DNA of 62,991 bases, filler included, from Deltaproteobacteria bacterium (GTDB lineage Bacteria; JAEEML01), in the NCBI GenBank assembly GCA_016283195.1. It is 3 parts of 3 records of this genome, joined end to end, with 100 filler letters (N's around TTAATTAATTAA, not from the genome) between each part and the next. Parts side by side here need not be neighbours in the genome. Positions count along the whole stretch, not along the records: positions 31,924 to 58,351 come from JAEEML010000093.1; 2 more parts are not named here. The stretch is one strand, 5' to 3'. Shown piece after piece: positions 1-62,991 of this stretch. The number at the start of each line of letters is the position of its first letter. Position 1 is the stretch's first letter. The notes under the pieces were generated by a model that did not search any database, was not told the DNA's origin, and worked only from the letters and a program-made list of their open reading frames with translations. The position numbers and the translations under genes were made by a program.

Positions 1-2
1 GC

Positions 3-320
3 GGCAATGATTAAATCGGAAATAACGATGGTAGTCGGTATATCGATACTTAACTTGCCGATAGTGACTTTGGTGCCTAAAAGACCGCTTAAAAAGTCAC
101 TGCCCATAACCCGTAGGCGTTCGTCTGTAAAGATAAAAAGCCGGGCCAGTACCAAGGCCAGGATGATGAAGGCAAAAAGGTAAACAGGTATCCGCCAGGT
201 GATGCTCCACAAGCGGGAAATAAGACTACGCCTGGGCTTTTCCTGTTTTTTTTGGGGTTCTTCGGGCGGCTCTGTTTCTGCGCGCGCCTCTTTGCTTACC
301 TTCTCATCACTGGAGCTCAT
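3..320 (-). CDS. Partial membrane-anchored protein (AsmA/TamB-like N-terminus), runs off the window start
   Basis: Not in the ORF track. Manual translation from the ATG at 320 gives MSSSDEKVSKEARAETEPPEEPQKKQEKPRRSLISRLWSITWRIPVYLFAFIILALVLARLFIFTDERLRVMGSDFLSGLLGTKVTIGKLSIDIP..., i.e. a charged N-terminus, one TM helix and then a beta-rich segment, with no stop before the edge. Confidence 0.6.
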   Translation of the reverse strand, partial: MSSSDEKVSKEARAETEPPEEPQKKQEKPRRSLISRLWSITWRIPVYLFAFIILALVLARLFIFTDERLRVMGSDFLSGLLGTKVTIGKLSIDIPTTIVISDLIIA

Positions 321-363
321 TACCGAGGCGCCTCAATTCTGGTTGCTTTCCGAATTGTTACGG

Positions 364-828
364 TTAGTGGCTTTTTTGAGCCGCAGCCACTTCTTTAATG
401 GCTTTGATGATTTTTACATAACCGGTGCAGCGGCAAAGATTGCCATCAAGAGCACGTTTAATCTCTTCTTCCGTCGGGTCGCTGTTGGTTTCCAAAAGGG
501 CTTTGGTGGCCAGAAGCATGCCGGGAGTGCAATAGCCGCATTGTACAGCACCGTTATTAACAAAAATCTTTTGCATTTCGCTTGGTTCGTTTACAGAACC
601 AAGGCCTTCGACAGTAAATATTTCATGCCCTTCGGCCTGGGCGGCAAAAGTCATGCAGGAGAGAATCGGCCGCCCGTCCATCAGCACGGTGCAGGCCCCG
701 CAAGTACCGTGGCCGCAACCTTTTTTGGCGCCTTTGTAACCATTTCTTCTAAGGACATCTAAAAGCAAATCGCCGGCTTCGGCTTCGAGTGTTTTGGGCT
801 CGCCGTTAATAATCATGTTTACTTGCAT
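364..828 (-). CDS. (2Fe-2S)-binding small subunit, CoxS/CutS/XdhC family
   Basis: GAKKGCGHGTCGACTV, QCGYCTPG and GNLCRCTGY motifs. Start reassigned to ATG 828 (AAGGAG RBS upstream). Confidence 0.93.
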   Translation of the reverse strand: MQVNMIINGEPKTLEAEAGDLLLDVLRRNGYKGAKKGCGHGTCGACTVLMDGRPILSCMTFAAQAEGHEIFTVEGLGSVNEPSEMQKIFVNNGAVQCGYCTPGMLLATKALLETNSDPTEEEIKRALDGNLCRCTGYVKIIKAIKEVAAAQKSH

Positions 829-844
829 GGTGCGCTCCTTCTTC

Positions 845-1696
845 TTACTTGGCAAGGCCGGCCAAGGCGGTGCTTAAAGCTCTCCGGCAGAGAACGGTAA
901 CCATTTCTTGTTTGTAACCGGTACTGGCTCGCGGGTCGCTGGAAATAATTAAATCCTTGGCAGCTTTGGCGCTCAAGAGGTCTATATCTATATCGTCTAT
1001 AGCTTTGTCAAGCATCATGCCTGAGGGCTGAGTGACTAGGACCGGGCGCGTTTTTATGGAACCAACAACAATGTGTGAGCTGGTGATAATGCCCTTGTCC
1101 TGAGTTAGAAAAACGGCTACCGAAAGCAGCGGATAATCGGTAACGGTGCGGCGAATTTGCTCATAACCGAAGGCGGCCTGGCCGGCCTCGTAGTTGGGAT
1201 ACTCGATTTGAGTGATAATTTCGCCATCGCGAATAATGCGGCTACTGCTCTGACTAAAGAATTTAGTAGCTTTTATGCGCCGGCGGCTGCTGAGAGAACG
1301 CAGATGAACGGTAGCGTCCATAGCTAAAAGGGCCAGCGGCATTTCTGACCAGGCATAACATTGGGCCACATTGCCGCCCAAAGTGATCATATTGCGCAGC
1401 GGGGTGGTGGCCACATGAGCGGCAACCTCAGCTAAAAAAGCGCCGCCAACGCCCGGAAGAGCTTTAGGTGACATATCGGCCATGCGAGTCATTGAGCCGA
1501 TTAAGGTGCTAGCCGGTGCCACGCGTACAAAACTCAAATTTGCCGCACTTAAATCAATAATGTGCGGAGGTAATTTGTCTTTGCGTAGGGCTAGGGTTGT
1601 TGCTCCTCCTACCACGACACACTGGCCGGCGTAGGTGTTAAGCAATTTCAGTGTTTGTGCTACACTCTGCGGATGATGCCAAGTACTTTGAGCCAT
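845..1696 (-). CDS. FAD-binding medium subunit, CoxM/CutM/XdhB family
   Basis: HHPQSVAQTLKLL, VVGGAT, IGSMT, LRNMITLGGN and DPRASTGYK motifs. ATG 1696 is preceded by GGAGG. Confidence 0.88.
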   Translation of the reverse strand: MAQSTWHHPQSVAQTLKLLNTYAGQCVVVGGATTLALRKDKLPPHIIDLSAANLSFVRVAPASTLIGSMTRMADMSPKALPGVGGAFLAEVAAHVATTPLRNMITLGGNVAQCYAWSEMPLALLAMDATVHLRSLSSRRRIKATKFFSQSSSRIIRDGEIITQIEYPNYEAGQAAFGYEQIRRTVTDYPLLSVAVFLTQDKGIITSSHIVVGSIKTRPVLVTQPSGMMLDKAIDDIDIDLLSAKAAKDLIISSDPRASTGYKQEMVTVLCRRALSTALAGLAK

Positions 1697-1873
1697 AGTA
1701 CCTCCCAAGTTGACGACCTGTAGCCGAAATGGCTTTAGGTCACACGGCTTTTGCAAATTACTAACAGGGCGGGGCTCAGTTGGCAATAGTTAAAAAATTT
1801 AATTGCTTAAATAGATTAGTAGTGATTGCATAGAAAACAGGGGAGGGTTCCGTTTACGGAACAGAATTTACTC

Positions 1874-2680
1874 ATGGAAAACCTACTTGGCGAAGCAGCG
1901 GATTTGTTAAAAAAATCAAAGAATATTGTGCTGTTTACCGGTGCCGGTATGAGCCAGGAAAGCGGTATTCCCACTTTTCGCGATAAGGATGGTCTTTGGA
2001 ATCGCTATGCCCCGGAGCAGTTTGGTACAGTCGATAGTTTAAAGGCTACTGCCCTGAAAACTCCGGAAAAAGTGCTCTCTTTCATTGAGGAAAATGTAAA
2101 TGTTTTTCTAAAAGCCACCCCTAATGCCGGTCATTTGGCAATTGCCAACCTAGCTAAAAACGGCCATGAAGTTACTGTTTTAACGCAAAATATCGATGAT
2201 CTTCACGAGCGAGCCGGTAGTGCTGTAGTGCATAAATTGCATGGTGATTTATTTACTTTTCGCTGTTCAAAGTGTGGGGCCATAGCTAATGACATGAGTA
2301 ATTATCTCACTGAATTAAAAGATAAAATAGCAGCAGTAAAAGAAAAAGGGCAGGCTCTTTGTGCTGCCGATTTGGTATCTTTTTTGCCCAAATGCTCTTG
2401 TGGCGCTTTAATGCGGCCCGATGTGGTGCTCTTCGGTGAAAGTTTGCCGGAGCTCCCTTGGAACGCGGCCCGAGAAGCGCTGGTGCGCGCGCATTGCCTG
2501 GTGGTTGTAGGCACAAGCGCCGAGGTTTATCCGGCTTCAACGCTACCTAAACTGGCTTTTCAGATGGAGGTACCTATTATTGAGATTAATCCCCGCCCGG
2601 TGCTAAAACACAATGCGGTGACTATAGCTATGCGGGCGGCCGAGGCTTTTACCAAACTGGCCTCAAAAATGGGTATGTAA
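1874..2680 (+). CDS. cobB: NAD-dependent protein deacylase, Sir2/CobB family
   Basis: GAGMSQESGIPTFR, TQNIDDLH, HG, Zn-binding CSKC...CSC, RPDVVLFGE and VGTS motifs. Confidence 0.92.
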   Translation: MENLLGEAADLLKKSKNIVLFTGAGMSQESGIPTFRDKDGLWNRYAPEQFGTVDSLKATALKTPEKVLSFIEENVNVFLKATPNAGHLAIANLAKNGHEVTVLTQNIDDLHERAGSAVVHKLHGDLFTFRCSKCGAIANDMSNYLTELKDKIAAVKEKGQALCAADLVSFLPKCSCGALMRPDVVLFGESLPELPWNAAREALVRAHCLVVVGTSAEVYPASTLPKLAFQMEVPIIEINPRPVLKHNAVTIAMRAAEAFTKLASKMGM

Positions 2681-2681
2681 T

Positions 2682-4070
2682 ATGGCACAGTATAGACTTC
2701 TTTTAGTAGATGCTGATCCTCTGGCTTTGCAGACCATTTACGGTATTTTGGGCGGTAATATGGATTTGGAGCTGCGTTCGGCTTCTTCTGGGGCGAAAGC
2801 TCTGGAGCTGACGGACGAATTGCCCTTTGATTGTATCCTCATCAGTATGGAATTACCTGATGAGAGCGGTATTGCCCTTTGCCAAGAACTTAGAAATCGC
2901 TCTTCTACTAAAGCTGTTCCGGTAGTTATAATCAGCCTTATTAATTCCGAAGCCAATATTGAGGCCTCTTTTAAAGCTGGAGCTACAGCGTATCTCACCA
3001 GTTATGAGCTTGGTACCCGCCTTTTGGATGTCGTGCAGAATATCCTCAAAAAACAGGATATGCGCCAGGGGCGGACTATCCTGGTGGTTGATGATGCCCC
3101 CAGCGTTTGCGACATTGTGGAAGAAGCGCTTACTCTCACCGGTTTTACAGTGATAAAGGCCTATAACGGGCGCGAGGCGCTTAAAGCACTCGAAAGCGTT
3201 ACACCAGATTTAATTATTTCCGATATTGTCATGCCGGAGATTGACGGCATTACTTTGCTCAAGACTGTGCGCTCCTGGCCGGAAAAGGCCGCTATTCCCT
3301 TTATGGCTATGAGTGCCTTTTCCGAGCGCAGTTATTTGCTCCGCATGCAGCACATGGGGGTGGAAGCCTACATGGTGAAGCCCTTTAATATGGATCACTT
3401 GGTTATGCAAGTGGAGCAGATATTGGCTAATAATTACAATATGTTGCTTAAAAAGCGTGAGTTTTTGGAACGTGAGCGCGGGTTGCTCCTTGGTACCATC
3501 ACCAGTTTGGTTGCCGCTTTGGAAGCGCGCGATCCTTATACTCACGGCCACTCGGAGAATGTGGCGAATATTGTTTCGCAAATGGTAAAAATAGCCGGTG
3601 GTAGTGAGGCCGATGTGGAAGCGGCTTATCTGGGCGGACGTCTGCATGATATCGGCAAAATCGGTATTCCCGATGCCATTCTTTTGAAACCTGGCCCGTT
3701 AAATAGCGATGAAATGCAGCTTATTCAGCAGCATCCGGTAATTGGCGCGCATATTTTGGAGCCTATCAGCTCGCTGGCCGGTATTATTTCCATAGTCCTT
3801 TATCATCATGAGCGTTATGACGGCACCGGCTACCCCAACAGATTAAAAGGCAAGGAAATACCTCTTTGGGCCAGAATGACGGCGGTTGCCGATGTTTATG
3901 ATGCTTTAAGCAGCGACCGGCCTTACCGGCCATCTATGAGCATTGAGCAAACTATGTCGGTTATAACCTCTATTCGCGGCAGTCATTTGTGCCCTGAATG
4001 TACCGATATTTTTATGGAATGGGTAAAGCAACAGGAGTTTTTTAAAGGCGATATTAAAAAAACAGAATAA
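2682..4070 (+). CDS. Response regulator with two REC domains and an HD-GYP c-di-GMP phosphodiesterase domain
   Basis: Two receiver folds, then DPYTHGHS, HDIGKIG, HHERYDGTGYP and VADVYDAL. Confidence 0.92.
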   Translation: MAQYRLLLVDADPLALQTIYGILGGNMDLELRSASSGAKALELTDELPFDCILISMELPDESGIALCQELRNRSSTKAVPVVIISLINSEANIEASFKAGATAYLTSYELGTRLLDVVQNILKKQDMRQGRTILVVDDAPSVCDIVEEALTLTGFTVIKAYNGREALKALESVTPDLIISDIVMPEIDGITLLKTVRSWPEKAAIPFMAMSAFSERSYLLRMQHMGVEAYMVKPFNMDHLVMQVEQILANNYNMLLKKREFLERERGLLLGTITSLVAALEARDPYTHGHSENVANIVSQMVKIAGGSEADVEAAYLGGRLHDIGKIGIPDAILLKPGPLNSDEMQLIQQHPVIGAHILEPISSLAGIISIVLYHHERYDGTGYPNRLKGKEIPLWARMTAVADVYDALSSDRPYRPSMSIEQTMSVITSIRGSHLCPECTDIFMEWVKQQEFFKGDIKKTE

Positions 4071-4150
4071 AAGATTATTTTCAAAAACTCTTTATCGCTG
4101 TAAAGTTAAAAGGCATTTGTTCCGTTAATGCGGAACGGGAGGAGATTGCA

Positions 4151-6025
4151 ATGAAGCAAATTAAAGGTTTTATATGGCTGACTTTAGTAGGTGTAGCCAT
4201 GGTTATGTCAACCGGGTGTAAAGAAAACCCGATTGGCAATTCGGAATGTGTTCCGACTGCCATGAGCTGTACCGATGGCGTCGATAATGATTGTGATGGT
4301 TTTATTGATTGCAACGATATAGATTGCGCCGGTGATGCGACTTGTAACAAAACTCCGGCACCGGTTGATAAATGTAAAGAAGTTAAATGCAATCCCGGCT
4401 GGCATTGCGATGATAAGTCCGGCGATTGTGTCAAAGATGCCTCTACTGACAGCAATAGTGATGCCGATACCGATAAACCGGGCCCCGGGCCGGTGGACCT
4501 TTGTGAGGGTGTTAAGTGTGACCCCGGTGAGGAATGCAGCAAAATAGACGGTAATTGTTATGGTGAGAGTGACAAATGTAAAAATGTTGATTGTGATGAT
4601 GAAAATGCTTCTTGTGACCCACAAAACGGCGAATGTGCCTGCCATAATGATTTTGTGAAAGAGGGCGGAATTTGCATTCACAGCAAAGAAGTGCCTTGCA
4701 ATGCCAATGCTATTCCGGAACATGCCGAGTCCATTTCCGCCAATGTGACAATTAATTATACCACTGAAGATGGTTGGGAAGCTGCCGCTGCCTGTAAATG
4801 GCAATGTGCCGACGGTTATAAGAAAAAAGGTGATTCTTGCGTACTTCCTTCCGGTTCCGAATGTAAAGATATTGATGGCAAATCTTATCACCGTGAAGGT
4901 GAAGATTGCGTGCGCGATATTTATTTTGTGAATGGCAACGCCGGCGCTGTGGTCTTGGAGCCGGAAGAAGGTCATCCCGGGGAGGCTCTGGCTGTGCGCG
5001 GTACTTTTACCAATACCACCGCGTATCCCGTAGATGAACGCAAAGATGGCCGCTGCCCCGGCGTGAAAGCTCAGCTCTGCTATGAAGCCGACGGCCAGGC
5101 CGGTAGCGCTAACTCATTTGCAAGCCTTACTTGCGTTGATGCCGCTTATGAAAAAGATGATGCCAGCTTGCATGATGTTTATGTTGCCAATGTCACCTTT
5201 AATCAAAAAGGTAAATATATGGTGATGTACAAATGGTCCGGCGATGGCGGTATTAACTGGTATTACACTGATACCGTTTCCGTGCGCCCCAGCTGGGAAA
5301 AAGTGCGGGAAAACATCGGCGCCGCCGCTTATGCCAATATTGTAGATAAAGTGAGTAATATCGGCATTCTTTATGAAAATGATTTTGATAGCCTTGGCAA
5401 AACTCAAGGCAAGCTCACCAATATTGACGCCATGGCCGGCTGGTTTGCTACAGCTTGGAAAATGGAAGATGACGAAAAAGTTTGGATTGATTGGGGCGGC
5501 AGCAAATCATACAATCCTTCATACGGTAACAGCACCAACGGCGGCCTCTATAATTACGGCTCCCAAAATGCCACCGACCGCGCTCTGGGGACACTGGCCT
5601 CTAATAGCGACAATGATATGTCTCTTTACCTGGTACTTAAAAATGATTCCGATGCCGCTCTTTCTAAAATCACCGTTTCTTATACCGGTGAACAATGGCG
5701 GCGTTCGGCCAATAAAGATGAAGCTGGTGTGCTGCATTTCTCTTATGCCGTGCTTGATAGTGAGCCTGCAAGTTATGAAGATGTTTATGACGTAGCAACC
5801 ACCGATGTGGCATCTTTGGATTTCAATGCTCCTCAAGGTAAAGCCACTGGTTCACAAAGTGATGAGCTTGATGGCAATCTTGAGGCCAACAGAGTGTCAA
5901 TCTCCGCCAGCTTTAATGTGGCTGTGCCTGTTGATTCTTATATTATGCTCAAATGGCTCGACCCGCGTGAAATCGGCGCTAATTCCAGCCTTGGCATCGA
6001 CGACCTCACCGTAAAAGGCGAATAA
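4151..6025 (+). CDS. Secreted Cys-rich modular lipoprotein (DNDCDG motif, EGF-like repeats, C-terminal beta-sandwich domains)
   Basis: GGAG RBS, lipobox STGC, CTDGVDNDCDGFIDCNDIDC, repeated DxCxxVxC modules and a C-terminal DRALG...YTGEQWR...LGIDD domain. Confidence 0.75.
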   Translation: MKQIKGFIWLTLVGVAMVMSTGCKENPIGNSECVPTAMSCTDGVDNDCDGFIDCNDIDCAGDATCNKTPAPVDKCKEVKCNPGWHCDDKSGDCVKDASTDSNSDADTDKPGPGPVDLCEGVKCDPGEECSKIDGNCYGESDKCKNVDCDDENASCDPQNGECACHNDFVKEGGICIHSKEVPCNANAIPEHAESISANVTINYTTEDGWEAAAACKWQCADGYKKKGDSCVLPSGSECKDIDGKSYHREGEDCVRDIYFVNGNAGAVVLEPEEGHPGEALAVRGTFTNTTAYPVDERKDGRCPGVKAQLCYEADGQAGSANSFASLTCVDAAYEKDDASLHDVYVANVTFNQKGKYMVMYKWSGDGGINWYYTDTVSVRPSWEKVRENIGAAAYANIVDKVSNIGILYENDFDSLGKTQGKLTNIDAMAGWFATAWKMEDDEKVWIDWGGSKSYNPSYGNSTNGGLYNYGSQNATDRALGTLASNSDNDMSLYLVLKNDSDAALSKITVSYTGEQWRRSANKDEAGVLHFSYAVLDSEPASYEDVYDVATTDVASLDFNAPQGKATGSQSDELDGNLEANRVSISASFNVAVPVDSYIMLKWLDPREIGANSSLGIDDLTVKGE

Positions 6026-6049
6026 GCCCCAATTTTTCTAAAACTGCTC

Positions 6050-6077
6050 TTGACGATAAAAAAGCGTTCGCTATATT
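6050..6077 (+). promoter_or_regulatory. Candidate sigma70 promoter for the pgk-tpiA-glycosyltransferase operon
   Basis: TTGACG-N16-TATATT, about 50 nt upstream of the pgk ATG. Confidence 0.45.
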
Positions 6078-6129
6078 GCACTAGCGGGAATGCGTAGGAT
6101 TTTCCCTCTAATTTGTCTGCGAGGTTTTG

Positions 6130-7344
6130 ATGAAAGCTCTTGCCGATCTTAATCTGGAAAATAAAGCCACCTTTTTGCGCCTCGACCTTAATGTGCCGAT
6201 TGCCAGCCGCGGTGAGGTGCGCGACGATTTTAAGATAGAGAACGCTCTGCCTACCATAAAGGCTGTGTTGGCTAAAGGTGCGCGCCTGGCTATTGGTGCC
6301 CATTTGGGGCGGCCGCACGGAGCGGTGGAAGAGCGGCTGAGCTTAGCCGGCATTGGCACTGCTTTGGCCGAAGCTCTCAATATGGATGTTATTTTGGCTG
6401 AGGATTGTGTGGGCGATGGTGTTAAAGGCCTTTTGCGCCAATTAAAGCCCGGCTCGCTTATTTTACTGGAAAATTTGCGCTTTAATTCCGGCGAAGTAGC
6501 CAATGACGAAGATTTTGCCAAAGAATTAGCTGCTCCTTTTGAGGCCTATATTTGTGATGCTTTTGCCGCCAGCCACCGGCGCCATGCCTCCTTGGTGAGT
6601 ATGAGCGAATATTTTCAGGATAAATGTCTGGGTCCGGCTTGCCAGGCTGAGCTCGCTAAAGTGCGCGAATTCTTTGCCGAAGATGAGGACGAAGAAGAGG
6701 ATGTGCCCTTTGGTGTGGTGATTGGTGGGCGCTCCTATGCCGAAAAAGCCCCGCTTTTGCAAGGTATGCTTGACTATGCCAAAGTAATTCTGGTGGGCGG
6801 CGGTGTGGCTAATACGCTTTTAGCGGCTAAAGGTGTGGAAACCGGCCGCAGCAAAGTAGAAAAGAATATGCTGGGAATAGCCCGCTCATTTTTGCGTAAT
6901 GCCGAAGTGCGCGGCGTGGATGTAGTGCTGCCTGTCGATCATCAACTAGTAAATAAGTATTCCGCGCTGGAGCCGCTTAGGGCCTCAAAAGGGCAAAATG
7001 TGGAAGAAGGCACTTTTGCCGTGGATATCGGCCCGGTGAGTGTGGCTATATTTAAAGAGCGCCTGACCGAGGTAAAGCGTGCGCTTTTTTGTGGCCCGCT
7101 CGGTGTCTCCGAATGGGAAAACACCAGCGCTGGTAGCAAGGAGGTGGCGCGCTCACTTATTAAAAATAAAATTCCCACTATTTTTGGCGGCGGTGAACTT
7201 TTGGCCCAGCTTTCTTCTACGGCCATGCCGCGCCACTTTATGAAGTGCACTGCCGGTAGTGCCTTGCTTACTTATTTAACCGAGGGTGATCTCCCTGCTT
7301 TGAAACAATTTGCTGACCATGAGCCCAATGCTTTGGTCTCGTAG
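6130..7344 (+). CDS. pgk: Phosphoglycerate kinase homolog with divergent nucleotide-binding motifs
   Basis: RLDLNVP, HLGRP, LLENLRF, DAF..SHR.HAS, GGGVANT and DIGP motifs; lies directly upstream of tpiA. Confidence 0.85.
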   Translation: MKALADLNLENKATFLRLDLNVPIASRGEVRDDFKIENALPTIKAVLAKGARLAIGAHLGRPHGAVEERLSLAGIGTALAEALNMDVILAEDCVGDGVKGLLRQLKPGSLILLENLRFNSGEVANDEDFAKELAAPFEAYICDAFAASHRRHASLVSMSEYFQDKCLGPACQAELAKVREFFAEDEDEEEDVPFGVVIGGRSYAEKAPLLQGMLDYAKVILVGGGVANTLLAAKGVETGRSKVEKNMLGIARSFLRNAEVRGVDVVLPVDHQLVNKYSALEPLRASKGQNVEEGTFAVDIGPVSVAIFKERLTEVKRALFCGPLGVSEWENTSAGSKEVARSLIKNKIPTIFGGGELLAQLSSTAMPRHFMKCTAGSALLTYLTEGDLPALKQFADHEPNALVS

Positions 7345-7352
7345 GAGTAATT

Positions 7353-8114
7353 ATGAAAAGAGTAAAAATTGTAGTCGGTAACTGGAAATGTCACAAAACC
7401 CCCAGCGAATCAGTGGAATTCGTTAAAGAATTAAAGAGCCGCCTTCAAGGGCATACAGGCTGCGAAGTGGGCGTTGGCCCCACTTTTACCGCTCTTTATC
7501 CGGTGGGCAAAGAGTTAAGCGGCAGTAATATTGCCCTCTGCTCGCAAAATATCTTTTGGGAAAAGCAAGGCGCTTTTACCGGTGAAGTTGCTCCGGCCAT
7601 GCTGAAAGATTGCGGTGTAAAATACACCATCATTGGCCACAGTGAGCGCCGCCAGTATTTTGGCGAAACCGATGAAACAGTAAATAAACGCCTGAAAGCT
7701 TCTTTTGCTGAAGGCATGAGCGCCATTGTTTGCATTGGTGAAACTTTGGCCCAGCGCGAAGCCGGCAAGACCAATGAAGTGCTTTCTACCCAATTAAAGG
7801 GCGCTTTGGCCGATATTTCCGGCGCTGATATGGTTTCCCGCCTGGTTATCGCTTATGAGCCGGTTTGGGCTATCGGTACCGGCAAAGTGGCTACTACCGA
7901 CCAAGTGCGCGAAGCTCATGCCCATATCAGAGCAGTGTTAAATGAGCTTTTAACTCCGGAACTGGGCGAGACAGTGCGCATTCAATATGGCGGCAGTGTG
8001 AAGCCGGAAAACGCCACCGAAATTTTTGCTGTAGAAAATGTTGACGGCGGCCTGATTGGCGGTGCCGCTCTTAAAGCCGATAGCTTTATGGCCATTATTA
8101 ATGCGGCTAAATAA
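7353..8114 (+). CDS. tpiA: Triosephosphate isomerase
   Basis: GNWK, GAFTGE, IGHSERR, AYEPVWAIGTG, YGGSV and GGLIGGA motifs. Confidence 0.97.
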   Translation: MKRVKIVVGNWKCHKTPSESVEFVKELKSRLQGHTGCEVGVGPTFTALYPVGKELSGSNIALCSQNIFWEKQGAFTGEVAPAMLKDCGVKYTIIGHSERRQYFGETDETVNKRLKASFAEGMSAIVCIGETLAQREAGKTNEVLSTQLKGALADISGADMVSRLVIAYEPVWAIGTGKVATTDQVREAHAHIRAVLNELLTPELGETVRIQYGGSVKPENATEIFAVENVDGGLIGGAALKADSFMAIINAAK

Positions 8115-8122
8115 GCATTTTT

Positions 8123-9145
8123 ATGCCTCTTTCTCCCGCTCGTATTCTCATTATTCGCTTTAGTTCTCTGGGTGATATTATTCAGCTTTCGGCTCTGGCC
8201 GGCTATTTGCGTGAGCTTTACCCTGAGGCCCAGATTCACTGGCTTACCAAGGCCGCTTATGTGCCTATTGTGGCCGCTATTCCGCCTGTTGACAAAGTTA
8301 TAGCTTATGAGCCGGCCGGCGGGCTTAAGGGCTTAATCAGCTTGGCGCATAATCTCAGGCGCACTTATCATTATGACCTGGTGCTGGATATGCATAATGT
8401 TATGCGCAGCCTGGTGGCCCGCCTCTTTGTGGGCGGTAAGAAGCGCCTTGTCTATCATAAGCCCTATTTTAAGCGCTTCCTGCTTTTTCATTTTCATAAA
8501 GATATTTTTCCCAAAGATTTTCATGTAATAGATGATTATTGCCGGGTGCTTGGCGAGATTTCTCCCACTGTGCGCGAAGGAACTAATTTGCGCCCGCCGG
8601 CTGCGGCTTTGGCGGCTACAAAAGAGTGGAGCAGGGCTTTGGGCGAAAAGCCCATTATAGCTCTTATTACCGGGGCGGCCTGGCCGCTAAAGTGTTTGCC
8701 GCTGCCTCTTTGGGAAAAGCTGATAAAAAGCCTTTTAGAGCGCTTTCCCTGTGAGATTATGCTTATTGGCGGCAAGGGCGATGATGCGGCGCAAAAGCTC
8801 TTAAAAGCGGCCAGAAGCCCATTTTGCCACCTTGTGCCGGATTTTTCGCTCCCGGAGATGCTGGCCGTTTTGAGCCGCGCCAAAGTGGCTATCGGCAATG
8901 ATACCGGCTTTACCCATGCGGCCGAGGCTCTTGGAGTGAATACCATATTTTTACTGGGCCCCACCGGCCGGCAGGGCGGCGGCTACCCGGCCAAAGCGGC
9001 AAATAGCGCTATTGAGCTTAATTTGCCCTGCCGCCCCTGCTCGCAAAAGGGAGACAGAAAATGCCGCTACGAGCGGCCGGAGTGTTTTTACCAAATGGAT
9101 ATGGAGGAAATAATTGCCAAAGTCGCCACTTACCTCGGCCGATAA
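8123..9145 (+). CDS. Glycosyltransferase family 9 (LPS heptosyltransferase-like)
   Basis: ILIIRFSSLGDII, GAAWPLK, GNDTGFTHAAEALG and CRPCS motifs. Confidence 0.88.
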   Translation: MPLSPARILIIRFSSLGDIIQLSALAGYLRELYPEAQIHWLTKAAYVPIVAAIPPVDKVIAYEPAGGLKGLISLAHNLRRTYHYDLVLDMHNVMRSLVARLFVGGKKRLVYHKPYFKRFLLFHFHKDIFPKDFHVIDDYCRVLGEISPTVREGTNLRPPAAALAATKEWSRALGEKPIIALITGAAWPLKCLPLPLWEKLIKSLLERFPCEIMLIGGKGDDAAQKLLKAARSPFCHLVPDFSLPEMLAVLSRAKVAIGNDTGFTHAAEALGVNTIFLLGPTGRQGGGYPAKAANSAIELNLPCRPCSQKGDRKCRYERPECFYQMDMEEIIAKVATYLGR

Positions 9146-10295
9146 AGAGCAAGAGCCCTTATCGGTCCTCCATCTTTTGGCTTTTCATCTCTGGAGCGGG
9201 CCGGCTGAGCCCACGGCTAATTTAATACTGGCGCAAAGGGCGGACGGCATAAAGGCCGATATAGCCTGGGATACTGTTCATGCCGAAACCTCCTGCGAGG
9301 AGCCTATTGCTCCGCGCATGGCGGCACTGGGAATTTCTCCGCTACCGGGCCTTGCTCTTTCCCCAAAGTCAAGGCCGTGGGAGCTTTTACAAGATTGGCG
9401 TCATTTAAGACAATTATCATTAAATTATCAAATAATACACACACATATGTCGCATGATCACCAATTGGCTCTCCTTGGCTTTTTGGGAAAAAGAGCGCTT
9501 TTAGTGCGCACCATTCACTCTGCCCGTTCCTTTGGTACCGGCCCGGGCCGCGCTCTGCCGCTAAAGAAGGCCGCCGGAATTATTGTGCCCACAACATTTC
9601 ACCAAGAGTGGCTCACTAAAAACCTGGCTATTCCCGCAGAGAAAATTGCCGTTATTGCGCCGGGCATTGAGAGTGCTTATTGGGGCGAAAATCCCAATGA
9701 AGAGGCGGTAAAAGCGCTTAATTTGCCGCCAGGCCCCAAAGTGGCACTTGTCGCCATGATGCAAAAAGATCGCGGCCATGAGGAGCTTTTGCGCGCTTTT
9801 AGGCAGGTGGTGCAGAATATGCCCAATGCCCAGCTTATTCTGGCCGGGGAGGGTGAGTGTATGCCACATTTTAAAGATCTGGCCGCCGAGCTCGCTATAG
9901 CGCCTAATGTGCATTTTACCGGTTATTTATTAAAAAATGATTTGCGCGCTCTTTACCATAGCCTTGATTTGGCTGTGCTCATCAATACCGGCAACGATCT
10001 TGCGGCCAGAGCTATGGGCGAGGCCTGGGCGGCCGGTGTACCGGTGCTAACACTGGCAACAAGTGATTCATATCTTCAATTGCGCCGTGCGGCTTTACTT
10101 GAGGGAGCTGCCGCCGTTTCGCCGCTTTTAGTGGCGGAGGAGGGCGCGCTTGGGCCGACAATAAGCCACCTTTTAGCTGATAGAGAATTGCTCTTAACTC
10201 TGGGCGCAAAGGCTAAAAATCTGGCGGCCGGGCGCACTATAGATGAAGAATGCGCGGCCACTAGGGCCTTTTATGAGCAAATCATATCCACATAA
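9114..10295 (+). CDS. Glycosyltransferase family 4
   Basis: IIHTHMSHDH, VRTIH, LILAGEG, VHFTG and EAWAAGVPV motifs. The start is uncertain. Confidence 0.78.
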   Translation: MPKSPLTSADKEQEPLSVLHLLAFHLWSGPAEPTANLILAQRADGIKADIAWDTVHAETSCEEPIAPRMAALGISPLPGLALSPKSRPWELLQDWRHLRQLSLNYQIIHTHMSHDHQLALLGFLGKRALLVRTIHSARSFGTGPGRALPLKKAAGIIVPTTFHQEWLTKNLAIPAEKIAVIAPGIESAYWGENPNEEAVKALNLPPGPKVALVAMMQKDRGHEELLRAFRQVVQNMPNAQLILAGEGECMPHFKDLAAELAIAPNVHFTGYLLKNDLRALYHSLDLAVLINTGNDLAARAMGEAWAAGVPVLTLATSDSYLQLRRAALLEGAAAVSPLLVAEEGALGPTISHLLADRELLLTLGAKAKNLAAGRTIDEECAATRAFYEQIIST

Positions 10296-10373
10296 GAATT
10301 TGCTTAATTACAATGCAATTTCCTTTACATTTGTACAAATAGAGAGGATACCGTTCAAAGTCTGGGCAACAAT

Positions 10374-10884
10374 GGGGAACGGGGCTTAATCTCTCTAACA
10401 AAGTCGCATGCTTTAAGGGATTCCAAAGCTCCCGTTCCCCCTTTCACTACAGTAGCTATCTGCAGTGAAAATCAAATCAAAATCAACGTACAAGGGATTC
10501 CAGAAAGCGGCAGGGAGCATTTGAAGTGGCAGATTGGCTGGAGCAATGGCCAGGTGGGGCGGGGAAGGTGGTGATTGTGTTATCTTTTTCTCTTTTCTTA
10601 ACTGCAATGCCCGTTTTTATTCGATACTAGTTATTGATTTTATTCTGTTTCTTTTACTTTTTTGGGGAAAACATCCGCTACTTTCGTTTGCTCAGGTTTT
10701 CCCCAAACCCCTTTCCGCCGCACGACCAAGGGACACCCTTGGAACCCGAGCATTCAATGAAAATGGCTTTGTTTATGGCATGTTACAAAATTATTCACTT
10801 CTTATTTGTCTTAAAAGCCAGAGGCCACACTTGAGAGCGGATCTGGGTAGCCTGCTTCTGGCTTAGCCGGGGCTGCGCCCCGGC
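10374..10884. repeat. Cluster of REP/MITE-like inverted repeats in a convergent intergenic spacer
   Basis: Hairpins at 10374-10440 (GGGGAACGGG...CCCGTTCCCC), 10661-10707 (TTTGGGGAAAAC...GTTTTCCCCAAA) and 10866-10884 (GCCGGGGC-TGC-GCCCCGGC). AAGGGATTCCA occurs twice (about 10415 and 10492). Confidence 0.55.
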
Positions 10885-11081
10885 CCCCACGGGCTCGGTT
10901 ATCATTTGTAAAAGCATGTAAAGCAAAATAGATGAGCCCCTCGCCGCTTGGGAAAGGGAGATAAGTAAAGAGGAAGCGGCCGCGTTTGCGGAAATTGATG
11001 TAAAACTGCTTGATTAGCCGGTAATAGTCTTTTTCTTCCTTCGTTTAATAAAAAATCCTAATAAAAACAGGCAGCTGCCTC

Positions 11082-11864
11082 TTAGTATAAGGCCTTTGAT
11101 GTAGAGAGGAATGAGAAGTTTTCGGCACTTTTTTTTAATCCGCCGTAAAAAAAGCTTTCGGCAAGCATAGGCCCATATAAAGGCATATTTTGTGGCCAGA
11201 TTAGCTCATAGATGGCGGCAGCCTGCAAGTAGAGGCCGTTTTCTTTTAATGTTAGCGCGAGAAGCGCGGCGGCTTTTAGGTCGTCCCCGTGTAAAAGATG
11301 ATAATATTCGGCAAATTTTAAGGCCGCCTCTTTTTGCCCAAGAGCCAAAAGCAATTTTATGTAAATATCGGCAAGGTCAGGAGAAAAGCTATTTATATCA
11401 ATGGATTTTAGCACATTTAGCGCCGGCAGATAGAGCCCATAATCGAGGTAAAGAGCCACTAGTTCCTCTTTTATAGCCAAATCGGCCGGTGCCTTAAGGG
11501 CCAGCTTGCTAAGTTCGGCAAAGGCACCGGCCCCATTACCGCCAAGTCTTAGCGCCCTGCCGAGAGCCAGGGCTATTTCATTACTTTCCGGCAGGGCGCG
11601 GGCCGCCGCGCTGAGCGGCGCTATGGCTTCCCCGGCCCGGCCCATGAGTAACAAGCGGAGCCCCACAAGATATTCTTGATAATGCCCCACCGGCCCAGTG
11701 CCCTGAAAAGAGCTGAGCAGGGCATCCGCTCGGCCGAAGTCGCCGGCTAAGATTAGCTCATAAGCTTCGGCCAGCGGATGCCGGGGCTCCTCATCGGCTC
11801 TTAGCCGGGCCGGGGCAGCGCACAGAAACAGGCAATATAGGATAATAATGACGCGCACTTTCAT
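11082..11864 (-). CDS. Exported TPR-like protein (TtpD-like position in the TonB cluster)
   Basis: Signal peptide and Ala/Leu-rich helical repeats; start overlaps the tonB stop. Confidence 0.65.
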   Translation of the reverse strand: MKVRVIIILYCLFLCAAPARLRADEEPRHPLAEAYELILAGDFGRADALLSSFQGTGPVGHYQEYLVGLRLLLMGRAGEAIAPLSAAARALPESNEIALALGRALRLGGNGAGAFAELSKLALKAPADLAIKEELVALYLDYGLYLPALNVLKSIDINSFSPDLADIYIKLLLALGQKEAALKFAEYYHLLHGDDLKAAALLALTLKENGLYLQAAAIYELIWPQNMPLYGPMLAESFFYGGLKKSAENFSFLSTSKALY

Positions 11865-12499
11865 GGCAGGCGGTACTCGATGGTGCTTTTCCCCAGCACT
11901 TCCACCGGCTGGCCCTTATAGATAGCTGGGGAAAAGCGCCAAGAGGCTACATATTTTAGGCTGTTCTCCTCAAAATAGCCGGCCGGAGAACTGGCGGTAA
12001 TGGCCAGATTGCTCACCGTGCCATCGCTTTTTATATGGTATGTCAGAGTGACATAGCCCTCTATGCGCTCGCGGCGGGCTTTTTCCGGGTAGGTGAGTGG
12101 CGTTCTGGGCAAAACTTTAGCTTTACTTTCCAAAAGTTCCTCAGGAAAGGGCAGGGTACTTAACTCGCCGCTAAGTTTATGCCCGCCGCGCGGCAATATG
12201 CCATTATTGCTCGGCTCAAAATGCAAAGCAGAGAGAGAAGAAGCGGATAATCCGGCACTTCCGGCCTTTATTTGCGCCCGGTGAGCAATCTGCTCTCTCC
12301 GGCCGGCGGGTGCCTCTTGGGCCGAAAGTGCCTGGCTTTTTGGTGGAACTACTGGGGTGATCGGTATTACAACTACTTGGTTTTGCTCGCTCTTTGGCTC
12401 TTTGACGCGTCTTGGAGTGGTGCCTTTCGGCCAGTAGATGGCGCCGATAGTGATAATGGCCAGTATTAAGGCCAGGCTGTAACCAAAAAACTTTTTCAC
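11861..12499 (-). CDS. tonB: Energy transducer TonB
   Basis: N-terminal TM, Pro-rich linker and TonB_C YPEKARRERIEGYV...G.V...WRFSPA. Confidence 0.85.
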   Translation of the reverse strand: MKKFFGYSLALILAIITIGAIYWPKGTTPRRVKEPKSEQNQVVVIPITPVVPPKSQALSAQEAPAGRREQIAHRAQIKAGSAGLSASSLSALHFEPSNNGILPRGGHKLSGELSTLPFPEELLESKAKVLPRTPLTYPEKARRERIEGYVTLTYHIKSDGTVSNLAITASSPAGYFEENSLKYVASWRFSPAIYKGQPVEVLGKSTIEYRLP

Positions 12500-12894
12500 C
12501 GGCGCTCTTCTTCCGTGGCCACGGCGATTTGCTTAAAACCGGCTTTTCGGCAAATATCGGCAATGGCAATGAGTTGCCCGCTGGGCACATTTTTATCACT
12601 AACTAGGAGCATTGTGCTTTCAGGGCGCGCAGCCAGAATTTTTTGCAAATGATTTAAAAGCGCCCAGCTCGGTGTTTCGCGGCCATCAAGCAGCAAAGTG
12701 CCGCTCCGGCCGATAATCAGGCGCACATTTCTTGCGGGCAATGGCGGCATGGCGCTGCTTTCCGGTTTTTCGAGCGGAAAGGCCCGTTCATTTACAAATG
12801 AGGTGCTTACCATAAAAAAGAGTAATAATATAAAGATGATATCCATTAGCGGGCCGAGGTTGATATCCGGGATGTTGTCTTTAAAATCAGCCAT
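12496..12894 (-). CDS. exbD: Biopolymer transporter ExbD/TolR
   Basis: INLGPLMDIIFILLLFFMV retains the conserved TM Asp; SDKNVP motif. Confidence 0.9.
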   Translation of the reverse strand: MADFKDNIPDINLGPLMDIIFILLLFFMVSTSFVNERAFPLEKPESSAMPPLPARNVRLIIGRSGTLLLDGRETPSWALLNHLQKILAARPESTMLLVSDKNVPSGQLIAIADICRKAGFKQIAVATEEERR

Positions 12895-13279
12895 TTATGG
12901 TACCTTTAGCCCCACGTTGTCGCTCCCACAGATATTTCAGTAAGCGACTGGCAATTAGAGTGATGAGAGCCAGTATTAGCCCATCTTTAGTGGAAATGAG
13001 TGCTTCTCCAAGGCCGGCCGCTAAATTTTCCATTTGGCCGCTAAGGCCGTCAAAAGCGATTCTCAGGCCGCGGATAGTGCCCAAAAGGCCCAGGAGCGGA
13101 GCGCTGATGATAATAAGCCCGGTGCTTTTTTGCCAAAATATGCCAAAGGGAGCGCCGTGAAAAAGACGCCCTCCGGAGAGACACTCCAGTATTTGCGCCC
13201 AGATAATGAAGGCAGCGCTGAAGCTAAGTAGTGCTATGGCCCAAAAAACGGGGCCGCCGTAACTAAGTGGCAGAGCCAT
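12887..13279 (-). CDS. exbB: Short MotA/TolQ/ExbB proton channel protein
   Basis: GGPVFW, APLLGLLGTI and GLGEALISTKDGL motifs. Confidence 0.8.
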   Translation of the reverse strand: MALPLSYGGPVFWAIALLSFSAAFIIWAQILECLSGGRLFHGAPFGIFWQKSTGLIIISAPLLGLLGTIRGLRIAFDGLSGQMENLAAGLGEALISTKDGLILALITLIASRLLKYLWERQRGAKGTING

Positions 13280-14297
13280 CTTGTGTGCTTTCCTTATCGG
13301 CTTTAGCTGCTAAAAAAGTAACAATGTGGTGGCTAAAGAGGGCGAGCAGAGCTACAATTAGCCCCAGTTCGGTAGTGATAAGAGCCTCAGATATGCCTTG
13401 CGAAAGAGCCGCCGGATCGGCACTTCCCGTGCCCCTGCCAAGCACATTAAAGGTGGCCATAATGCCTAGTATAGTGCCCAAAAGCCCCATGAGCGGCGCG
13501 GCAGTTGCAATAAGAGCCAGAGTTTTGATAAAGCTATGGATACTTTTTTTAGATTTTCTATTTTTTCTAATGGCAAAAGAAATAAGGTGCCAGATAAGGA
13601 TAAAAGCGCTGCTAAGGCCCAAGGCAAAAATGGGCCAGGAAAGCACGCCGCCGGCGCGCATATAGCTAAAAAAACTCTCCTTTTTGGGACTTGCGGCGTC
13701 TTTAAACGCTATGGGGTAAAAGGGATGGGTAAAGGTTTCTTCCGGCGCTTTTACTTGCCACTTACGGCTGTTATTTATGAGCGGCATAGGGGGATCTTCC
13801 AAGGCAATAGCGGCAATTTGGCCTATTTGATAAATCCGGCCGCTTTTTTCCTCTCCGCTGGCGGCAAAATAGCTGCCCTCGCGTTTAGTGAGGGTTCTGG
13901 CCATAAGTTCGCTTTCCCAGGCTGCTTGCAATTTGGCCATAGGAGGCCATTCTCCGGCCTCTTTGGGGCTTATTTTATCAAATCCCGGGGCCAGATTGTT
14001 TTCTCCAGCGCCGGCTGTGGCAAAGACCTCGCGTTCTTTTAAAAGGCGAATGGTTGTTTCCAAATCGCTGTTGGCACTATTAAGCTCATATAGTCGCAGC
14101 TGTTTTTGCTCACTTTCAGCTACTAACTTGGCACAGCCGGCTTTGTGTTCCATGGCCTCATTTTTTATCAGGAGCTCAATTTTTTGTAATTCATTTTTTA
14201 AATGAGTTTTTTCGGCGGCAAAAAGATCTTCAGCTTTAGCTCCCTCATTGGCCGCCAGGAAAATAATTGTGCAGCAAATGGGCAAAAAATTAGTCAT
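13263..14297 (-). CDS. Long MotA/TolQ/ExbB protein with a periplasmic N-terminal domain (TtpC-like)
   Basis: Signal peptide, coiled coil, G.F.AASGEEKSGRIYQIG, then GGVLSWP, APLMGLLGTILG and GISEALITTELGL. Confidence 0.8.
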   Translation of the reverse strand: MTNFLPICCTIIFLAANEGAKAEDLFAAEKTHLKNELQKIELLIKNEAMEHKAGCAKLVAESEQKQLRLYELNSANSDLETTIRLLKEREVFATAGAGENNLAPGFDKISPKEAGEWPPMAKLQAAWESELMARTLTKREGSYFAASGEEKSGRIYQIGQIAAIALEDPPMPLINNSRKWQVKAPEETFTHPFYPIAFKDAASPKKESFFSYMRAGGVLSWPIFALGLSSAFILIWHLISFAIRKNRKSKKSIHSFIKTLALIATAAPLMGLLGTILGIMATFNVLGRGTGSADPAALSQGISEALITTELGLIVALLALFSHHIVTFLAAKADKESTQDGSAT

Positions 14298-15049
14298 GGT
14301 GTAGCCAGTTTATTGGGAGAAGGTAAAAGCAAGTGGTCTTCTAAGCGGCAGTTAGTCGTTTGGCAAAGTTTTAGAAGCTGATCGATAAACCTGCGCTCGG
14401 CGGCAGCTTCCGGCGCCAGCTCCTCCCGGTGACAACCGTTTTTATCATGGTATAAAAAGCCATAATGAGTTTGATTGCGGTAATAAAGCAAGGTGTCACC
14501 AAAGTTTACTACCTCGGCCAATATGGTTTTCCCGCCGATATCAATAGGCTCCAGCCCGGCGTAAATTTCTCCGGCTTTCTGGTGAAATTCCAATAATAAT
14601 GAGCTTAATAAATAGGCTGCTTCACTGGGGGAAAACTCTTTTTGACGCAAATTATCGCTTAATTCATTGAGGCGTGCTTTTAGCGTCAGGTGGCCAAAAC
14701 AACGCTTGGCTATTAGCTCTTTTTGCCAGTTTGAAATGAGCGTCAGCCACTCTTCCCGCTCTTCATCAAGGCTCAAATTGCGCAGTTTTTCTTTTTCTTC
14801 CAAAGCTAAGAGCTCTTTTTTTAAAAGTTTTTGCCGATTATCGGCCAGTTTTAAATCACGGTTCAGTTCGGAGAGCACAAGCTGCCAATTTTTCAGCTCT
14901 TCATGATTAGTATAGCGCTCCATAACCAGCTCTTGTTCCCGCTTTTCCAAATCAAGGCGCAGCTCGGTGATTATAGCAGCCTCTTTTGACCAGGATTCAG
15001 CCGGTATAAGAGGAATGGAACTAGCTAAAAAGAGTAAAAAAACAGCCAT
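14294..15049 (-). CDS. DUF3450-like exported coiled-coil protein (TtpB-like)
   Basis: Signal peptide, long coiled coil and EVVNFGDTLLYY; occupies the canonical position upstream of the long MotA gene. Confidence 0.6.
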   Translation of the reverse strand: MAVFLLFLASSIPLIPAESWSKEAAIITELRLDLEKREQELVMERYTNHEELKNWQLVLSELNRDLKLADNRQKLLKKELLALEEKEKLRNLSLDEEREEWLTLISNWQKELIAKRCFGHLTLKARLNELSDNLRQKEFSPSEAAYLLSSLLLEFHQKAGEIYAGLEPIDIGGKTILAEVVNFGDTLLYYRNQTHYGFLYHDKNGCHREELAPEAAAERRFIDQLLKLCQTTNCRLEDHLLLPSPNKLATP

Positions 15050-15769
15050 TTAGAAGGTGTAACGAACAGTAGGCGTAATGGCCAGAGCAGGAATTTTAGC
15101 TGGCAAAACAAGATAAAATGATATATCCAGGCCGGCGGTAAAATCGGTGAGCAAGGTAATGTATTTTACGCCAAAACCGGCGGCAATATGGCCTTGCCAG
15201 CCGCTTTCCTGATTGGGATCTTTGCGCAAAGAGCGGGGAAGCGGGGATATTCTTGTGGTGCCGCCGCCGAGTTTTAATTCTAAACCCACCCGTTCATGGG
15301 GCATAAACATCCCCACCAGTTGCAGGCCTAAATTGGTGAGCTGACAACTGGGAATGCCGTTGGAAAACTTATTTTTGTCATCTTGCGGGCCGACAGCATT
15401 GTTGGAATCAAAACCATTGGCTACAGATAGTTGCAAAGAGAGCCACTTGTTAAAGTCATAGCCCAAATTAAAACCGATATATGGTTGCAGATTGGAATGG
15501 CCGCGCTCACCGGCAAAAGTGAGAAAAAAGCCAATATCGGTAGCGATATAAAAACCGCGTTGTACTTTTACCTCGGCCACCAGTTTGCCGCGCTCTCCCT
15601 GTTCGGCGCGGGCTTCCTGCGCCAGTTGCTGCTCAATGGCATCGGCCTCGTTATCGGAAACAACAGCCGGAGTGCCGGCCGGCCCCTCCGGCAGAGAGTC
15701 TGCCTTCAGCGGCGAACGGCCAATTAGCATGGCCAGCATTAAAGGGATAAAAATCTTTTTAAACATCAT
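15050..15769 (-). CDS. cglE: Outer-membrane beta-barrel protein, CglE/GltH (NfsH)-like
   Basis: VQRGFYIATDIGFFLTFAG..SNLQPYIGFNLGYD, C-terminal VRYTF; lies immediately downstream of gltG. Confidence 0.72.
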   Translation of the reverse strand: MMFKKIFIPLMLAMLIGRSPLKADSLPEGPAGTPAVVSDNEADAIEQQLAQEARAEQGERGKLVAEVKVQRGFYIATDIGFFLTFAGERGHSNLQPYIGFNLGYDFNKWLSLQLSVANGFDSNNAVGPQDDKNKFSNGIPSCQLTNLGLQLVGMFMPHERVGLELKLGGGTTRISPLPRSLRKDPNQESGWQGHIAAGFGVKYITLLTDFTAGLDISFYLVLPAKIPALAITPTVRYTF

Positions 15770-15805
15770 CTTAAGCTCCTGTGAGCATTAGCCAAAACGC
15801 GGTTA

Positions 15806-17851
15806 TCAGTCCGAACGTTTAAAAAGCCAGGGATAGTTGACATCAACAGCCCCACCACCGCGCGGATTGGGGAAGACCAGGCGATTGATAACTTGCAAAA
15901 CACAGCTTTCTACATTGCTATCATTCATCGTTGTTTGCGAGATAGATGATTGAATGACTCGCCCATTGGGGCCGATTTTAAAGGTGGCGACTATTTTGCC
16001 ATAGAGATTAGGCTTGTTTTGCAACTCTTTTTCATAACAATAGCGGATTTGGCTTTCGGCGCGTTGCAATACTTTGGCTACTTCGGCTTTGGAAAGACCG
16101 CCCTCAACGACAGAACGCCCAGCCGAGACAGAATAAGTGCTTTTCCCGCGGCCGGCCAGACCAACATTGCCTCCGCCGCCACCCAGGCCGCCACCGCCAC
16201 TACCTGAGCCTAGGCCGCCAATGCCGAGTCCGCCGCTGCCATAAGCGCCGCCTGTACCACGGCTACCAAGTCCGCCGGCGCCGCCGGCATCTTCAACACT
16301 TGGTCCTTGTAAAGTAGCTACGGCATTATTGATACCGGCGCCGAGACCACCGCCGGAGAAGACCGAAGCGGCACCTTTGCTGCCTTTTAGAGCCGAGAAA
16401 ATGCCGGAACTAAGAGCCCGTTTTTGGTCGCGTTCGCGTTTGTCCAAATCAACAGCCGGGCCCTTCTTGCCGGAAGCCAGAACCTTCTTTTCTTCTACTT
16501 TGCCGAACTTTTCGCGCTCGGTGGTTTTTGTGGTCTGCTGCTGCACTTTTTCTATTTTGGCTTGCAATTTAAAATCGTCTTTGGCCTTTTTCACCGGCGG
16601 TGGGGCAATTATTAAATTGGCAAAACGGTCCGGATCCTGGAAAAGTTTGGTTTCGAGGCCTGCCGGCATTTGCGGAGTAAAAAGCAAAGCCAAAACGAGA
16701 AAAATATGGGCTATCAAGCTTATAGCCACAACTTTGGAAAAGTAAAAATCCAAAGTGTTAGCCACATTTATAGGGAGCCAGCGAGCCGGCGCCACATAGC
16801 GAATAATAAAAGTAATTTCACCTACTTGTAATGAGATTCTATCGCTTAAGGCCAAGGGATAACGATAAATTCCTTTGGTGCCGGGGTAGGGAACATGAGC
16901 CACTTTGCCGGCGCGCAAAAGAGTATTTTTATCGCCTAAAACCTGCCCCAAACCATCGGTGATAAGGAGATTCATTTGGTCGGTGAATTGCAGAATATGG
17001 CCGCCATTTTCGGCTACGACAAAGGGAAAACGGTCGCTGCCGATGAGCTCTTTGGTCTCTATTCTGAATTCGTTTTTTTTATCATCGCCAATGTAAATGG
17101 ATTCCGGCTTGGTATGGTGAGAAACAGCCATGAGCTGCTCGCCCCAAAGCATTGAAATTTCCAGCACTTTGTTGTCTGGACGCGGGGCTTCGTCAGGTGC
17201 TTGTGAAGCGCTTTTTGCAGCCACAGGGGCAGTAAAAGCCTGGGCCGGCTTAATAACTTCGGCCCTTGGAGTATTATGAGCAGGTGCTACATTGCGCAGC
17301 GGTGCTGCATCACGCGTTTGCAGCGCAACATGAAGCGGTGCAGCCTCATGAACCGGGGCGGCTTCGCGAAGCTGGCCCCCGGCAACGTGCGCGGCGGAAA
17401 GCTGAACCGGGTTTTGTAACTCTTCAGCTTCTGTTGGCGTATCTTCATCTTCCAGCGCCGCCATTGATGGAGCCTTGGGTGCCTCTTCTACCGGTGTTGA
17501 TTCTTCTTCCAGCGGCGCCGGAGCGGCTACATGCTGAACCGCTTTTTCGGCTTTTATTTTTACCCGCATCTCCGCGCGGCCGATGGAGATAATATCTTTG
17601 GCGGAAACAGGAGTGGTGTTATTGATACGCACACCATTGACATAAGTGCCATTGGTGCTGCCCAGATCCTGAATGGTCAGTGTATGGCCATTTAGTTTCA
17701 GGAGGGCATGGACGCCGCTAACGCCCTGGGCCTGAATAACGAGGTCGTTATTGGCTCCGCGCCCAATCATTATTGTTTCTTGGGCAAATTCCCTATTGCT
17801 GGCATGCCCCTCAATAATTATTCTGGTTAATATTTTAGGATTACTGGCCAT
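15806..17851 (-). CDS. gltG: GltG/PglI (NfsG)-like protein: FHA domain, TM, Gly-rich linker, TonB-C/AgmX-type C-terminus
   Basis: FHA motifs IGR...VSGVHA...DLGSTNGT; LEISMLWG; C-terminal GLSK...IRYCYEKEL...GKI...F.IG...FPNPRGG..VNYPWLF. Confidence 0.85.
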   Translation of the reverse strand: MASNPKILTRIIIEGHASNREFAQETIMIGRGANNDLVIQAQGVSGVHALLKLNGHTLTIQDLGSTNGTYVNGVRINNTTPVSAKDIISIGRAEMRVKIKAEKAVQHVAAPAPLEEESTPVEEAPKAPSMAALEDEDTPTEAEELQNPVQLSAAHVAGGQLREAAPVHEAAPLHVALQTRDAAPLRNVAPAHNTPRAEVIKPAQAFTAPVAAKSASQAPDEAPRPDNKVLEISMLWGEQLMAVSHHTKPESIYIGDDKKNEFRIETKELIGSDRFPFVVAENGGHILQFTDQMNLLITDGLGQVLGDKNTLLRAGKVAHVPYPGTKGIYRYPLALSDRISLQVGEITFIIRYVAPARWLPINVANTLDFYFSKVVAISLIAHIFLVLALLFTPQMPAGLETKLFQDPDRFANLIIAPPPVKKAKDDFKLQAKIEKVQQQTTKTTEREKFGKVEEKKVLASGKKGPAVDLDKRERDQKRALSSGIFSALKGSKGAASVFSGGGLGAGINNAVATLQGPSVEDAGGAGGLGSRGTGGAYGSGGLGIGGLGSGSGGGGLGGGGGNVGLAGRGKSTYSVSAGRSVVEGGLSKAEVAKVLQRAESQIRYCYEKELQNKPNLYGKIVATFKIGPNGRVIQSSISQTTMNDSNVESCVLQVINRLVFPNPRGGGAVDVNYPWLFKRSD

Positions 17852-17864
17852 TTAAAAACCCTAA

Positions 17865-18122
17865 TTAAAACATATCCACGGAATTAAAAAGCTCGGGATT
17901 AAAATTAGAACGAATCTGAATTAACTGACTGAATTTAGTGCGTTTTCTGTTAACAACATAACTTGATTCCGGCTTGGTCAATTCACCTTGAATGGTTACA
18001 TCGGAGAAATCAATAACTGTTTGTTTTTTATAAACAACTTTTGTATCGCTTTCTTGAGCTGAGGCTGCCGGTATCAAGACAAAGGCAGCGCAAAGAGCTA
18101 ATAACAAGGTATATTTCTTCAT
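17865..18122 (-). CDS. cglF: Adventurous gliding motility protein CglF/GltF (NfsF)-like
   Basis: Signal peptide followed by KKQTVIDFSDVTIQGELTKPESSYV...F..LIQIRSNF.PEL; lies between gltE and gltG. Confidence 0.85.
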   Translation of the reverse strand: MKKYTLLLALCAAFVLIPAASAQESDTKVVYKKQTVIDFSDVTIQGELTKPESSYVVNRKRTKFSQLIQIRSNFNPELFNSVDMF

Positions 18123-18208
18123 CGTAACCCCCCAGAAACCGCAGACGCTATTTTATACGAGTGCCTCACCAATAGACAAACACTTTTTGCGCTTCCCGGC
18201 ATGATATT

Positions 18209-19378
18209 CTATATCCCACCACCAGTGCCCGCGTTATCGGCACTGTTTTCGGCAGGCATATTGTCCATTTGCGCTTGTGAGGCCTCAATTTGCTTTATGA
18301 GCTCCAAGGCTGCTTTGGCATCATCCTGCTTTTTACCGCCGGCGGTCAGGTACTCACCATAGAGCTTTTTGGCCTCGGCGTAATTGCGCAGCATAGTATT
18401 ATAAATTTTAGCAATATCGTAAGTGAGTTCAATATCCGGAGGGCAAATTTCCCCGGCCTGTTTTAGAGCATCAATGGCCTCCTGGCCGGCCTGCATTCCT
18501 TCCTGCGCATAGCCAAAAGCTTTATAAATCTGGCAATTATTAAGGCCGTTATCAATGGCGTTTTTCAGCGAAGAAGTAGCTTTTTCATAATCGCGGAATT
18601 TTAATGCAATAAAACCTACATTGGCATTGGCAACAGGATCAGCGGGATTTTTGGCCAGGCTCTTTCTGAAAGTTTCCAGCGCCTCGCTGTAACTGCCTTT
18701 ATTGTACTGAATAACGCCGATATTATCCAGCAAAGTGCTGTCATCCGGAGCTACAGAGAGGGCATTATTAAAAAAAGTAGTGGCCATATCCAATTTGCCC
18801 ATATCAACATAGGCCATGCCGATAATTTTCAGAGCTTCAAGGTCGTTTTGGCTTTGCATGATAATGCGCCGGGCCGTTTTAATGGCTTCCTCCGGCTCTT
18901 GCATAGCCCGTTCCAGAGTGGCTTTGCTGAGGAGGACATCGCGATCGGCAGGATGGATAGTCAGCGAATCCTGAACAGCGCTTACGGCTATTTCCGGCCG
19001 GCCGGTGTTTATAGCCGTCCTGGTTAAACCAATGAGCGCCAGGCGGTCACCGGGGCGGGCGGAGAGAAGATCACTATAGCGCTCGGCCGCTTCCTGATGC
19101 TTGCCCGCCATTTCATAGGCCAGAGCCGAGTTATAAAGAGCGTTTAAGAGGCGCGGCTCCTCTTTGTAAATGGCGGTAAACATCTCGGCAGCTTGCAAAA
19201 ATTCTTTGTTATCAAGAAGAGCCTTGGCGGCATCATATTTTTGCAAAATAGGCGGGCGAGTATCGGCCACCTGCTTAGGTGCTGCTTCCGGCTTTTTGGG
19301 GCTGCCACAAGCAGAAAGCAAACTTAAAAAAGTTAGAGAACTTATAAGCGTGAATAAATGAAAATTTAATAATTTCAT
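18209..19378 (-). CDS. gltE: TPR lipoprotein GltE/AglT (NfsE)-like
   Basis: Lipobox LSAC and many TPR repeats; start overlaps the gltD stop. Confidence 0.75.
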   Translation of the reverse strand: MKLLNFHLFTLISSLTFLSLLSACGSPKKPEAAPKQVADTRPPILQKYDAAKALLDNKEFLQAAEMFTAIYKEEPRLLNALYNSALAYEMAGKHQEAAERYSDLLSARPGDRLALIGLTRTAINTGRPEIAVSAVQDSLTIHPADRDVLLSKATLERAMQEPEEAIKTARRIIMQSQNDLEALKIIGMAYVDMGKLDMATTFFNNALSVAPDDSTLLDNIGVIQYNKGSYSEALETFRKSLAKNPADPVANANVGFIALKFRDYEKATSSLKNAIDNGLNNCQIYKAFGYAQEGMQAGQEAIDALKQAGEICPPDIELTYDIAKIYNTMLRNYAEAKKLYGEYLTAGGKKQDDAKAALELIKQIEASQAQMDNMPAENSADNAGTGGGI

Positions 19379-22300
19379 AAAGCTGCTCCGCTATTTTCTG
19401 AGTTCTCTGCCGGTGCCGGCTGTAATTCTTCATAGGGAATGGGGTCGGGCGGTATAGCTTTGGGCAAATTAGAAACCGGTTCGCTGGAAAGCAAGGTAAA
19501 AGAACGCTGCTCCGGAAAACGATTTACATCAAATTCACTAAGCGCGGCCTGGGTTTTAATGGTCCATTCGGTGTAAAGCCCCAGCTCAAAGGATTTGCTG
19601 TTTGCCATTTCGTAGGCCTCAATGGCCTTTTCGTCCAGCGGGAAGGTTTGTTCCTCCAGAGCGGCAAGGTATATCTCCTGCTGATCTTCGGTGAGATTAG
19701 GTGGCACGGGAGCCTCTTTTAAGGTACTTGAAAAATTACTGTTTATAGCGCCAATGCGGTAAAGTGAAGCAATGGCCATAGCTCCGTCGCCAAGGCCTAA
19801 AATAGCGGTGTATTCTTTTTCCAGCTCGCTTAATTTGGCCATTTTGCTTTCCAGCTGGCGATTCATTTGGGCCAGAGTCAGCTTGATATTTTTATAAGCG
19901 TTGTACTGCGGCTCTGTTAAGGCAAAACGGGCTCTCGCTATAGAGCTTACTGCTTCGGGGTCGCGTTTGGCATTGTCCGGCAGGCGGTTGTAGCGGGCAA
20001 CAATATCGCTATATACTTTATTGGCGGTATTTTTGCCTGCCTGGCCGTTTTCTTCTAAGGCTTCGGCCATTTTCAGGCGTGAGTAAAGGATGCGTGCCGG
20101 GCTGACTTTATTGCGGAATTTAGCTTCGTAGCCGTCAAAGTGAGCTGCCGCTTTGGCCCATTCTTTGTTTTTGCTGTAAAGAGTGCCGATGCGCCAATAT
20201 ATTTGGGCGGCATCCTGCGCCGAGGCGGCGGTGGTTAAATAGTTGTTATAATCGGCGATGGCCGCTTTGAGTTCGCCGAGACCCTGGCGGAAAAGGGCGG
20301 CATTATAAATGGCATCAGCTGCCTCTTCGGCCTCTTTGTAATTCTTGAAGAAGAGCTCGTATTGCTCGGCTGCTTCAGGGAACATGGCCACCCGCTCATA
20401 GAGTTTAGCTAGGCCGAAAAGTGTCATGCGGCGGATTTGAGTAGGGCTTACAGCTTGGGCCGCTTCATTGTCTTTAGTGGAAAAATTATTGAAATCTTTT
20501 AATAATTTGTTGCTCTCCACGATGGCTCTGTCGAGCTTTTGGGCTTTGTCATAGTAAATAATGGAATTGTAAAGCGCGATTATGGCAAAGGAGCCTTTGC
20601 TAAAGCGCGAAACATATTTTTGGTAAGCTTCAGCTGTGGCCAAAGCATCACCTCTGGGCTCGATAACTGTTTGAATTTCCTTAAAAGCTGCACCTTCCAG
20701 CATGGTATTAACCGTTTTGGCAAACTTGCTATCGGCCATCAGCACTTTGTTTTCGGCAAATTTTTCGGCCCAAACTCGTAGCGAGCTCCATTCTTCTCTA
20801 ATGTTATAGGATTCCAAAATATGCTCGGCACCCAGGCGGGCCAGCGGATCTTTGGGCCAATTATCAATAATCTCGCCAAAGCGGGTGGAAGCGGCATCAA
20901 ATTGATTGGCTACATAATAAATACGGGCACTTTTATATTTTACTTTAACCACTTCCTCGTCATCCGGAGCTACTTTTACAAAACGGTCGTAGGCATTGGC
21001 CAGGCTCTGTTCGGCTGCTGTTAGCTCTATGACCTCGTATTTCTTGCCTTTTTCCAGCTTGTCCACTTTTTCTACTTTACGCATATTGCCCTTTTTGGCT
21101 TTTTCGTCAATGCGTCCTGAGGCCTCTTCCTTGGCCCCTTCTACCACCTTCTCATAGCTCAAAATGGCATTATAAGCGGCCAGTTTGGCAAATTCGCCGG
21201 CGGCATCCTGCTCTACCACTTTGTCGTATTGCGGAGCGGCAGCGGCAAATTCCTTTAAAGCATAGAGAATTTCGGCATAGAGAAAGCGCATTCTGTAAGC
21301 CGATTCGGCTTCATAGAAGTAATCCAAATATTCGGCATATAAATCGCGGGCCAGTTGGTATGTGGCGACGTTTTTGAATTTTTGAGCATCGCGATGGTAT
21401 TCTTCCACCAGGTTGCGCAGGGCTTCTTCGGTGAGTTCGTAAGCTGCGGCAATGGCAATTTGGTTATCCTTGTTCGCCACGGCCCAAGGAGATTGCGGGC
21501 GATAAAGGTCAATTAAGCGGCGCACCTCTTTGCGCACGTTGTCCGGCTGCTCAAGCTGGGCATAAGCACGCACAATATTTGATTGATTTTCCGGCGCCTT
21601 GGGATGGTTGGGATAAATATCATTGATATCTTTTAGCGTAGAGAGCTCTAAATTCCACTTGCCTTGATCATTAAATAAAGCCGCCAATTTGCTGATAAAA
21701 CGCTGCGTTGTATCGCCATCGACTTTGCTTTGATAATAGCTAATGGCCTCCTTATATTCATCAAGGCGGCTATAAATCATCGTCATATCAGAGAGGGCCT
21801 CTTCGCGTAGCTGAATGCGATCGTTCTCGGCAATGCCGCCTTCCACATTTTCATTGCCTTTTTGCGTGTCGGAGTATTCCACTACCTTTTTCATTTTGGT
21901 GAGAGAAGAGGCATAATCTTTGTAATTGAAATCGCACCAGGCCAATTTATAGACAGCGTAAGAGTAAATTTTGGGTTTATTAGTTTTTAATGCCTGCTCA
22001 TAGGCTTCTTTTGCCGGGTCTAACTGGTTGTTATTAAAGTAATGATCGCCGATTTGTAAATAGGCGTCGGCCACATTTTTGGATTGCGGAAAGCGCTCAA
22101 TGAGCGATTTATACATCGCCAGCGCCTTTTCCTGATTGCCGCTTTCATAAAGGTTAAAGGCCATGACATAGAGAACTTCATCAGTGCGCTCATAACCTTC
22201 ATAATTATCTAAAATTTCTTGATAAAGGGCGAGAGCTTTGTCTTTATAGGTTTTACTTTGGCTCTCATCTATGACCGGCTGCGGGCCGCTGGCTCCGGCA

Positions 22301-22650
22301 TCGAACCAGGCTTTATAGGCCTCGTTGTAATTTTGCATAGCTTGAAAATAAAAATACTTTTGGCTTTCCCAATAAAGCTCGGCCAAACGAAAGGTGAGGT
22401 CGGCTTTTTGCATGCCGCTGAAATTCTCCATTAAAGTACTGAGGCGTTCAATAGCTTCCTGTCTTTTGGCTTGGGCCAAAGAGTTCATTTGACTTTGGCG
22501 CATATCGCGGTCGCTAATTTTTAAAGCGGCCGGCCCCTGACGCCCCTCTTCTTGGTTTTGCTGGGTGGCGGCTTTAGCCGGGGCCTTTTTTTGCGCAAAA
22601 GCCGGAAAAGCCATCAAAGATAACGCAAGAAAAACTAATACTTTTTGCAT
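19375..22650 (-). CDS. gltD: Large TPR protein GltD/AgmU (NfsD)-like
   Basis: 1091 aa; FRLAELYWE, YKLAWC, RFLYAEILY and IASLYRIG...APVPPNLTEDQQEIY..ALEEQ..P...KAI motifs. Confidence 0.85.
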   Translation of the reverse strand: MQKVLVFLALSLMAFPAFAQKKAPAKAATQQNQEEGRQGPAALKISDRDMRQSQMNSLAQAKRQEAIERLSTLMENFSGMQKADLTFRLAELYWESQKYFYFQAMQNYNEAYKAWFDAGASGPQPVIDESQSKTYKDKALALYQEILDNYEGYERTDEVLYVMAFNLYESGNQEKALAMYKSLIERFPQSKNVADAYLQIGDHYFNNNQLDPAKEAYEQALKTNKPKIYSYAVYKLAWCDFNYKDYASSLTKMKKVVEYSDTQKGNENVEGGIAENDRIQLREEALSDMTMIYSRLDEYKEAISYYQSKVDGDTTQRFISKLAALFNDQGKWNLELSTLKDINDIYPNHPKAPENQSNIVRAYAQLEQPDNVRKEVRRLIDLYRPQSPWAVANKDNQIAIAAAYELTEEALRNLVEEYHRDAQKFKNVATYQLARDLYAEYLDYFYEAESAYRMRFLYAEILYALKEFAAAAPQYDKVVEQDAAGEFAKLAAYNAILSYEKVVEGAKEEASGRIDEKAKKGNMRKVEKVDKLEKGKKYEVIELTAAEQSLANAYDRFVKVAPDDEEVVKVKYKSARIYYVANQFDAASTRFGEIIDNWPKDPLARLGAEHILESYNIREEWSSLRVWAEKFAENKVLMADSKFAKTVNTMLEGAAFKEIQTVIEPRGDALATAEAYQKYVSRFSKGSFAIIALYNSIIYYDKAQKLDRAIVESNKLLKDFNNFSTKDNEAAQAVSPTQIRRMTLFGLAKLYERVAMFPEAAEQYELFFKNYKEAEEAADAIYNAALFRQGLGELKAAIADYNNYLTTAASAQDAAQIYWRIGTLYSKNKEWAKAAAHFDGYEAKFRNKVSPARILYSRLKMAEALEENGQAGKNTANKVYSDIVARYNRLPDNAKRDPEAVSSIARARFALTEPQYNAYKNIKLTLAQMNRQLESKMAKLSELEKEYTAILGLGDGAMAIASLYRIGAINSNFSSTLKEAPVPPNLTEDQQEIYLAALEEQTFPLDEKAIEAYEMANSKSFELGLYTEWTIKTQAALSEFDVNRFPEQRSFTLLSSEPVSNLPKAIPPDPIPYEELQPAPAENSENSGAAL

Positions 22651-22686
22651 AATTGCCTCATTATGAAGCGGTTATAAAATAAATAT

Positions 22687-24201
22687 CTACATGCCTTCAA
22701 TACATTCGCTTTTTACCGAATGGACATAATAACCGAGTTCATCGAGCCAATGTTCGGAACTGTTGTTCCAATGTTGCCATTGGTCGGAGGGAATATCGGG
22801 GCGGGGCAGACGGGCACGCCGGCCTTTGATAATATTCTGCCCGGCTTCCAGCCAGCGCTTTTCGGTATCAATCACTTCAAATTCAATAATATCTGCTTGA
22901 TTTAAAAGATTTTTTAGAGAATTGCGCTGAAATTCCAATTGCGACCTAGTCCAAATGCCGATGCTGGCGCCTAAATCTTGCTGATGTTGCAAAATGAGCG
23001 AATGAATATCGCGCAAAAGCTGGCTACCGGTCCACATGGACTTGGCTTTGGCTGCCTCATCCTCCCAGGCCAGGTGAGTGAGCAGGTGGTGAAAATCCAA
23101 AAAGCGCTGGCTACGGCGCACGGCAATAGCCACATTAGGGGCAAATTTGTGATTACCGGTGGCCACAACATCGTTATAATAGCCGGAAAGATCCTGCGGG
23201 GTATTTAGGTAAGTGTTTAAATTATCGAGAATCGGTTGGTATTCATTTTTAAAAGCGCTCAAAGTGCTGCGGACCCGGTCCCATTGACAGTTGATGTAAT
23301 AAGTAGTGGCCTGGATGATACGCGGCTCCGGCATTAAATGCTTATTAAAATAAGGAGTTAAGAGTGATTGCAATTGCCCTAGGGCGTGGCCGGGATCCTC
23401 GAGCTGAAAATAGGCCCAAGCACTTTCGGAGAGCGCTTCGTACCACATGGAATCAAAGCGGGGAATTTTATTATACCAATCAACGGATTCTTGGTAGCGG
23501 CCGCTACCGTAGAGAGTGCGGCCCATGCCCAAAGTGGCCAGTTGCCAAATGCGGTGAAGCTCCCAATCTTCGGCGGTTTTGTCTTTAAGTTCCTCGGAAA
23601 TGGCTTGGAAAAGTTCGAGAGTCCGCTGAGTATCCCCTTTTTGCAAGGCAATAAGAGCCAGAATATAACGAGCCTGATGAAAACGCAGGCCGGCCTTGCT
23701 TTTTACCGCAGCCAAAAACTGGGCCGCTTCGTCATATTTGCCCTGGCGGTAAGTCATTGAACCAATTAAATAATTTATTTCATTGATATTTTCCATCGGC
23801 AGGCGACTAAAGGCCTGGCCGTTATAGCCCTGATTGATGAGTGAGGGGATAAGAAAATTATCCCGCAATTTAGTGCGCACTGCCAAAAGGCCCTGGATGG
23901 CATTTAAATAATAGCGATGGTGCGGGCCAGCTTTAAAAATCTCGGCATAAAAATAATAAGCCGGCAGATAAATCTCTAATTTATTAAGAGATTCCGCCAA
24001 ATAAATCTCTGCTTGCTCGCGGTTATCAGGGTTAATGGTATTGATAAAAACATCGTAAAAACCAAGGGCGGCCGCTTCATAATTGCCGCTCCTGTAGTAG
24101 GCCAGGGCATTATCGACCGATTGTGCTTTAAGCTGGGCCGGACCCAGGCAGGCGGCAATCACAATGAGGCCAACTAATTTATTTATCATCTGTTTCATCA
24201 T
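22687..24201 (-). CDS. gltC: Periplasmic TPR protein GltC (NfsC)-like
   Basis: Signal peptide; EAL.ESAWAYF...HALGQL.SL..PYF; C-terminal HW.DELGYY...VKSEC. Confidence 0.8.
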   Translation of the reverse strand: MMKQMINKLVGLIVIAACLGPAQLKAQSVDNALAYYRSGNYEAAALGFYDVFINTINPDNREQAEIYLAESLNKLEIYLPAYYFYAEIFKAGPHHRYYLNAIQGLLAVRTKLRDNFLIPSLINQGYNGQAFSRLPMENINEINYLIGSMTYRQGKYDEAAQFLAAVKSKAGLRFHQARYILALIALQKGDTQRTLELFQAISEELKDKTAEDWELHRIWQLATLGMGRTLYGSGRYQESVDWYNKIPRFDSMWYEALSESAWAYFQLEDPGHALGQLQSLLTPYFNKHLMPEPRIIQATTYYINCQWDRVRSTLSAFKNEYQPILDNLNTYLNTPQDLSGYYNDVVATGNHKFAPNVAIAVRRSQRFLDFHHLLTHLAWEDEAAKAKSMWTGSQLLRDIHSLILQHQQDLGASIGIWTRSQLEFQRNSLKNLLNQADIIEFEVIDTEKRWLEAGQNIIKGRRARLPRPDIPSDQWQHWNNSSEHWLDELGYYVHSVKSECIEGM

Positions 24202-24214
24202 GCTCTCCGCTAGA

Positions 24215-24973
24215 TCACAAGAGGAAGCTAAGGCCGAGGAACACAGCCAAATTATTATTTATTTTGGTAGTTGTTTCGCCAAGGTTATCAACTTTATCGG
24301 CATATACTATATCTCTTAATTCCAGGCGCACACCGAGCCAGTTTTTGAAGAAAATACGCATACCTATGGAAAAGTCACCGGCCAGTTTAAAGCGGTCGGC
24401 CTTATTTTCCGGCACCTGAATGCCAAAAGAAAAGCGTTCCGGGCTATCTTTATCAATGACTTTACAAGTATTTACGCCGGTTTTGGAAGTGAGGCAGGGC
24501 TCTCTGGTTTCGGCAATGCCCATGCCGGCGCCAACGTAAAAATCAAAATCGCCCAGCACTCCGGGAACCAGGCGCAATTTGCCGTAAAAAGGTGACCATT
24601 GAAAACCAAAAGTGGTGTACCAGGTCATTTGCTTTAAATCGGCCATGGTGGGGGCCAGGCTTTCAAAGCGGTTTAGCTCCTCAACCAGGTTGGAATAGTA
24701 ATTCCAGGCCCAGCCGCCGGAAAGTTCCAAAGCAAAATTTTCGCGGATGTGATAGGCGAGTGAGAGCGACGGGCCTATAAAACCGGTAAAACGGGTATTG
24801 GTTTTAGCCATAAAAATTGGGCTTATTTCAAACTTTCCCCGTTTGGAATAGGCGCGTTCCTGCACAACATAGATGGACTCATCCTTGTCGGCGGCCAGAG
24901 CGGCGGCGCTACTAAATAGGGTAACAAAGAAGAGCGACAGGCTGATTAAACGGCGTAAACGTGACATTCTCAT
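24215..24973 (-). CDS. Outer-membrane beta-barrel domain protein, GltA/GltB (NfsA/B) family
   Basis: IYVVQERAYSKRGKFEISP, QWSPFYGKL, DFYVGAG and LELRD motifs; C-terminal LSFLL. Confidence 0.8.
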   Translation of the reverse strand: MRMSRLRRLISLSLFFVTLFSSAAALAADKDESIYVVQERAYSKRGKFEISPIFMAKTNTRFTGFIGPSLSLAYHIRENFALELSGGWAWNYYSNLVEELNRFESLAPTMADLKQMTWYTTFGFQWSPFYGKLRLVPGVLGDFDFYVGAGMGIAETREPCLTSKTGVNTCKVIDKDSPERFSFGIQVPENKADRFKLAGDFSIGMRIFFKNWLGVRLELRDIVYADKVDNLGETTTKINNNLAVFLGLSFLL

Positions 24974-24995
24974 GATCCTTTAACGCTCCATATAC

Positions 24996-25745
24996 CTAAA
25001 ATGGGAAGAAACTTAAACCGATATGAAACATATGATTCATGGTTAAGTAAGTGTAATCAGGTGTTTTTTTGGTTTTGTCGTTGTTGCTTTTCCATTTGCC
25101 GAAATAGTCGATATCGCGATATTCCATGCGGATCGCCATCCAGCTGGTGAGATAAATACGGCCGCCGGCGCCCCACTGAAAGTTGAATTTCACGCCGTCG
25201 GAAACTTTCTCCCCGGTATATTCTATGTGGCGGGCTCCATTGGCTCCGGCACCGAGTAAAAAGTAAATATTTCCGCTAATTGCCAGCTCACTCACCAGGT
25301 TTATTTTACCATAAATAGGCGTCCATAAAAAAACGGCATCGGCAATCCAAGTCATCATTTGTAAATCGGGAAAGTTGGGATTGCGCCCCCCGCCGTTGGC
25401 ATTGATTTTATTTTGTACTGTAGCCATGATCGGATCATGTTTGCCAACCATGATGCCGCCATATAATTCTAAAGCGAAACTATCATGAAAATGGTAACCG
25501 ATAGTGCCAACAAAACCTTTATGTTTTGCATACTTACTAACCATAGATGTAGTAAAATCCAACCCCAGTTCGAGGCGCTTTTGCGTGGGGTGGGCCTTAT
25601 CCAAGAGAGTTGGTTTGATGGCAAAATCGGCATCGTTAAAGGGATCCTGTTCGTATTCTTTGGCTGAGGCATTTTGAATAAGAAGCAGAGATGTTATGAA
25701 TACTTGCAAGAATAAACGCGGTTTCACGGTAAGTCCTCCGGACAC
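24996..25745 (-). CDS. Outer-membrane beta-barrel domain protein, GltA/GltB (NfsA/B) family
   Basis: RLELG, WTPIYGKINL, YFLLGAG and RMEYRD motifs; C-terminal LSFFPF; paralog of the neighbouring gene. Confidence 0.8.
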   Translation of the reverse strand: MSGGLTVKPRLFLQVFITSLLLIQNASAKEYEQDPFNDADFAIKPTLLDKAHPTQKRLELGLDFTTSMVSKYAKHKGFVGTIGYHFHDSFALELYGGIMVGKHDPIMATVQNKINANGGGRNPNFPDLQMMTWIADAVFLWTPIYGKINLVSELAISGNIYFLLGAGANGARHIEYTGEKVSDGVKFNFQWGAGGRIYLTSWMAIRMEYRDIDYFGKWKSNNDKTKKTPDYTYLTMNHMFHIGLSFFPF

Positions 25746-25809
25746 TTCACGAGAGTGCGCATAGAAGGATTAACATATAGACTTAGCTTAGACAATCGGA
25801 AACTTTTAT

Positions 25810-26493
25810 TCATAGTAAATTTAGGAGTGCTTTTTGTGCTGCGGGTAAATCATCAAAAGCTAAATCCGGCTCGAAAGCCCAAAGCTCTTTTGCCGTGTAG
25901 CGCCCATTGGCAATAGCGCAAACTTTGGCTCCGATGGCCCGGCCGGCTTTAATATCCAGCGGAGTGTCGCCAACTACCCAAAATTCGCCGATGGGCGCCT
26001 CACCGGCTATGGCTAATGCGCGCTGACAGGCGATTTGGAGCACTTTGCCTCGGTCTTCGTCATCATCGCCATAGCCGCCAAAGGTGAAGTAAGAGGCGAG
26101 CTCCGATTTTTCCATTTTAAGCTGGGCGCCTCTTTGCATATTGCCGGTACCGAGGCCCAAAAGAGCGCCATTATTTTTTAGTGCCGCCAGGAGTTCATAA
26201 GCTCCCGGAAAAACCGTCATGGCCTCCGGCAGAATGAGCCTATTTTCTAAATTTGCTAAATATTTAGCGGAGATGGCCGCAAATATGGCTTGTGTTTCCG
26301 CTATTTTGAATAAAGCCAGAGCCTCGCGGATGATGGAAAGATCGGTGCGCCCGGCCATTTCCAGATAGAGCCTGGAAGTGTCGGCGCCGCAGCATTCGCC
26401 AAGCGCTTTGGTGAGGGCCTCCCGCCCGTGGTGGTGCACAGTCAAAAGTGTGCCGTCTATATCAAACAAAAAGGCGACTTTGCCTAAGCTCAT
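25810..26493 (-). CDS. HAD family hydrolase (phosphoglycolate phosphatase-like)
   Basis: LFDIDGTL, GRTD, TGN and VVGDTPLD motifs. Confidence 0.88.
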   Translation of the reverse strand: MSLGKVAFLFDIDGTLLTVHHHGREALTKALGECCGADTSRLYLEMAGRTDLSIIREALALFKIAETQAIFAAISAKYLANLENRLILPEAMTVFPGAYELLAALKNNGALLGLGTGNMQRGAQLKMEKSELASYFTFGGYGDDDEDRGKVLQIACQRALAIAGEAPIGEFWVVGDTPLDIKAGRAIGAKVCAIANGRYTAKELWAFEPDLAFDDLPAAQKALLNLL

Positions 26494-27422
26494 GTCAGCT
26501 CCAGATAGCGCTTTTCCAAACTTTCGCCCATTTTTAGGCCCAAGATGGTGGCGCTCATTTTTATGAGTTCGCCCAGAACTTTTCGTGTCAGTTCATCGAG
26601 CGAGATAGCTGTTTCGCCGCTTTTTTGGCAGAAAAGCTCGCATTTTTCTTTATCCCAGTTAAGTGTGGCTTCCGGCAGAGCGGCTTTTAGCTTTTCCAAG
26701 TTTGGCTCTTTGCCCAGGGTGATGATAAAATGCTCACCGCGCCGGCAGAGATCGCTAACGGTGCCAAAGGCTGTGAGTTTGCCATGATCGATAATGGCAA
26801 CGTGTGAACATATTTCCTGTATTTCCGCTAAATTATGTGACGCGATAACCACAGTGCACTTACCGGCCAGCGCGGAGATTATTTGGCGCACAGCTTGGGC
26901 GTTGCGCGGGTCCAGGCCGCCGGTAGGTTCGTCTAAGAGCACTACCTCCGGGCTGCCTAGGAGGGAGCTTGCGAGGGCTACCCTGCGGGCCATGCCATGG
27001 CTCATGGATTTGCCGGATTGCCCGGCTGCTTCGGTTAGGCCGACCAGGTTCAGTACGCGCTTTACCTCGGCGGTGAGTTTTTCGCCTGTTAGCCCCTGCA
27101 GTGAGCCCAAATAGGCTAAAAAGGCTCTTATGGTGGTGCTGGGCGGCAAAATGGCATCCTGCGGCAAAGCCAGCACGCGGCCGTGCAATAGTGATTCGCT
27201 GCCCGGTTTATGGCCAAAGATGGTTACTGAGCCGCCACTGGGCTTTAAGTAGCCGCAAAGAATACGGAAAGTGGTGGTTTTGCCGGCGCCGTTGGGGCCT
27301 AAAAGGCCACACACTGCCCCGCGGGGAATGGCAAAGGTGATATCAGAAATGGCATTTATAGAACCATAATTTTTGCACAACTTATTGAAAACAATAGCTT
27401 CTTCGCTCATTTTGTACCTCAA
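26490..27422 (-). CDS. ABC-2 type transporter ATP-binding protein
   Basis: GPNGAGKTT, MSHGM signature, LLDEPTGGLD and SH motifs. Confidence 0.92.
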   Translation of the reverse strand: MRYKMSEEAIVFNKLCKNYGSINAISDITFAIPRGAVCGLLGPNGAGKTTTFRILCGYLKPSGGSVTIFGHKPGSESLLHGRVLALPQDAILPPSTTIRAFLAYLGSLQGLTGEKLTAEVKRVLNLVGLTEAAGQSGKSMSHGMARRVALASSLLGSPEVVLLDEPTGGLDPRNAQAVRQIISALAGKCTVVIASHNLAEIQEICSHVAIIDHGKLTAFGTVSDLCRRGEHFIITLGKEPNLEKLKAALPEATLNWDKEKCELFCQKSGETAISLDELTRKVLGELIKMSATILGLKMGESLEKRYLELT

Positions 27423-28396
27423 ATGTTTTTCTTCTCAATAAGCAAAACGCCAAGAGCGGTAAAGGCCAAAGCAAAGAGGCTGTATATGCCCATACACTGT
27501 AAAAGGCCGCTTATACCGGGATGCCAGAGCCATTTTTCATAGTGCCCCGGTGTGAGATAACTAAGGGCATGGCATATTGTGCCAAAAGCATTGTCTATCT
27601 CGGCATTGCCCAAAAGATTTATTAGCCAGAGGCCGGTAAGCAGGGCAAAGCAGGTAAAAAGGGCGGTAAAATGCGATTTCGACAAACCGGAAGCCAAGGC
27701 GATAACCGCCATATAAGTTAGCGTGAAGGGCATGATTAGCAGCATGGTTTTTAAGCCGAATTTTACGGCCGAAGCCACATCGAAGGCTGGTAAAAGCCAC
27801 CAGCCGGTAGCGATGATGACGAACAGCATGAGTAAAGTAAGGCTCCAAATCAAAATCGTATGGGCCGATAGTTTGCCGATATACCAAGTGCGGCGGCTGA
27901 TGCGCAGGAGGGGAAAACTGGCGGTGCGATGCTGTAACTCACTGGAAATCATATCAAAACTCAGTATGGCACCCAAGAAAGGCAAGAGCATTATAAAAAA
28001 CCAAAGGGCACCCAGCATGAGCGGAGGGACAGGCAAAAGTTCGTTATATAATTGGCAAACGCTCTTATCACAGGCCGAAAGGGTGATAGTAGCATCGGTA
28101 CAAGCGGCAGCACTATCAATGAGCACTTCACAGTCGCTGATGTGTTTTACCACAAAAAAAACCGATGATTTATATGATTCATCAAGTGAAGTGGCCACTC
28201 CAAAGCTCCCCAAAACTCCGCCGGCCTGGGCTCCAACCTGCATGGCTGTTGTCTTTACTTCGCGGGCAATAATAGAATAGACAAAAGTGCCGATGAGGCC
28301 GATGGCGATGAAAAGAATACTGTTTAGCCAAATGCGGGTGGATGACAAATGGAGGCTAAATTCAAATTTTACAACGCGCAAAATATCTTTGAACAT
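27419..28396 (-). CDS. ABC-2 type transporter permease
   Basis: Six TM segments and DMISSELQHRT..F.LLRISR...YIGK; overlaps the ATPase start. Confidence 0.82.
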   Translation of the reverse strand: MFKDILRVVKFEFSLHLSSTRIWLNSILFIAIGLIGTFVYSIIAREVKTTAMQVGAQAGGVLGSFGVATSLDESYKSSVFFVVKHISDCEVLIDSAAACTDATITLSACDKSVCQLYNELLPVPPLMLGALWFFIMLLPFLGAILSFDMISSELQHRTASFPLLRISRRTWYIGKLSAHTILIWSLTLLMLFVIIATGWWLLPAFDVASAVKFGLKTMLLIMPFTLTYMAVIALASGLSKSHFTALFTCFALLTGLWLINLLGNAEIDNAFGTICHALSYLTPGHYEKWLWHPGISGLLQCMGIYSLFALAFTALGVLLIEKKNI

Positions 28397-28425
28397 AGTT
28401 AATACCTTAATATTACAAGAAAAAT

Positions 28426-31400
28426 CTACCTTGAACCGGCTGCATTGTTATGGGCGAGAGCCTGCACGGCAATGTTGTCGCTAATGCCTTTTATAGCTGC
28501 CCGCAAGGCCGAAGAAGGAGTTACTCTTAAATAATCCGGCAATTTTATATGAGCCTCAAAGGCCTTTTGTTTGATAATAGTCATGCTTATGGGCACATCG
28601 CCGTGACAGCTAATGAGGCTGCCTTTTATGGCGCGAATTTGTTCATCGGTGGCATCATCGTAATCGAGCACCAGATTTATGCCGGTAGTTAAGTGCCATA
28701 GTTCCTCGAGCGGCGTGATGGCGGAAATTACCATCTTAGTGGTTTCGCGCTCGCCGTCGTATTCCAAATCGCCGCTTACCATAATGGGTTCATCGCCGTG
28801 AATGAGAGTTTCAAAATTTGGATATAATTTGGGTGGTAAAAAGGCTTCGATGGAGGCGCTTAAATCTTCCAAAGTTAAAAATGCCATGCGTCCGGAGCCG
28901 TCTTTGGTGATTTTTTCTTTTATGGCCGAAATAATGGCTGCTACGCGCACCGAAATGCGCGCTCTTTTGTGGTAACCGCCGTCTTCACTATCACCACCGC
29001 TATTCATGGCCATGAGCTTTTCTTTTACTTCATCGCTATTTAGATTATCAATTGGAGATATATCCCAAACGCCGAAATTTTCCTGGAAATTTTCAAGTGG
29101 ATGGCCTGAGAGATAAAAGCCCAGCGCCTCGTGCTCGGCCCTAAGCTGCTCTTTGTCGCTCCATTTTGCTCCGGGGTCGTAAGTTTCATCACGAATATTG
29201 CTTACATCGACATCCTCGGCGCCAAACATATCAAAGAGGCTTTGCTGGCCGCGCAGTTTATCCTTTTGCACGCGCTGCCCGTGGCTTAGGGCCTTATCTA
29301 TAGCGGCCATCAAAGAACCGCGTTCCTGCCCGAAGCAATCGAGAGAGCCTGATTTTATTAATGATTCAAGTACCTTGCGATTTATTTTGCGCAAGTCCAC
29401 CCGCTCGCAAAATTCAAATAGGGAGACAAAGTGGCCGTTTTGCTGCCGATCTTCCAGAATAACTTCCAGCGCGGTATCGCCCAAACCTTTGATGGCTCCC
29501 AGGCCAAAGCGGATGGTTTTAGGCTCTGGCACAGAGAAGAAGCGCTCGCTCTGGTTGATGCAGGGGGAGAGCACTTTAATGCCCATGGAGCGGGCTTCGG
29601 CTACATAGCGCACCACTTTGTCGGTGTTGCCCATTTCCGTGGAGAGCAAGCCGGCCAAAAACTCGGTAGGGTAATAATATTTTAAATAAGCCGTTTGGTA
29701 GGTGATGAGGGCATAGGCCGCAGAGTGTGATTTATTAAAAGCGTAGCCGGCAAATTTCTCAATTTGTTCATATAGTTCTGTGGCTTTGTCCTTGGGCATG
29801 CCTGATTTTTCAAAAGCGCCATCGACAAATTTCTTTTTGAGCTCGGCCATGACGTCCTTTTTCTTTTTGCCCATAGCCTTTCTGAGCTTATCGGCGCCGC
29901 CCATGGTAAAGCCGCTTAAGGCAACGGAGATTTGCATGACCTGCTCTTGATAAACGATGACACCGTAAGTATTCTTTAAAATATCGGCCAGTACCGGGTG
30001 GGGGTACTCAATCGGCTTGCGGCCATGTTTTCTATCGATGTAATCATCCACCATGCCGGCATCCAAGGGGCCGGGGCGGTAGAGAGCCACAGCGGCTACA
30101 ATATCTTCAAAGCAATCGGGGCGCAGACGCCCTAAAAGTGCTTTAAAGCCGCTGCTTTCCAGCTGAAAGACGCCGTTGGTATCGCCATCGGAGATGCTTT
30201 TATAAATATTGGGATCATCAGTGCCTACAGCCATTAAATCTAGCGGCGGTAGCCCCTCGCGCTCGCGGGCTTTATTGGTGAGGCGCAGCGCTTTATCAAT
30301 GTGTGTTAAGGTTTTTAAGCCCAAAAAGTCAAATTTAACCAGCCCGGCTTCTTCCACCTCCTCTTTGGCATATTGCGAGATGAGCTCGCCATCGTTGGTC
30401 ATGAGCGGCACATATTCCCAAAGCACTTTTTCGCCGATGACCACGCCGGCAGCGTGCATACCTGTTTGGCGGTTTAACCCTTCTAAGGCGCTGGAAATCT
30501 CAATAACCTTGTGCCAGGTGGGATCTTCATCGGCCTTTTGTTTGAGCTTTGGCTCCAGTTGTAAAGCCTGTTCCAGAGTGATGTTTTTGCCATCAATCAT
30601 ATTGGGAATGCCGGTGGTCAGGCTATTTACTTCCGTATAAGGCAGGCCCAGGGATTTGGCCACGTCCTTAATGACCATTTTGGCGCAGAGTTTGCCGAAG
30701 GTGACAATCTGGCCTACATTTTGAGCGCCGTATTTTTGGGTGACATATTCGATAACTTCGCCGCGCCGCTCCTGGCAGAAATCCACATCAAAATCGGGCA
30801 TGGAGATACGTTCGGGATTCAAAAAGCGCTCAAAAATGAGCTGATTCTTGATGGGATCGAGCTCGGTGATGCGTAGGGCATAAGCCACCAGTGAACCGGC
30901 ACCGGAACCGCGGCCGGGCCCCACGGGGATGCCATGCTCTTTGGACCAGTTGATAAAATCCCACACGATGAGGAAGTAGCCGGGAAAATCCATTTTGATG
31001 ATGACTGAGAGCTCATAATCAAGGCGCTCCTGGTAGAGCTTTTTATCCACTTCATAAGAGAGCTCAGTATAGCGCTTTTTTAGGCCGTCGTTACTCAGTT
31101 TTACCAGATAATCGGCGAGAGTGTAGCCCTCCGGCACCTGGTATTTGGGCAGATAGTGGTGGCCGAGATCGAGAGTGACATTGCACATATCGGCAATTTT
31201 CAGTGTGTTTTCCAGCGCTTCAGGGCAAGAAGAACCAAAATTTTCCCACATTTCCTCCGGGCTTTTCACATAGTTTTGGTCGGTATGCTCGTGAGTGGCA
31301 ATGTAATCCGAGAGCAGCACTTTTTGCTGCATGGCCATGAGCGCCTGGTGGGCGGCGGCATCACTTTGGCGCAGATAGTGGGCATCGGCGGTGGCCACCA

Positions 31401-31823
31401 GCGGGAGTTTAAGATACTCGGCTACTTCCATGAGCATTTGGTTGGCTCTTGGCTGATCTTTATAGCCGTTGTGCTGCAACTCCAAAAAATAATGGCCGGG
31501 TTCAAAGAGTTCGGCATATTCTTTAGCTGTGGCAATAGCGGCATCCATGCCGTTTTTAAAATAAGAGCGAATGACTTCGCCGCCCAGGCAGGCACTAGTG
31601 GCAATAATGCCCTCGGTGCGCCCCTTTAGGAGCTCTTTATCTACGCGCGGGTGATAATAAAAGCCCTCTATATTGGCCATGGAGATGAGATACATGAGAT
31701 TTTTATAGCCAATTTCGTTTTTGGCCAAAAGCACCAGGTGATAAGACTCGCGCACTGTGCGATCTTTACGCCCTTTGGGCCCGGCTACATAAGTTTCGCA
31801 GCCCAGTATTGGCTTAATGCCGC
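28426..31823 (-). CDS. dnaE: DNA polymerase III alpha subunit, 5'-truncated at the assembly gap
   Basis: The frame is open back to the gap (GIKPILGCETYV...). GPGRGSGAGS, FERFLNPERISMPDFDVDF, KFDFLGL and YAFNKSH motifs. Confidence 0.96.
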
Positions 31824-31923
31824 NNNNNNNNNNNNNNNNNNNNNNNNNNNNNNNNNNNNNNNNNNNNTTAATTAATTAANNNNNNNNNNNNNNNNNNNNN
31901 NNNNNNNNNNNNNNNNNNNNNNN
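31824..31923. other. Artificial contig linker
   Basis: 44 N + TTAATTAATTAA (stops in all six frames) + 44 N. Confidence 0.95.
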
Positions 31924-32544
31924 GGAGCAATCGGAAGCCCCATCTGGAGGGGTAAGTAATAAGTCGCTGCGTTGATAACCATAAAGGCCGCTAGCATAAA
32001 TACCATGGTTGCCAATACCCACTCTGTTATCATCAATATGTAATACTTTAGCACATTCCCAAAGAGTACCATCACTTTTTAGTGCTTCACCTTCTCCGCA
32101 TTTGGGCAAAGCGCTATCTTGCATGGCATTAAAGCTTAAATGCTCTGGTGTGATACAACCATCACAAAAAATCGTGTTGGCCACTTCGGCATGTTCGGCC
32201 GCTATGGCATAAGGCACGCTGTTGATAGGGAGGCGCGGCAAAAGTTCTTCACCATCAACACTGATGGCAAGTTCCAGCCTGGTGGCCCCAGCTACCAAAG
32301 CGGCATCCACATTGGGGATAACCAAAGTATAAAGGCCGGATTCAATATCCTTTTGCTCTTCGTTTTCGGCCACAATAGTATCGCGTTCATTGTAAATGGC
32401 CGCGTGAATGGTATGCTGGCCATTTACCAATTGGCCATTTTCTTTTAAAACACCATGATGAGTAAAAGAGAGAGGCACAGCAGCAAGAGCTCCATTTGTC
32501 CCCAAGAGAAAAGCCAGCAAAAACGCCATGATTTTCTGTTTCAT
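31924..32544 (-). CDS. Secreted protein, 3'-truncated; N-terminal module typical of tail-fibre/collagen-like surface proteins
   Basis: GGAGG RBS before ATG 32544; signal peptide; VPLSFTHHGVL...SGLYTL...L.ISVDGEELLPRLPINSVPYA..AE.A; CGEGEALKSDGTLWEC. Confidence 0.65.
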
Positions 32545-32785
32545 TACAACCTCCTCCATGTTAGCGTCCCCTTCCTGGGACTAACTAAATATTTATTCAT
32601 TTTTCTGCCTTGGGCAATAAATATTTAAGCCGGCCTGGAAATTTGGGATAGTAAAAGCCTAGTTCCTTAGTTGAAATAAGTATATATATTCAACAGCGGA
32701 AAGGAACGTAAGATAACCAGAAAAGACCTAAAAGCAGCAGTGACATGAAAAGCTGAATATAAAACGGGCTGGCGGAGGTTAAAAA

Positions 32786-34066
32786 ATGGCCAATTTGGTT
32801 ATAACTAACGGCTGCAATTTACATTGCCCCTTTTGCTTTGCTTCGGAGTATCGCCGGGAGCCGGGAGCGGCTCAGGAAATGAGCCTGGCGGAATTTGCCT
32901 TCGAGCTGGATTTTACCGCCGGTGAGTGCGTGCGCCTTTGCGGCGGCGAGCCGACTCTGCATAGCCATTTTGGCGAATTTATGGATTTTATTCTAAATAA
33001 CACCGCTAAAAGCATTTTTATTATGACTAACGGCCTCTGGCCGGAAAAGGTCTCAAATTATATAGCCGGGCTAAAAAGGAGCCATAAAAAGCGCCTTAAT
33101 TTCATGGTAAACGTGCTGGAGAAAAGCGCTTATAATATTGCGGAAAGAGAGCTTTTAGAAAAAACGCTAAAACTTTTACCAAAAGAGCGCACTACTATAG
33201 CCATCACCATTTATAACGCTCAGCCGGATTTTAGCTATCACCTTGAACTTATTGACAAATTTTCTTTTACTTGCCTGCGCTACAGCCTGGCGGCGCCCAA
33301 TATTTCCGACCCGCGCAGTTGGCATTTTATAAGTGAGCGCCATTTTTACCGTTTGGGCCAAACGCTCACCGCCTTACTAAAAGAAGCCATAAAAAGAGGC
33401 ATTTATTTGCAAGCCGATTGCGGCTATCTGCCGCGCTGTTACTGGCCGGAAGAAGCACTGGATATTTTGGAAAGCCGCCAGGGGAAGCAGGCCGATATAG
33501 CTTTTAATTGTCACGGCCCCATAGATATAGGCCCTTTGGGCCATGCCTGGCGCTGCTTCGGGTTAAAAAGTCTAACCACGGTAAACACCCATAATTATAC
33601 TGATTATTTGGAGTTGCAAGAAGAGATAGAAGACATTAGCCACTCCTTCACCCAGAATTTTCTAAAAGAGGAATGCCGCCTTTGCCCTTACCGCCTGGCC
33701 AAAAAATGTATGGGCGGTTGCCTCGCTATGCGTAAAGTAAATGCGCTTCTAAAAGAGACCGAGACACTGGGCCTAGATTTCGGGAACGATATAGAGCTGC
33801 TTGAAGCCAAAGCCATAAGGGACGAGAAGCGCCTAATGGTTTTTAAGAGCCCCAAAGGGCCAAAGCTAATGTGCCAAACTGCCGGTGAATGGGAAGAATT
33901 TTTGGCCGATAAAGATATTACTGCCCTACTCCTTTCTCTTAATGGCCGAGAGAACTTGGGGTATTTTATAGAGCGTCTCTCCCTAGCCGCCGGTACCCCC
34001 GGGCTGCTCCGCAAGGTGCGGGAACTCTATGCCCAAGGGTTAATTTTGCTGCGTCCAGGCGAGTAA
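32786..34066 (+). CDS. Radical SAM protein with a SPASM-type C-terminal Cys cluster
   Basis: CNLHCPFC, GGEPTLH, C..PIDIGP.G.AWRC and CRLC...CMGGC motifs; GGAGG RBS. Confidence 0.88.
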   Translation: MANLVITNGCNLHCPFCFASEYRREPGAAQEMSLAEFAFELDFTAGECVRLCGGEPTLHSHFGEFMDFILNNTAKSIFIMTNGLWPEKVSNYIAGLKRSHKKRLNFMVNVLEKSAYNIAERELLEKTLKLLPKERTTIAITIYNAQPDFSYHLELIDKFSFTCLRYSLAAPNISDPRSWHFISERHFYRLGQTLTALLKEAIKRGIYLQADCGYLPRCYWPEEALDILESRQGKQADIAFNCHGPIDIGPLGHAWRCFGLKSLTTVNTHNYTDYLELQEEIEDISHSFTQNFLKEECRLCPYRLAKKCMGGCLAMRKVNALLKETETLGLDFGNDIELLEAKAIRDEKRLMVFKSPKGPKLMCQTAGEWEEFLADKDITALLLSLNGRENLGYFIERLSLAAGTPGLLRKVRELYAQGLILLRPGE

Positions 34067-34212
34067 AAAGAAAAAAGAAGGCAATAATTACCTCTTAACT
34101 TACTTTATCACTTGAATTTGCTTCACTCATTTAGTATCTTTCCGCCCGGAGTATTTTACCCAAATTTTCGGCCAAATAGCCGTAAATTTGTTTTATCAGC
34201 GAGATTTGTTTC

Positions 34213-35745
34213 ATGCGTTTTTACTGTGCGAAATGCCAGGCTAAATACAGTATAGATGATAGCAAGCTTCCTCCGGGAAAAGTATTGCGCCTCTCCTGTA
34301 AAAAGTGCCAATCTACTATTAGAATCAGCGATGGCAAAGTGCTTGAAGGAGCTACTTTGCGCGAAGCGGCTCCTGCTCCCGCCAAATCTGCGCCGGCTCC
34401 TTTGGAAAAAGTTGCCACCAAAAGCAAAGCCGGCAGCAGCGGCGAACGCTGGTATATTTTAATCGGCCAGGAGCGCCAAGGTCCCATCAGCAAAGAGGCT
34501 TTAATCGACAAATGCCGCAATAAAATCATAGATAAACACTCATTTATCTGGCACAAAGGCATGGCTAGCTGGGAACGGCTTTCCGAGGTGCCGGAGTTCA
34601 AAGAACTGGCTGAGGAAGTAGGCACAGCGCCTTGGCGGGTAGCCGCGCCCATATCAGATGCCGAAGCCGCCGAGCTCACACGCCAAAATCAGGATTCCCT
34701 CTCGGCCGGCGCCAGACAAGGACAAGCCGTTTCGGCCGATATGTTACCCAGCGAGCTTTCATTTTCCGCTTATGATACTCTTATGGATGCCCCAATGGAT
34801 GCCAACGTGGGGCGCGTTGTCAATAAAGATGGTTCCACATCAGAAGAAATGCCGCTCATCTCCCCGATGCCCATGGAGCCGGTAACCAGCGAATATTACA
34901 ATGCTCCTCCAGGGGAAGCCACCAAAATATTCTATGCTACTGCCGGCATTTACAAGCGGCGCAAAAATCACAAAATTGCCGCTATTGCCATTTCCTGCGC
35001 CTTTGCTCTTTTGGTGACTTTTATTGTCTGCGATGCCAATGGCTGGATTCAGCTCCCCGGTATGGGCGCTTTTTATGAAAAAACCGATATGCTGGATCCC
35101 AATAAAGAGCGTGGTATCGAGCGCATTCAAACTAAACTCACGCGTAAAGATATTACTCCCGAAGAGCGTGAAGCCTTAAGGCGTAAACTCCATCTCTATG
35201 AGGAAGTGGATGTAAATAGCTTAAAGCAGGTTAAAGGCAAACAAAACACCGCCAAAAAAGGCAAAGGCAGTGTTAAAGGAGCCCAGGCTACAGCTCAAAC
35301 GCCCGAATATCACGAAGAATTTAAAGAAGAGGCCCCAGCTGCTAAAGGTACCCAGCAGGATCTTTTGGCCGCTATGTACAGCGACAGCCGCAAAAAAGAT
35401 ACCAAAGTTGAACTCAAGCTGGAAAACAAAGTGTCGGTCTCCGATTTGCCGGCCGGTCTTACTCAGGAAGCTATTTCCCAAGTCATCGGCGAAAGCAAAG
35501 GAGCCCTTCGCCTCTGCACTGCCGAAGCCATCAAAGCCGGTGAAAAAATAAACGGGCGCATGGAAGTGGAATTTACTATTACCGGCAACGGGAAAGTCAG
35601 CGAAGTGACTATTCCCACAAAGAAATTTAAAGACAGCAAAATGGCCGGTTGCGTAAGCCGTAGTGTTAAGCGGTGGATCTTCCCCAAATTTAACGGCGAA
35701 CCGGTAACCGTATCCTATCCTATTATTATTACCCTTGGCATTTAA
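34213..35745 (+). CDS. gltJ: GltJ/AgmX-like protein: zinc ribbon, GYF_2, TM, AgmX/PglI C-terminal (TonB-C-like) domain
   Basis: CAKCQAKY...CKKC; WYILIGQERQGP...IWHKGMASW; C-terminal GRMEVEFTI..GKV...CV...WIFPKF.GEPVTVSYP. Confidence 0.72.
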   Translation: MRFYCAKCQAKYSIDDSKLPPGKVLRLSCKKCQSTIRISDGKVLEGATLREAAPAPAKSAPAPLEKVATKSKAGSSGERWYILIGQERQGPISKEALIDKCRNKIIDKHSFIWHKGMASWERLSEVPEFKELAEEVGTAPWRVAAPISDAEAAELTRQNQDSLSAGARQGQAVSADMLPSELSFSAYDTLMDAPMDANVGRVVNKDGSTSEEMPLISPMPMEPVTSEYYNAPPGEATKIFYATAGIYKRRKNHKIAAIAISCAFALLVTFIVCDANGWIQLPGMGAFYEKTDMLDPNKERGIERIQTKLTRKDITPEEREALRRKLHLYEEVDVNSLKQVKGKQNTAKKGKGSVKGAQATAQTPEYHEEFKEEAPAAKGTQQDLLAAMYSDSRKKDTKVELKLENKVSVSDLPAGLTQEAISQVIGESKGALRLCTAEAIKAGEKINGRMEVEFTITGNGKVSEVTIPTKKFKDSKMAGCVSRSVKRWIFPKFNGEPVTVSYPIIITLGI

Positions 35746-35767
35746 CTTATTAGCGGAGCAGGGAGAG

Positions 35768-38416
35768 ATGGGAACAGAATTAGCTACATACCTGGTAAAG
35801 CACGATGTCCTGACCGAAGCACAGGCGGATGAGTTGCTAAAACGCATGGTATTAAGCGGTGGCTCTTTCGACACTCAGCTTCTGGAATGTGACATTTTAG
35901 GTGAAACAGGCTGCTTAAAGGCCATGCATGAAGCCTTTGGCATAGGGGTTGTCACCAAGCAGGATATAGATACTACTCCTCCGGAAGTGGCTATAACTTT
36001 TCCTCTTATCTTTGCCCAAATGCATAATTTGGTGCCGCACCGTTTTCAAAATGGCGCCTTGGTAGTGCTGGCAGCAACGCCGCCAAGCGAAAACGAAATG
36101 GCCAATATTGTTCAGCGGCTGGGCGTCAAAGTGGAAGTACGTCTCACTCCGGAGGCGCGCCTGCACTATGCTCTGAATAAGATGTATGGCCTGGAGATTC
36201 CGCCGCGTTTTAGCAAACTTTTGGCCAAAATGGACGGCGAAGCTATCAACAAGCGCTCCATCGCCCGCATGAAAGCTGTCTGGGCTCTCACCAGCAAACC
36301 CATACCGGAGCAGAATATCAGCGTTGGCGAAGTTTCAAAACGCATTGATGCCGCCTCAATACGCAAAGAATTAATAAAAGCCGGTGACCGCGATGCCATA
36401 GTAGATCTGCTATTGGAAGCTGTGCTCACTAATTTCAATTTTGTCGCCATTTTTACCGTAGTGCATAATACCATCAGCGGCTGGGCAGCCATGGGCGGTC
36501 ACGGTGACGAGCGCGTGCAGGATATTTCCCTCGATGTATCGGCACCGAGTATGTTGCAAACTGTCGTAAAAACCCAATCTCCATATTTGGGGCGCGTGCC
36601 CAAAACAGCCACCAACCGCACTATTTTGGAAACTATGGGGCGTTCCTGGCCACCGGCGGCTTTTTTAGCCCCGCTAAGAGTCAGCGGCAAAGTGGTGGCC
36701 GTGCTCTACGGCGATACCAGCATTGTAAAATTTTCCAATGAGTCGGTGAAAGATCTTTTGGTTATTGTGGCCGCTGCCGCCAAAGGGCTGGAAAATGTCA
36801 TCAGGAAAAACAAGCGCCAATTACAAAAATCATTGGAAATTGCCAAAGCTGAAGAGGCATCGGAAACATTAGTAAAATCAGAGCCGCCGGCCATGCAGCC
36901 GGCGCCAGAAGCTGTGCAGCCAGTGCCTGAAGCCGTACAGCCAGTGCCTGAAGCTGTGCAGCCAGCGCCAGAAGCCGTACAGCCAGCACCTGAAGCCGTG
37001 CAGCCAGCGCCTGAAGCCGTACAGCCAGCGCCAGAAGCCGTGCAGCCAGCGCCTGAAGCCGTGCAGCCAGCGCCTGAAGCTGTGCAGCCAGTGTCTGAAG
37101 CCGTGCAGCCAGCGCCTGAAGCCGTGCAGCCAGCGCCTGAAGCTGTGCAGCCAGTGTCTGAAGCCGTACAACCAGCGTCTGAAGCCGTACAACCTACGCC
37201 TGAGCCTATTAAACCTGTAGCCCCGGTAACCACCGGCTCCCTCTCCTCAATTCTCGGCCAAACACTGCTCTCTGCTCCTCTAGCCGTAACCGAGGACGAC
37301 ACCGATGATGACGACGGCTGGGACGATGTGGCCGTAGAAGCTGATACCATCACCAGCTTACCCGGCACCGGCGAAGGTGAAGAAGAGGAAGAAGAAGGCC
37401 CGGAAAGCGCGCCGGCCGAGGAGATAGCAGGCGCCGGCGGACGCAGTGCCGAATTAATAAAGAGCTGGAATCTGGTTATTGCCCAAATTCGCGAAAACGG
37501 CGCCGGGGGCGCCGGGGCCATAGCTCAGGCGCCGGCACCGGAACCGGTTGATTTAAATACCAAACTCACGGCAGCCATCCGCGAACTTTTGTCCGAATTG
37601 CAAAGCAATCAACTTGATCCTTTCTCCTTTCAACAAGTGGAAGCCCAGCTTATCGCCATGCCAGATGAGCTGCTCATCCCGGAATTAATTGCCGTTTTCC
37701 CCGGCAACTTAACGGTTGATCCCTTTATGCCCGGAGTGCGTCTCCCCGTGCCGGAGGAGCTTTCGGCCGTTCTCGCTCTCCTAATGCATTTAGGCAGCCG
37801 CGCCGAACCGGTGATTAAAGAGGCCCTTTCGGCCGGTGAGGCGCGGCACCGCTTTGTGGCCGCTTATCTTTTAAGCCGTGTCTATTTACCGCAAATTATA
37901 GAAGATCTCGGCCTGCTCCTCTATGATAGTGAATCAAAAGTGCGTTTTGCCGCCGCGTACGCCATGCGCCGCTATTGTCACACCCCGGAATATGAGCAGG
38001 TGCTGGCAACAGTCAGGGAGCAATTAAATCAATCGGATCTGCCCGGGCAACTGGCAGCCATTCAGCTGCTCTCTCAGCTGCGTGATTCCCGCTCGGTGCC
38101 GGAATTAATCGATATTTTGCATAGCGGCAGCACGGCTCTTATTACTTCGGCCACAGCCGCTCTGCTTACTATTACCGGCCAGGCTTATGGCAATAATATT
38201 CAGTACTGGCTGGCCTGGTGGCAATCGCACTATAATGTCTCGCGTGAGTATTGGCTTTTGGAAGGCCTTGTTCATCAGGATCCCACCGTCCGCCAGGTGG
38301 CTAATGCCGAACTTCAGGCCATTACCGGCTTTAATGCCGGCTTTAATCCGCGCGACAGCGAAGAAAAGCGCCAGGCTGCCCTGGCTCGTTGGCAAAATTA
38401 TTTTGCCAAAAGATAA
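35768..38416 (+). CDS. FrgA-like protein: GSPII_N/MshEN-like N-terminus, GAF-like domain, low-complexity linker, HEAT repeats
   Basis: ELATYLVKHDVLT...GGSFDTQLLE; DRDAIVDLLL...PLRVSGKVVAVLYGD; C-terminal HEAT repeats ending W..WW. Start reassigned to ATG 35768. Confidence 0.65.
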   Translation: MGTELATYLVKHDVLTEAQADELLKRMVLSGGSFDTQLLECDILGETGCLKAMHEAFGIGVVTKQDIDTTPPEVAITFPLIFAQMHNLVPHRFQNGALVVLAATPPSENEMANIVQRLGVKVEVRLTPEARLHYALNKMYGLEIPPRFSKLLAKMDGEAINKRSIARMKAVWALTSKPIPEQNISVGEVSKRIDAASIRKELIKAGDRDAIVDLLLEAVLTNFNFVAIFTVVHNTISGWAAMGGHGDERVQDISLDVSAPSMLQTVVKTQSPYLGRVPKTATNRTILETMGRSWPPAAFLAPLRVSGKVVAVLYGDTSIVKFSNESVKDLLVIVAAAAKGLENVIRKNKRQLQKSLEIAKAEEASETLVKSEPPAMQPAPEAVQPVPEAVQPVPEAVQPAPEAVQPAPEAVQPAPEAVQPAPEAVQPAPEAVQPAPEAVQPVSEAVQPAPEAVQPAPEAVQPVSEAVQPASEAVQPTPEPIKPVAPVTTGSLSSILGQTLLSAPLAVTEDDTDDDDGWDDVAVEADTITSLPGTGEGEEEEEEGPESAPAEEIAGAGGRSAELIKSWNLVIAQIRENGAGGAGAIAQAPAPEPVDLNTKLTAAIRELLSELQSNQLDPFSFQQVEAQLIAMPDELLIPELIAVFPGNLTVDPFMPGVRLPVPEELSAVLALLMHLGSRAEPVIKEALSAGEARHRFVAAYLLSRVYLPQIIEDLGLLLYDSESKVRFAAAYAMRRYCHTPEYEQVLATVREQLNQSDLPGQLAAIQLLSQLRDSRSVPELIDILHSGSTALITSATAALLTITGQAYGNNIQYWLAWWQSHYNVSREYWLLEGLVHQDPTVRQVANAELQAITGFNAGFNPRDSEEKRQAALARWQNYFAKR
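36908..37201 (+). repeat. In-frame tandem repeat, 14 x 21 bp (GAAGCYGTRCAGCCAGYGCCT, encoding EAVQPAP)
   Basis: Fourteen consecutive 21-nt units counted directly. Confidence 0.95.
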
Positions 38417-38496
38417 TTCTTTTTCGCCCCTTGCCCCATGAGGCTGGTGGCGTTATGTTTTAAGCGGCGCTAATGCTGCACTCCGCCGAGGACAAT

Positions 38497-39231
38497 ATGA
38501 GGTTGGCTATCTTCTCCGATGCCCATGGCAACATAGAAGCTCTGGAAGAGGTTTTGAAATATTTACGCGGACAAAAAATTGATCGCTATATTTTCTTAGG
38601 CGATGCCGTAGGTTATGGTCCTAACCCCAATGAGGTGTGCGCAGCCTTGCGCTCTCTACCTAATCTGGTGGCTGTTTTGGGTAATCACGACGCGGCAGTC
38701 AGCGGCCGTATGCCATATAAAGATTATTATGAAGCAGCTCGCAAAGCTCTGGACTGGACAGTGAGCCGCCTTTCCAGCGATAATCTGTCCTGGCTCTCCT
38801 CACTGCCTTATAAACACAGCGAAGGTGATTTTACCTTTTCCCACGGCTCACCCCTCTCACCGGCATCTTTTGATTATATCTTTTTGCCAGAGCAACTTCT
38901 CGATGTCTATGATGAGTGGGATTCTTTTTCACACCTCACTTTTATCGGCCATTCTCATTTAACTATCGCCTTTAAATTTAATGATACCGAAGTTACCCCA
39001 TTGGTACTCGATAAAATAAAGTGCGCGCCGGAGTTTAAATATGTCATCACCGTGGGCAGCGTCGGCCAGCCTCGCGATAACGATCCCAGAGCCTGCTGTG
39101 GCATTTTCGACAGCAAAGATTCTACCTTTACTTACAAGCGGCTCCCTTATGACAACGAAAAAACCAGGCAAAAAATCATTGATGCCGGTTTGGCTCCTGC
39201 TTTTGGCGACCGCTTGCTTATCGGCATGTAA
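38497..39231 (+). CDS. Metallophosphoesterase (calcineurin-like)
   Basis: SDAHGN, LGDAVGYG, GNHD, HGSP, GHSH and GSVGQPRD motifs. Confidence 0.92.
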   Translation: MRLAIFSDAHGNIEALEEVLKYLRGQKIDRYIFLGDAVGYGPNPNEVCAALRSLPNLVAVLGNHDAAVSGRMPYKDYYEAARKALDWTVSRLSSDNLSWLSSLPYKHSEGDFTFSHGSPLSPASFDYIFLPEQLLDVYDEWDSFSHLTFIGHSHLTIAFKFNDTEVTPLVLDKIKCAPEFKYVITVGSVGQPRDNDPRACCGIFDSKDSTFTYKRLPYDNEKTRQKIIDAGLAPAFGDRLLIGM

Positions 39232-39661
39232 TAGCCAAAAAGAACCGCAGGCCAAAACAACTGCCGCTTTAGGCGAGACGCTAAATGATGCCTCTATAAG
39301 CAAAGAGGCCAGGGCAGCCGTTCTGCGCGAACTCGCCCAAAGAGGCGAAGCGGCAGCTATTCCCTATATCGATACCTATCTGGCTACGGAAAGAGAGGCC
39401 GATCTTTTTATCATGGCCCTGGGAGCTCTGGTGGCTACCGGGCGCGAGGAGGCCGCTCATGTAATCATCGAGCATACTAAAAAAAAGAGCCCGGATATGG
39501 TAGTACAAATGATTTATGCCTTAGAACAGCTCCCCGGAGCGGAAAGTGAGGCCTTTTTAATGACCATGGCGCATGGTTATCCCGATAATAAAGTTCGCGA
39601 GACTGCCAAAAATGTGTTAAAAAACAAAAAGCGTTTTGCGCCAACGAGCGGAGAAAACTAA
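39182..39661 (+). CDS. HEAT-repeat lipoprotein
   Basis: Lipobox LSAC after a hydrophobic stretch, then HEAT-like helices. The start is uncertain and overlaps the upstream gene by about 50 nt. Confidence 0.6.
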   Translation: MPVWLLLLATACLSACNSQKEPQAKTTAALGETLNDASISKEARAAVLRELAQRGEAAAIPYIDTYLATEREADLFIMALGALVATGREEAAHVIIEHTKKKSPDMVVQMIYALEQLPGAESEAFLMTMAHGYPDNKVRETAKNVLKNKKRFAPTSGEN

Positions 39662-39662
39662 G

Positions 39663-40256
39663 ATGAAGAAAATATTTTTCCAATTGACATCCCTCTATGC
39701 CCTGCTTTTTTTATTTGCAGCTTGCGGCGGCGCCCCCAAAGCCGGCCCCAAGGCCAATACTGCTCCATCTTATAGTGAAAGTGTGGCTATTTTTTACCCG
39801 CTCGCCGTGGGTTACAAGTGGACTTTTAAAGGCACTATGATTGGCATTGTAACCGAGCGCACAGTGCAAATTACCGGCCAGGAAGATGGCTATTACCTGG
39901 ATAACAGCGGCGGCGCTTTTAAGATAGATGCTTACGGCCTTTTGGATAAAAGCGGTCGCTATCTTCTGCGCGGCCCCTTGGCCAAAGGCACTACTTGGAT
40001 GAGCGTCCCTAATGTTTCTACTGTGGAACGCTATGAAATTGTCAGCGAAGGCAAAGAGGTCTCCACCCCGGCCGGCCTCTTCCGCGGCTGCCTGGAAGTT
40101 AAAAGCACCAGCAAATTAAATAACGGTGATATGTTAATAAATATCACCACTTTTGCTCCTAAAGTCGGCATTATTAAGATTCAGACTTTTGTGCAAAGCA
40201 AAACCAGTCGCCTGCCGCAAGTTGACCTCTCTCTTATTAATTACAGCACTTATTAA
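39663..40256 (+). CDS. Lipoprotein of unknown function
   Basis: MKK-hydrophobic-FAAC lipobox; FYPLAVGYKWTF...VSTPAGLF..C...FAPKVGII. Confidence 0.7.
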   Translation: MKKIFFQLTSLYALLFLFAACGGAPKAGPKANTAPSYSESVAIFYPLAVGYKWTFKGTMIGIVTERTVQITGQEDGYYLDNSGGAFKIDAYGLLDKSGRYLLRGPLAKGTTWMSVPNVSTVERYEIVSEGKEVSTPAGLFRGCLEVKSTSKLNNGDMLINITTFAPKVGIIKIQTFVQSKTSRLPQVDLSLINYSTY

Positions 40257-40277
40257 GTAAAGCGCCCAAAAGGAACG

Positions 40278-41603
40278 GTGGCTATGATACCAGATCTCTT
40301 TACCATCATCGCTGTCTCTTTGAGCGGCACCATGATTGCCGCTTTTTTGGCAGCTCTGCCCATTGGCAGCTCTATCCACATTTGCGGGCTTTTAATGCTC
40401 ATTTTGGCCAATATGTCGGCAGCCACCCTCATTTCCACCAATGCGGCCATTGCCTTAACCGTAGCTGTAGCCGTTGGCTACACCATGGGCAGCACCATTC
40501 CAGCGCTGGTCTTCCAGTGCACCGATGAAAGTTCTATTTATTTTCCGCCGCTCGGCAACCGCGTAGCCCAAGATGGCGAGCTGCATACGGCCGTTATGTA
40601 CACCGGCCTGGGTTCTCTCGCCGCCATTGCCATTTTACTGATCACTGCGCCCTTTGCCGCTATTTTGCTGCCCTCTTTGCACTGGTTTTATGACGAATAT
40701 CTCAACCTTATCCTCTCTCTCGTTCTGCTTTGCCTCATTCTTTCTTTAATTCAAGATAGTTTGCGCCAAAGCCACACCGGCCGGGGCAAAGATTCCGTGC
40801 GCCTTATTTCCGGCTTAATCACCATTATTTTAAGCGGCATTACCGGCTTTATTATTTACCACCACCCCATGACCACCGTAAACACCGCCGATATGCAGTT
40901 CACTCCTCTGTTTCTGGGGCTATGGGTTATTCCCTGGCTCATAAAAAATATCAATAATCGCCCGGCAGCTATTAAAAACCAGCCGAAAACGGTCAACTTT
41001 ACCTTAAACCCGAAAAAAACTGTTTTTGCCATTTTAAGCGGTTCTTTTATGGGCCTTGCCACTCTTATCACTGCCATTTCCGCTCCCTGCGCCATGGCTA
41101 TAGCCGGCTGGACACTCCTGCGCCGCGAGCGCCGCTTGCAATTAATCGGCCAGGCGGCAGCTCGCACCATGCTCATCGTGGGCGGCGCATTACTTATATT
41201 TGTGCCGGACAACCATTTACACCGCGGCCATTTCGGTTGGTTTTTTCAGCATGGGGCCACAGCTTTTTCGCCGGCTGATTTTACCATCGCTCTCTTTGCC
41301 ATGCTACTCGCCGCCGCCGTAACTTTTTATATGCTCTCACCAATGGCCACTATTGCCATTGCTTTTGTCCGTAGCTTTCCGCGCTACCTGATTCCGGCTA
41401 TTTCCGTTATTCTCATAATCATCTCCGTCAGCTTTGTTTTTGGCCTTAAAGGTCTCTTAATTTTAGTCATCGGGTCAGCTATAGGCGGCTTTGCTCTCTC
41501 TTTCGGCGCTAGGCGCACCAGCTGTCTGGGGGCGGTGCTCATTCCCCCGTTTTTGGATTTCATCGGTCTTGGCGAAGCATTGGCCCAAGCTCTGGGCATT
41601 TAA
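40278..41603 (+). CDS. Tripartite tricarboxylate transporter permease (TctA/DUF112)-like membrane protein
   Basis: Many TM helices; IPALVF..TDES, PLFLGLW.IP and IG......GARRTSCLG motifs. Confidence 0.55.
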   Translation: MAMIPDLFTIIAVSLSGTMIAAFLAALPIGSSIHICGLLMLILANMSAATLISTNAAIALTVAVAVGYTMGSTIPALVFQCTDESSIYFPPLGNRVAQDGELHTAVMYTGLGSLAAIAILLITAPFAAILLPSLHWFYDEYLNLILSLVLLCLILSLIQDSLRQSHTGRGKDSVRLISGLITIILSGITGFIIYHHPMTTVNTADMQFTPLFLGLWVIPWLIKNINNRPAAIKNQPKTVNFTLNPKKTVFAILSGSFMGLATLITAISAPCAMAIAGWTLLRRERRLQLIGQAAARTMLIVGGALLIFVPDNHLHRGHFGWFFQHGATAFSPADFTIALFAMLLAAAVTFYMLSPMATIAIAFVRSFPRYLIPAISVILIIISVSFVFGLKGLLILVIGSAIGGFALSFGARRTSCLGAVLIPPFLDFIGLGEALAQALGI

Positions 41604-41618
41604 ACAAATGGAGGACTT

Positions 41619-42566
41619 ATGCTTAAAGTCCGCAATATAACCAAACAATATGGCAATTTCACTGCTTTAAAAGATGTCTCTTTTGAGATAAAGCCGGGCG
41701 AAATTATCGGCCTTTTAGGCCCTAACGGCGCCGGCAAAACCACGCTCATTAAAATTCTCACCGGCTATTTTGAGCCCTCTGCCGGCAGCCTTGAAATAGG
41801 CGGATACGATGCACTAAAAGCGCGAGAAAAAATTAATAATCTCATTGGTTATTTACCGGAAAACGCCCCGCTTTACGGCGAGCTGAATGTCCAGGAGAGC
41901 CTGGTTTTAGCCGCCAAGATACATGGCCTCTTTGGCGCTCATTTAAAAGAACGCCTAACCTATGTGGTAGAAAAAACCGCTCTTTGGGAGATGTTAACCA
42001 GGCCGGTGGGTCAGCTTTCCAAAGGTTACCGCCAGCGCGTGGGCCTGGCCGCCGCCATCATTGCCGAACCCCGTTTTTTGATTCTCGATGAACCGACAAA
42101 CGGCCTCGACCCCACACAAATAAGCACCCTATTGCATTTTATTAAAGAACTGGCCGAAAATTGCACCGTATTATTATCAACCCACATTCTTCAACAAGTG
42201 GAAGAAGTTGCCGAGAGAGCTCTAATTTTAATGGGCGGCGAATTAAAGGCTGATTTAAGCCTCTACGACCTAGCCCAAGAAAATACTTTTAATATGTTGC
42301 TGGATAGCGCCTCTTTTTCGGCCGACGATTTGCAAAAATGCAAAAACATTCTTGAAAACATTAAAGAATTTAGTGTCACTTTTTCTGAAACTGCCGCCGA
42401 TGGGGGCTGGCATATTCGCGCTGCTGCCCCAGCCGATTGCCCCCTTGGCGAAAAACTCTACAACCTGGCCAGGCAAAATGATTGGCCATTAAGAGAACTC
42501 TACCGCGAGCGCCCTTCGCTGGAAGCGGTTTTTCGGGAAAAACTCATCGGCCGGAGCGCTTTATGA
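41619..42566 (+). CDS. ABC transporter ATP-binding protein (GldA-like)
   Basis: GPNGAGKTT, LSKGYRQRVGLA, LDEPTNGLDP and STHIL motifs. Confidence 0.92.
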   Translation: MLKVRNITKQYGNFTALKDVSFEIKPGEIIGLLGPNGAGKTTLIKILTGYFEPSAGSLEIGGYDALKAREKINNLIGYLPENAPLYGELNVQESLVLAAKIHGLFGAHLKERLTYVVEKTALWEMLTRPVGQLSKGYRQRVGLAAAIIAEPRFLILDEPTNGLDPTQISTLLHFIKELAENCTVLLSTHILQQVEEVAERALILMGGELKADLSLYDLAQENTFNMLLDSASFSADDLQKCKNILENIKEFSVTFSETAADGGWHIRAAAPADCPLGEKLYNLARQNDWPLRELYRERPSLEAVFREKLIGRSAL

Positions 42567-45385
42567 AAAAGACCTTAATAATTGCCAAAAAAGAATTTCT
42601 AAACATTTTATATTCCCCGAGCGCTATACTTTTCCTTTTACTCTTTTTGCTTATTAACCTGTTTTCCTTCTTCTATGTGGAAAATTTCTTTGGCCGCGGC
42701 GTGGCCGATATGCGCCCGTTTTTCAACCAAATGCCCGTTTTACTGCTCTTTTTGGCGGCCGCTTTTACTATGCGCCTTTGGGCCGGAGAGCGCGAGAGCG
42801 GCACTATTGAATTACTATTGACGCTGCCTGTTTCCGCCTTAGAGGTCGTCATTGGCAAATTCCTGGCCGGCCTGGCCCTGGTTAGCATAGCCATTTTGGC
42901 CACCTTGCCACTGCCGCTGATGGTCGCCGCCCTTGGCCCACTTGATACCGGGCCGCTTGTTAGCGGTTACCTGGGCACTTTACTCCTGGCTTCTTTTTAT
43001 CTCTCTCTCGGCCTTTTGGTCTCCGGAATTTGCCGCAATCAACTGCCGGCTCTTCTTTTAACTTGCACTTTGGGCGGCTTTTTTTGGCTTCTTGGCGAGC
43101 TGCCTCATTATTTTTCCTTGCCGCCGGCTTTAGATGCCTTCTGCCTGGCCATAGGCAGCGGCAGCCGCCTCGCCAATATGAAAAAAGGGCTCATCGATCT
43201 GCGCGATATTATTTACTATCTTTCTTTTACAGCCCTCTTTTTAAGCCTTAATGTTTTTTCCATCCAAAAAAGCGCTTGGAGTTATAAAAAAGCGCTTCTG
43301 AGCCATCGCCGTAAAGTCATAACAATGGCCCTTATCATCCTCAATATCATAGCTATAAATATTCTCTTTTACCCCATAAAAAGCCTAAGGGCCGATATAA
43401 CGGAATGGCGGGAATATTCCCTCTCTTTAGGCACCAAAAAACTCCTCGAAAGAGCCGAAGAGCCGCTCTTAATTCGCGGTTATTTTTCCCAAAAAACCCA
43501 CCCGCTCTTGGAGCCGCTTTTACCGCAAATAGAGGATTTCCTTGATGAATTTAAACTAATCAATCAGGATTTCGTGCAAGTTGAATTTATAGACCCGGCG
43601 CAAAATCCGCAGGCAGAAGAAGAAGCGCAAAATGTCTATGGTATTCGCAGCCTGCCCTTCCGCTTTGCCTCGCGTTACAGCGATTCGCTGGTAAGCGCCT
43701 ATTTTCATATACTAATTCGCTACGGCGATGCTTATGAAGTGCTCGATTTCAATCAATTGGTGCAAGTGGAGCAGAGCTTGCAAAACGGCACCCAAATAGG
43801 TCTGCATAATTTGGAATACCAAATTGCCGGAGCCATCAAAAAGAGTATCAAGAGTTTTAACAGCCTGGAAAATATCTGCCAAAAGCTCTCTGATTCCGTC
43901 TCCTTAATATTACTGAGCTCACCGGAAACACTGCCCGCCGAACTGGCGCCAATTCTCACTATCAGCCAAAAAGTGGCCGGCGAATTAGTTGAGCGCTGCG
44001 GCGGCACAGTCACCTTTTCGGAGGTTAATCCTTACGACAAAGATAGCGGCATCACTCCGCAGGCTCTTTATGATAATTACAATTTGCGCCCGCTGCGTCT
44101 GGGAGATAACCAGCCATTTTTCTTCCATTTTTTAATAACAGGTGCCAACTGGCACGAAGTTTTGACGCTCAGTGATTTTCAGCAAATGAATGCTCTAAAG
44201 CGCGAAATTACCAATGTTTTAAAGAAAAAAACTCCGGCCTTTCTGCGCCACATTGCCATTATTAAAAATATGCGCTCCGGACAACAGGCGGGAGCTAAAA
44301 ATTATAACGCCATTCTTAATAAATTGGCCAAAAGCTATGCTGTAGAGCTGATTCCGCCGCCTAAATTGAAGGTGCCCTTAAATATTGATGTCGTCATCTG
44401 GCCGGAGCCGGAAGAGGTAACGGCGGAAACAGCGCTCGCCCTTGATCAATTCTTAATGCGCGGCGGCACGCTCATCATGAGCGGCGGCAATTACCATTTT
44501 AGCCCGGAACTTAACGGCGGCTTAACTGTGCAAAAGCGCCTCTTTCCGCTGGCCGGGCAACTGGCCCATTATGGCGTTGCCTCGGCCGACAGCGTGGTTC
44601 TTGATGTGCAAAATTCCTCTTTCCCGGTGCCCACCGTGCGCAAGGTCGGCGACTTAGAACTAAACGAAATGCAACTGGCACCTTATCCGCCATTTGTTTT
44701 GGTGAGAGGTAGCGGTTTAAGCCGTGAAAACCCGGCCACCGCCGCGCTCAATATCGCCGTTATGCCTTGGAGCAGCCCCATCGGTTGCCAAAAAAGTGTA
44801 GCCGGCGCCGCCACAAGCTGCCAAGTGCTTTTAAAAAGCTCGCCGCAAAGCTGGGAAGATGCCGACTTTAATGCCAATCCCAATTTTGCCGCCTTCCCGG
44901 AACTGGGCTTTGGCCCAAAAGATTATCCGCCGCAGGAACTCCCACTGGCTATTATGATAACCGGCCGTTTTTCCAGCTATTTTACGCCTGAGCGCTTAAA
45001 GGAAAAACAAATGGAAAACCTGCCATTTCCCATAATTTCCAAGGCCTCTCAGGAAGGCAAGCTAATTATTTTCGGCTCCAGCGCCTTTTTTGACGACCTG
45101 GTACTGGCCATCATCAAAGAGACCGGCGGCGCCTATCTCGCCAATTTACAGCTATTGCAGAATCTGGTGGACCTGGCTTTGGAAGATCCGGAACTTTTGG
45201 CTATTGGCAGCCACGAGCGCTTTGCCCGCCTCCTTATGCCCATGGAGCGCAAAGACAAAATACGCTGCGAGTTTATGCAATTTCTCTGGGCTTTTGTCAT
45301 TGCCTTTACCCTCTTTGCCTGGCTGAAAAACCGCCACAAAAAGCAAAAGCCGTTCATCACCAGGCCGGAGGCCAAAAATGCGTAA
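42563..45385 (+). CDS. Fused ABC permease (GldF-like) and GldG-family protein
   Basis: TMRLWAGERESGTIELLLTLP...GKF; DITEWREYSLS.GTK; LDQFLMRGG; NLVD motifs. ATG 42563 overlaps the ATPase stop. Confidence 0.85.
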   Translation: MKKTLIIAKKEFLNILYSPSAILFLLLFLLINLFSFFYVENFFGRGVADMRPFFNQMPVLLLFLAAAFTMRLWAGERESGTIELLLTLPVSALEVVIGKFLAGLALVSIAILATLPLPLMVAALGPLDTGPLVSGYLGTLLLASFYLSLGLLVSGICRNQLPALLLTCTLGGFFWLLGELPHYFSLPPALDAFCLAIGSGSRLANMKKGLIDLRDIIYYLSFTALFLSLNVFSIQKSAWSYKKALLSHRRKVITMALIILNIIAINILFYPIKSLRADITEWREYSLSLGTKKLLERAEEPLLIRGYFSQKTHPLLEPLLPQIEDFLDEFKLINQDFVQVEFIDPAQNPQAEEEAQNVYGIRSLPFRFASRYSDSLVSAYFHILIRYGDAYEVLDFNQLVQVEQSLQNGTQIGLHNLEYQIAGAIKKSIKSFNSLENICQKLSDSVSLILLSSPETLPAELAPILTISQKVAGELVERCGGTVTFSEVNPYDKDSGITPQALYDNYNLRPLRLGDNQPFFFHFLITGANWHEVLTLSDFQQMNALKREITNVLKKKTPAFLRHIAIIKNMRSGQQAGAKNYNAILNKLAKSYAVELIPPPKLKVPLNIDVVIWPEPEEVTAETALALDQFLMRGGTLIMSGGNYHFSPELNGGLTVQKRLFPLAGQLAHYGVASADSVVLDVQNSSFPVPTVRKVGDLELNEMQLAPYPPFVLVRGSGLSRENPATAALNIAVMPWSSPIGCQKSVAGAATSCQVLLKSSPQSWEDADFNANPNFAAFPELGFGPKDYPPQELPLAIMITGRFSSYFTPERLKEKQMENLPFPIISKASQEGKLIIFGSSAFFDDLVLAIIKETGGAYLANLQLLQNLVDLALEDPELLAIGSHERFARLLMPMERKDKIRCEFMQFLWAFVIAFTLFAWLKNRHKKQKPFITRPEAKNA

Positions 45386-46349
45386 TTTTACCAAAACACA
45401 CATTATTTTGCTTTCAGCTCTAATAATACAGCTCGCAGCCATAGCCGTTATTTATGGCAATGGCCATGAAAAGAAGCCCAATGCGGCAGAGAATTATTTA
45501 AAAACACTTTCTAAATGGTCTTATGACCGGCTGACACAAGTTTCAGTTAGTGATGAGCGCGGTAAAACCATCATCCTCACCAAAAATGATGCCGGCACCT
45601 GGGGGCTGCCCATTTGGGCCGATTACCCGCTTAATATGGATTTTTTCAGCAAAAATATCGAAACTCTATTAAATATGAATTCGCCCTATCTGGTGAGCCG
45701 TCAAAAAGAGCAGGAATATGAGCGCGAAGTGGCGGAAAACCATTTTCGGCGGCGCATTCAGCTCGTAAGTAAGGAGCGCGAATTAAATATTTATATCGGC
45801 AATGCCGGAAGCAGCTCCTATACCCATGTGCGCCTGGATGGTTCTCCGGAAATCTGGGGCGTTTTCGGCCTCAGCGAATGGCAATTTCCTACCGATCCCT
45901 GGGAATGGGCCGCCCATGAATATGTAAATATTGCTCCGGAAAAACTCACATATATAGCTTTGGACGGCACCAGTTTGGAGTGGGCAGTCAGCAAAACGGA
46001 AAACGGCACCTGGAATTGGCCGGGGCGCCTGGCAGTGATCAAAGCTCCGCCGAATCAGCAGGCAGTAGAGCAAATTATTAATGATCTCGCGAGCATAGAA
46101 ATGAGCACTCCCTTGGGGCCCATAACCACTGCCGACAATAAGGAGCGCTTAAATGATGCAGAGCTCATCACCATAACTCTTAGAGCCGGCGAAGGCACCA
46201 CCCTATTTTTGTGGCCTAATAAAGGCGATAAAAGCGGCGAGAGCAGCCTCCTTTACAGGCAGGGAGCCAGCCACCTGGTGGCTATCGACAACTGGCAGAT
46301 AAAGGCACTACTAGAGCTGATAGAAAAGGAGCGCGGGCAGCGGGATTAG
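45378..46349 (+). CDS. DUF4340-like protein
   Basis: N-terminal TM and two repeats of a W...YP/P...L..L module; usual position after GldG. Confidence 0.65.
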   Translation: MRNFTKTHIILLSALIIQLAAIAVIYGNGHEKKPNAAENYLKTLSKWSYDRLTQVSVSDERGKTIILTKNDAGTWGLPIWADYPLNMDFFSKNIETLLNMNSPYLVSRQKEQEYEREVAENHFRRRIQLVSKERELNIYIGNAGSSSYTHVRLDGSPEIWGVFGLSEWQFPTDPWEWAAHEYVNIAPEKLTYIALDGTSLEWAVSKTENGTWNWPGRLAVIKAPPNQQAVEQIINDLASIEMSTPLGPITTADNKERLNDAELITITLRAGEGTTLFLWPNKGDKSGESSLLYRQGASHLVAIDNWQIKALLELIEKERGQRD

Positions 46350-46525
46350 CTTTTCTTGCCTCTGCTATCGTTTGCTCTGGCTCGGTCACCAAGTGTTTTG
46401 TTTTTTCAGCGTTGGCCATCTCAGCTTGCGGCGCCCCCCGCCCCAGCATCACTTTCTTCTTGCCTCCATCCGCCAAAGCTGCTAGAAGCTGCCCCATAAC
46501 TTAAAAAAGCCACTAGGAGATTATC

Positions 46526-47171
46526 ATGGCTAATGAAGAACCTTATTCACAAGAAGAAATAATCCATTTAACCCCAGAGCAGCGTGCCACCATCACCGTC
46601 ACCAACGACTATGTTTTCCGCTGCCTGACCTCACCTCCTAAGTTATTGAATTTTTAGCTAAATCGCCCCTCCCCACAGTGGGGATGGGCCAATCTTCATG
46701 AATTTACAAATATTTTGTGGGGTGAGGTCGGAAATAGAGAGCAAAAAAGTTTTAACAGATGACCTGGGTTTCCATTTTCTGGAGCTCACAAAGCTTAAAG
46801 ATTGTGCTACTATTGATGGTGAGCTACGCGAGTGGCTCAATTTCTTCCGGCATGGGCACGAGGAGGATTATATGGTTAGCGGAGCTTATCAGGCGGTAGC
46901 CGATGCCAATAGCTGGTTTGAGAATTTTAAAGCCAATGACTATATGAGCAGCAAAGCCTTTCAAAGAGCCAAGCACCTGCGCGATGAGGCCGCTATTCGC
47001 AAAGCCGGCTGAGAAGATGGCCGGGAAGAAGGCCTAACAGAAGGTAGGGCAGAAGGTAGGGCAGAAGCAATGCTTGAGCTTGTAAAAAGTAAACTGCTTT
47101 CCGCCCCCGAAGCGGCGAGGCGTCTTGGCATCTCTGAGGCAGAGTTCAATAAACTCCTAGTGCGCTCATAA
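46526..47171 (+). pseudogene. Disrupted Rpn-family (PD-(D/E)XK nuclease/putative transposase) gene
   Basis: The N-terminal piece has NDYVF and then a stop. A middle piece reads TDDLGFHFLELTK...EWLNFF. An in-frame TGA at 47010-47012 precedes EDGREEG..EGRAEGRAE...AARRLGISE. Confidence 0.75.
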
Positions 47172-47365
47172 TAAATTTAACCACATTTTCATCTTGCGCT
47201 CCCTTCCCCGCCATGCTATCCCTCCCCTTGTTTTTGTTTGGCTTTTAAGAGTAGATACATGAAGTTCAGTTCATTCGCTTTATTTAAGCTTCGCACTTAT
47301 TCAACAAATCATCAATACATAATTTGCAATTTTCTTAATTATTTTGCTAATATAGGAGGTTTATC

Positions 47366-48265
47366 ATGAGCAATTTTACTAAAATCTGTCTTATTGTTTC
47401 TGCTCTTTCTCTCACCGCTTGCGGCGGCCATCAGCTGCGCGTCAAAGCCAACGCTGATGGCACCAGCAGCATAGTTTGCACCGACGGCTCGTCATACACC
47501 ATTCAAAGCACTAATAATGGTCAAGGTGACACTTCCCAGAAAGATTGTGCTGGAGGCTATTACGGTGAGCAATGCGAGAAGCAGTGTCCACTCAATAATA
47601 ACATTTATTGTTATGGTTATGGAAGCTGCCATGATGGCAAGCAGGGCACGGGTTGTGTATGCAATGTAGATTGGTTAAATGCAGATTGCAGCTTTATAAA
47701 ACCGGCATTTGGTTCTTTGGTAGATGATCGCAGCGGAGCAAGTGTTACTTATAAGACAATAAAAATCGGTGGTAAGCTTTGGATGGCCGAAAACCTGCGC
47801 TATGCTAACGGCACCAAGGGAACAGATTATTTTTCTGCTGATGGTAAGGCCGAAAACGATGAACAATATGGCTATTTATATACTTGGGATGCGGCAACAG
47901 ATGCTTGCCCCAGCGGCTGGAGACTACCAAGTAAAGATGATTTTGAAGAGTTATTAGATATAGTGTATCTAGCCAGAACCAGTACTTCAGAGACCCAGGC
48001 TCTTATGGCCCAAAGCCCGGATTGGGCCAATTATATTGAGGAGGAAGGTGGTGATGATTTCTCCTTTGGCGCCCTGCCCGCCGGCTACTACTACGGCGGC
48101 AATTACTACAGTTTCGGTTACTACGCCCGCTTCTGGTCGGCCACGGAGTACGAGTACCATAGCATCAACGCCTACATCCTGTACTTAGGTAATGGCGATG
48201 CTAATGTGGGCATCAGCTACAAGGATAGCGCCTCCTCCGTGCGTTGCCTCAAGGACTCTCCGTGA
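47366..48265 (+). CDS. FISUMP (Fibrobacter succinogenes major paralogous) domain lipoprotein with EGF-like modules; probable DGR target
   Basis: Lipobox LTAC; YKTIKIGGKLWMAENL, YGYLYTW, CPSGWRLPS, ALPAG, FWSAT and SVRCLKD motifs. Confidence 0.88.
   Translation: MSNFTKICLIVSALSLTACGGHQLRVKANADGTSSIVCTDGSSYTIQSTNNGQGDTSQKDCAGGYYGEQCEKQCPLNNNIYCYGYGSCHDGKQGTGCVCNVDWLNADCSFIKPAFGSLVDDRSGASVTYKTIKIGGKLWMAENLRYANGTKGTDYFSADGKAENDEQYGYLYTWDAATDACPSGWRLPSKDDFEELLDIVYLARTSTSETQALMAQSPDWANYIEEEGGDDFSFGALPAGYYYGGNYYSFGYYARFWSATEYEYHSINAYILYLGNGDANVGISYKDSASSVRCLKDSP
48068..48265 (+). other. Candidate DGR variable repeat (VR)
   Basis: NNC/NNT codons sit between invariant anchors. All 12 Tyr codons here are TAC, versus 12 TAT and 2 TAC in the rest of the gene. 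Confidence 0.7.
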
Positions 48266-48275
48266 GCAGGCGCCC

Positions 48276-48350
48276 GGACCTCTCCTCCTAACTCATTGGA
48301 ATTTTATGAAAATCGCCCCTCTCCCATGGAGGGAGGGGCTCCGCTTAAAG
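48276..48350 (+). repeat. 75-bp REP-like dispersed repeat, copy 1
   Basis: Reverse complement matches 57950-58024 with 8 mismatches in 75; internal imperfect hairpin at 48315-48339. Confidence 0.85.
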
Positions 48351-48502
48351 TATAACCATCTAAAATATATACCGCCACATTTTTGAGCCCCTCGCTGTTT
48401 GTAAAAACGGAGAGGGGCGAGCGGCAAAAATTGCTTCAGATTTTCGGGGTGAGGGCCATTTGGAAGAATAAAGAGAGGGCTGGGGTGAGGAACGCAGCGG
48501 GA

Positions 48503-49504
48503 TTAGCCTTTCTTGCCTCTACCGGAAACTACGCTCACTCCCAATTCGTCCATCAAAAGCGCAGCAGCGCCCATGGCAATGGCATCATCACCGAGTTTGG
48601 CCGGCACCACTTTGACGTTTTCGGCGAGATACGGCGTACAATAGGCTTTCATAGAGGCACTGATGCGCTCTATATAGGGCTTGCCAAATTGCTCCACCAT
48701 GCCGCCGCCAACAACAAAGAGTTCCGGGTTAAAAATATTTACCAGGTTGCCCATGGCAATGCCTAGTTGATCGGCGCTACGGTTTACCACTTCGGCCACT
48801 TTGTCGTCGCCGTTTTCAATGGCTTTGGCAATAAGGCCGCTTCTGATGGCGGTAATATCGTGACCCAGTTTGGAAGCTAAATAAGGCGCCTGGCCGGAAA
48901 TAGCCAGCCCCATGACATCTTTGGCCACAGCCAGGCGGCTGGCCATAGCTTCAATACAGCCATAGTGGCCGCAGCCGCAGCGCCGCCCTTCCAGCTGGAT
49001 TATCATGTGACCGAGCTCCCCGGCGCCGCCGTTGGCCCCGCGATAAAGAGCGCCGTTGAGCACTAAGCCGCCGCCGATACCGCTGCCCTGGAAGAGGCCG
49101 ATTACATGCTTATAGCCCTTGGCTGCGCCCATAATGAATTCGCCGTAAGTACCGGCATTGGCATCGTTTTCCACTAAAACAGGACACTTAAAAAGCTCTT
49201 TTAACCTGGCCTTAATAGGAAAACCGTTTAAGGCCAAATTAGGCGAATTTTCAATAACGCCTTTGGCGGGATCCACCGGCGAAGGCACGCCCAGAGCAAT
49301 GCCCAACAGATTATCGCCGGACATAGAAAGATTCTCTATCAAATCGCTTATAGCTTGACAGAGCAGGTCAAAAACCACTTTGGGGCTCTCACTGCCGGCA
49401 ACATTGCATTTGATGCGATCCAGCTTTTTGAGGCGGGTATCAAAAACCGAAGCCAAAAGTTTTGTTGCTCCTAAATCAATTGCCACAATGTAGGAAGGGC
49501 CCAT
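48503..49504 (-). CDS. ROK family protein (glucokinase-like)
   Basis: AIDLGATK, VENDANA, GSGIGGG and GELGH...CGCGHYGCIEA motifs. True start is ATG 49504 (GGAGG RBS). Confidence 0.92.
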   Translation of the reverse strand: MGPSYIVAIDLGATKLLASVFDTRLKKLDRIKCNVAGSESPKVVFDLLCQAISDLIENLSMSGDNLLGIALGVPSPVDPAKGVIENSPNLALNGFPIKARLKELFKCPVLVENDANAGTYGEFIMGAAKGYKHVIGLFQGSGIGGGLVLNGALYRGANGGAGELGHMIIQLEGRRCGCGHYGCIEAMASRLAVAKDVMGLAISGQAPYLASKLGHDITAIRSGLIAKAIENGDDKVAEVVNRSADQLGIAMGNLVNIFNPELFVVGGGMVEQFGKPYIERISASMKAYCTPYLAENVKVVPAKLGDDAIAMGAAALLMDELGVSVVSGRGKKG

Positions 49505-49621
49505 GTGTTCCTCCGTCAAAAGTCCAAGCGAATTATAGCACAAAAGAGCACGATGATAAAAGGGAAGAATAAAGCAAAAAACTAAAAACACATATTTATT
49601 GGGAATAAAGAAAAGGAAAGA

Positions 49622-49697
49622 TGGCGTCCCCAATGGGAGTCGAACCCATGTCGCCGGCGTGAAAGGCCAGTGTCCTAGGCCACTAGACGATGGGGAC
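49622..49697 (-). tRNA. tRNA-Glu (TTC)
   Basis: GTCCCCATCGTCTAGTGGCCTAGGACACTGGCC-TTTCAC-GCCGG...GGTTCGACTCCCATTGGGGACGCCA; encoded CCA. Confidence 0.95.
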
Positions 49698-49734
49698 GCA
49701 CTAGCACTAACAGAACGGGCACTCACCACTAAAA

Positions 49735-49810
49735 TGGTGAGCCGGGCGGGGCTCGAACCCGCGGCCCTCAGATTAAAAGTCTGATGCTCTACCAACTGAG
49801 CTACCGGCCC
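49735..49810 (-). tRNA. tRNA-Lys (TTT)
   Basis: GGGCCGGTAGCTCAGTTGGTAGAGCATCAGA-CTTTTAA-TCTGA...GGTTCGAGCCCCGCCCGGCTCACCA. Confidence 0.95.
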
Positions 49811-49828
49811 GTCCCGAAGGACGCAACC

Positions 49829-49857
49829 CTTCTAGCAGGGGTATTAATAGTTGTCAA
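49829..49857 (-). promoter_or_regulatory. Candidate sigma70 promoter of the tRNA-Lys/Glu pair
   Basis: TTGACA-N17-TAGAAG with a TG extended -10 on the minus strand, and an A-rich tract upstream. Confidence 0.55.
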
Positions 49858-49972
49858 CAAGTTTTTTCATTTTTTTATTTTCCCCCCATTGCGCCCTCCT
49901 AACAGGCGAATTATACTGCCCATGTTTTGCAGCTTTGCTTTTTAAGTGAGCGGAAGAAATAAGGATAAGCAG

Positions 49973-51808
49973 ATGTTATTAAAGATATTTTTGATTTTAG
50001 GCATGATAATTGGCCTCACCTCCTGCCGCGATGAGGATGATAAAGAAGTTACCATAGGGCCCTTAAATTTCACTGATGCCACCAAAGATCTTTTTAACGG
50101 CGCAGCTCCCAGCGGCAAAAATATTACTGTGGCCGATATCAATGGCGACGGTTTTCCCGATTTTGTAGCTACAGCCGGCGACAACAAAACGGGCACTTTT
50201 ACCGTTTGGCTCAATAACGGCGGCTCATATTTCACCGATTTTACCAAAGAGAGCGGCCTTAGCGGCCGGGCAGCCAGTTTTATTATCCTTGGCGATACCG
50301 ATAACGATGGCGATGCGGATGCCCTGGTGGTGGTTTATAATACCGCCGACAGCAGCGCAGCTGATACAACAACACTCTATTTAAATGATGGCGCCGGCCA
50401 TTTCAGCCAAGTCCAGCAAATATTCGATAATGGCAATAATGTCAATATTTCGGCGCTCTTCAGCGATATAGACCACGATGGCTTTTTGGATATTTTTTTC
50501 GCTAACCACTATGGCAGTTATGGGCGCATTGATACGGCGCAAGCTGATAAATTATTTTATAACCTGGGAAACAACACCTTTAATGATGCCACAAGCGCTC
50601 TTAAAATGCGCCTAAACGGCTTTAGCGCTCAAAAAATGGCTTCTGGGCTAAACCCCAAGCCCTCCTGGGGCGCCAGCGCCTGCGATCTTAATGACGACGG
50701 CTATGAAGAAATTCTGGTTAGCGCTTACGGCCGGCAATATAACGATCTCTGGCTTAACAAGATGGCAGAAAACGAGACTTTTAGCCACGACGGCATAAAT
50801 AACGGCGTAGCCGCCGATGCCAATACCGATTATTCCGATAACCTTTTTTATATTTGCTATTGCTCGGCTCATAGTGAGGAAGAGGTCTGCGCCGCCGCTA
50901 AATCTGTAAACCCGGCTTATTGTGCTGGTGCAACCGACAACTGGTCACCAGGTTTTGATGACCAGGGCTTTCGCCTCGGAGGCAACAGTTCCAACTTTCT
51001 CTGCGGTGATTTGGACGGCGACGGCGATATAGACCTGGTATCGCTGGAACTGCGCCATGAACACATCGGTAAATCCTCCGATGCCACAGAAATTCTCTTC
51101 AATGACGGCCCCGGTAAACCCTTCCGCCGCCCTGGTAATGAAGTGACCGGCCTCACCCGCGAGCACCCCGGGGACGACTATTTTAACGAGGGCGATTTAG
51201 CCGGCGCCCTGGCCGATTTTGACGGCGATGGGCGGCTGGATATTTTGGTAGCAAGTTCCGATTATCCGGGCACCTTCTCTTTGCTCTGGCAACAGCAAAA
51301 AGACGGCACTTTTAAAGAAGTGGCCAAAGAAGCCGGCCTCAAACTGGCCCGGGCCCATGGTGTGGGGCTAATAGATTACGATCTCGATGGCGATTATGAT
51401 GTTATCATGGGTACTTCACTCATGCGCTGGAGCAAAGACGATGAGCCGCCGGCTACCGATAAAGAGTACCTGCATATTTTTAGAAACGATACGCAAAAAG
51501 GCAAAACCATCCGCCTCAGGCTAAAAGGCAGCGGGCAAGGCAACAGCAATGCCGATGGGCTGGGAGCCAAAGTCACTGTTAAAACAGCCAGCAAAAGCAT
51601 TGTGCGCTATAAAGAGGGCCCTTACGGCCTAACCGGCATCCAAAATGATGCCACCATGATTATCGGCCTGGGGGAAAAAGAGACACCTAAAGAAATAACC
51701 GTCAGATGGCCAGGTAAAGATAATAAGGAAATAGTTTATAAAATCGGTAAATTAAGCGGTGGCCTATATATATTGCATGAAAACGGCACCATAGAAGAAA
51801 AGCCGTAA
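49973..51808 (+). CDS. CRTAC1-family FG-GAP repeat lipoprotein with ASPIC/UnbV C-terminus
   Basis: Lipobox LTSC, seven DxxxDG.xD-type repeats and NADGLGAKVTV...GLG...ITVRWP. Confidence 0.85.
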   Translation: MLLKIFLILGMIIGLTSCRDEDDKEVTIGPLNFTDATKDLFNGAAPSGKNITVADINGDGFPDFVATAGDNKTGTFTVWLNNGGSYFTDFTKESGLSGRAASFIILGDTDNDGDADALVVVYNTADSSAADTTTLYLNDGAGHFSQVQQIFDNGNNVNISALFSDIDHDGFLDIFFANHYGSYGRIDTAQADKLFYNLGNNTFNDATSALKMRLNGFSAQKMASGLNPKPSWGASACDLNDDGYEEILVSAYGRQYNDLWLNKMAENETFSHDGINNGVAADANTDYSDNLFYICYCSAHSEEEVCAAAKSVNPAYCAGATDNWSPGFDDQGFRLGGNSSNFLCGDLDGDGDIDLVSLELRHEHIGKSSDATEILFNDGPGKPFRRPGNEVTGLTREHPGDDYFNEGDLAGALADFDGDGRLDILVASSDYPGTFSLLWQQQKDGTFKEVAKEAGLKLARAHGVGLIDYDLDGDYDVIMGTSLMRWSKDDEPPATDKEYLHIFRNDTQKGKTIRLRLKGSGQGNSNADGLGAKVTVKTASKSIVRYKEGPYGLTGIQNDATMIIGLGEKETPKEITVRWPGKDNKEIVYKIGKLSGGLYILHENGTIEEKP

Positions 51809-51842
51809 GTTAGTAGCAGCGGAGAAAGTACTCGAGGGAAAA

Positions 51843-54050
51843 ATGAGCGAAAAACCTACGCTGGGCACCTTTTTGGGCGTTTTTACTCCCACTATTCTCA
51901 CCATTTTGGGCGTTATCCTCTATATGCGCATCGGTTGGATTTTAGGCCATGTCGGCCTCTCCACCATGCTTTTTATTGTGCTGATAGCCAACTCCATCAC
52001 TCTCATTACTTCGCTCAGTTTTTCTTCCATCTCCACCAACGGACGCATCGGCGGCGGCGGGGCTTATTACATCATCTCGCGCAGCATGGGGCTCGAAATA
52101 GGCGGGGCTATCGGCCTGCCGCTTTTTTTATCACAAACTTTTTCCGTCACCCTTTACTGCTTTGGTCTCGCCGAATCTTTTAAGCCTTATCTTCCTGAAA
52201 TTCCTCTGCAATTAATAGCTATAGCTCTAATTTTGATTGTCGGCGTTATTGCCTATTTGGGCGCCGATTTTGCCTTAAAGACTCAATTGCCCGTTATGGC
52301 TATGGTGGCTATTTCCATCATCATGCTGGCCATTGGAGTTATCTTCGCTCCCCAAGTCACTGCCGGCACCAGTGAGGCCGCCACACCGATAAAAGAGCTA
52401 AAATTCTGGCATGCCTTTTCCATTTTTTTCCCCGCTGTTACCGGCATTATGGCTGGCCTGGGGCTCTCCGGCGATTTAAAAAATCCGCAAAAATCCATTC
52501 CTCTGGGGGCCATTGGCGCCTGCCTCACCGGCTTTGCCATTTATCTTTTGGTACCCGTGCTTTTATATTACGGCGCCGATAGTGCCACTTTGCGCACCAA
52601 CCCCAATGTCTGGTCGGCTATTGCTCCGCTGGGTTCTATTTTTATCTTACCCGGCCTCTGGGGAGCCATTTTTTCTTCGGCCATCGGTTCTATTTTAATC
52701 GCCCCGCGCACACTGGAAGCCATGGGGCGCGATAAAATTCTGCCTTCATTTTTAAATAATATTCTGCGCTCCAAACGCGGCTCTTTATATGGCCTTTTAT
52801 TCTCGCTGGCTATCGCTCTTAGCGCTGTTTTGCTGGGCGAACTCAATATGGTAGCCGAAGTAGTGAGTATGTTTTTCTTAACCGTTTACGGCACGGTTAA
52901 TATAGCTTGTGTTTTGGAAATTCTCTCTAAAGACACCTCCTGGCGGCCCACACTAAAAGTGCCCTGGTTTATTAGCCTTTTGGGCGGCCTTGCCTGTTTT
53001 GGCACCATGTTTTTAATAAACCCTCTGGTGAGCATTATTGCTATTACCATCGAAATAGTCCTCTATATCCTTTATGTGCGCAGCGAGCGCCAGGCCGGCT
53101 GGGGTGATGCCCGGCGCGGTATTTTGGAAGCCGGGATTCGCTGGGCGCTTATTCGCCTAAATAGCCGGCCGGATAGCCCGCGCAATTTCCGCCCGCATAT
53201 TTTACTCTTTATCGACGATATAGCCGGGCGCCTCTCTCTCGTTCATCTTGCCAGCTCTTTTAGCCAGGAGCGGGGCATAGTCACCGCTGCCAAGTTGGTG
53301 GAAGGCAGTTTAATTAATAACCGCGACAAAGTAGAAAGCGAATTAAAGCAATTTAAGGAAAATCTGGCTAACGCCCATGAAGTAATTTTCCCCGAAGTAA
53401 TTGCCGTAAATGACATTTTACGCGGCATGGTGGCAGTAACTCAGGCCAACGGTCTGGCCGGCGTGCAATCTAATACCGTCATGGTGGGCTGGCCGCAAAA
53501 TCATGAGCGACGGGTAGCTTTTTTTGGCCTGATGCGCGAGCTGGAGCTTTTAAAACGCTCATTTATCATTGCCAAATTGAGTGATGGCGAGCTCCTAAGC
53601 CATGAGCCTAATCACCAGATAATTATCCATGTCTGGTGGGGCGGCCGCGAGCAAAATAGCGAACTGATGCTCCTTTTGGCTCATCTTTTGACCCAAAATC
53701 CCGCTTGGCGTAATGCCAAAATTGTGGTCAATACCATTACCAATAATGCGCTCTCACAAAATACTACCATCCGCTTTTTGCGCCAGCTCTTGGAAGAGAC
53801 GCGCATCGAAGCCCAAATCAATGTTATTGTGCGCCAAGGAGAAGATTCCGTTCAGGACATTATTCACCGCGAGAGTGCCGCGGCCGATATTGTCTTTATG
53901 GGTCTTGCCATGGTGGAGCCGGGCCAGGAAGACAGTTATGCCGCCCGCCTGGAAGAATTAGCCGGGCAATTAAAAGCTGTTGTTTTTGTTAAAAATTCTT
54001 GTATGAGAGTGGGAGAACTGCTCACCACATCGGAATTTTCCTCTACTTGA
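51843..54050 (+). CDS. Cation-chloride cotransporter (SLC12/CCC family)
   Basis: LGTFLGVF.PTILTILGVILYMR, GGAYYIISRS.G.EIGGAIG, FFPAVTGIMAG..LSGDLK.PQKSIP.G, NFRPHIL and VWWGG motifs. Confidence 0.88.
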   Translation: MSEKPTLGTFLGVFTPTILTILGVILYMRIGWILGHVGLSTMLFIVLIANSITLITSLSFSSISTNGRIGGGGAYYIISRSMGLEIGGAIGLPLFLSQTFSVTLYCFGLAESFKPYLPEIPLQLIAIALILIVGVIAYLGADFALKTQLPVMAMVAISIIMLAIGVIFAPQVTAGTSEAATPIKELKFWHAFSIFFPAVTGIMAGLGLSGDLKNPQKSIPLGAIGACLTGFAIYLLVPVLLYYGADSATLRTNPNVWSAIAPLGSIFILPGLWGAIFSSAIGSILIAPRTLEAMGRDKILPSFLNNILRSKRGSLYGLLFSLAIALSAVLLGELNMVAEVVSMFFLTVYGTVNIACVLEILSKDTSWRPTLKVPWFISLLGGLACFGTMFLINPLVSIIAITIEIVLYILYVRSERQAGWGDARRGILEAGIRWALIRLNSRPDSPRNFRPHILLFIDDIAGRLSLVHLASSFSQERGIVTAAKLVEGSLINNRDKVESELKQFKENLANAHEVIFPEVIAVNDILRGMVAVTQANGLAGVQSNTVMVGWPQNHERRVAFFGLMRELELLKRSFIIAKLSDGELLSHEPNHQIIIHVWWGGREQNSELMLLLAHLLTQNPAWRNAKIVVNTITNNALSQNTTIRFLRQLLEETRIEAQINVIVRQGEDSVQDIIHRESAAADIVFMGLAMVEPGQEDSYAARLEELAGQLKAVVFVKNSCMRVGELLTTSEFSST

Positions 54051-54051
54051 T

Positions 54052-56442
54052 ATGGCTGATAAAACTTATGAAATATTGGCTCCAGCCGGCGGGCGAGCCA
54101 CTCTTAGTGCTGCTCTTAGCGGCGGGGCTGATGCCGTCTATTTTGGCTTAAAGGAATTTAACGCCAGACTGCGCGCCGATAATTTTACTCTGGACGAACT
54201 GGCCGATCTTATGGCTGAGCTCCATCAATATGGCCGCCGGGGCTATTTGACCTTAAATACTCTGCTTTTTGATGATGAATTAAAGCACCTGGCTGCTATT
54301 ATGCCGAAAATTGCCCGGAGTGCCGTCGATGCTCTCATTGTCACCGATTTGGGACTTATAAGCTTTTTAAGGCACGAATATCCCGAACTCACGCTCCATG
54401 CCTCCACGCAAATGACAACCACCACGGCTACCGGCTGCGCTTATCTCGAAAATTTAGGAATAAAGAGGGCTATCCTGGCTCGTGAGCTCACACTGGCCGA
54501 GATTGCCAATATCCATAAAGAGAGCCCTCTTGAGCTTGAGGCCTTTGTCCACGGCGCCCAGTGCATAAGCTATAGCGGCCAGTGCCAAATGAGCCAGTTT
54601 CTTTGCGGAAGAAGCGCAAATCGCGGCCTCTGCGCCCAGCCTTGCCGCGCGGCTTACAGCTTTAACCAGGGCGGCCCGGAGAAAAAGCGCCCTTACCTCT
54701 TAAGCCCCCACGATTTGGAAGCCCTAAAGCTCCTGCCCGAGATGCTAAAAGCCGGCGTCTCTTCTTTTAAAATAGAGGGCCGCCTCAAAAGCCCGGCTTA
54801 TGTCTATATGGTAACAAGCACCTATGTCAGGGCTCTTAAGGCCGCCCTGGGCAGCGCCCCGCCAATTACCGATGAAGATGCGGAGGCGCTGAAATTTGTC
54901 TATAACCGCGCCCCCGGCCCCGGCTATTTAAAGGGGGTAAATCATGCGGCACTGGTTAGCGGCACTATCAGCTCTTTTCAAGGACTTACCATCGGAGAGC
55001 TTTTGGGTATAGAACCGCACGCCCTCTATGTAGCGGCAAAAGCCGGGGCCCAAAACAGCCGCCTTTATAAGCTTAAAGCCGGCGACGGCCTGGCTATCGG
55101 CTGCCCCGGGGGCGCGGTGAATTATGATGAATGGGCCCAGGGCGGCCGCCTCTATAATATGGAATCCTGCCACTATAAAGGCATAGAGGCGCTAAAGCTC
55201 ACTATCGGCCCGGATCGGCTTAATCCGGCCAAATTCAAAACCGGGCTTGTCGTTTATAAAAATTATGACAATGATTTGGCTAAAGAGCTGGAAAAAGCCC
55301 TAAAACGGCGGCCGCAAATTTTTAGCCCATATATTTTAGCAGTGAGCCTCATTGTGGATGGTCTTAAGGCCGGCTTAAACTGGCAGCTAGCCGGCGCAGA
55401 CGGCCGGCCTTTAGCCGATTTTAAGCAAGATCTCTCAGAGGCTATAGACCCCAATAGCGCCGTTAGTGCCGAAATTCTGGCCAAATATCTGGGCCGCCTG
55501 GGCGAGACGCTCTTTCGGCTGGGCCCGGTAACTCTTAGCCAGGGCGGCCGGGCGGTCGCTGCCCTGCCGCTGGCTCTTCCTCCCAGCAAGCTAAATAATT
55601 TGCGCCGGGAGGCCAGCGCCTATTTTGCCCCCTTCTGCCGCCAAATTCCCCAAAATCAGGCGGCCAAAGAGTTTTCCTGGCCGGCTATGGAGCTAATAGC
55701 ACCGCCGCCCACGAGCCTCTCCGTGCTGCTACGCACCGGCGAACAAGTGAAAACTCTTTTGGCCGCGCCGGTAGTAAGTAAGCTGGATATTATTTATTTG
55801 GACTTATTAGGCCGGGAATTAGCCGATCTATTGCCGCTCATAAAGGCGGCCGGCCGCCACTTTGGGCTGGCACTCCCATATATAGAGCTGCCGGGCGATA
55901 CTCTTTTTGAGGAAATCCTCTCCTATAGGCCGCCGGCTCTTTTGGTGCGCACTTTGGGCGAGATCCAAAAGCTCAAAGATTATCCCGGCCTGCTAATTGG
56001 TGACAGCTCACTGAATGCTACTAACAGCCCGGCAGCGGCGCATCTTTTGGCGGCCGGCCTCAGCCGCTATACACCCGGCTGGGAGCTTTTAGACTCCGGC
56101 GTGGCCCTCCCGGGCGAGCGGAGCTCCCGGCTCGAGCAGCTTATTTATACGCACCGGCCGCTAATGGTTACCCGCCACTGCCTACTGGCCGCCGGGAGCG
56201 GCCGCGAGAATTGCCAAACTTGCCCCAATAAAGAGCCAAACCGGGCGCCCTTCAAGCTATGGCCGGCTGATAAAAAGCCGCCCATGCTCGTAAAAACCAT
56301 TTGCGGGAAATATAGCGTCATCTACAGCCCAAAAGCGGAAACTTTTGCCAAGAGGCCCGGCCCCGGCTTTTATCGCCTAGAGTTTTTACAGGAAAGCGGA
56401 GCGGAATTACTGCAAGTTATAGATAATTATCTAAAAATGTAG
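54052..56442 (+). CDS. U32 family protein (RlhA-type RNA hydroxylase, long form)
   Basis: EILAPAG, GADAVYFG, HASTQ, EAFVHGAQCISYSGQC, RSANRG.CAQPCR and KIEGR motifs. Confidence 0.88.
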   Translation: MADKTYEILAPAGGRATLSAALSGGADAVYFGLKEFNARLRADNFTLDELADLMAELHQYGRRGYLTLNTLLFDDELKHLAAIMPKIARSAVDALIVTDLGLISFLRHEYPELTLHASTQMTTTTATGCAYLENLGIKRAILARELTLAEIANIHKESPLELEAFVHGAQCISYSGQCQMSQFLCGRSANRGLCAQPCRAAYSFNQGGPEKKRPYLLSPHDLEALKLLPEMLKAGVSSFKIEGRLKSPAYVYMVTSTYVRALKAALGSAPPITDEDAEALKFVYNRAPGPGYLKGVNHAALVSGTISSFQGLTIGELLGIEPHALYVAAKAGAQNSRLYKLKAGDGLAIGCPGGAVNYDEWAQGGRLYNMESCHYKGIEALKLTIGPDRLNPAKFKTGLVVYKNYDNDLAKELEKALKRRPQIFSPYILAVSLIVDGLKAGLNWQLAGADGRPLADFKQDLSEAIDPNSAVSAEILAKYLGRLGETLFRLGPVTLSQGGRAVAALPLALPPSKLNNLRREASAYFAPFCRQIPQNQAAKEFSWPAMELIAPPPTSLSVLLRTGEQVKTLLAAPVVSKLDIIYLDLLGRELADLLPLIKAAGRHFGLALPYIELPGDTLFEEILSYRPPALLVRTLGEIQKLKDYPGLLIGDSSLNATNSPAAAHLLAAGLSRYTPGWELLDSGVALPGERSSRLEQLIYTHRPLMVTRHCLLAAGSGRENCQTCPNKEPNRAPFKLWPADKKPPMLVKTICGKYSVIYSPKAETFAKRPGPGFYRLEFLQESGAELLQVIDNYLKM

Positions 56443-56576
56443 CGGCCGGGATTTTATGCCCCGGCGGCTTATTTTCATTCCCCAGTAGCATCATTCACGA
56501 CAAAAATGTCATAGTATTCGCAGTCTCTAGGCCACTCAATTTTAGCTACTACCCGTAAATATTCAAAAATTTTGCC

Positions 56577-56592
56577 TGGCACAAAAATTGCA
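56577..56592 (+). promoter_or_regulatory. Sigma54 (-24/-12) promoter
   Basis: TGGCAC-AAAAA-TTGCA, a consensus match about 110 nt upstream of FISUMP gene 56700. Confidence 0.7.
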
Positions 56593-56699
56593 TTAGATTA
56601 GCCGGGCTGAAGATGTTTATATTTGCCCAAAGTTTTTTAGAACTAAGCTAGGTGTTAATTTTCGGCAATTAGGAGCCGAGTAAAAATAAGGAGATCATA

Positions 56700-57893
56700 A
56701 TGAAAAGAATCTGCTCATATACCTTACTCAGCGCGCTTACAGCCCTGACCTTCACTGCCTGTGAGCACATGCCCGATGACGAAGACTTACGCCAGGAATT
56801 TGGGCTTATCGGCTGCAAAGTTTCTGCCGGCAGTGATAGTAAAGGGATTGTCGTCTGTAGCGACGGTAGCCGTTTTGACGCGGCAAGCGACCATAACGGC
56901 AGCAGCTGTTCCTTCTCCGCAGGGAGCGACGGCAGCGGCACTATGGCCTGCTCCGGGAGCAAAAATTACAGCCTCAGCAATGGCTTTGAAAATATACCGG
57001 GCACCGAGTGCAAAGTATCACTCTATCGTGATAATAATAACAGAGAGCACGTAGAAATTGAGTGTCATCACAATGGTTATCATTGCAACAGCATTGAAGC
57101 CAAGAGCGGCCCCATCGCGGTCACCTGCGGCGATGCCGAAAATACCAAATATAGTTTCAACGATGGTAAAAACGGCCTTAGCGGCCACTGCCAGCTCTTT
57201 GCCAACGGTGATACTACCGGCAAAATACTCTGCAGCGACGGGGCGATTTTTGCCATGAACGGCGGCTATGACGGCCAGTGTTCCGGCGGCTACAGCGGGG
57301 CAAGTTGCAATGAATGCGCTCTTAAAGAGGGCGCAAGCGGCACCCTTAAAGACAGCGAGGGCAAGGAATATAAAACCGTTGTCATAAATTGCCAAACCTG
57401 GATGGCCGAAAACCTGGCCACCGCCACCGGCCGCGACGGCAGTGAGCTCAAATGCTATAAAAAGAACAAAAAATATAAAGAGCAATACGGCTGCCTTTAC
57501 ACTTGGTCTGATGCCCGCAAGGCCTGCCCTACCGGCTGGCACCTGCCGGCGAAAAAGGATTTTGACGATTTGCTAGCGGCTGCCGGTACCAATGCGGCCG
57601 ATCGCTCCCAGAATTTACGGGCCGCCAGTTTTGATGGCAACGATAAACTCAAGTTTGCGGCGCTTCCCGGCGGCTACCATACATACATCTTCGATAAATA
57701 CGAACATGTTGACGATATCGGCCTTTTCTGGTCAGGAACTGAGCAGATTAACGGCATTACCGACGCTTACGCCCTTTCGGTTCATCCTGCTTACGTAGAG
57801 CATGGTGATCCTGACGTGCACATGCCAGAAGAGGCAGTAGTTGTTAGTTTCGATAGACCCGACGGCATTTCGGTGCGCTGCATTAAAGACTAA
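56700..57893 (+). CDS. FISUMP domain lipoprotein with N-terminal Cys-containing beta-repeats
   Basis: Lipobox FTAC; repeated C...DG...I.C.DG modules; YKTVVI..TWMAENL, YGCLYTW, CPTGWHLP and SVRCIKD motifs. Confidence 0.88.
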   Translation: MKRICSYTLLSALTALTFTACEHMPDDEDLRQEFGLIGCKVSAGSDSKGIVVCSDGSRFDAASDHNGSSCSFSAGSDGSGTMACSGSKNYSLSNGFENIPGTECKVSLYRDNNNREHVEIECHHNGYHCNSIEAKSGPIAVTCGDAENTKYSFNDGKNGLSGHCQLFANGDTTGKILCSDGAIFAMNGGYDGQCSGGYSGASCNECALKEGASGTLKDSEGKEYKTVVINCQTWMAENLATATGRDGSELKCYKKNKKYKEQYGCLYTWSDARKACPTGWHLPAKKDFDDLLAAAGTNAADRSQNLRAASFDGNDKLKFAALPGGYHTYIFDKYEHVDDIGLFWSGTEQINGITDAYALSVHPAYVEHGDPDVHMPEEAVVVSFDRPDGISVRCIKD

Positions 57894-57949
57894 ACATAAA
57901 TAAGCTTGCCCGCGCCTTTTCCTCCACCAGAGTAATAATTCCTATTTGC

Positions 57950-58024
57950 CTTTAAGCGGAGCCCCTCCCTCTATGGGGGAGGGGCGATTTTCATAAAAAA
58001 CCATTAAGTTAGAGGGAGAGGTCC
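57950..58024 (-). repeat. 75-bp REP-like dispersed repeat, copy 2 (inverted relative to copy 1)
   Basis: Matches the reverse complement of 48276-48350. Confidence 0.85.
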
Positions 58025-58068
58025 CAAAAATCTGGGCGAACTATTGGCGAAAAAAGGGGGAAAAGCTC

Positions 58069-58351
58069 TTATGAGCGCAGGTATTTATCTATTTCGGCCA
58101 GAGCTTCAATATTCTTGATATGGGAAAGAGAATCCATAAAGGCATCAACCATGTAATCGCGGATTTTATCCGCATCTTTTACTTCCAAATCATTAGCTAA
58201 CTTGGCCACCAGGGCCTTTTCGGCATCGCTGATTTTTCTATCGGCCAAAACCACCATCCAGCAGCCTTCCAAAAGCATAATGCGCTCATCGGCACCTAAA
58301 ACGGCTTTAGCACCGGCCACATCAAAATCTTTAGCTGCTAGGCTGGCAAAA
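58069..58351 (-). CDS. C-terminal fragment of a TerB-like domain protein, 5'-truncated at the gap
   Basis: LLEGCWMVVLADRKISDAEKALVAKLANDLEV matches the TerB AD....E pattern. Confidence 0.55.
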
Positions 58352-58451
58352 NNNNNNNNNNNNNNNNNNNNNNNNNNNNNNNNNNNNNNNNNNNNTTAAT
58401 TAATTAANNNNNNNNNNNNNNNNNNNNNNNNNNNNNNNNNNNNNNNNNNNN
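58352..58451. other. Artificial contig linker
   Basis: 44 N + TTAATTAATTAA + 44 N. Confidence 0.95.
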
Positions 58452-59164
58452 ATCAGGCCCCGGCTCTCCTCGATATGGCCGCCATCCGCAACACCAACAC
58501 CAAGATTATCCTGCGTCTTCCTGACCAAAGCGACCGCGAGCCGGTGGGGCGCGCCGCCAATCTGAACGAAGACCAAATTAAGGAACTGGCCAAACTGCCC
58601 TGCGGAGTGGCCGCCGTCTATCAAAACGAGTGGGTGGAGGCGGTGCTTTGCAAAGTTGAGCATGTAGAAGCCCAAGGAGAATATAAGTACAACCGCCCCG
58701 AAGAAAAACCCGCCGAAGTAAATATGAGCGAGCGGCTGGAAATTGCCAAGCTTTTGTACAAAAATAGCACCAACTGTAAAACAAAGTTTAAAGAATTAGA
58801 TGAGTTAGAAAAAGCATTGAATACTCCAAACTTACGTGATTCTACAAAAGCTATGCTCATACAGGCTTTTAAAGATGGAGGGGCAAATTCCGATATTCGC
58901 CGTATAGTTGTTGCTGAACTCTTCCCCCAAATAAATGAAAAAGTAAAATCGGCGAGCAATACCATTGGAAAAGATGCAAACAATTTATTATTGGCGAACA
59001 AAATAAATAATGAAATAAAGAAATTAGCATTGCAGAAATTGAGTGAAAAAGTAAGTCAAAATATTATGAATGATATAATTATTGGTTATTTAAGCAACGA
59101 AGCTGGTAATCAATTGCGCCTCGATAATTGGGTTAAATGGCAAGGAGGGCTTAAAAATGCTTGA
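58452..59164 (+). CDS. C-terminal part of a HerA/DUF87-type (FtsK/VirB4 superfamily) ATPase, 5'-truncated
   Basis: The frame is open from the gap: QAPALLDMAAIRNTNTKIILRLPDQSDRE.VG...L..L..GVAAVYQNEW. Confidence 0.7.
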
Positions 59165-60107
59165 ATCATTAGCCGCAGCAGTGGAGAAATTAGACAAAGC
59201 TGCTCCAACAGAATTAAACGATATTCCTGATATAATTGAGGCTAAAGACCTGTCTATACCGGAAAATATGCTTTCGGGAAAAGATAATATTGGCTTTGAT
59301 GGTATAATCGAAGCTAAGGATTTGACTCTTAATGAAGTCCATGAATTTCCTACCCTAGCCGGGGTGGAAAAAGGCCGCGAAATGACCTTTGCCGAGGCTG
59401 ACAGCGGCAACGTAAACCCGCATTTTAAAGAGAACTATTACGAATGGTGCGATGAGGAGGATGGAGGCTACAACAACAACTGCCAAACCTGCGTGGTGGT
59501 TTTTGAAGCGCGGCTCAAAGGCTATGATGTTGAAGCCGAACCATTTAGGGAAGGGACTAATAGCGAACTTTTGGCGGAAAAAACCAACCTGGCCTGGCTC
59601 ACACCAGAGGGTACCCACCCGGATTATATTGAAATCAATCCGCAAGATTCATTTTTAGACAAATATCCTAATTATGATGATTTCGATGATGACGATCTAA
59701 GAGAGGACAATAACTACCTAAATGAATATCTATCTATAACTACTCCTGATGGTATCTATGACTTTATCGATGATACTGTTAAAACTGGAGAACATTATAC
59801 TTTAGAGGGCATTTGGGATCGTGGTATTTTTAGCGATTGTGGTCATATTATCTCGGTTTTTAAAGAGCCAACAGAATCATTTACTGTCTATGATGACCAA
59901 CTTGGCAAAGAGATCTCCATAACTACCGGCGAACTGACTTTTTATGACCCTCAATGTGATAAAATTTATAACGAACAAGAGGCCAAGAGTTTTTTAAGCC
60001 GTATGATACCAGACACCATTAAACTGCTCCGCGTCGATAATGCCGAAATTGACTGCGATTTTATGAACTCCATTGTCAAGCCGAAAGGAAATGAAGCCTA
60101 TGTGTGA
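59157..60107 (+). CDS. Putative polymorphic toxin with a papain-fold (Tox-PL/glutamine deamidase-like) domain
   Basis: MTFAEADSGNVNPHF...NNCQTCVVVFEARLKGYDVEA (Cys), GHII (His) and FYDPQ (Asp) form a candidate triad; LLRVDN at the end; start overlaps the ATPase stop. Confidence 0.72.
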   Translation: MLESLAAAVEKLDKAAPTELNDIPDIIEAKDLSIPENMLSGKDNIGFDGIIEAKDLTLNEVHEFPTLAGVEKGREMTFAEADSGNVNPHFKENYYEWCDEEDGGYNNNCQTCVVVFEARLKGYDVEAEPFREGTNSELLAEKTNLAWLTPEGTHPDYIEINPQDSFLDKYPNYDDFDDDDLREDNNYLNEYLSITTPDGIYDFIDDTVKTGEHYTLEGIWDRGIFSDCGHIISVFKEPTESFTVYDDQLGKEISITTGELTFYDPQCDKIYNEQEAKSFLSRMIPDTIKLLRVDNAEIDCDFMNSIVKPKGNEAYV

Positions 60108-60321
60108 TCATATCAACGAATTTGCCAAAAAGTATGGCTTTGACCACGCCGAAAAATTGGGGGAATATGACGGTCAGGAAGTCTATTTTCCCCGCTTCGC
60201 CGACACCCGCCCCCGCCTCCTTGGCTTTCCCCAATACATTTTGCTGAAAGATGGCGCCCTCACTCTCCACATCGACCGGGATTTTAAAATAACAGACCAT
60301 TTCTTCCCCAGGAAAGAATGA
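60100..60321 (+). CDS. Small candidate immunity protein
   Basis: 73 aa from ATG 60100, overlapping the toxin stop; EFAKKYGFDHAEKLGEYDGQEVY.P...GFPQYIL. Confidence 0.55.
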   Translation: MCDHINEFAKKYGFDHAEKLGEYDGQEVYFPRFADTRPRLLGFPQYILLKDGALTLHIDRDFKITDHFFPRKE

Positions 60322-60630
60322 GTACCGCCACCAAATTAGATTACCACTTTCAACTGACTTTGCCTGGCTTCAGACGAAATTTTTCAAGACATAAGCAATC
60401 AAATATGCTTGAATATGCTACATGTTTTAGGTTCTCATACCGCGCGAGGTAAAAGAACGAATTTAAGCTACTATTAGGTGCTGGCGCCATCACCCTGCAC
60501 GCTGGCCGGGATTTTAAAATAACCGTCTATTTCTTTCCAAAGGCAACTAACTTAAATAAATTCAGCACGTTAACACCGTCAAGATGGAAATAACTGCCGG
60601 GGGCGAACCAAGCGAGACAAAGCAGTGATA

Positions 60631-61488
60631 TCAGCACCTGAGCGCCGCAATATCACTGGAAGAAAGACCGGTCACGGCAGAGATTGTGGCAATATCCATG
60701 TTAAAATCAAGCATTTTTCTGGCATCTTCCAGCTTGCCTTCCAGCTTACCTTCTCGTTTGCCATCTTCTTTAAACAAATTCATAGCTTCTGTCTCATTAT
60801 ACTCAGTAAGTAGCATACCTTTTACCTCCGCTTGGTGAATTTCTAAAAACGACTTCAAGATAAAATCACTTGGCATTTCACTAATAATTCTATTAACTGC
60901 CTCTTCGGCACTCATACTTTTACTATCTTCGCGAATTTTCTCAATAATCCAGGAATACTCCATAAGCGGTTTGCAAGCCTTGAAAAGCTCCTTATTGTGG
61001 CCGAAGTTGATATTCAGCATTTTCACAGTCACTTCAATATCTGCTTGGACATCAGCAAGAAACGCATCAGAGAGCTTCAAAAATTTTTCATCTGGCTCAT
61101 CATGCTTGCCGTTATAAAAAACTACAAACTTGGGCACAGGTAGCTTGATGAGTGTTTCGCCATACTTATTTAGGCGATGCTTTTTGACATAGGCTTCGAA
61201 AATGTTCCCTACATACTGCAAGAGACGAAGCAGCATATTGGGGTTATAGCTTGATTGCTGCTCATAGAGGCTCAACTGATTGTCGATGACAAAGGAAACA
61301 TCATTGTGCATTCCCAGATAAAGCACCTCTTTAATGGTGGTAATCTCAATATCATCAGGATTGCTATAGTGCGAACCATTTACAGCATTGTAAAGAGATA
61401 GTGTCCAGGCTTTGTTCTCACTGGAGCCAAAAATAAAGGTAAACTGGCGATCTTTATACTCTTTTTGCAAGGTAATGGTCACCTCCAA
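60631..61488 (-). CDS. Rpn family PD-(D/E)XK nuclease / putative transposase
   Basis: YKDRQF.FIF, LSLYNAVNG, NDVSF, EQQS.YNPNM.LR.L.Y, PKFVVFYNG and EGKLEGKLE motifs. Confidence 0.82.
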   Translation of the reverse strand: MEVTITLQKEYKDRQFTFIFGSSENKAWTLSLYNAVNGSHYSNPDDIEITTIKEVLYLGMHNDVSFVIDNQLSLYEQQSSYNPNMLLRLLQYVGNIFEAYVKKHRLNKYGETLIKLPVPKFVVFYNGKHDEPDEKFLKLSDAFLADVQADIEVTVKMLNINFGHNKELFKACKPLMEYSWIIEKIREDSKSMSAEEAVNRIISEMPSDFILKSFLEIHQAEVKGMLLTEYNETEAMNLFKEDGKREGKLEGKLEDARKMLDFNMDIATISAVTGLSSSDIAALRC

Positions 61489-61735
61489 CTTGCAAGCAAA
61501 TTATAGCACAAATGGGTATTGGTAGCCAAGTGACAAACAAGAAATACTTTTTTTATAAAAAAGCAGTACTCACCCCCGCCTGGTGGGCTTTCCGTAGTAT
61601 ATTTTGCTGAAAGACGCCCCCAAAAAATTTTATGCCCAAAGCACAATTTTCCGCCGGTATGACATCAGGTGACATAGCGCCTCATTAGAATAGACCAAAG
61701 CGGCAATTTTTAACCAGCCGCCGGAGGAAATTATT

Positions 61736-62281
61736 ATGAAAAAAGAGTGGAAACAAATGGCAAAATTGGTTCTTGCCCTGGTCATGGGCACTGCGCTGGC
61801 GGCTTGCGGCGGCGGAGAATTCACCGACACCCGCGATGGTCACACTTATAAGACCGTCAAAATAGGCCAGGATATCTGGCTGGCCGAAAATCTGGCTTTT
61901 GAGGCTAAAGGCAGCGAGCTTCCCGGCAAAGAAAAAGACAATATAGCTAAATATGGCCGCCTGTACCCAGGGTATGCCCTTAAAGAAGCTTGCCCTAAGG
62001 GCTGGCACTTACCCAGCCGCTTTGAATTTGAAAAGCTCTTAACCGCAGCCTGCGGCGACCCGGCCGCCTGCTCACTTAAAGAGCTCAGCAAAATTGGCTT
62101 TAACCCGCAAAGAGCCGGCTCAGATGAATTTGCCGATTTTGGGCTTAATGGTTACATCTGGACGAGCACCGAAAAAAACCGCTACAATTATATTTTAATA
62201 TTTTCCGGCACAGCGGCAACCTTAACCGCCGCTAACGGCACGGGTGATCTCTCGGTGCGCTGTGTTAAAGATAAAGAATAA
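61736..62281 (+). CDS. Short FISUMP domain lipoprotein
   Basis: Lipobox LAAC; FTDTRDGHTYKTVKIG..IWLAENL, YGRLY, CPKGWHLPS and SVRCVKD motifs. Confidence 0.88.
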   Translation: MKKEWKQMAKLVLALVMGTALAACGGGEFTDTRDGHTYKTVKIGQDIWLAENLAFEAKGSELPGKEKDNIAKYGRLYPGYALKEACPKGWHLPSRFEFEKLLTAACGDPAACSLKELSKIGFNPQRAGSDEFADFGLNGYIWTSTEKNRYNYILIFSGTAATLTAANGTGDLSVRCVKDKE

Positions 62282-62365
62282 TGTAATTTCAGTTTATAGA
62301 TTATATTAGTTATTACCGCAATTTAATTAAAGAATGCAGCTAGTTATTAGAAGTTGGAGGATTAT

Positions 62366-62991
62366 ATGACTCTATTTTTCACCATAACTTTTTTGTTCCT
62401 TTTGGCTCTTCCCTTACCTAAAGCTCTGGGCGCGGAAAGCTCAGCCCTCGATGGGGCAAGCGAGCAGCCAAGCGATATTGGCAAAAAATGCCAAAGTAAC
62501 AAAGATTGCCGGGGCAGTGCCTGCATATATAATACATGCCAACCTTTTCGCCAAATTGGCGAAAACTGCAGTGCCAGCGATAACTATTGTGAAAGCAATA
62601 AATGCGTAGACGGCAAATGCCGCGGCGGTACACTGGGCGAGCCTTGTAAAAATGATAAAAAAAATAACTACTGTTTAACCGGTCTTTTTTGCGCCCAAAG
62701 TAACTCATCCGCTAGGGGTTACTGCTCCGATGGCCAGGAAGGCAGCCCTTGTATGCAAAATAACCATTGCCAAAACGGCTACTGCGGGGCCAATAATAAA
62801 TGCCAGCACTTTTTGGCCATAAACCAGCCATGCAAAACCGAAAAAGGCGAATGTGGGGCCAATAAATGCCTGCGGGGGTTTTGCTCCGATGGCAGCAGCG
62901 ACACCACCTGCGAAAAAAGCAGCGATTGCCAAAGCGGCCTCATTTGCAACATAACCAAGCATTGCTCCTACCCGCTCGCTGTTGGTGAGGC
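62366..62991 (+). CDS. Secreted cysteine-rich repeat protein, runs off the window end
   Basis: Not in the ORF track. GGAGG RBS, then MTLFFTITFLFLLALPLPKALGA...IGKKCQSNKDCRGSACIYNTC...GENC...C...C..GKC; no stop before the edge. Confidence 0.8.
   Translation, partial: MTLFFTITFLFLLALPLPKALGAESSALDGASEQPSDIGKKCQSNKDCRGSACIYNTCQPFRQIGENCSASDNYCESNKCVDGKCRGGTLGEPCKNDKKNNYCLTGLFCAQSNSSARGYCSDGQEGSPCMQNNHCQNGYCGANNKCQHFLAINQPCKTEKGECGANKCLRGFCSDGSSDTTCEKSSDCQSGLICNITKHCSYPLAVGE

Follow-up and report, generated by a model that had tools for sequence, protein, structure and literature searches.

A lipoprotein gene of Deltaproteobacteria bacterium JAEEML01 (GCA_016283195.1) changes its codon usage abruptly towards its 3′ end, and this raises the question of how the tail was written and whether it is still being rewritten. 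According to the original prediction, made from the DNA alone, it is the variable region of a diversity-generating retroelement (DGR), whose template and reverse transcriptase (RT) lie elsewhere and act on the gene in trans. The window analysed here is a stretch of 62,991 nucleotides made up of contigs C134, C136 and C148 of this genome with N spacers between them; the gene under study lies on C136. The genome itself is a metagenome-assembled genome (MAG) of 3.22 Mb in 190 contigs, with a completeness of 100 % as estimated from marker genes.

The lipoprotein and its neighbourhood

The product of the gene (Table 1) is a member of the FISUMP family. The 299-aa protein matches the Pfam profile PF09603 (Fib_succ_major) with 93.5 bits (2.6e-26; cut-off 33.9) and TIGR02145 with 132.2 bits (3.1e-38; cut-off 41.65), in addition to weak Pfam matches to EGF_TEN and Lcl_C (DUF1566). 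Its N-terminus, MSNFTKICLIVSALSLTAC, ends in LSLTAC and, judged by eye, agrees with the lipobox consensus. The sequence SVRC is found at the C-terminus, and the combination of a lipoprotein signal with conserved cysteines, by which FISUMP proteins are recognised in PMC5758913, is present.

FISUMP domains are abundant in this organism, with 117 matches in the 3.2-Mb genome. The protein is alone in its own 90 % cluster; a protein search returned no allele of the exact lipoprotein, and the next-best match, 57 % identical, is encoded by a paralog that the genome carries on C56. A sequence search of the PDB gave no match. The genes around it encode an ABC-2/ABC_transp_aux protein, a DUF4340 protein, a ROK kinase, an FG-GAP/ASPIC protein and a PDDEXK_2 fragment; they are chromosomal and of housekeeping type, and none of them is a phage gene.

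Table 1. Features of the lipoprotein gene and its surroundings, in positions of the window
Feature	Position	Strand	Description
PD-(D/E)XK (PDDEXK_2) transposase-like gene fragment, upstream neighbour	46698..47012	+	Pfam PF12784 2.5e-07, profile positions 134-224 of 229 only
FISUMP (Fib_succ_major) lipoprotein gene	47366..48265	+	299 aa ORF; lipobox-type signal peptide, EGF-like part rich in Cys, single FISUMP domain at residues 117-297
Variable-region cassette	48065..48275	+	DNA shared with otherwise diverged paralogs; pS contrast between tail and upstream part
Hypervariable core	48086..48235	+	NNC/NNT codons that differ at positions 1-2; between them, invariant scaffold codons free of adenine
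Conserved 3′ block	48236..48275	+	TCC GTG CGT TGC CTC AAG GAC TCT CCG TGA + 10 nt; at the expected IMH site of a DGR
GC-rich hairpin, dispersed repeat family	48315..48339	+	9-bp stem, -17.8 kcal/mol; 36 blastn matches including self, 27 contigs

The codon switch at the end of the gene

Over the final 66 codons (in frame from 48068) tyrosine is encoded 12 times by TAC and never by TAT, against 2 TAC and 12 TAT in the 234 codons upstream (Fisher p=9.5e-6). The counts that first drew attention to an abrupt change at the gene end are thereby reproduced exactly. The tail also departs from the upstream part in its GC content (0.57 vs 0.45), GC3 (0.79 vs 0.40), C3 (0.61 vs 0.26) and A fraction (0.20 vs 0.28). 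Where the amino acids A, G, P, V, L, S and R are encoded, codons containing A account for 5 of 33 in the tail and 35 of 98 upstream (p=0.03). The fixed anchors GCC CTG CCC GCC GGC, TTC TGG TCG GCC ACG GAG and TCC GTG CGT TGC CTC AAG GAC are present as described, and paralogs use the same codons for them.

Two further details of the original prediction survive in part. The 6-nt repeat GAGTACGAGTAC at 48146-48157 does exist; it is not a duplication event, however, because paralogs carry differing codons at both variable sites (GAG-AAC-GAG-GAC and GAG-CGC-GAG-GGC), so that the repeat is read as GAG-NNC-GAG-NNC with two variable codons equal by chance. There is likewise a real hairpin some 50 nt beyond the stop codon, but it is part of a dispersed repeat (the 36 matches of Table 1) and therefore not specific to the lipoprotein gene. 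It is probably a REP-like or terminator element rather than a DGR-specific one.

A cassette shared by diverged genes

When the tail is compared with its own genome by blastn, it matches C126 (85 %), C187 (79 %), C18 (79 %, truncated where the contig stops) and C96 (78 %), and all matches of at least 100 nt are the 3′ ends of open frames. A scan of metagenome contigs for the exact anchors gave six loci, among them three of the genome’s own contigs, L016 and L020. L016 is a 2165-nt contig of the same assembly which lies outside the bin and carries a further member of the cassette family. L020 carries the L016 tail in a sister assembly; the two are identical over their 3′ 627 nt and have different 5′ parts. 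At least six near-identical cassettes are thus present in the same metagenome, on FISUMP genes that are otherwise very diverged, and the expectation that other FISUMP genes would share the anchors is borne out.

The edges of the cassette depend on the partner with which it is compared. It starts at about 48065 relative to C126 and at about 48047 relative to L016, and relative to the latter it extends 10 nt beyond the stop codon. The coding part of the 3′ block with its stop codon (TCC...TGA) is identical in C187 and L016, while the 10 nt that follow match L016 only. The paralogs C126, C187, C28 and C108 have a GC hairpin directly after the stop codon, which on inspection is missing in the studied gene, and L016 shows by eye at most a weak 5-bp stem at this place. 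An IMH combines a conserved 3′ end with a GC hairpin or cruciform directly after it; the studied copy has the conserved block, at the place where an IMH would be expected.

Synonymous differences indicate that the cassettes and the genes that carry them have separate histories. Across the six genes the tail has a pS of 0.08-0.26, as against a saturated 0.62-0.79 in the upstream part of the FISUMP domain. The opposite pattern is seen between C136 and C97, the closest paralog by gene body, where dS is 0.20 upstream and 0.66 in the tail. The DNA of the tails is thus of much more recent origin than their host genes and was exchanged separately from the rest of each gene.

Within the cassettes, change is concentrated at the first two codon positions. 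In the three cassettes of equal length (C136, C126 and C187), the variable columns at positions 1, 2 and 3 number 22, 21 and 8 of 60 each; 25 of the 33 variable codons change at positions 1-2 only, and the choice between NNC and NNT is kept by column. The corresponding figures for six cassettes are 30, 30 and 16 of 60. dN is higher than dS in all but one of the 15 cassette pairs, and C136 and C126 differ by 26 non-synonymous and 3 synonymous changes in 62 codons, often with positions 1 and 2 both altered. The residue is invariant in 26 columns, and wherever such a residue can be encoded without A, none of its codons contains one. Strong variation at positions 1-2 among paralogs is as the original prediction had it. 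This shows that diversification happened, although it is not proof of ongoing change in the genome.

The cassettes also differ in length, by one codon fewer in L016 and in C96 and two fewer in C18, and several third positions differ by C or T only. Because of these indels and C/T-only synonymous sites, the cassettes cannot all have been overwritten recently from one template. Indels together with C/T differences are not what a single template can yield, and they call for more than one template or for later drift, a point that counts against the reading favoured below.

Several FISUMP tails lie at contig ends (the end of C18, the start of C97). Tail-only fragments, 63-78 % identical to the studied tail, occur at C108:3226-3324, where the tail is truncated, and on C72 and C110. 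As the MAG is in 190 contigs and the family member L016 is unbinned, a DGR cassette may be missing from it, which counts against the description of the tail as static.

The predicted fold

An AlphaFold model of residues 117-299 (pLDDT 94.3) is predicted to adopt a C-type-lectin fold, and the variable codons fall within the last 60 residues of the modelled domain. The best structural match of the model is TvpA of Treponema denticola, itself a variable protein of a DGR (2y3c; VIA, Z 10.3, rmsd 3.6, 153 residues aligned), followed by the C-terminal domain of Lcl (8q4e, Z 8.6), TaqVP (Z 7.9) and Mtd (Z 7.6), with many C-type lectin domains among the remaining matches at Z 6-7.6. Foldseek likewise places the C-terminal domain of Legionella Lcl at the top for this model. 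The predicted fold and the non-phage neighbours agree with the earlier view of a C-type-lectin-fold target in a chromosomal, non-phage lipoprotein.

The search for a reverse transcriptase and a template

It had been stated that neither template nor RT lies nearby, and this is correct: the three matches of the genome to the RVT_1 profile are on C156, C172 and C108, none of them in the window. The accompanying claim, that both exist elsewhere, has fared less well, since neither was found in the 3.22-Mb MAG or in the metagenome, viral, phage and plasmid searches.

Of the three RT genes in the MAG, two are UG26-class (C156 and C108) and one is of another, UG-like type (C172; 5.3e-30). The C156 gene is a complete RT_UG26 (PADLOC, 9.6e-151); on C108 the contig stops within the gene. 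A COG2852-like partner accompanies the UG26-class genes; UG26 is sometimes paired with a COG2852 nuclease, as described in PMC9226505. The best NCBIfam and PDB matches of the three proteins are to group II, Drt2, Drt3a and Cas6-RT. With the RT of phage BPP-1, Brt, as the query against the MAG, the best E is 1.1e-5, and in an alignment to Brt the C172 protein reads GSPVAN at the position of GSLTSQ and is thus without the SQ motif. A Brt match at C25:2378-2629 (E 0.023, three stops) shows by eye no RT motifs in any frame and was set aside. By RVT_1 profile and Brt query, then, no DGR-class RT was found in the assembly of 190 contigs. For the accessory gene Avd (PF05635) the MAG gave no match at E<=1; Avd is not used by all DGRs.

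An A-rich template copy was sought in the assembly with the variable region itself, with a script-inferred template and by a scan for AAY density, and none was found. The script-inferred template (22 AAY codons, 38 % A), expected to be 83 % identical to the studied tail, gave 37 matches; the best 25, which were inspected, are known variable-region loci only, with C126 at the top (87 %). The AAY-density scan of the MAG revealed no AAY-dense copy of FWSATE or FISUMP type. The anchor scan of a metagenome collection that includes the source assembly returned variable regions only, with no template among its six loci. In viral contigs two anchors gave 0 and 0 matches, and nothing matched in the phage and plasmid collections.

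Several matches and template candidates were set aside. C126, considered as the template, closes a 251-aa FISUMP frame, and it has A at only 13 of its 29 mismatches to the tail and non-A at 16. The fragment C108:3226-3324, likewise considered, is not A-rich. A match upstream of the C172 RT (C172:11392-11415, E 6.7) lies inside an ORF with an MXAN_5187 domain and is taken as chance, as are 13 viral contigs that contain the 18-mer GGCGCCCTGCCCGCYGGC in DNA of 54-71 % GC with no extended similarity. L018 holds an unrelated frame of high GC content, and L022, from Fibrobacterota, a FISUMP gene whose tail is a different one; each has in common with the studied tail the 18-mer anchor only.

Other genomes were searched as well. 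In 30 genomes of the same domain there was no match; close kin are not among them, and the studied genome is alone in its own phylum group. In 296 Fibrobacterota genomes, centred on L022 as the sole GTDB match, there was no DNA match to the tail at E<=1e-12 and no match to P0010 at E<=1e-60, empty results that carry no weight.

The case for a DGR origin is made from surrogate signatures rather than from the defining A-to-N comparison with a template, which counts against it.

Present activity of the tail

The original prediction called for hypervariability among reads; in the contigs of other runs that cover parts of it, the tail is unchanged. Together with the missing template copy and DGR-class RT in the assembly, this is largely what the original prediction had named as refuting it. 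The tails of L016 and L020, which come from two assemblies, are likewise identical to each other. A Logan contig from run X2 has 0 differences to the studied tail over 47993-48234, and one from run X4, which belongs to a different study, has 0 differences over 48184-48400, each at a depth of 2-4 and representing the majority allele only. X1 and X2 are perhaps source samples of the MAG. Two divergent pieces in X1 are the tails of L016 and C126, not a template, and the run contigs of at least 80 % likeness include paralog tails and no A-rich copy.

A different picture comes from another gene of the cassette family, a sister gene that is known from other assemblies and is absent from the studied MAG. 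At the protein level, its versions P0018 and P0121 differ at 18 of 49 tail residues and by one indel, against 2 of 289 residues elsewhere. The change restricted to the tail points to recent rewriting, measured on the scale of strain divergence. P0121, P0122 and P0123 have one common tail despite 6-7 differences in the body (protein level).

Origin and present state of the tail

The stretch 48065-48275 is very probably a DGR-type variable region that forms the C-type-lectin-fold tip of a chromosomally encoded FISUMP surface lipoprotein, a judgement that takes together the case of an orphaned region and that of an active one. The authorship of a DGR is what we infer from the codon pattern and the mosaic ages of the genes, together with the predicted fold. 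A DGR would have reverse-transcribed an AAC/AAT-rich template RNA, misreading its adenines, and the mutated cDNA would have overwritten the 3′ ends of six or more FISUMP genes that are diverged in their other parts. The outcome would be identical, adenine-free scaffold codons, among which some 25 NNC/NNT codons are randomised at positions 1-2, and hence a lipoprotein family with a single fold and differing binding faces. Later, the DGR core (template repeat, DGR-class RT and Avd), which is absent from the assembled genome, would have been lost, leaving the cassettes to drift via indels and C/T synonymous changes.

We favour, with moderate confidence, an orphaned and now static variable region over a remote target that is currently being diversified, because the core is absent from the assembly, the cassettes have drifted, and the copy is identical in the other runs that cover it.

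The second reading holds that a working DGR, on unassembled or unbinned DNA or on a mobile element carried by some members of the population, rewrites the tail in trans. The signatures in the codons, the cassettes and the fold fit it equally well. It would also be in keeping with a MAG fragmented into 190 contigs, in which FISUMP tails lie at contig ends and L016 lies outside the bin, and remote targets are documented for cellular DGRs (PMC5758913). A DGR active on unassembled DNA keeps its place because the tails of the sister gene differ at 18/49 residues against 2/289 elsewhere. However, a MAG estimated to be 100 % complete by its marker genes contains no template and no DGR RT, the metagenome anchor scan returned variable regions only, and no A-rich copy occurs among the run contigs. 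Furthermore, X2 and X4 carry the tail without change, indels and neutral drift are seen among the cassettes, and the post-stop GC hairpin of C126, C187, C28 and C108 is missing in the studied gene. Continuing rewriting is on this balance unlikely, albeit a serious contender.

Alternatively, no retroelement need have been involved, the tails being those of ordinary paralogs shaped by gene conversion at their 3′ ends, by diversifying selection on binding-site codons and by local codon bias. The 117 FISUMP domain matches offer ample substrate for conversion, indels and synonymous changes between cassettes are as expected of paralogs, and no DGR part was found. Conversion tracts, however, are contiguous and would have homogenised the interleaved variable codons too; gene conversion alone is rejected because the interleaving, codon by codon, of identical with saturated codons needs non-contiguous change. 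Selection alone is disfavoured because of the very large non-synonymous excess required (26 vs 3 between C136 and C126), while position 3 stays C or T by column. Nor does the codon bias of the genome account for a TAC/TAT ratio of 12/0 vs 2/12 and for scaffold codons that are without adenine wherever it is avoidable. An origin of this kind is thus very improbable.

The least credible reading is that a non-canonical engine, either a UG26-class or the C172 RT or recombination with truncated silent tail fragments, rewrites the tails: two UG26-class RTs and one other are the only RTs present, about 2.6 kb separate the tail fragment C108:3226-3324 from the UG26 RT fragment of that contig, tail-only fragments occur on C72 and C110, and L016 and L020 combine an identical 3′ 627 nt with different 5′ parts, but the fragments are few and 63-78 % identical to the studied tail, no A-rich template lies near any RT, the C156 UG26 locus is without FISUMP-like sequence, and UG26 is a UG/Abi class 2 RT with no reported link to templated mutagenesis (PMC9226505).

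Implications of a probable orphaned variable region

If the studied tail is an orphaned variable region, it bears on a protein family of some size. Few paralog families in gut fibre-degrading bacteria are as large as that of the FISUMP proteins. A subset of FISUMP tips would have been made by retroelement mutagenesis and kept without the retroelement. This suggests a model of family growth in which genes diversify, the variants are fixed and the engine is lost. Pipelines that detect DGRs through their RT miss products of this RT-less type. Were the template to be found, six or more targets with different gene bodies would provide a natural system for working out the rules of targeting in trans.

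It is conceivable, if improbable, that the tips in a gut bacterium that is itself DGR-less are still being altered, either in trans by a visiting mobile or phage DGR or by the shuffling of cassettes with silent fragments. Variation would then have two stages, with retro-mutagenesis making the diversity and recombination deploying it.

Comparison with known systems

The mechanism proposed for the orphaned tail is the one established for Mtd, TR and Brt of the Bordetella phage BPP-1 (AY029185), and Mtd is among the structural matches of the modelled domain (Z 7.6). The BPP-1 system is phage-borne and has a single adjacent target, with Avd, template and Brt all present, whereas the studied case is chromosomal and its core was not found. 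Brt itself aligns weakly to the RTs of the studied genome (E 1.1e-5 and worse).

Closer in the nature of the target is LdtA of Legionella, of ‘category d’ or CLec2 (Wu et al. 2018; PMC5758913). Like the studied protein it is a surface lipoprotein with a C-terminal variable region, a FISUMP/DUF1566-like lectin fold and NNC/NNT codons. Tails of Fib_succ_major, DUF1566 and DUF823 type make up the ‘category d’ targets, 14 % of 372 DGRs in that survey. Targets of the LdtA type are defined there by a matching template and RT; for the studied tail neither was found in the genome or in the collections searched.

The DGR of Treponema denticola resembles the present case in its layout, with TvpA and seven non-adjacent targets (as described in PMC5758913), that is, one cassette family on dispersed chromosomal genes. 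T. denticola, however, keeps its RT and template, and TvpA is of the FGE-type lectin subclass with 11 % identity to the studied domain.

The variable-protein paralogs of cyanobacteria (Vallota-Eastman et al. 2020, PMC7517822) are likewise dispersed and bear the mark of a DGR away from any RT. The paper describes them as paralogs in which TR-VR homology survives as a remnant and no RT is close by. These genomes still hold a DGR elsewhere, whereas the studied assembly is without a DGR RT, and the fold subclass and the phylum differ. The authors of the cyanobacterial study propose that the diversifier is lost once a variant is fixed. A FISUMP tail written by a DGR is a known kind of finding, and DGR marks distant from an RT are already in print (PMC7517822).

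Gene fronts and tails in other assemblies

An unbinned contig of the same metagenome (L016) and a contig of a sister assembly (L020) both carry a variable-region tail of the cassette family, and comparison of L016:126-790 with the reverse strand of L020 reveals 627 identical bases common to the two assemblies. The identical stretch takes in the tail and back half of a FISUMP gene, together with 130 nt of sequence beyond it. Toward the 5' end the two part abruptly, with seven differences in 33 nt, after which they no longer align; such abrupt divergence beside 627 identical bases indicates that the gene front has been swapped. A sister lipoprotein in other assemblies (P0018, P0121, P0122, P0123 and P0010) has near-identical bodies with three different tails. 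It is absent from the genome studied here (G000), where its top match has 50 % identity. Residues 1-33 of P0122 and P0123 are those of the FISUMP lipoprotein on C136.

FISUMP genes and tails across the genome

The 3.22-Mb genome contains 117 FISUMP domain matches, many of them in genes with a tandem multi-domain architecture. The TAC-rich, GC-rich tail is limited to a subset of single-domain genes, and tandem-domain genes mostly do not have it. The window also contains a second and distant FISUMP gene, whose longer tail lacks the GC-rich, C3-rich composition of the cassette family. Distances across the N spacers have no meaning, as these join unrelated contigs.

Features of the window and genome (C, contigs of G000; L, extracted loci)
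Feature	Location
N spacers, joins of unrelated contigs	window 31824-31923; 58352-58451
FISUMP genes, examples	C95:9064-13627; C86:1485-3728; C25:21791-23449
Single-domain FISUMP genes with TAC-rich, GC-rich tail	C136, C126, C187, C96, C18, C97, C31, C116, C2, C92, C28 and others
Distant second FISUMP gene, 406-aa frame	window 57357-57890 = C136:25434-25967
Truncated FISUMP tails without gene front	C108:3226-3324; C72:5601-5749; C110:192-392
UG26-class reverse transcriptase gene	C156:5230-6438 = L009:1111-2319
UG26-class reverse transcriptase gene, cut by contig end	C108:3-572 = L011
446-aa reverse transcriptase, class not clear	C172:9809-11149 = L010:1108-2448

The C108 tail fragment shares the post-stop GC hairpin of C126; its distance from the UG26 reverse transcriptase fragment on this contig is ~2.6 kb. 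A dispersed repeat of ~50 nt, containing a 9-bp GC hairpin of the GCCCCTCCC...GGGAGGGGC type, occurs at window 48270-48345 and at 35 other places, on 27 contigs, often directly downstream of genes.

Reverse transcriptase genes

The two UG26-class genes are paralogous, each preceded by a ~160-aa gene weakly matching the RT-associated COG2852 protein. The C172 enzyme, whose top PADLOC match is RT_UG26 at 5.3e-30 only, has a multi-pass membrane protein on one side and a protein with an MXAN_5187 C-terminal domain on the other.

Viral contigs

An exact 18-mer encoding G-A-L-P-A-G is present in 13 high-GC viral contigs (L023-L035), part of which may carry lectin-fold tails of other DGR targets.
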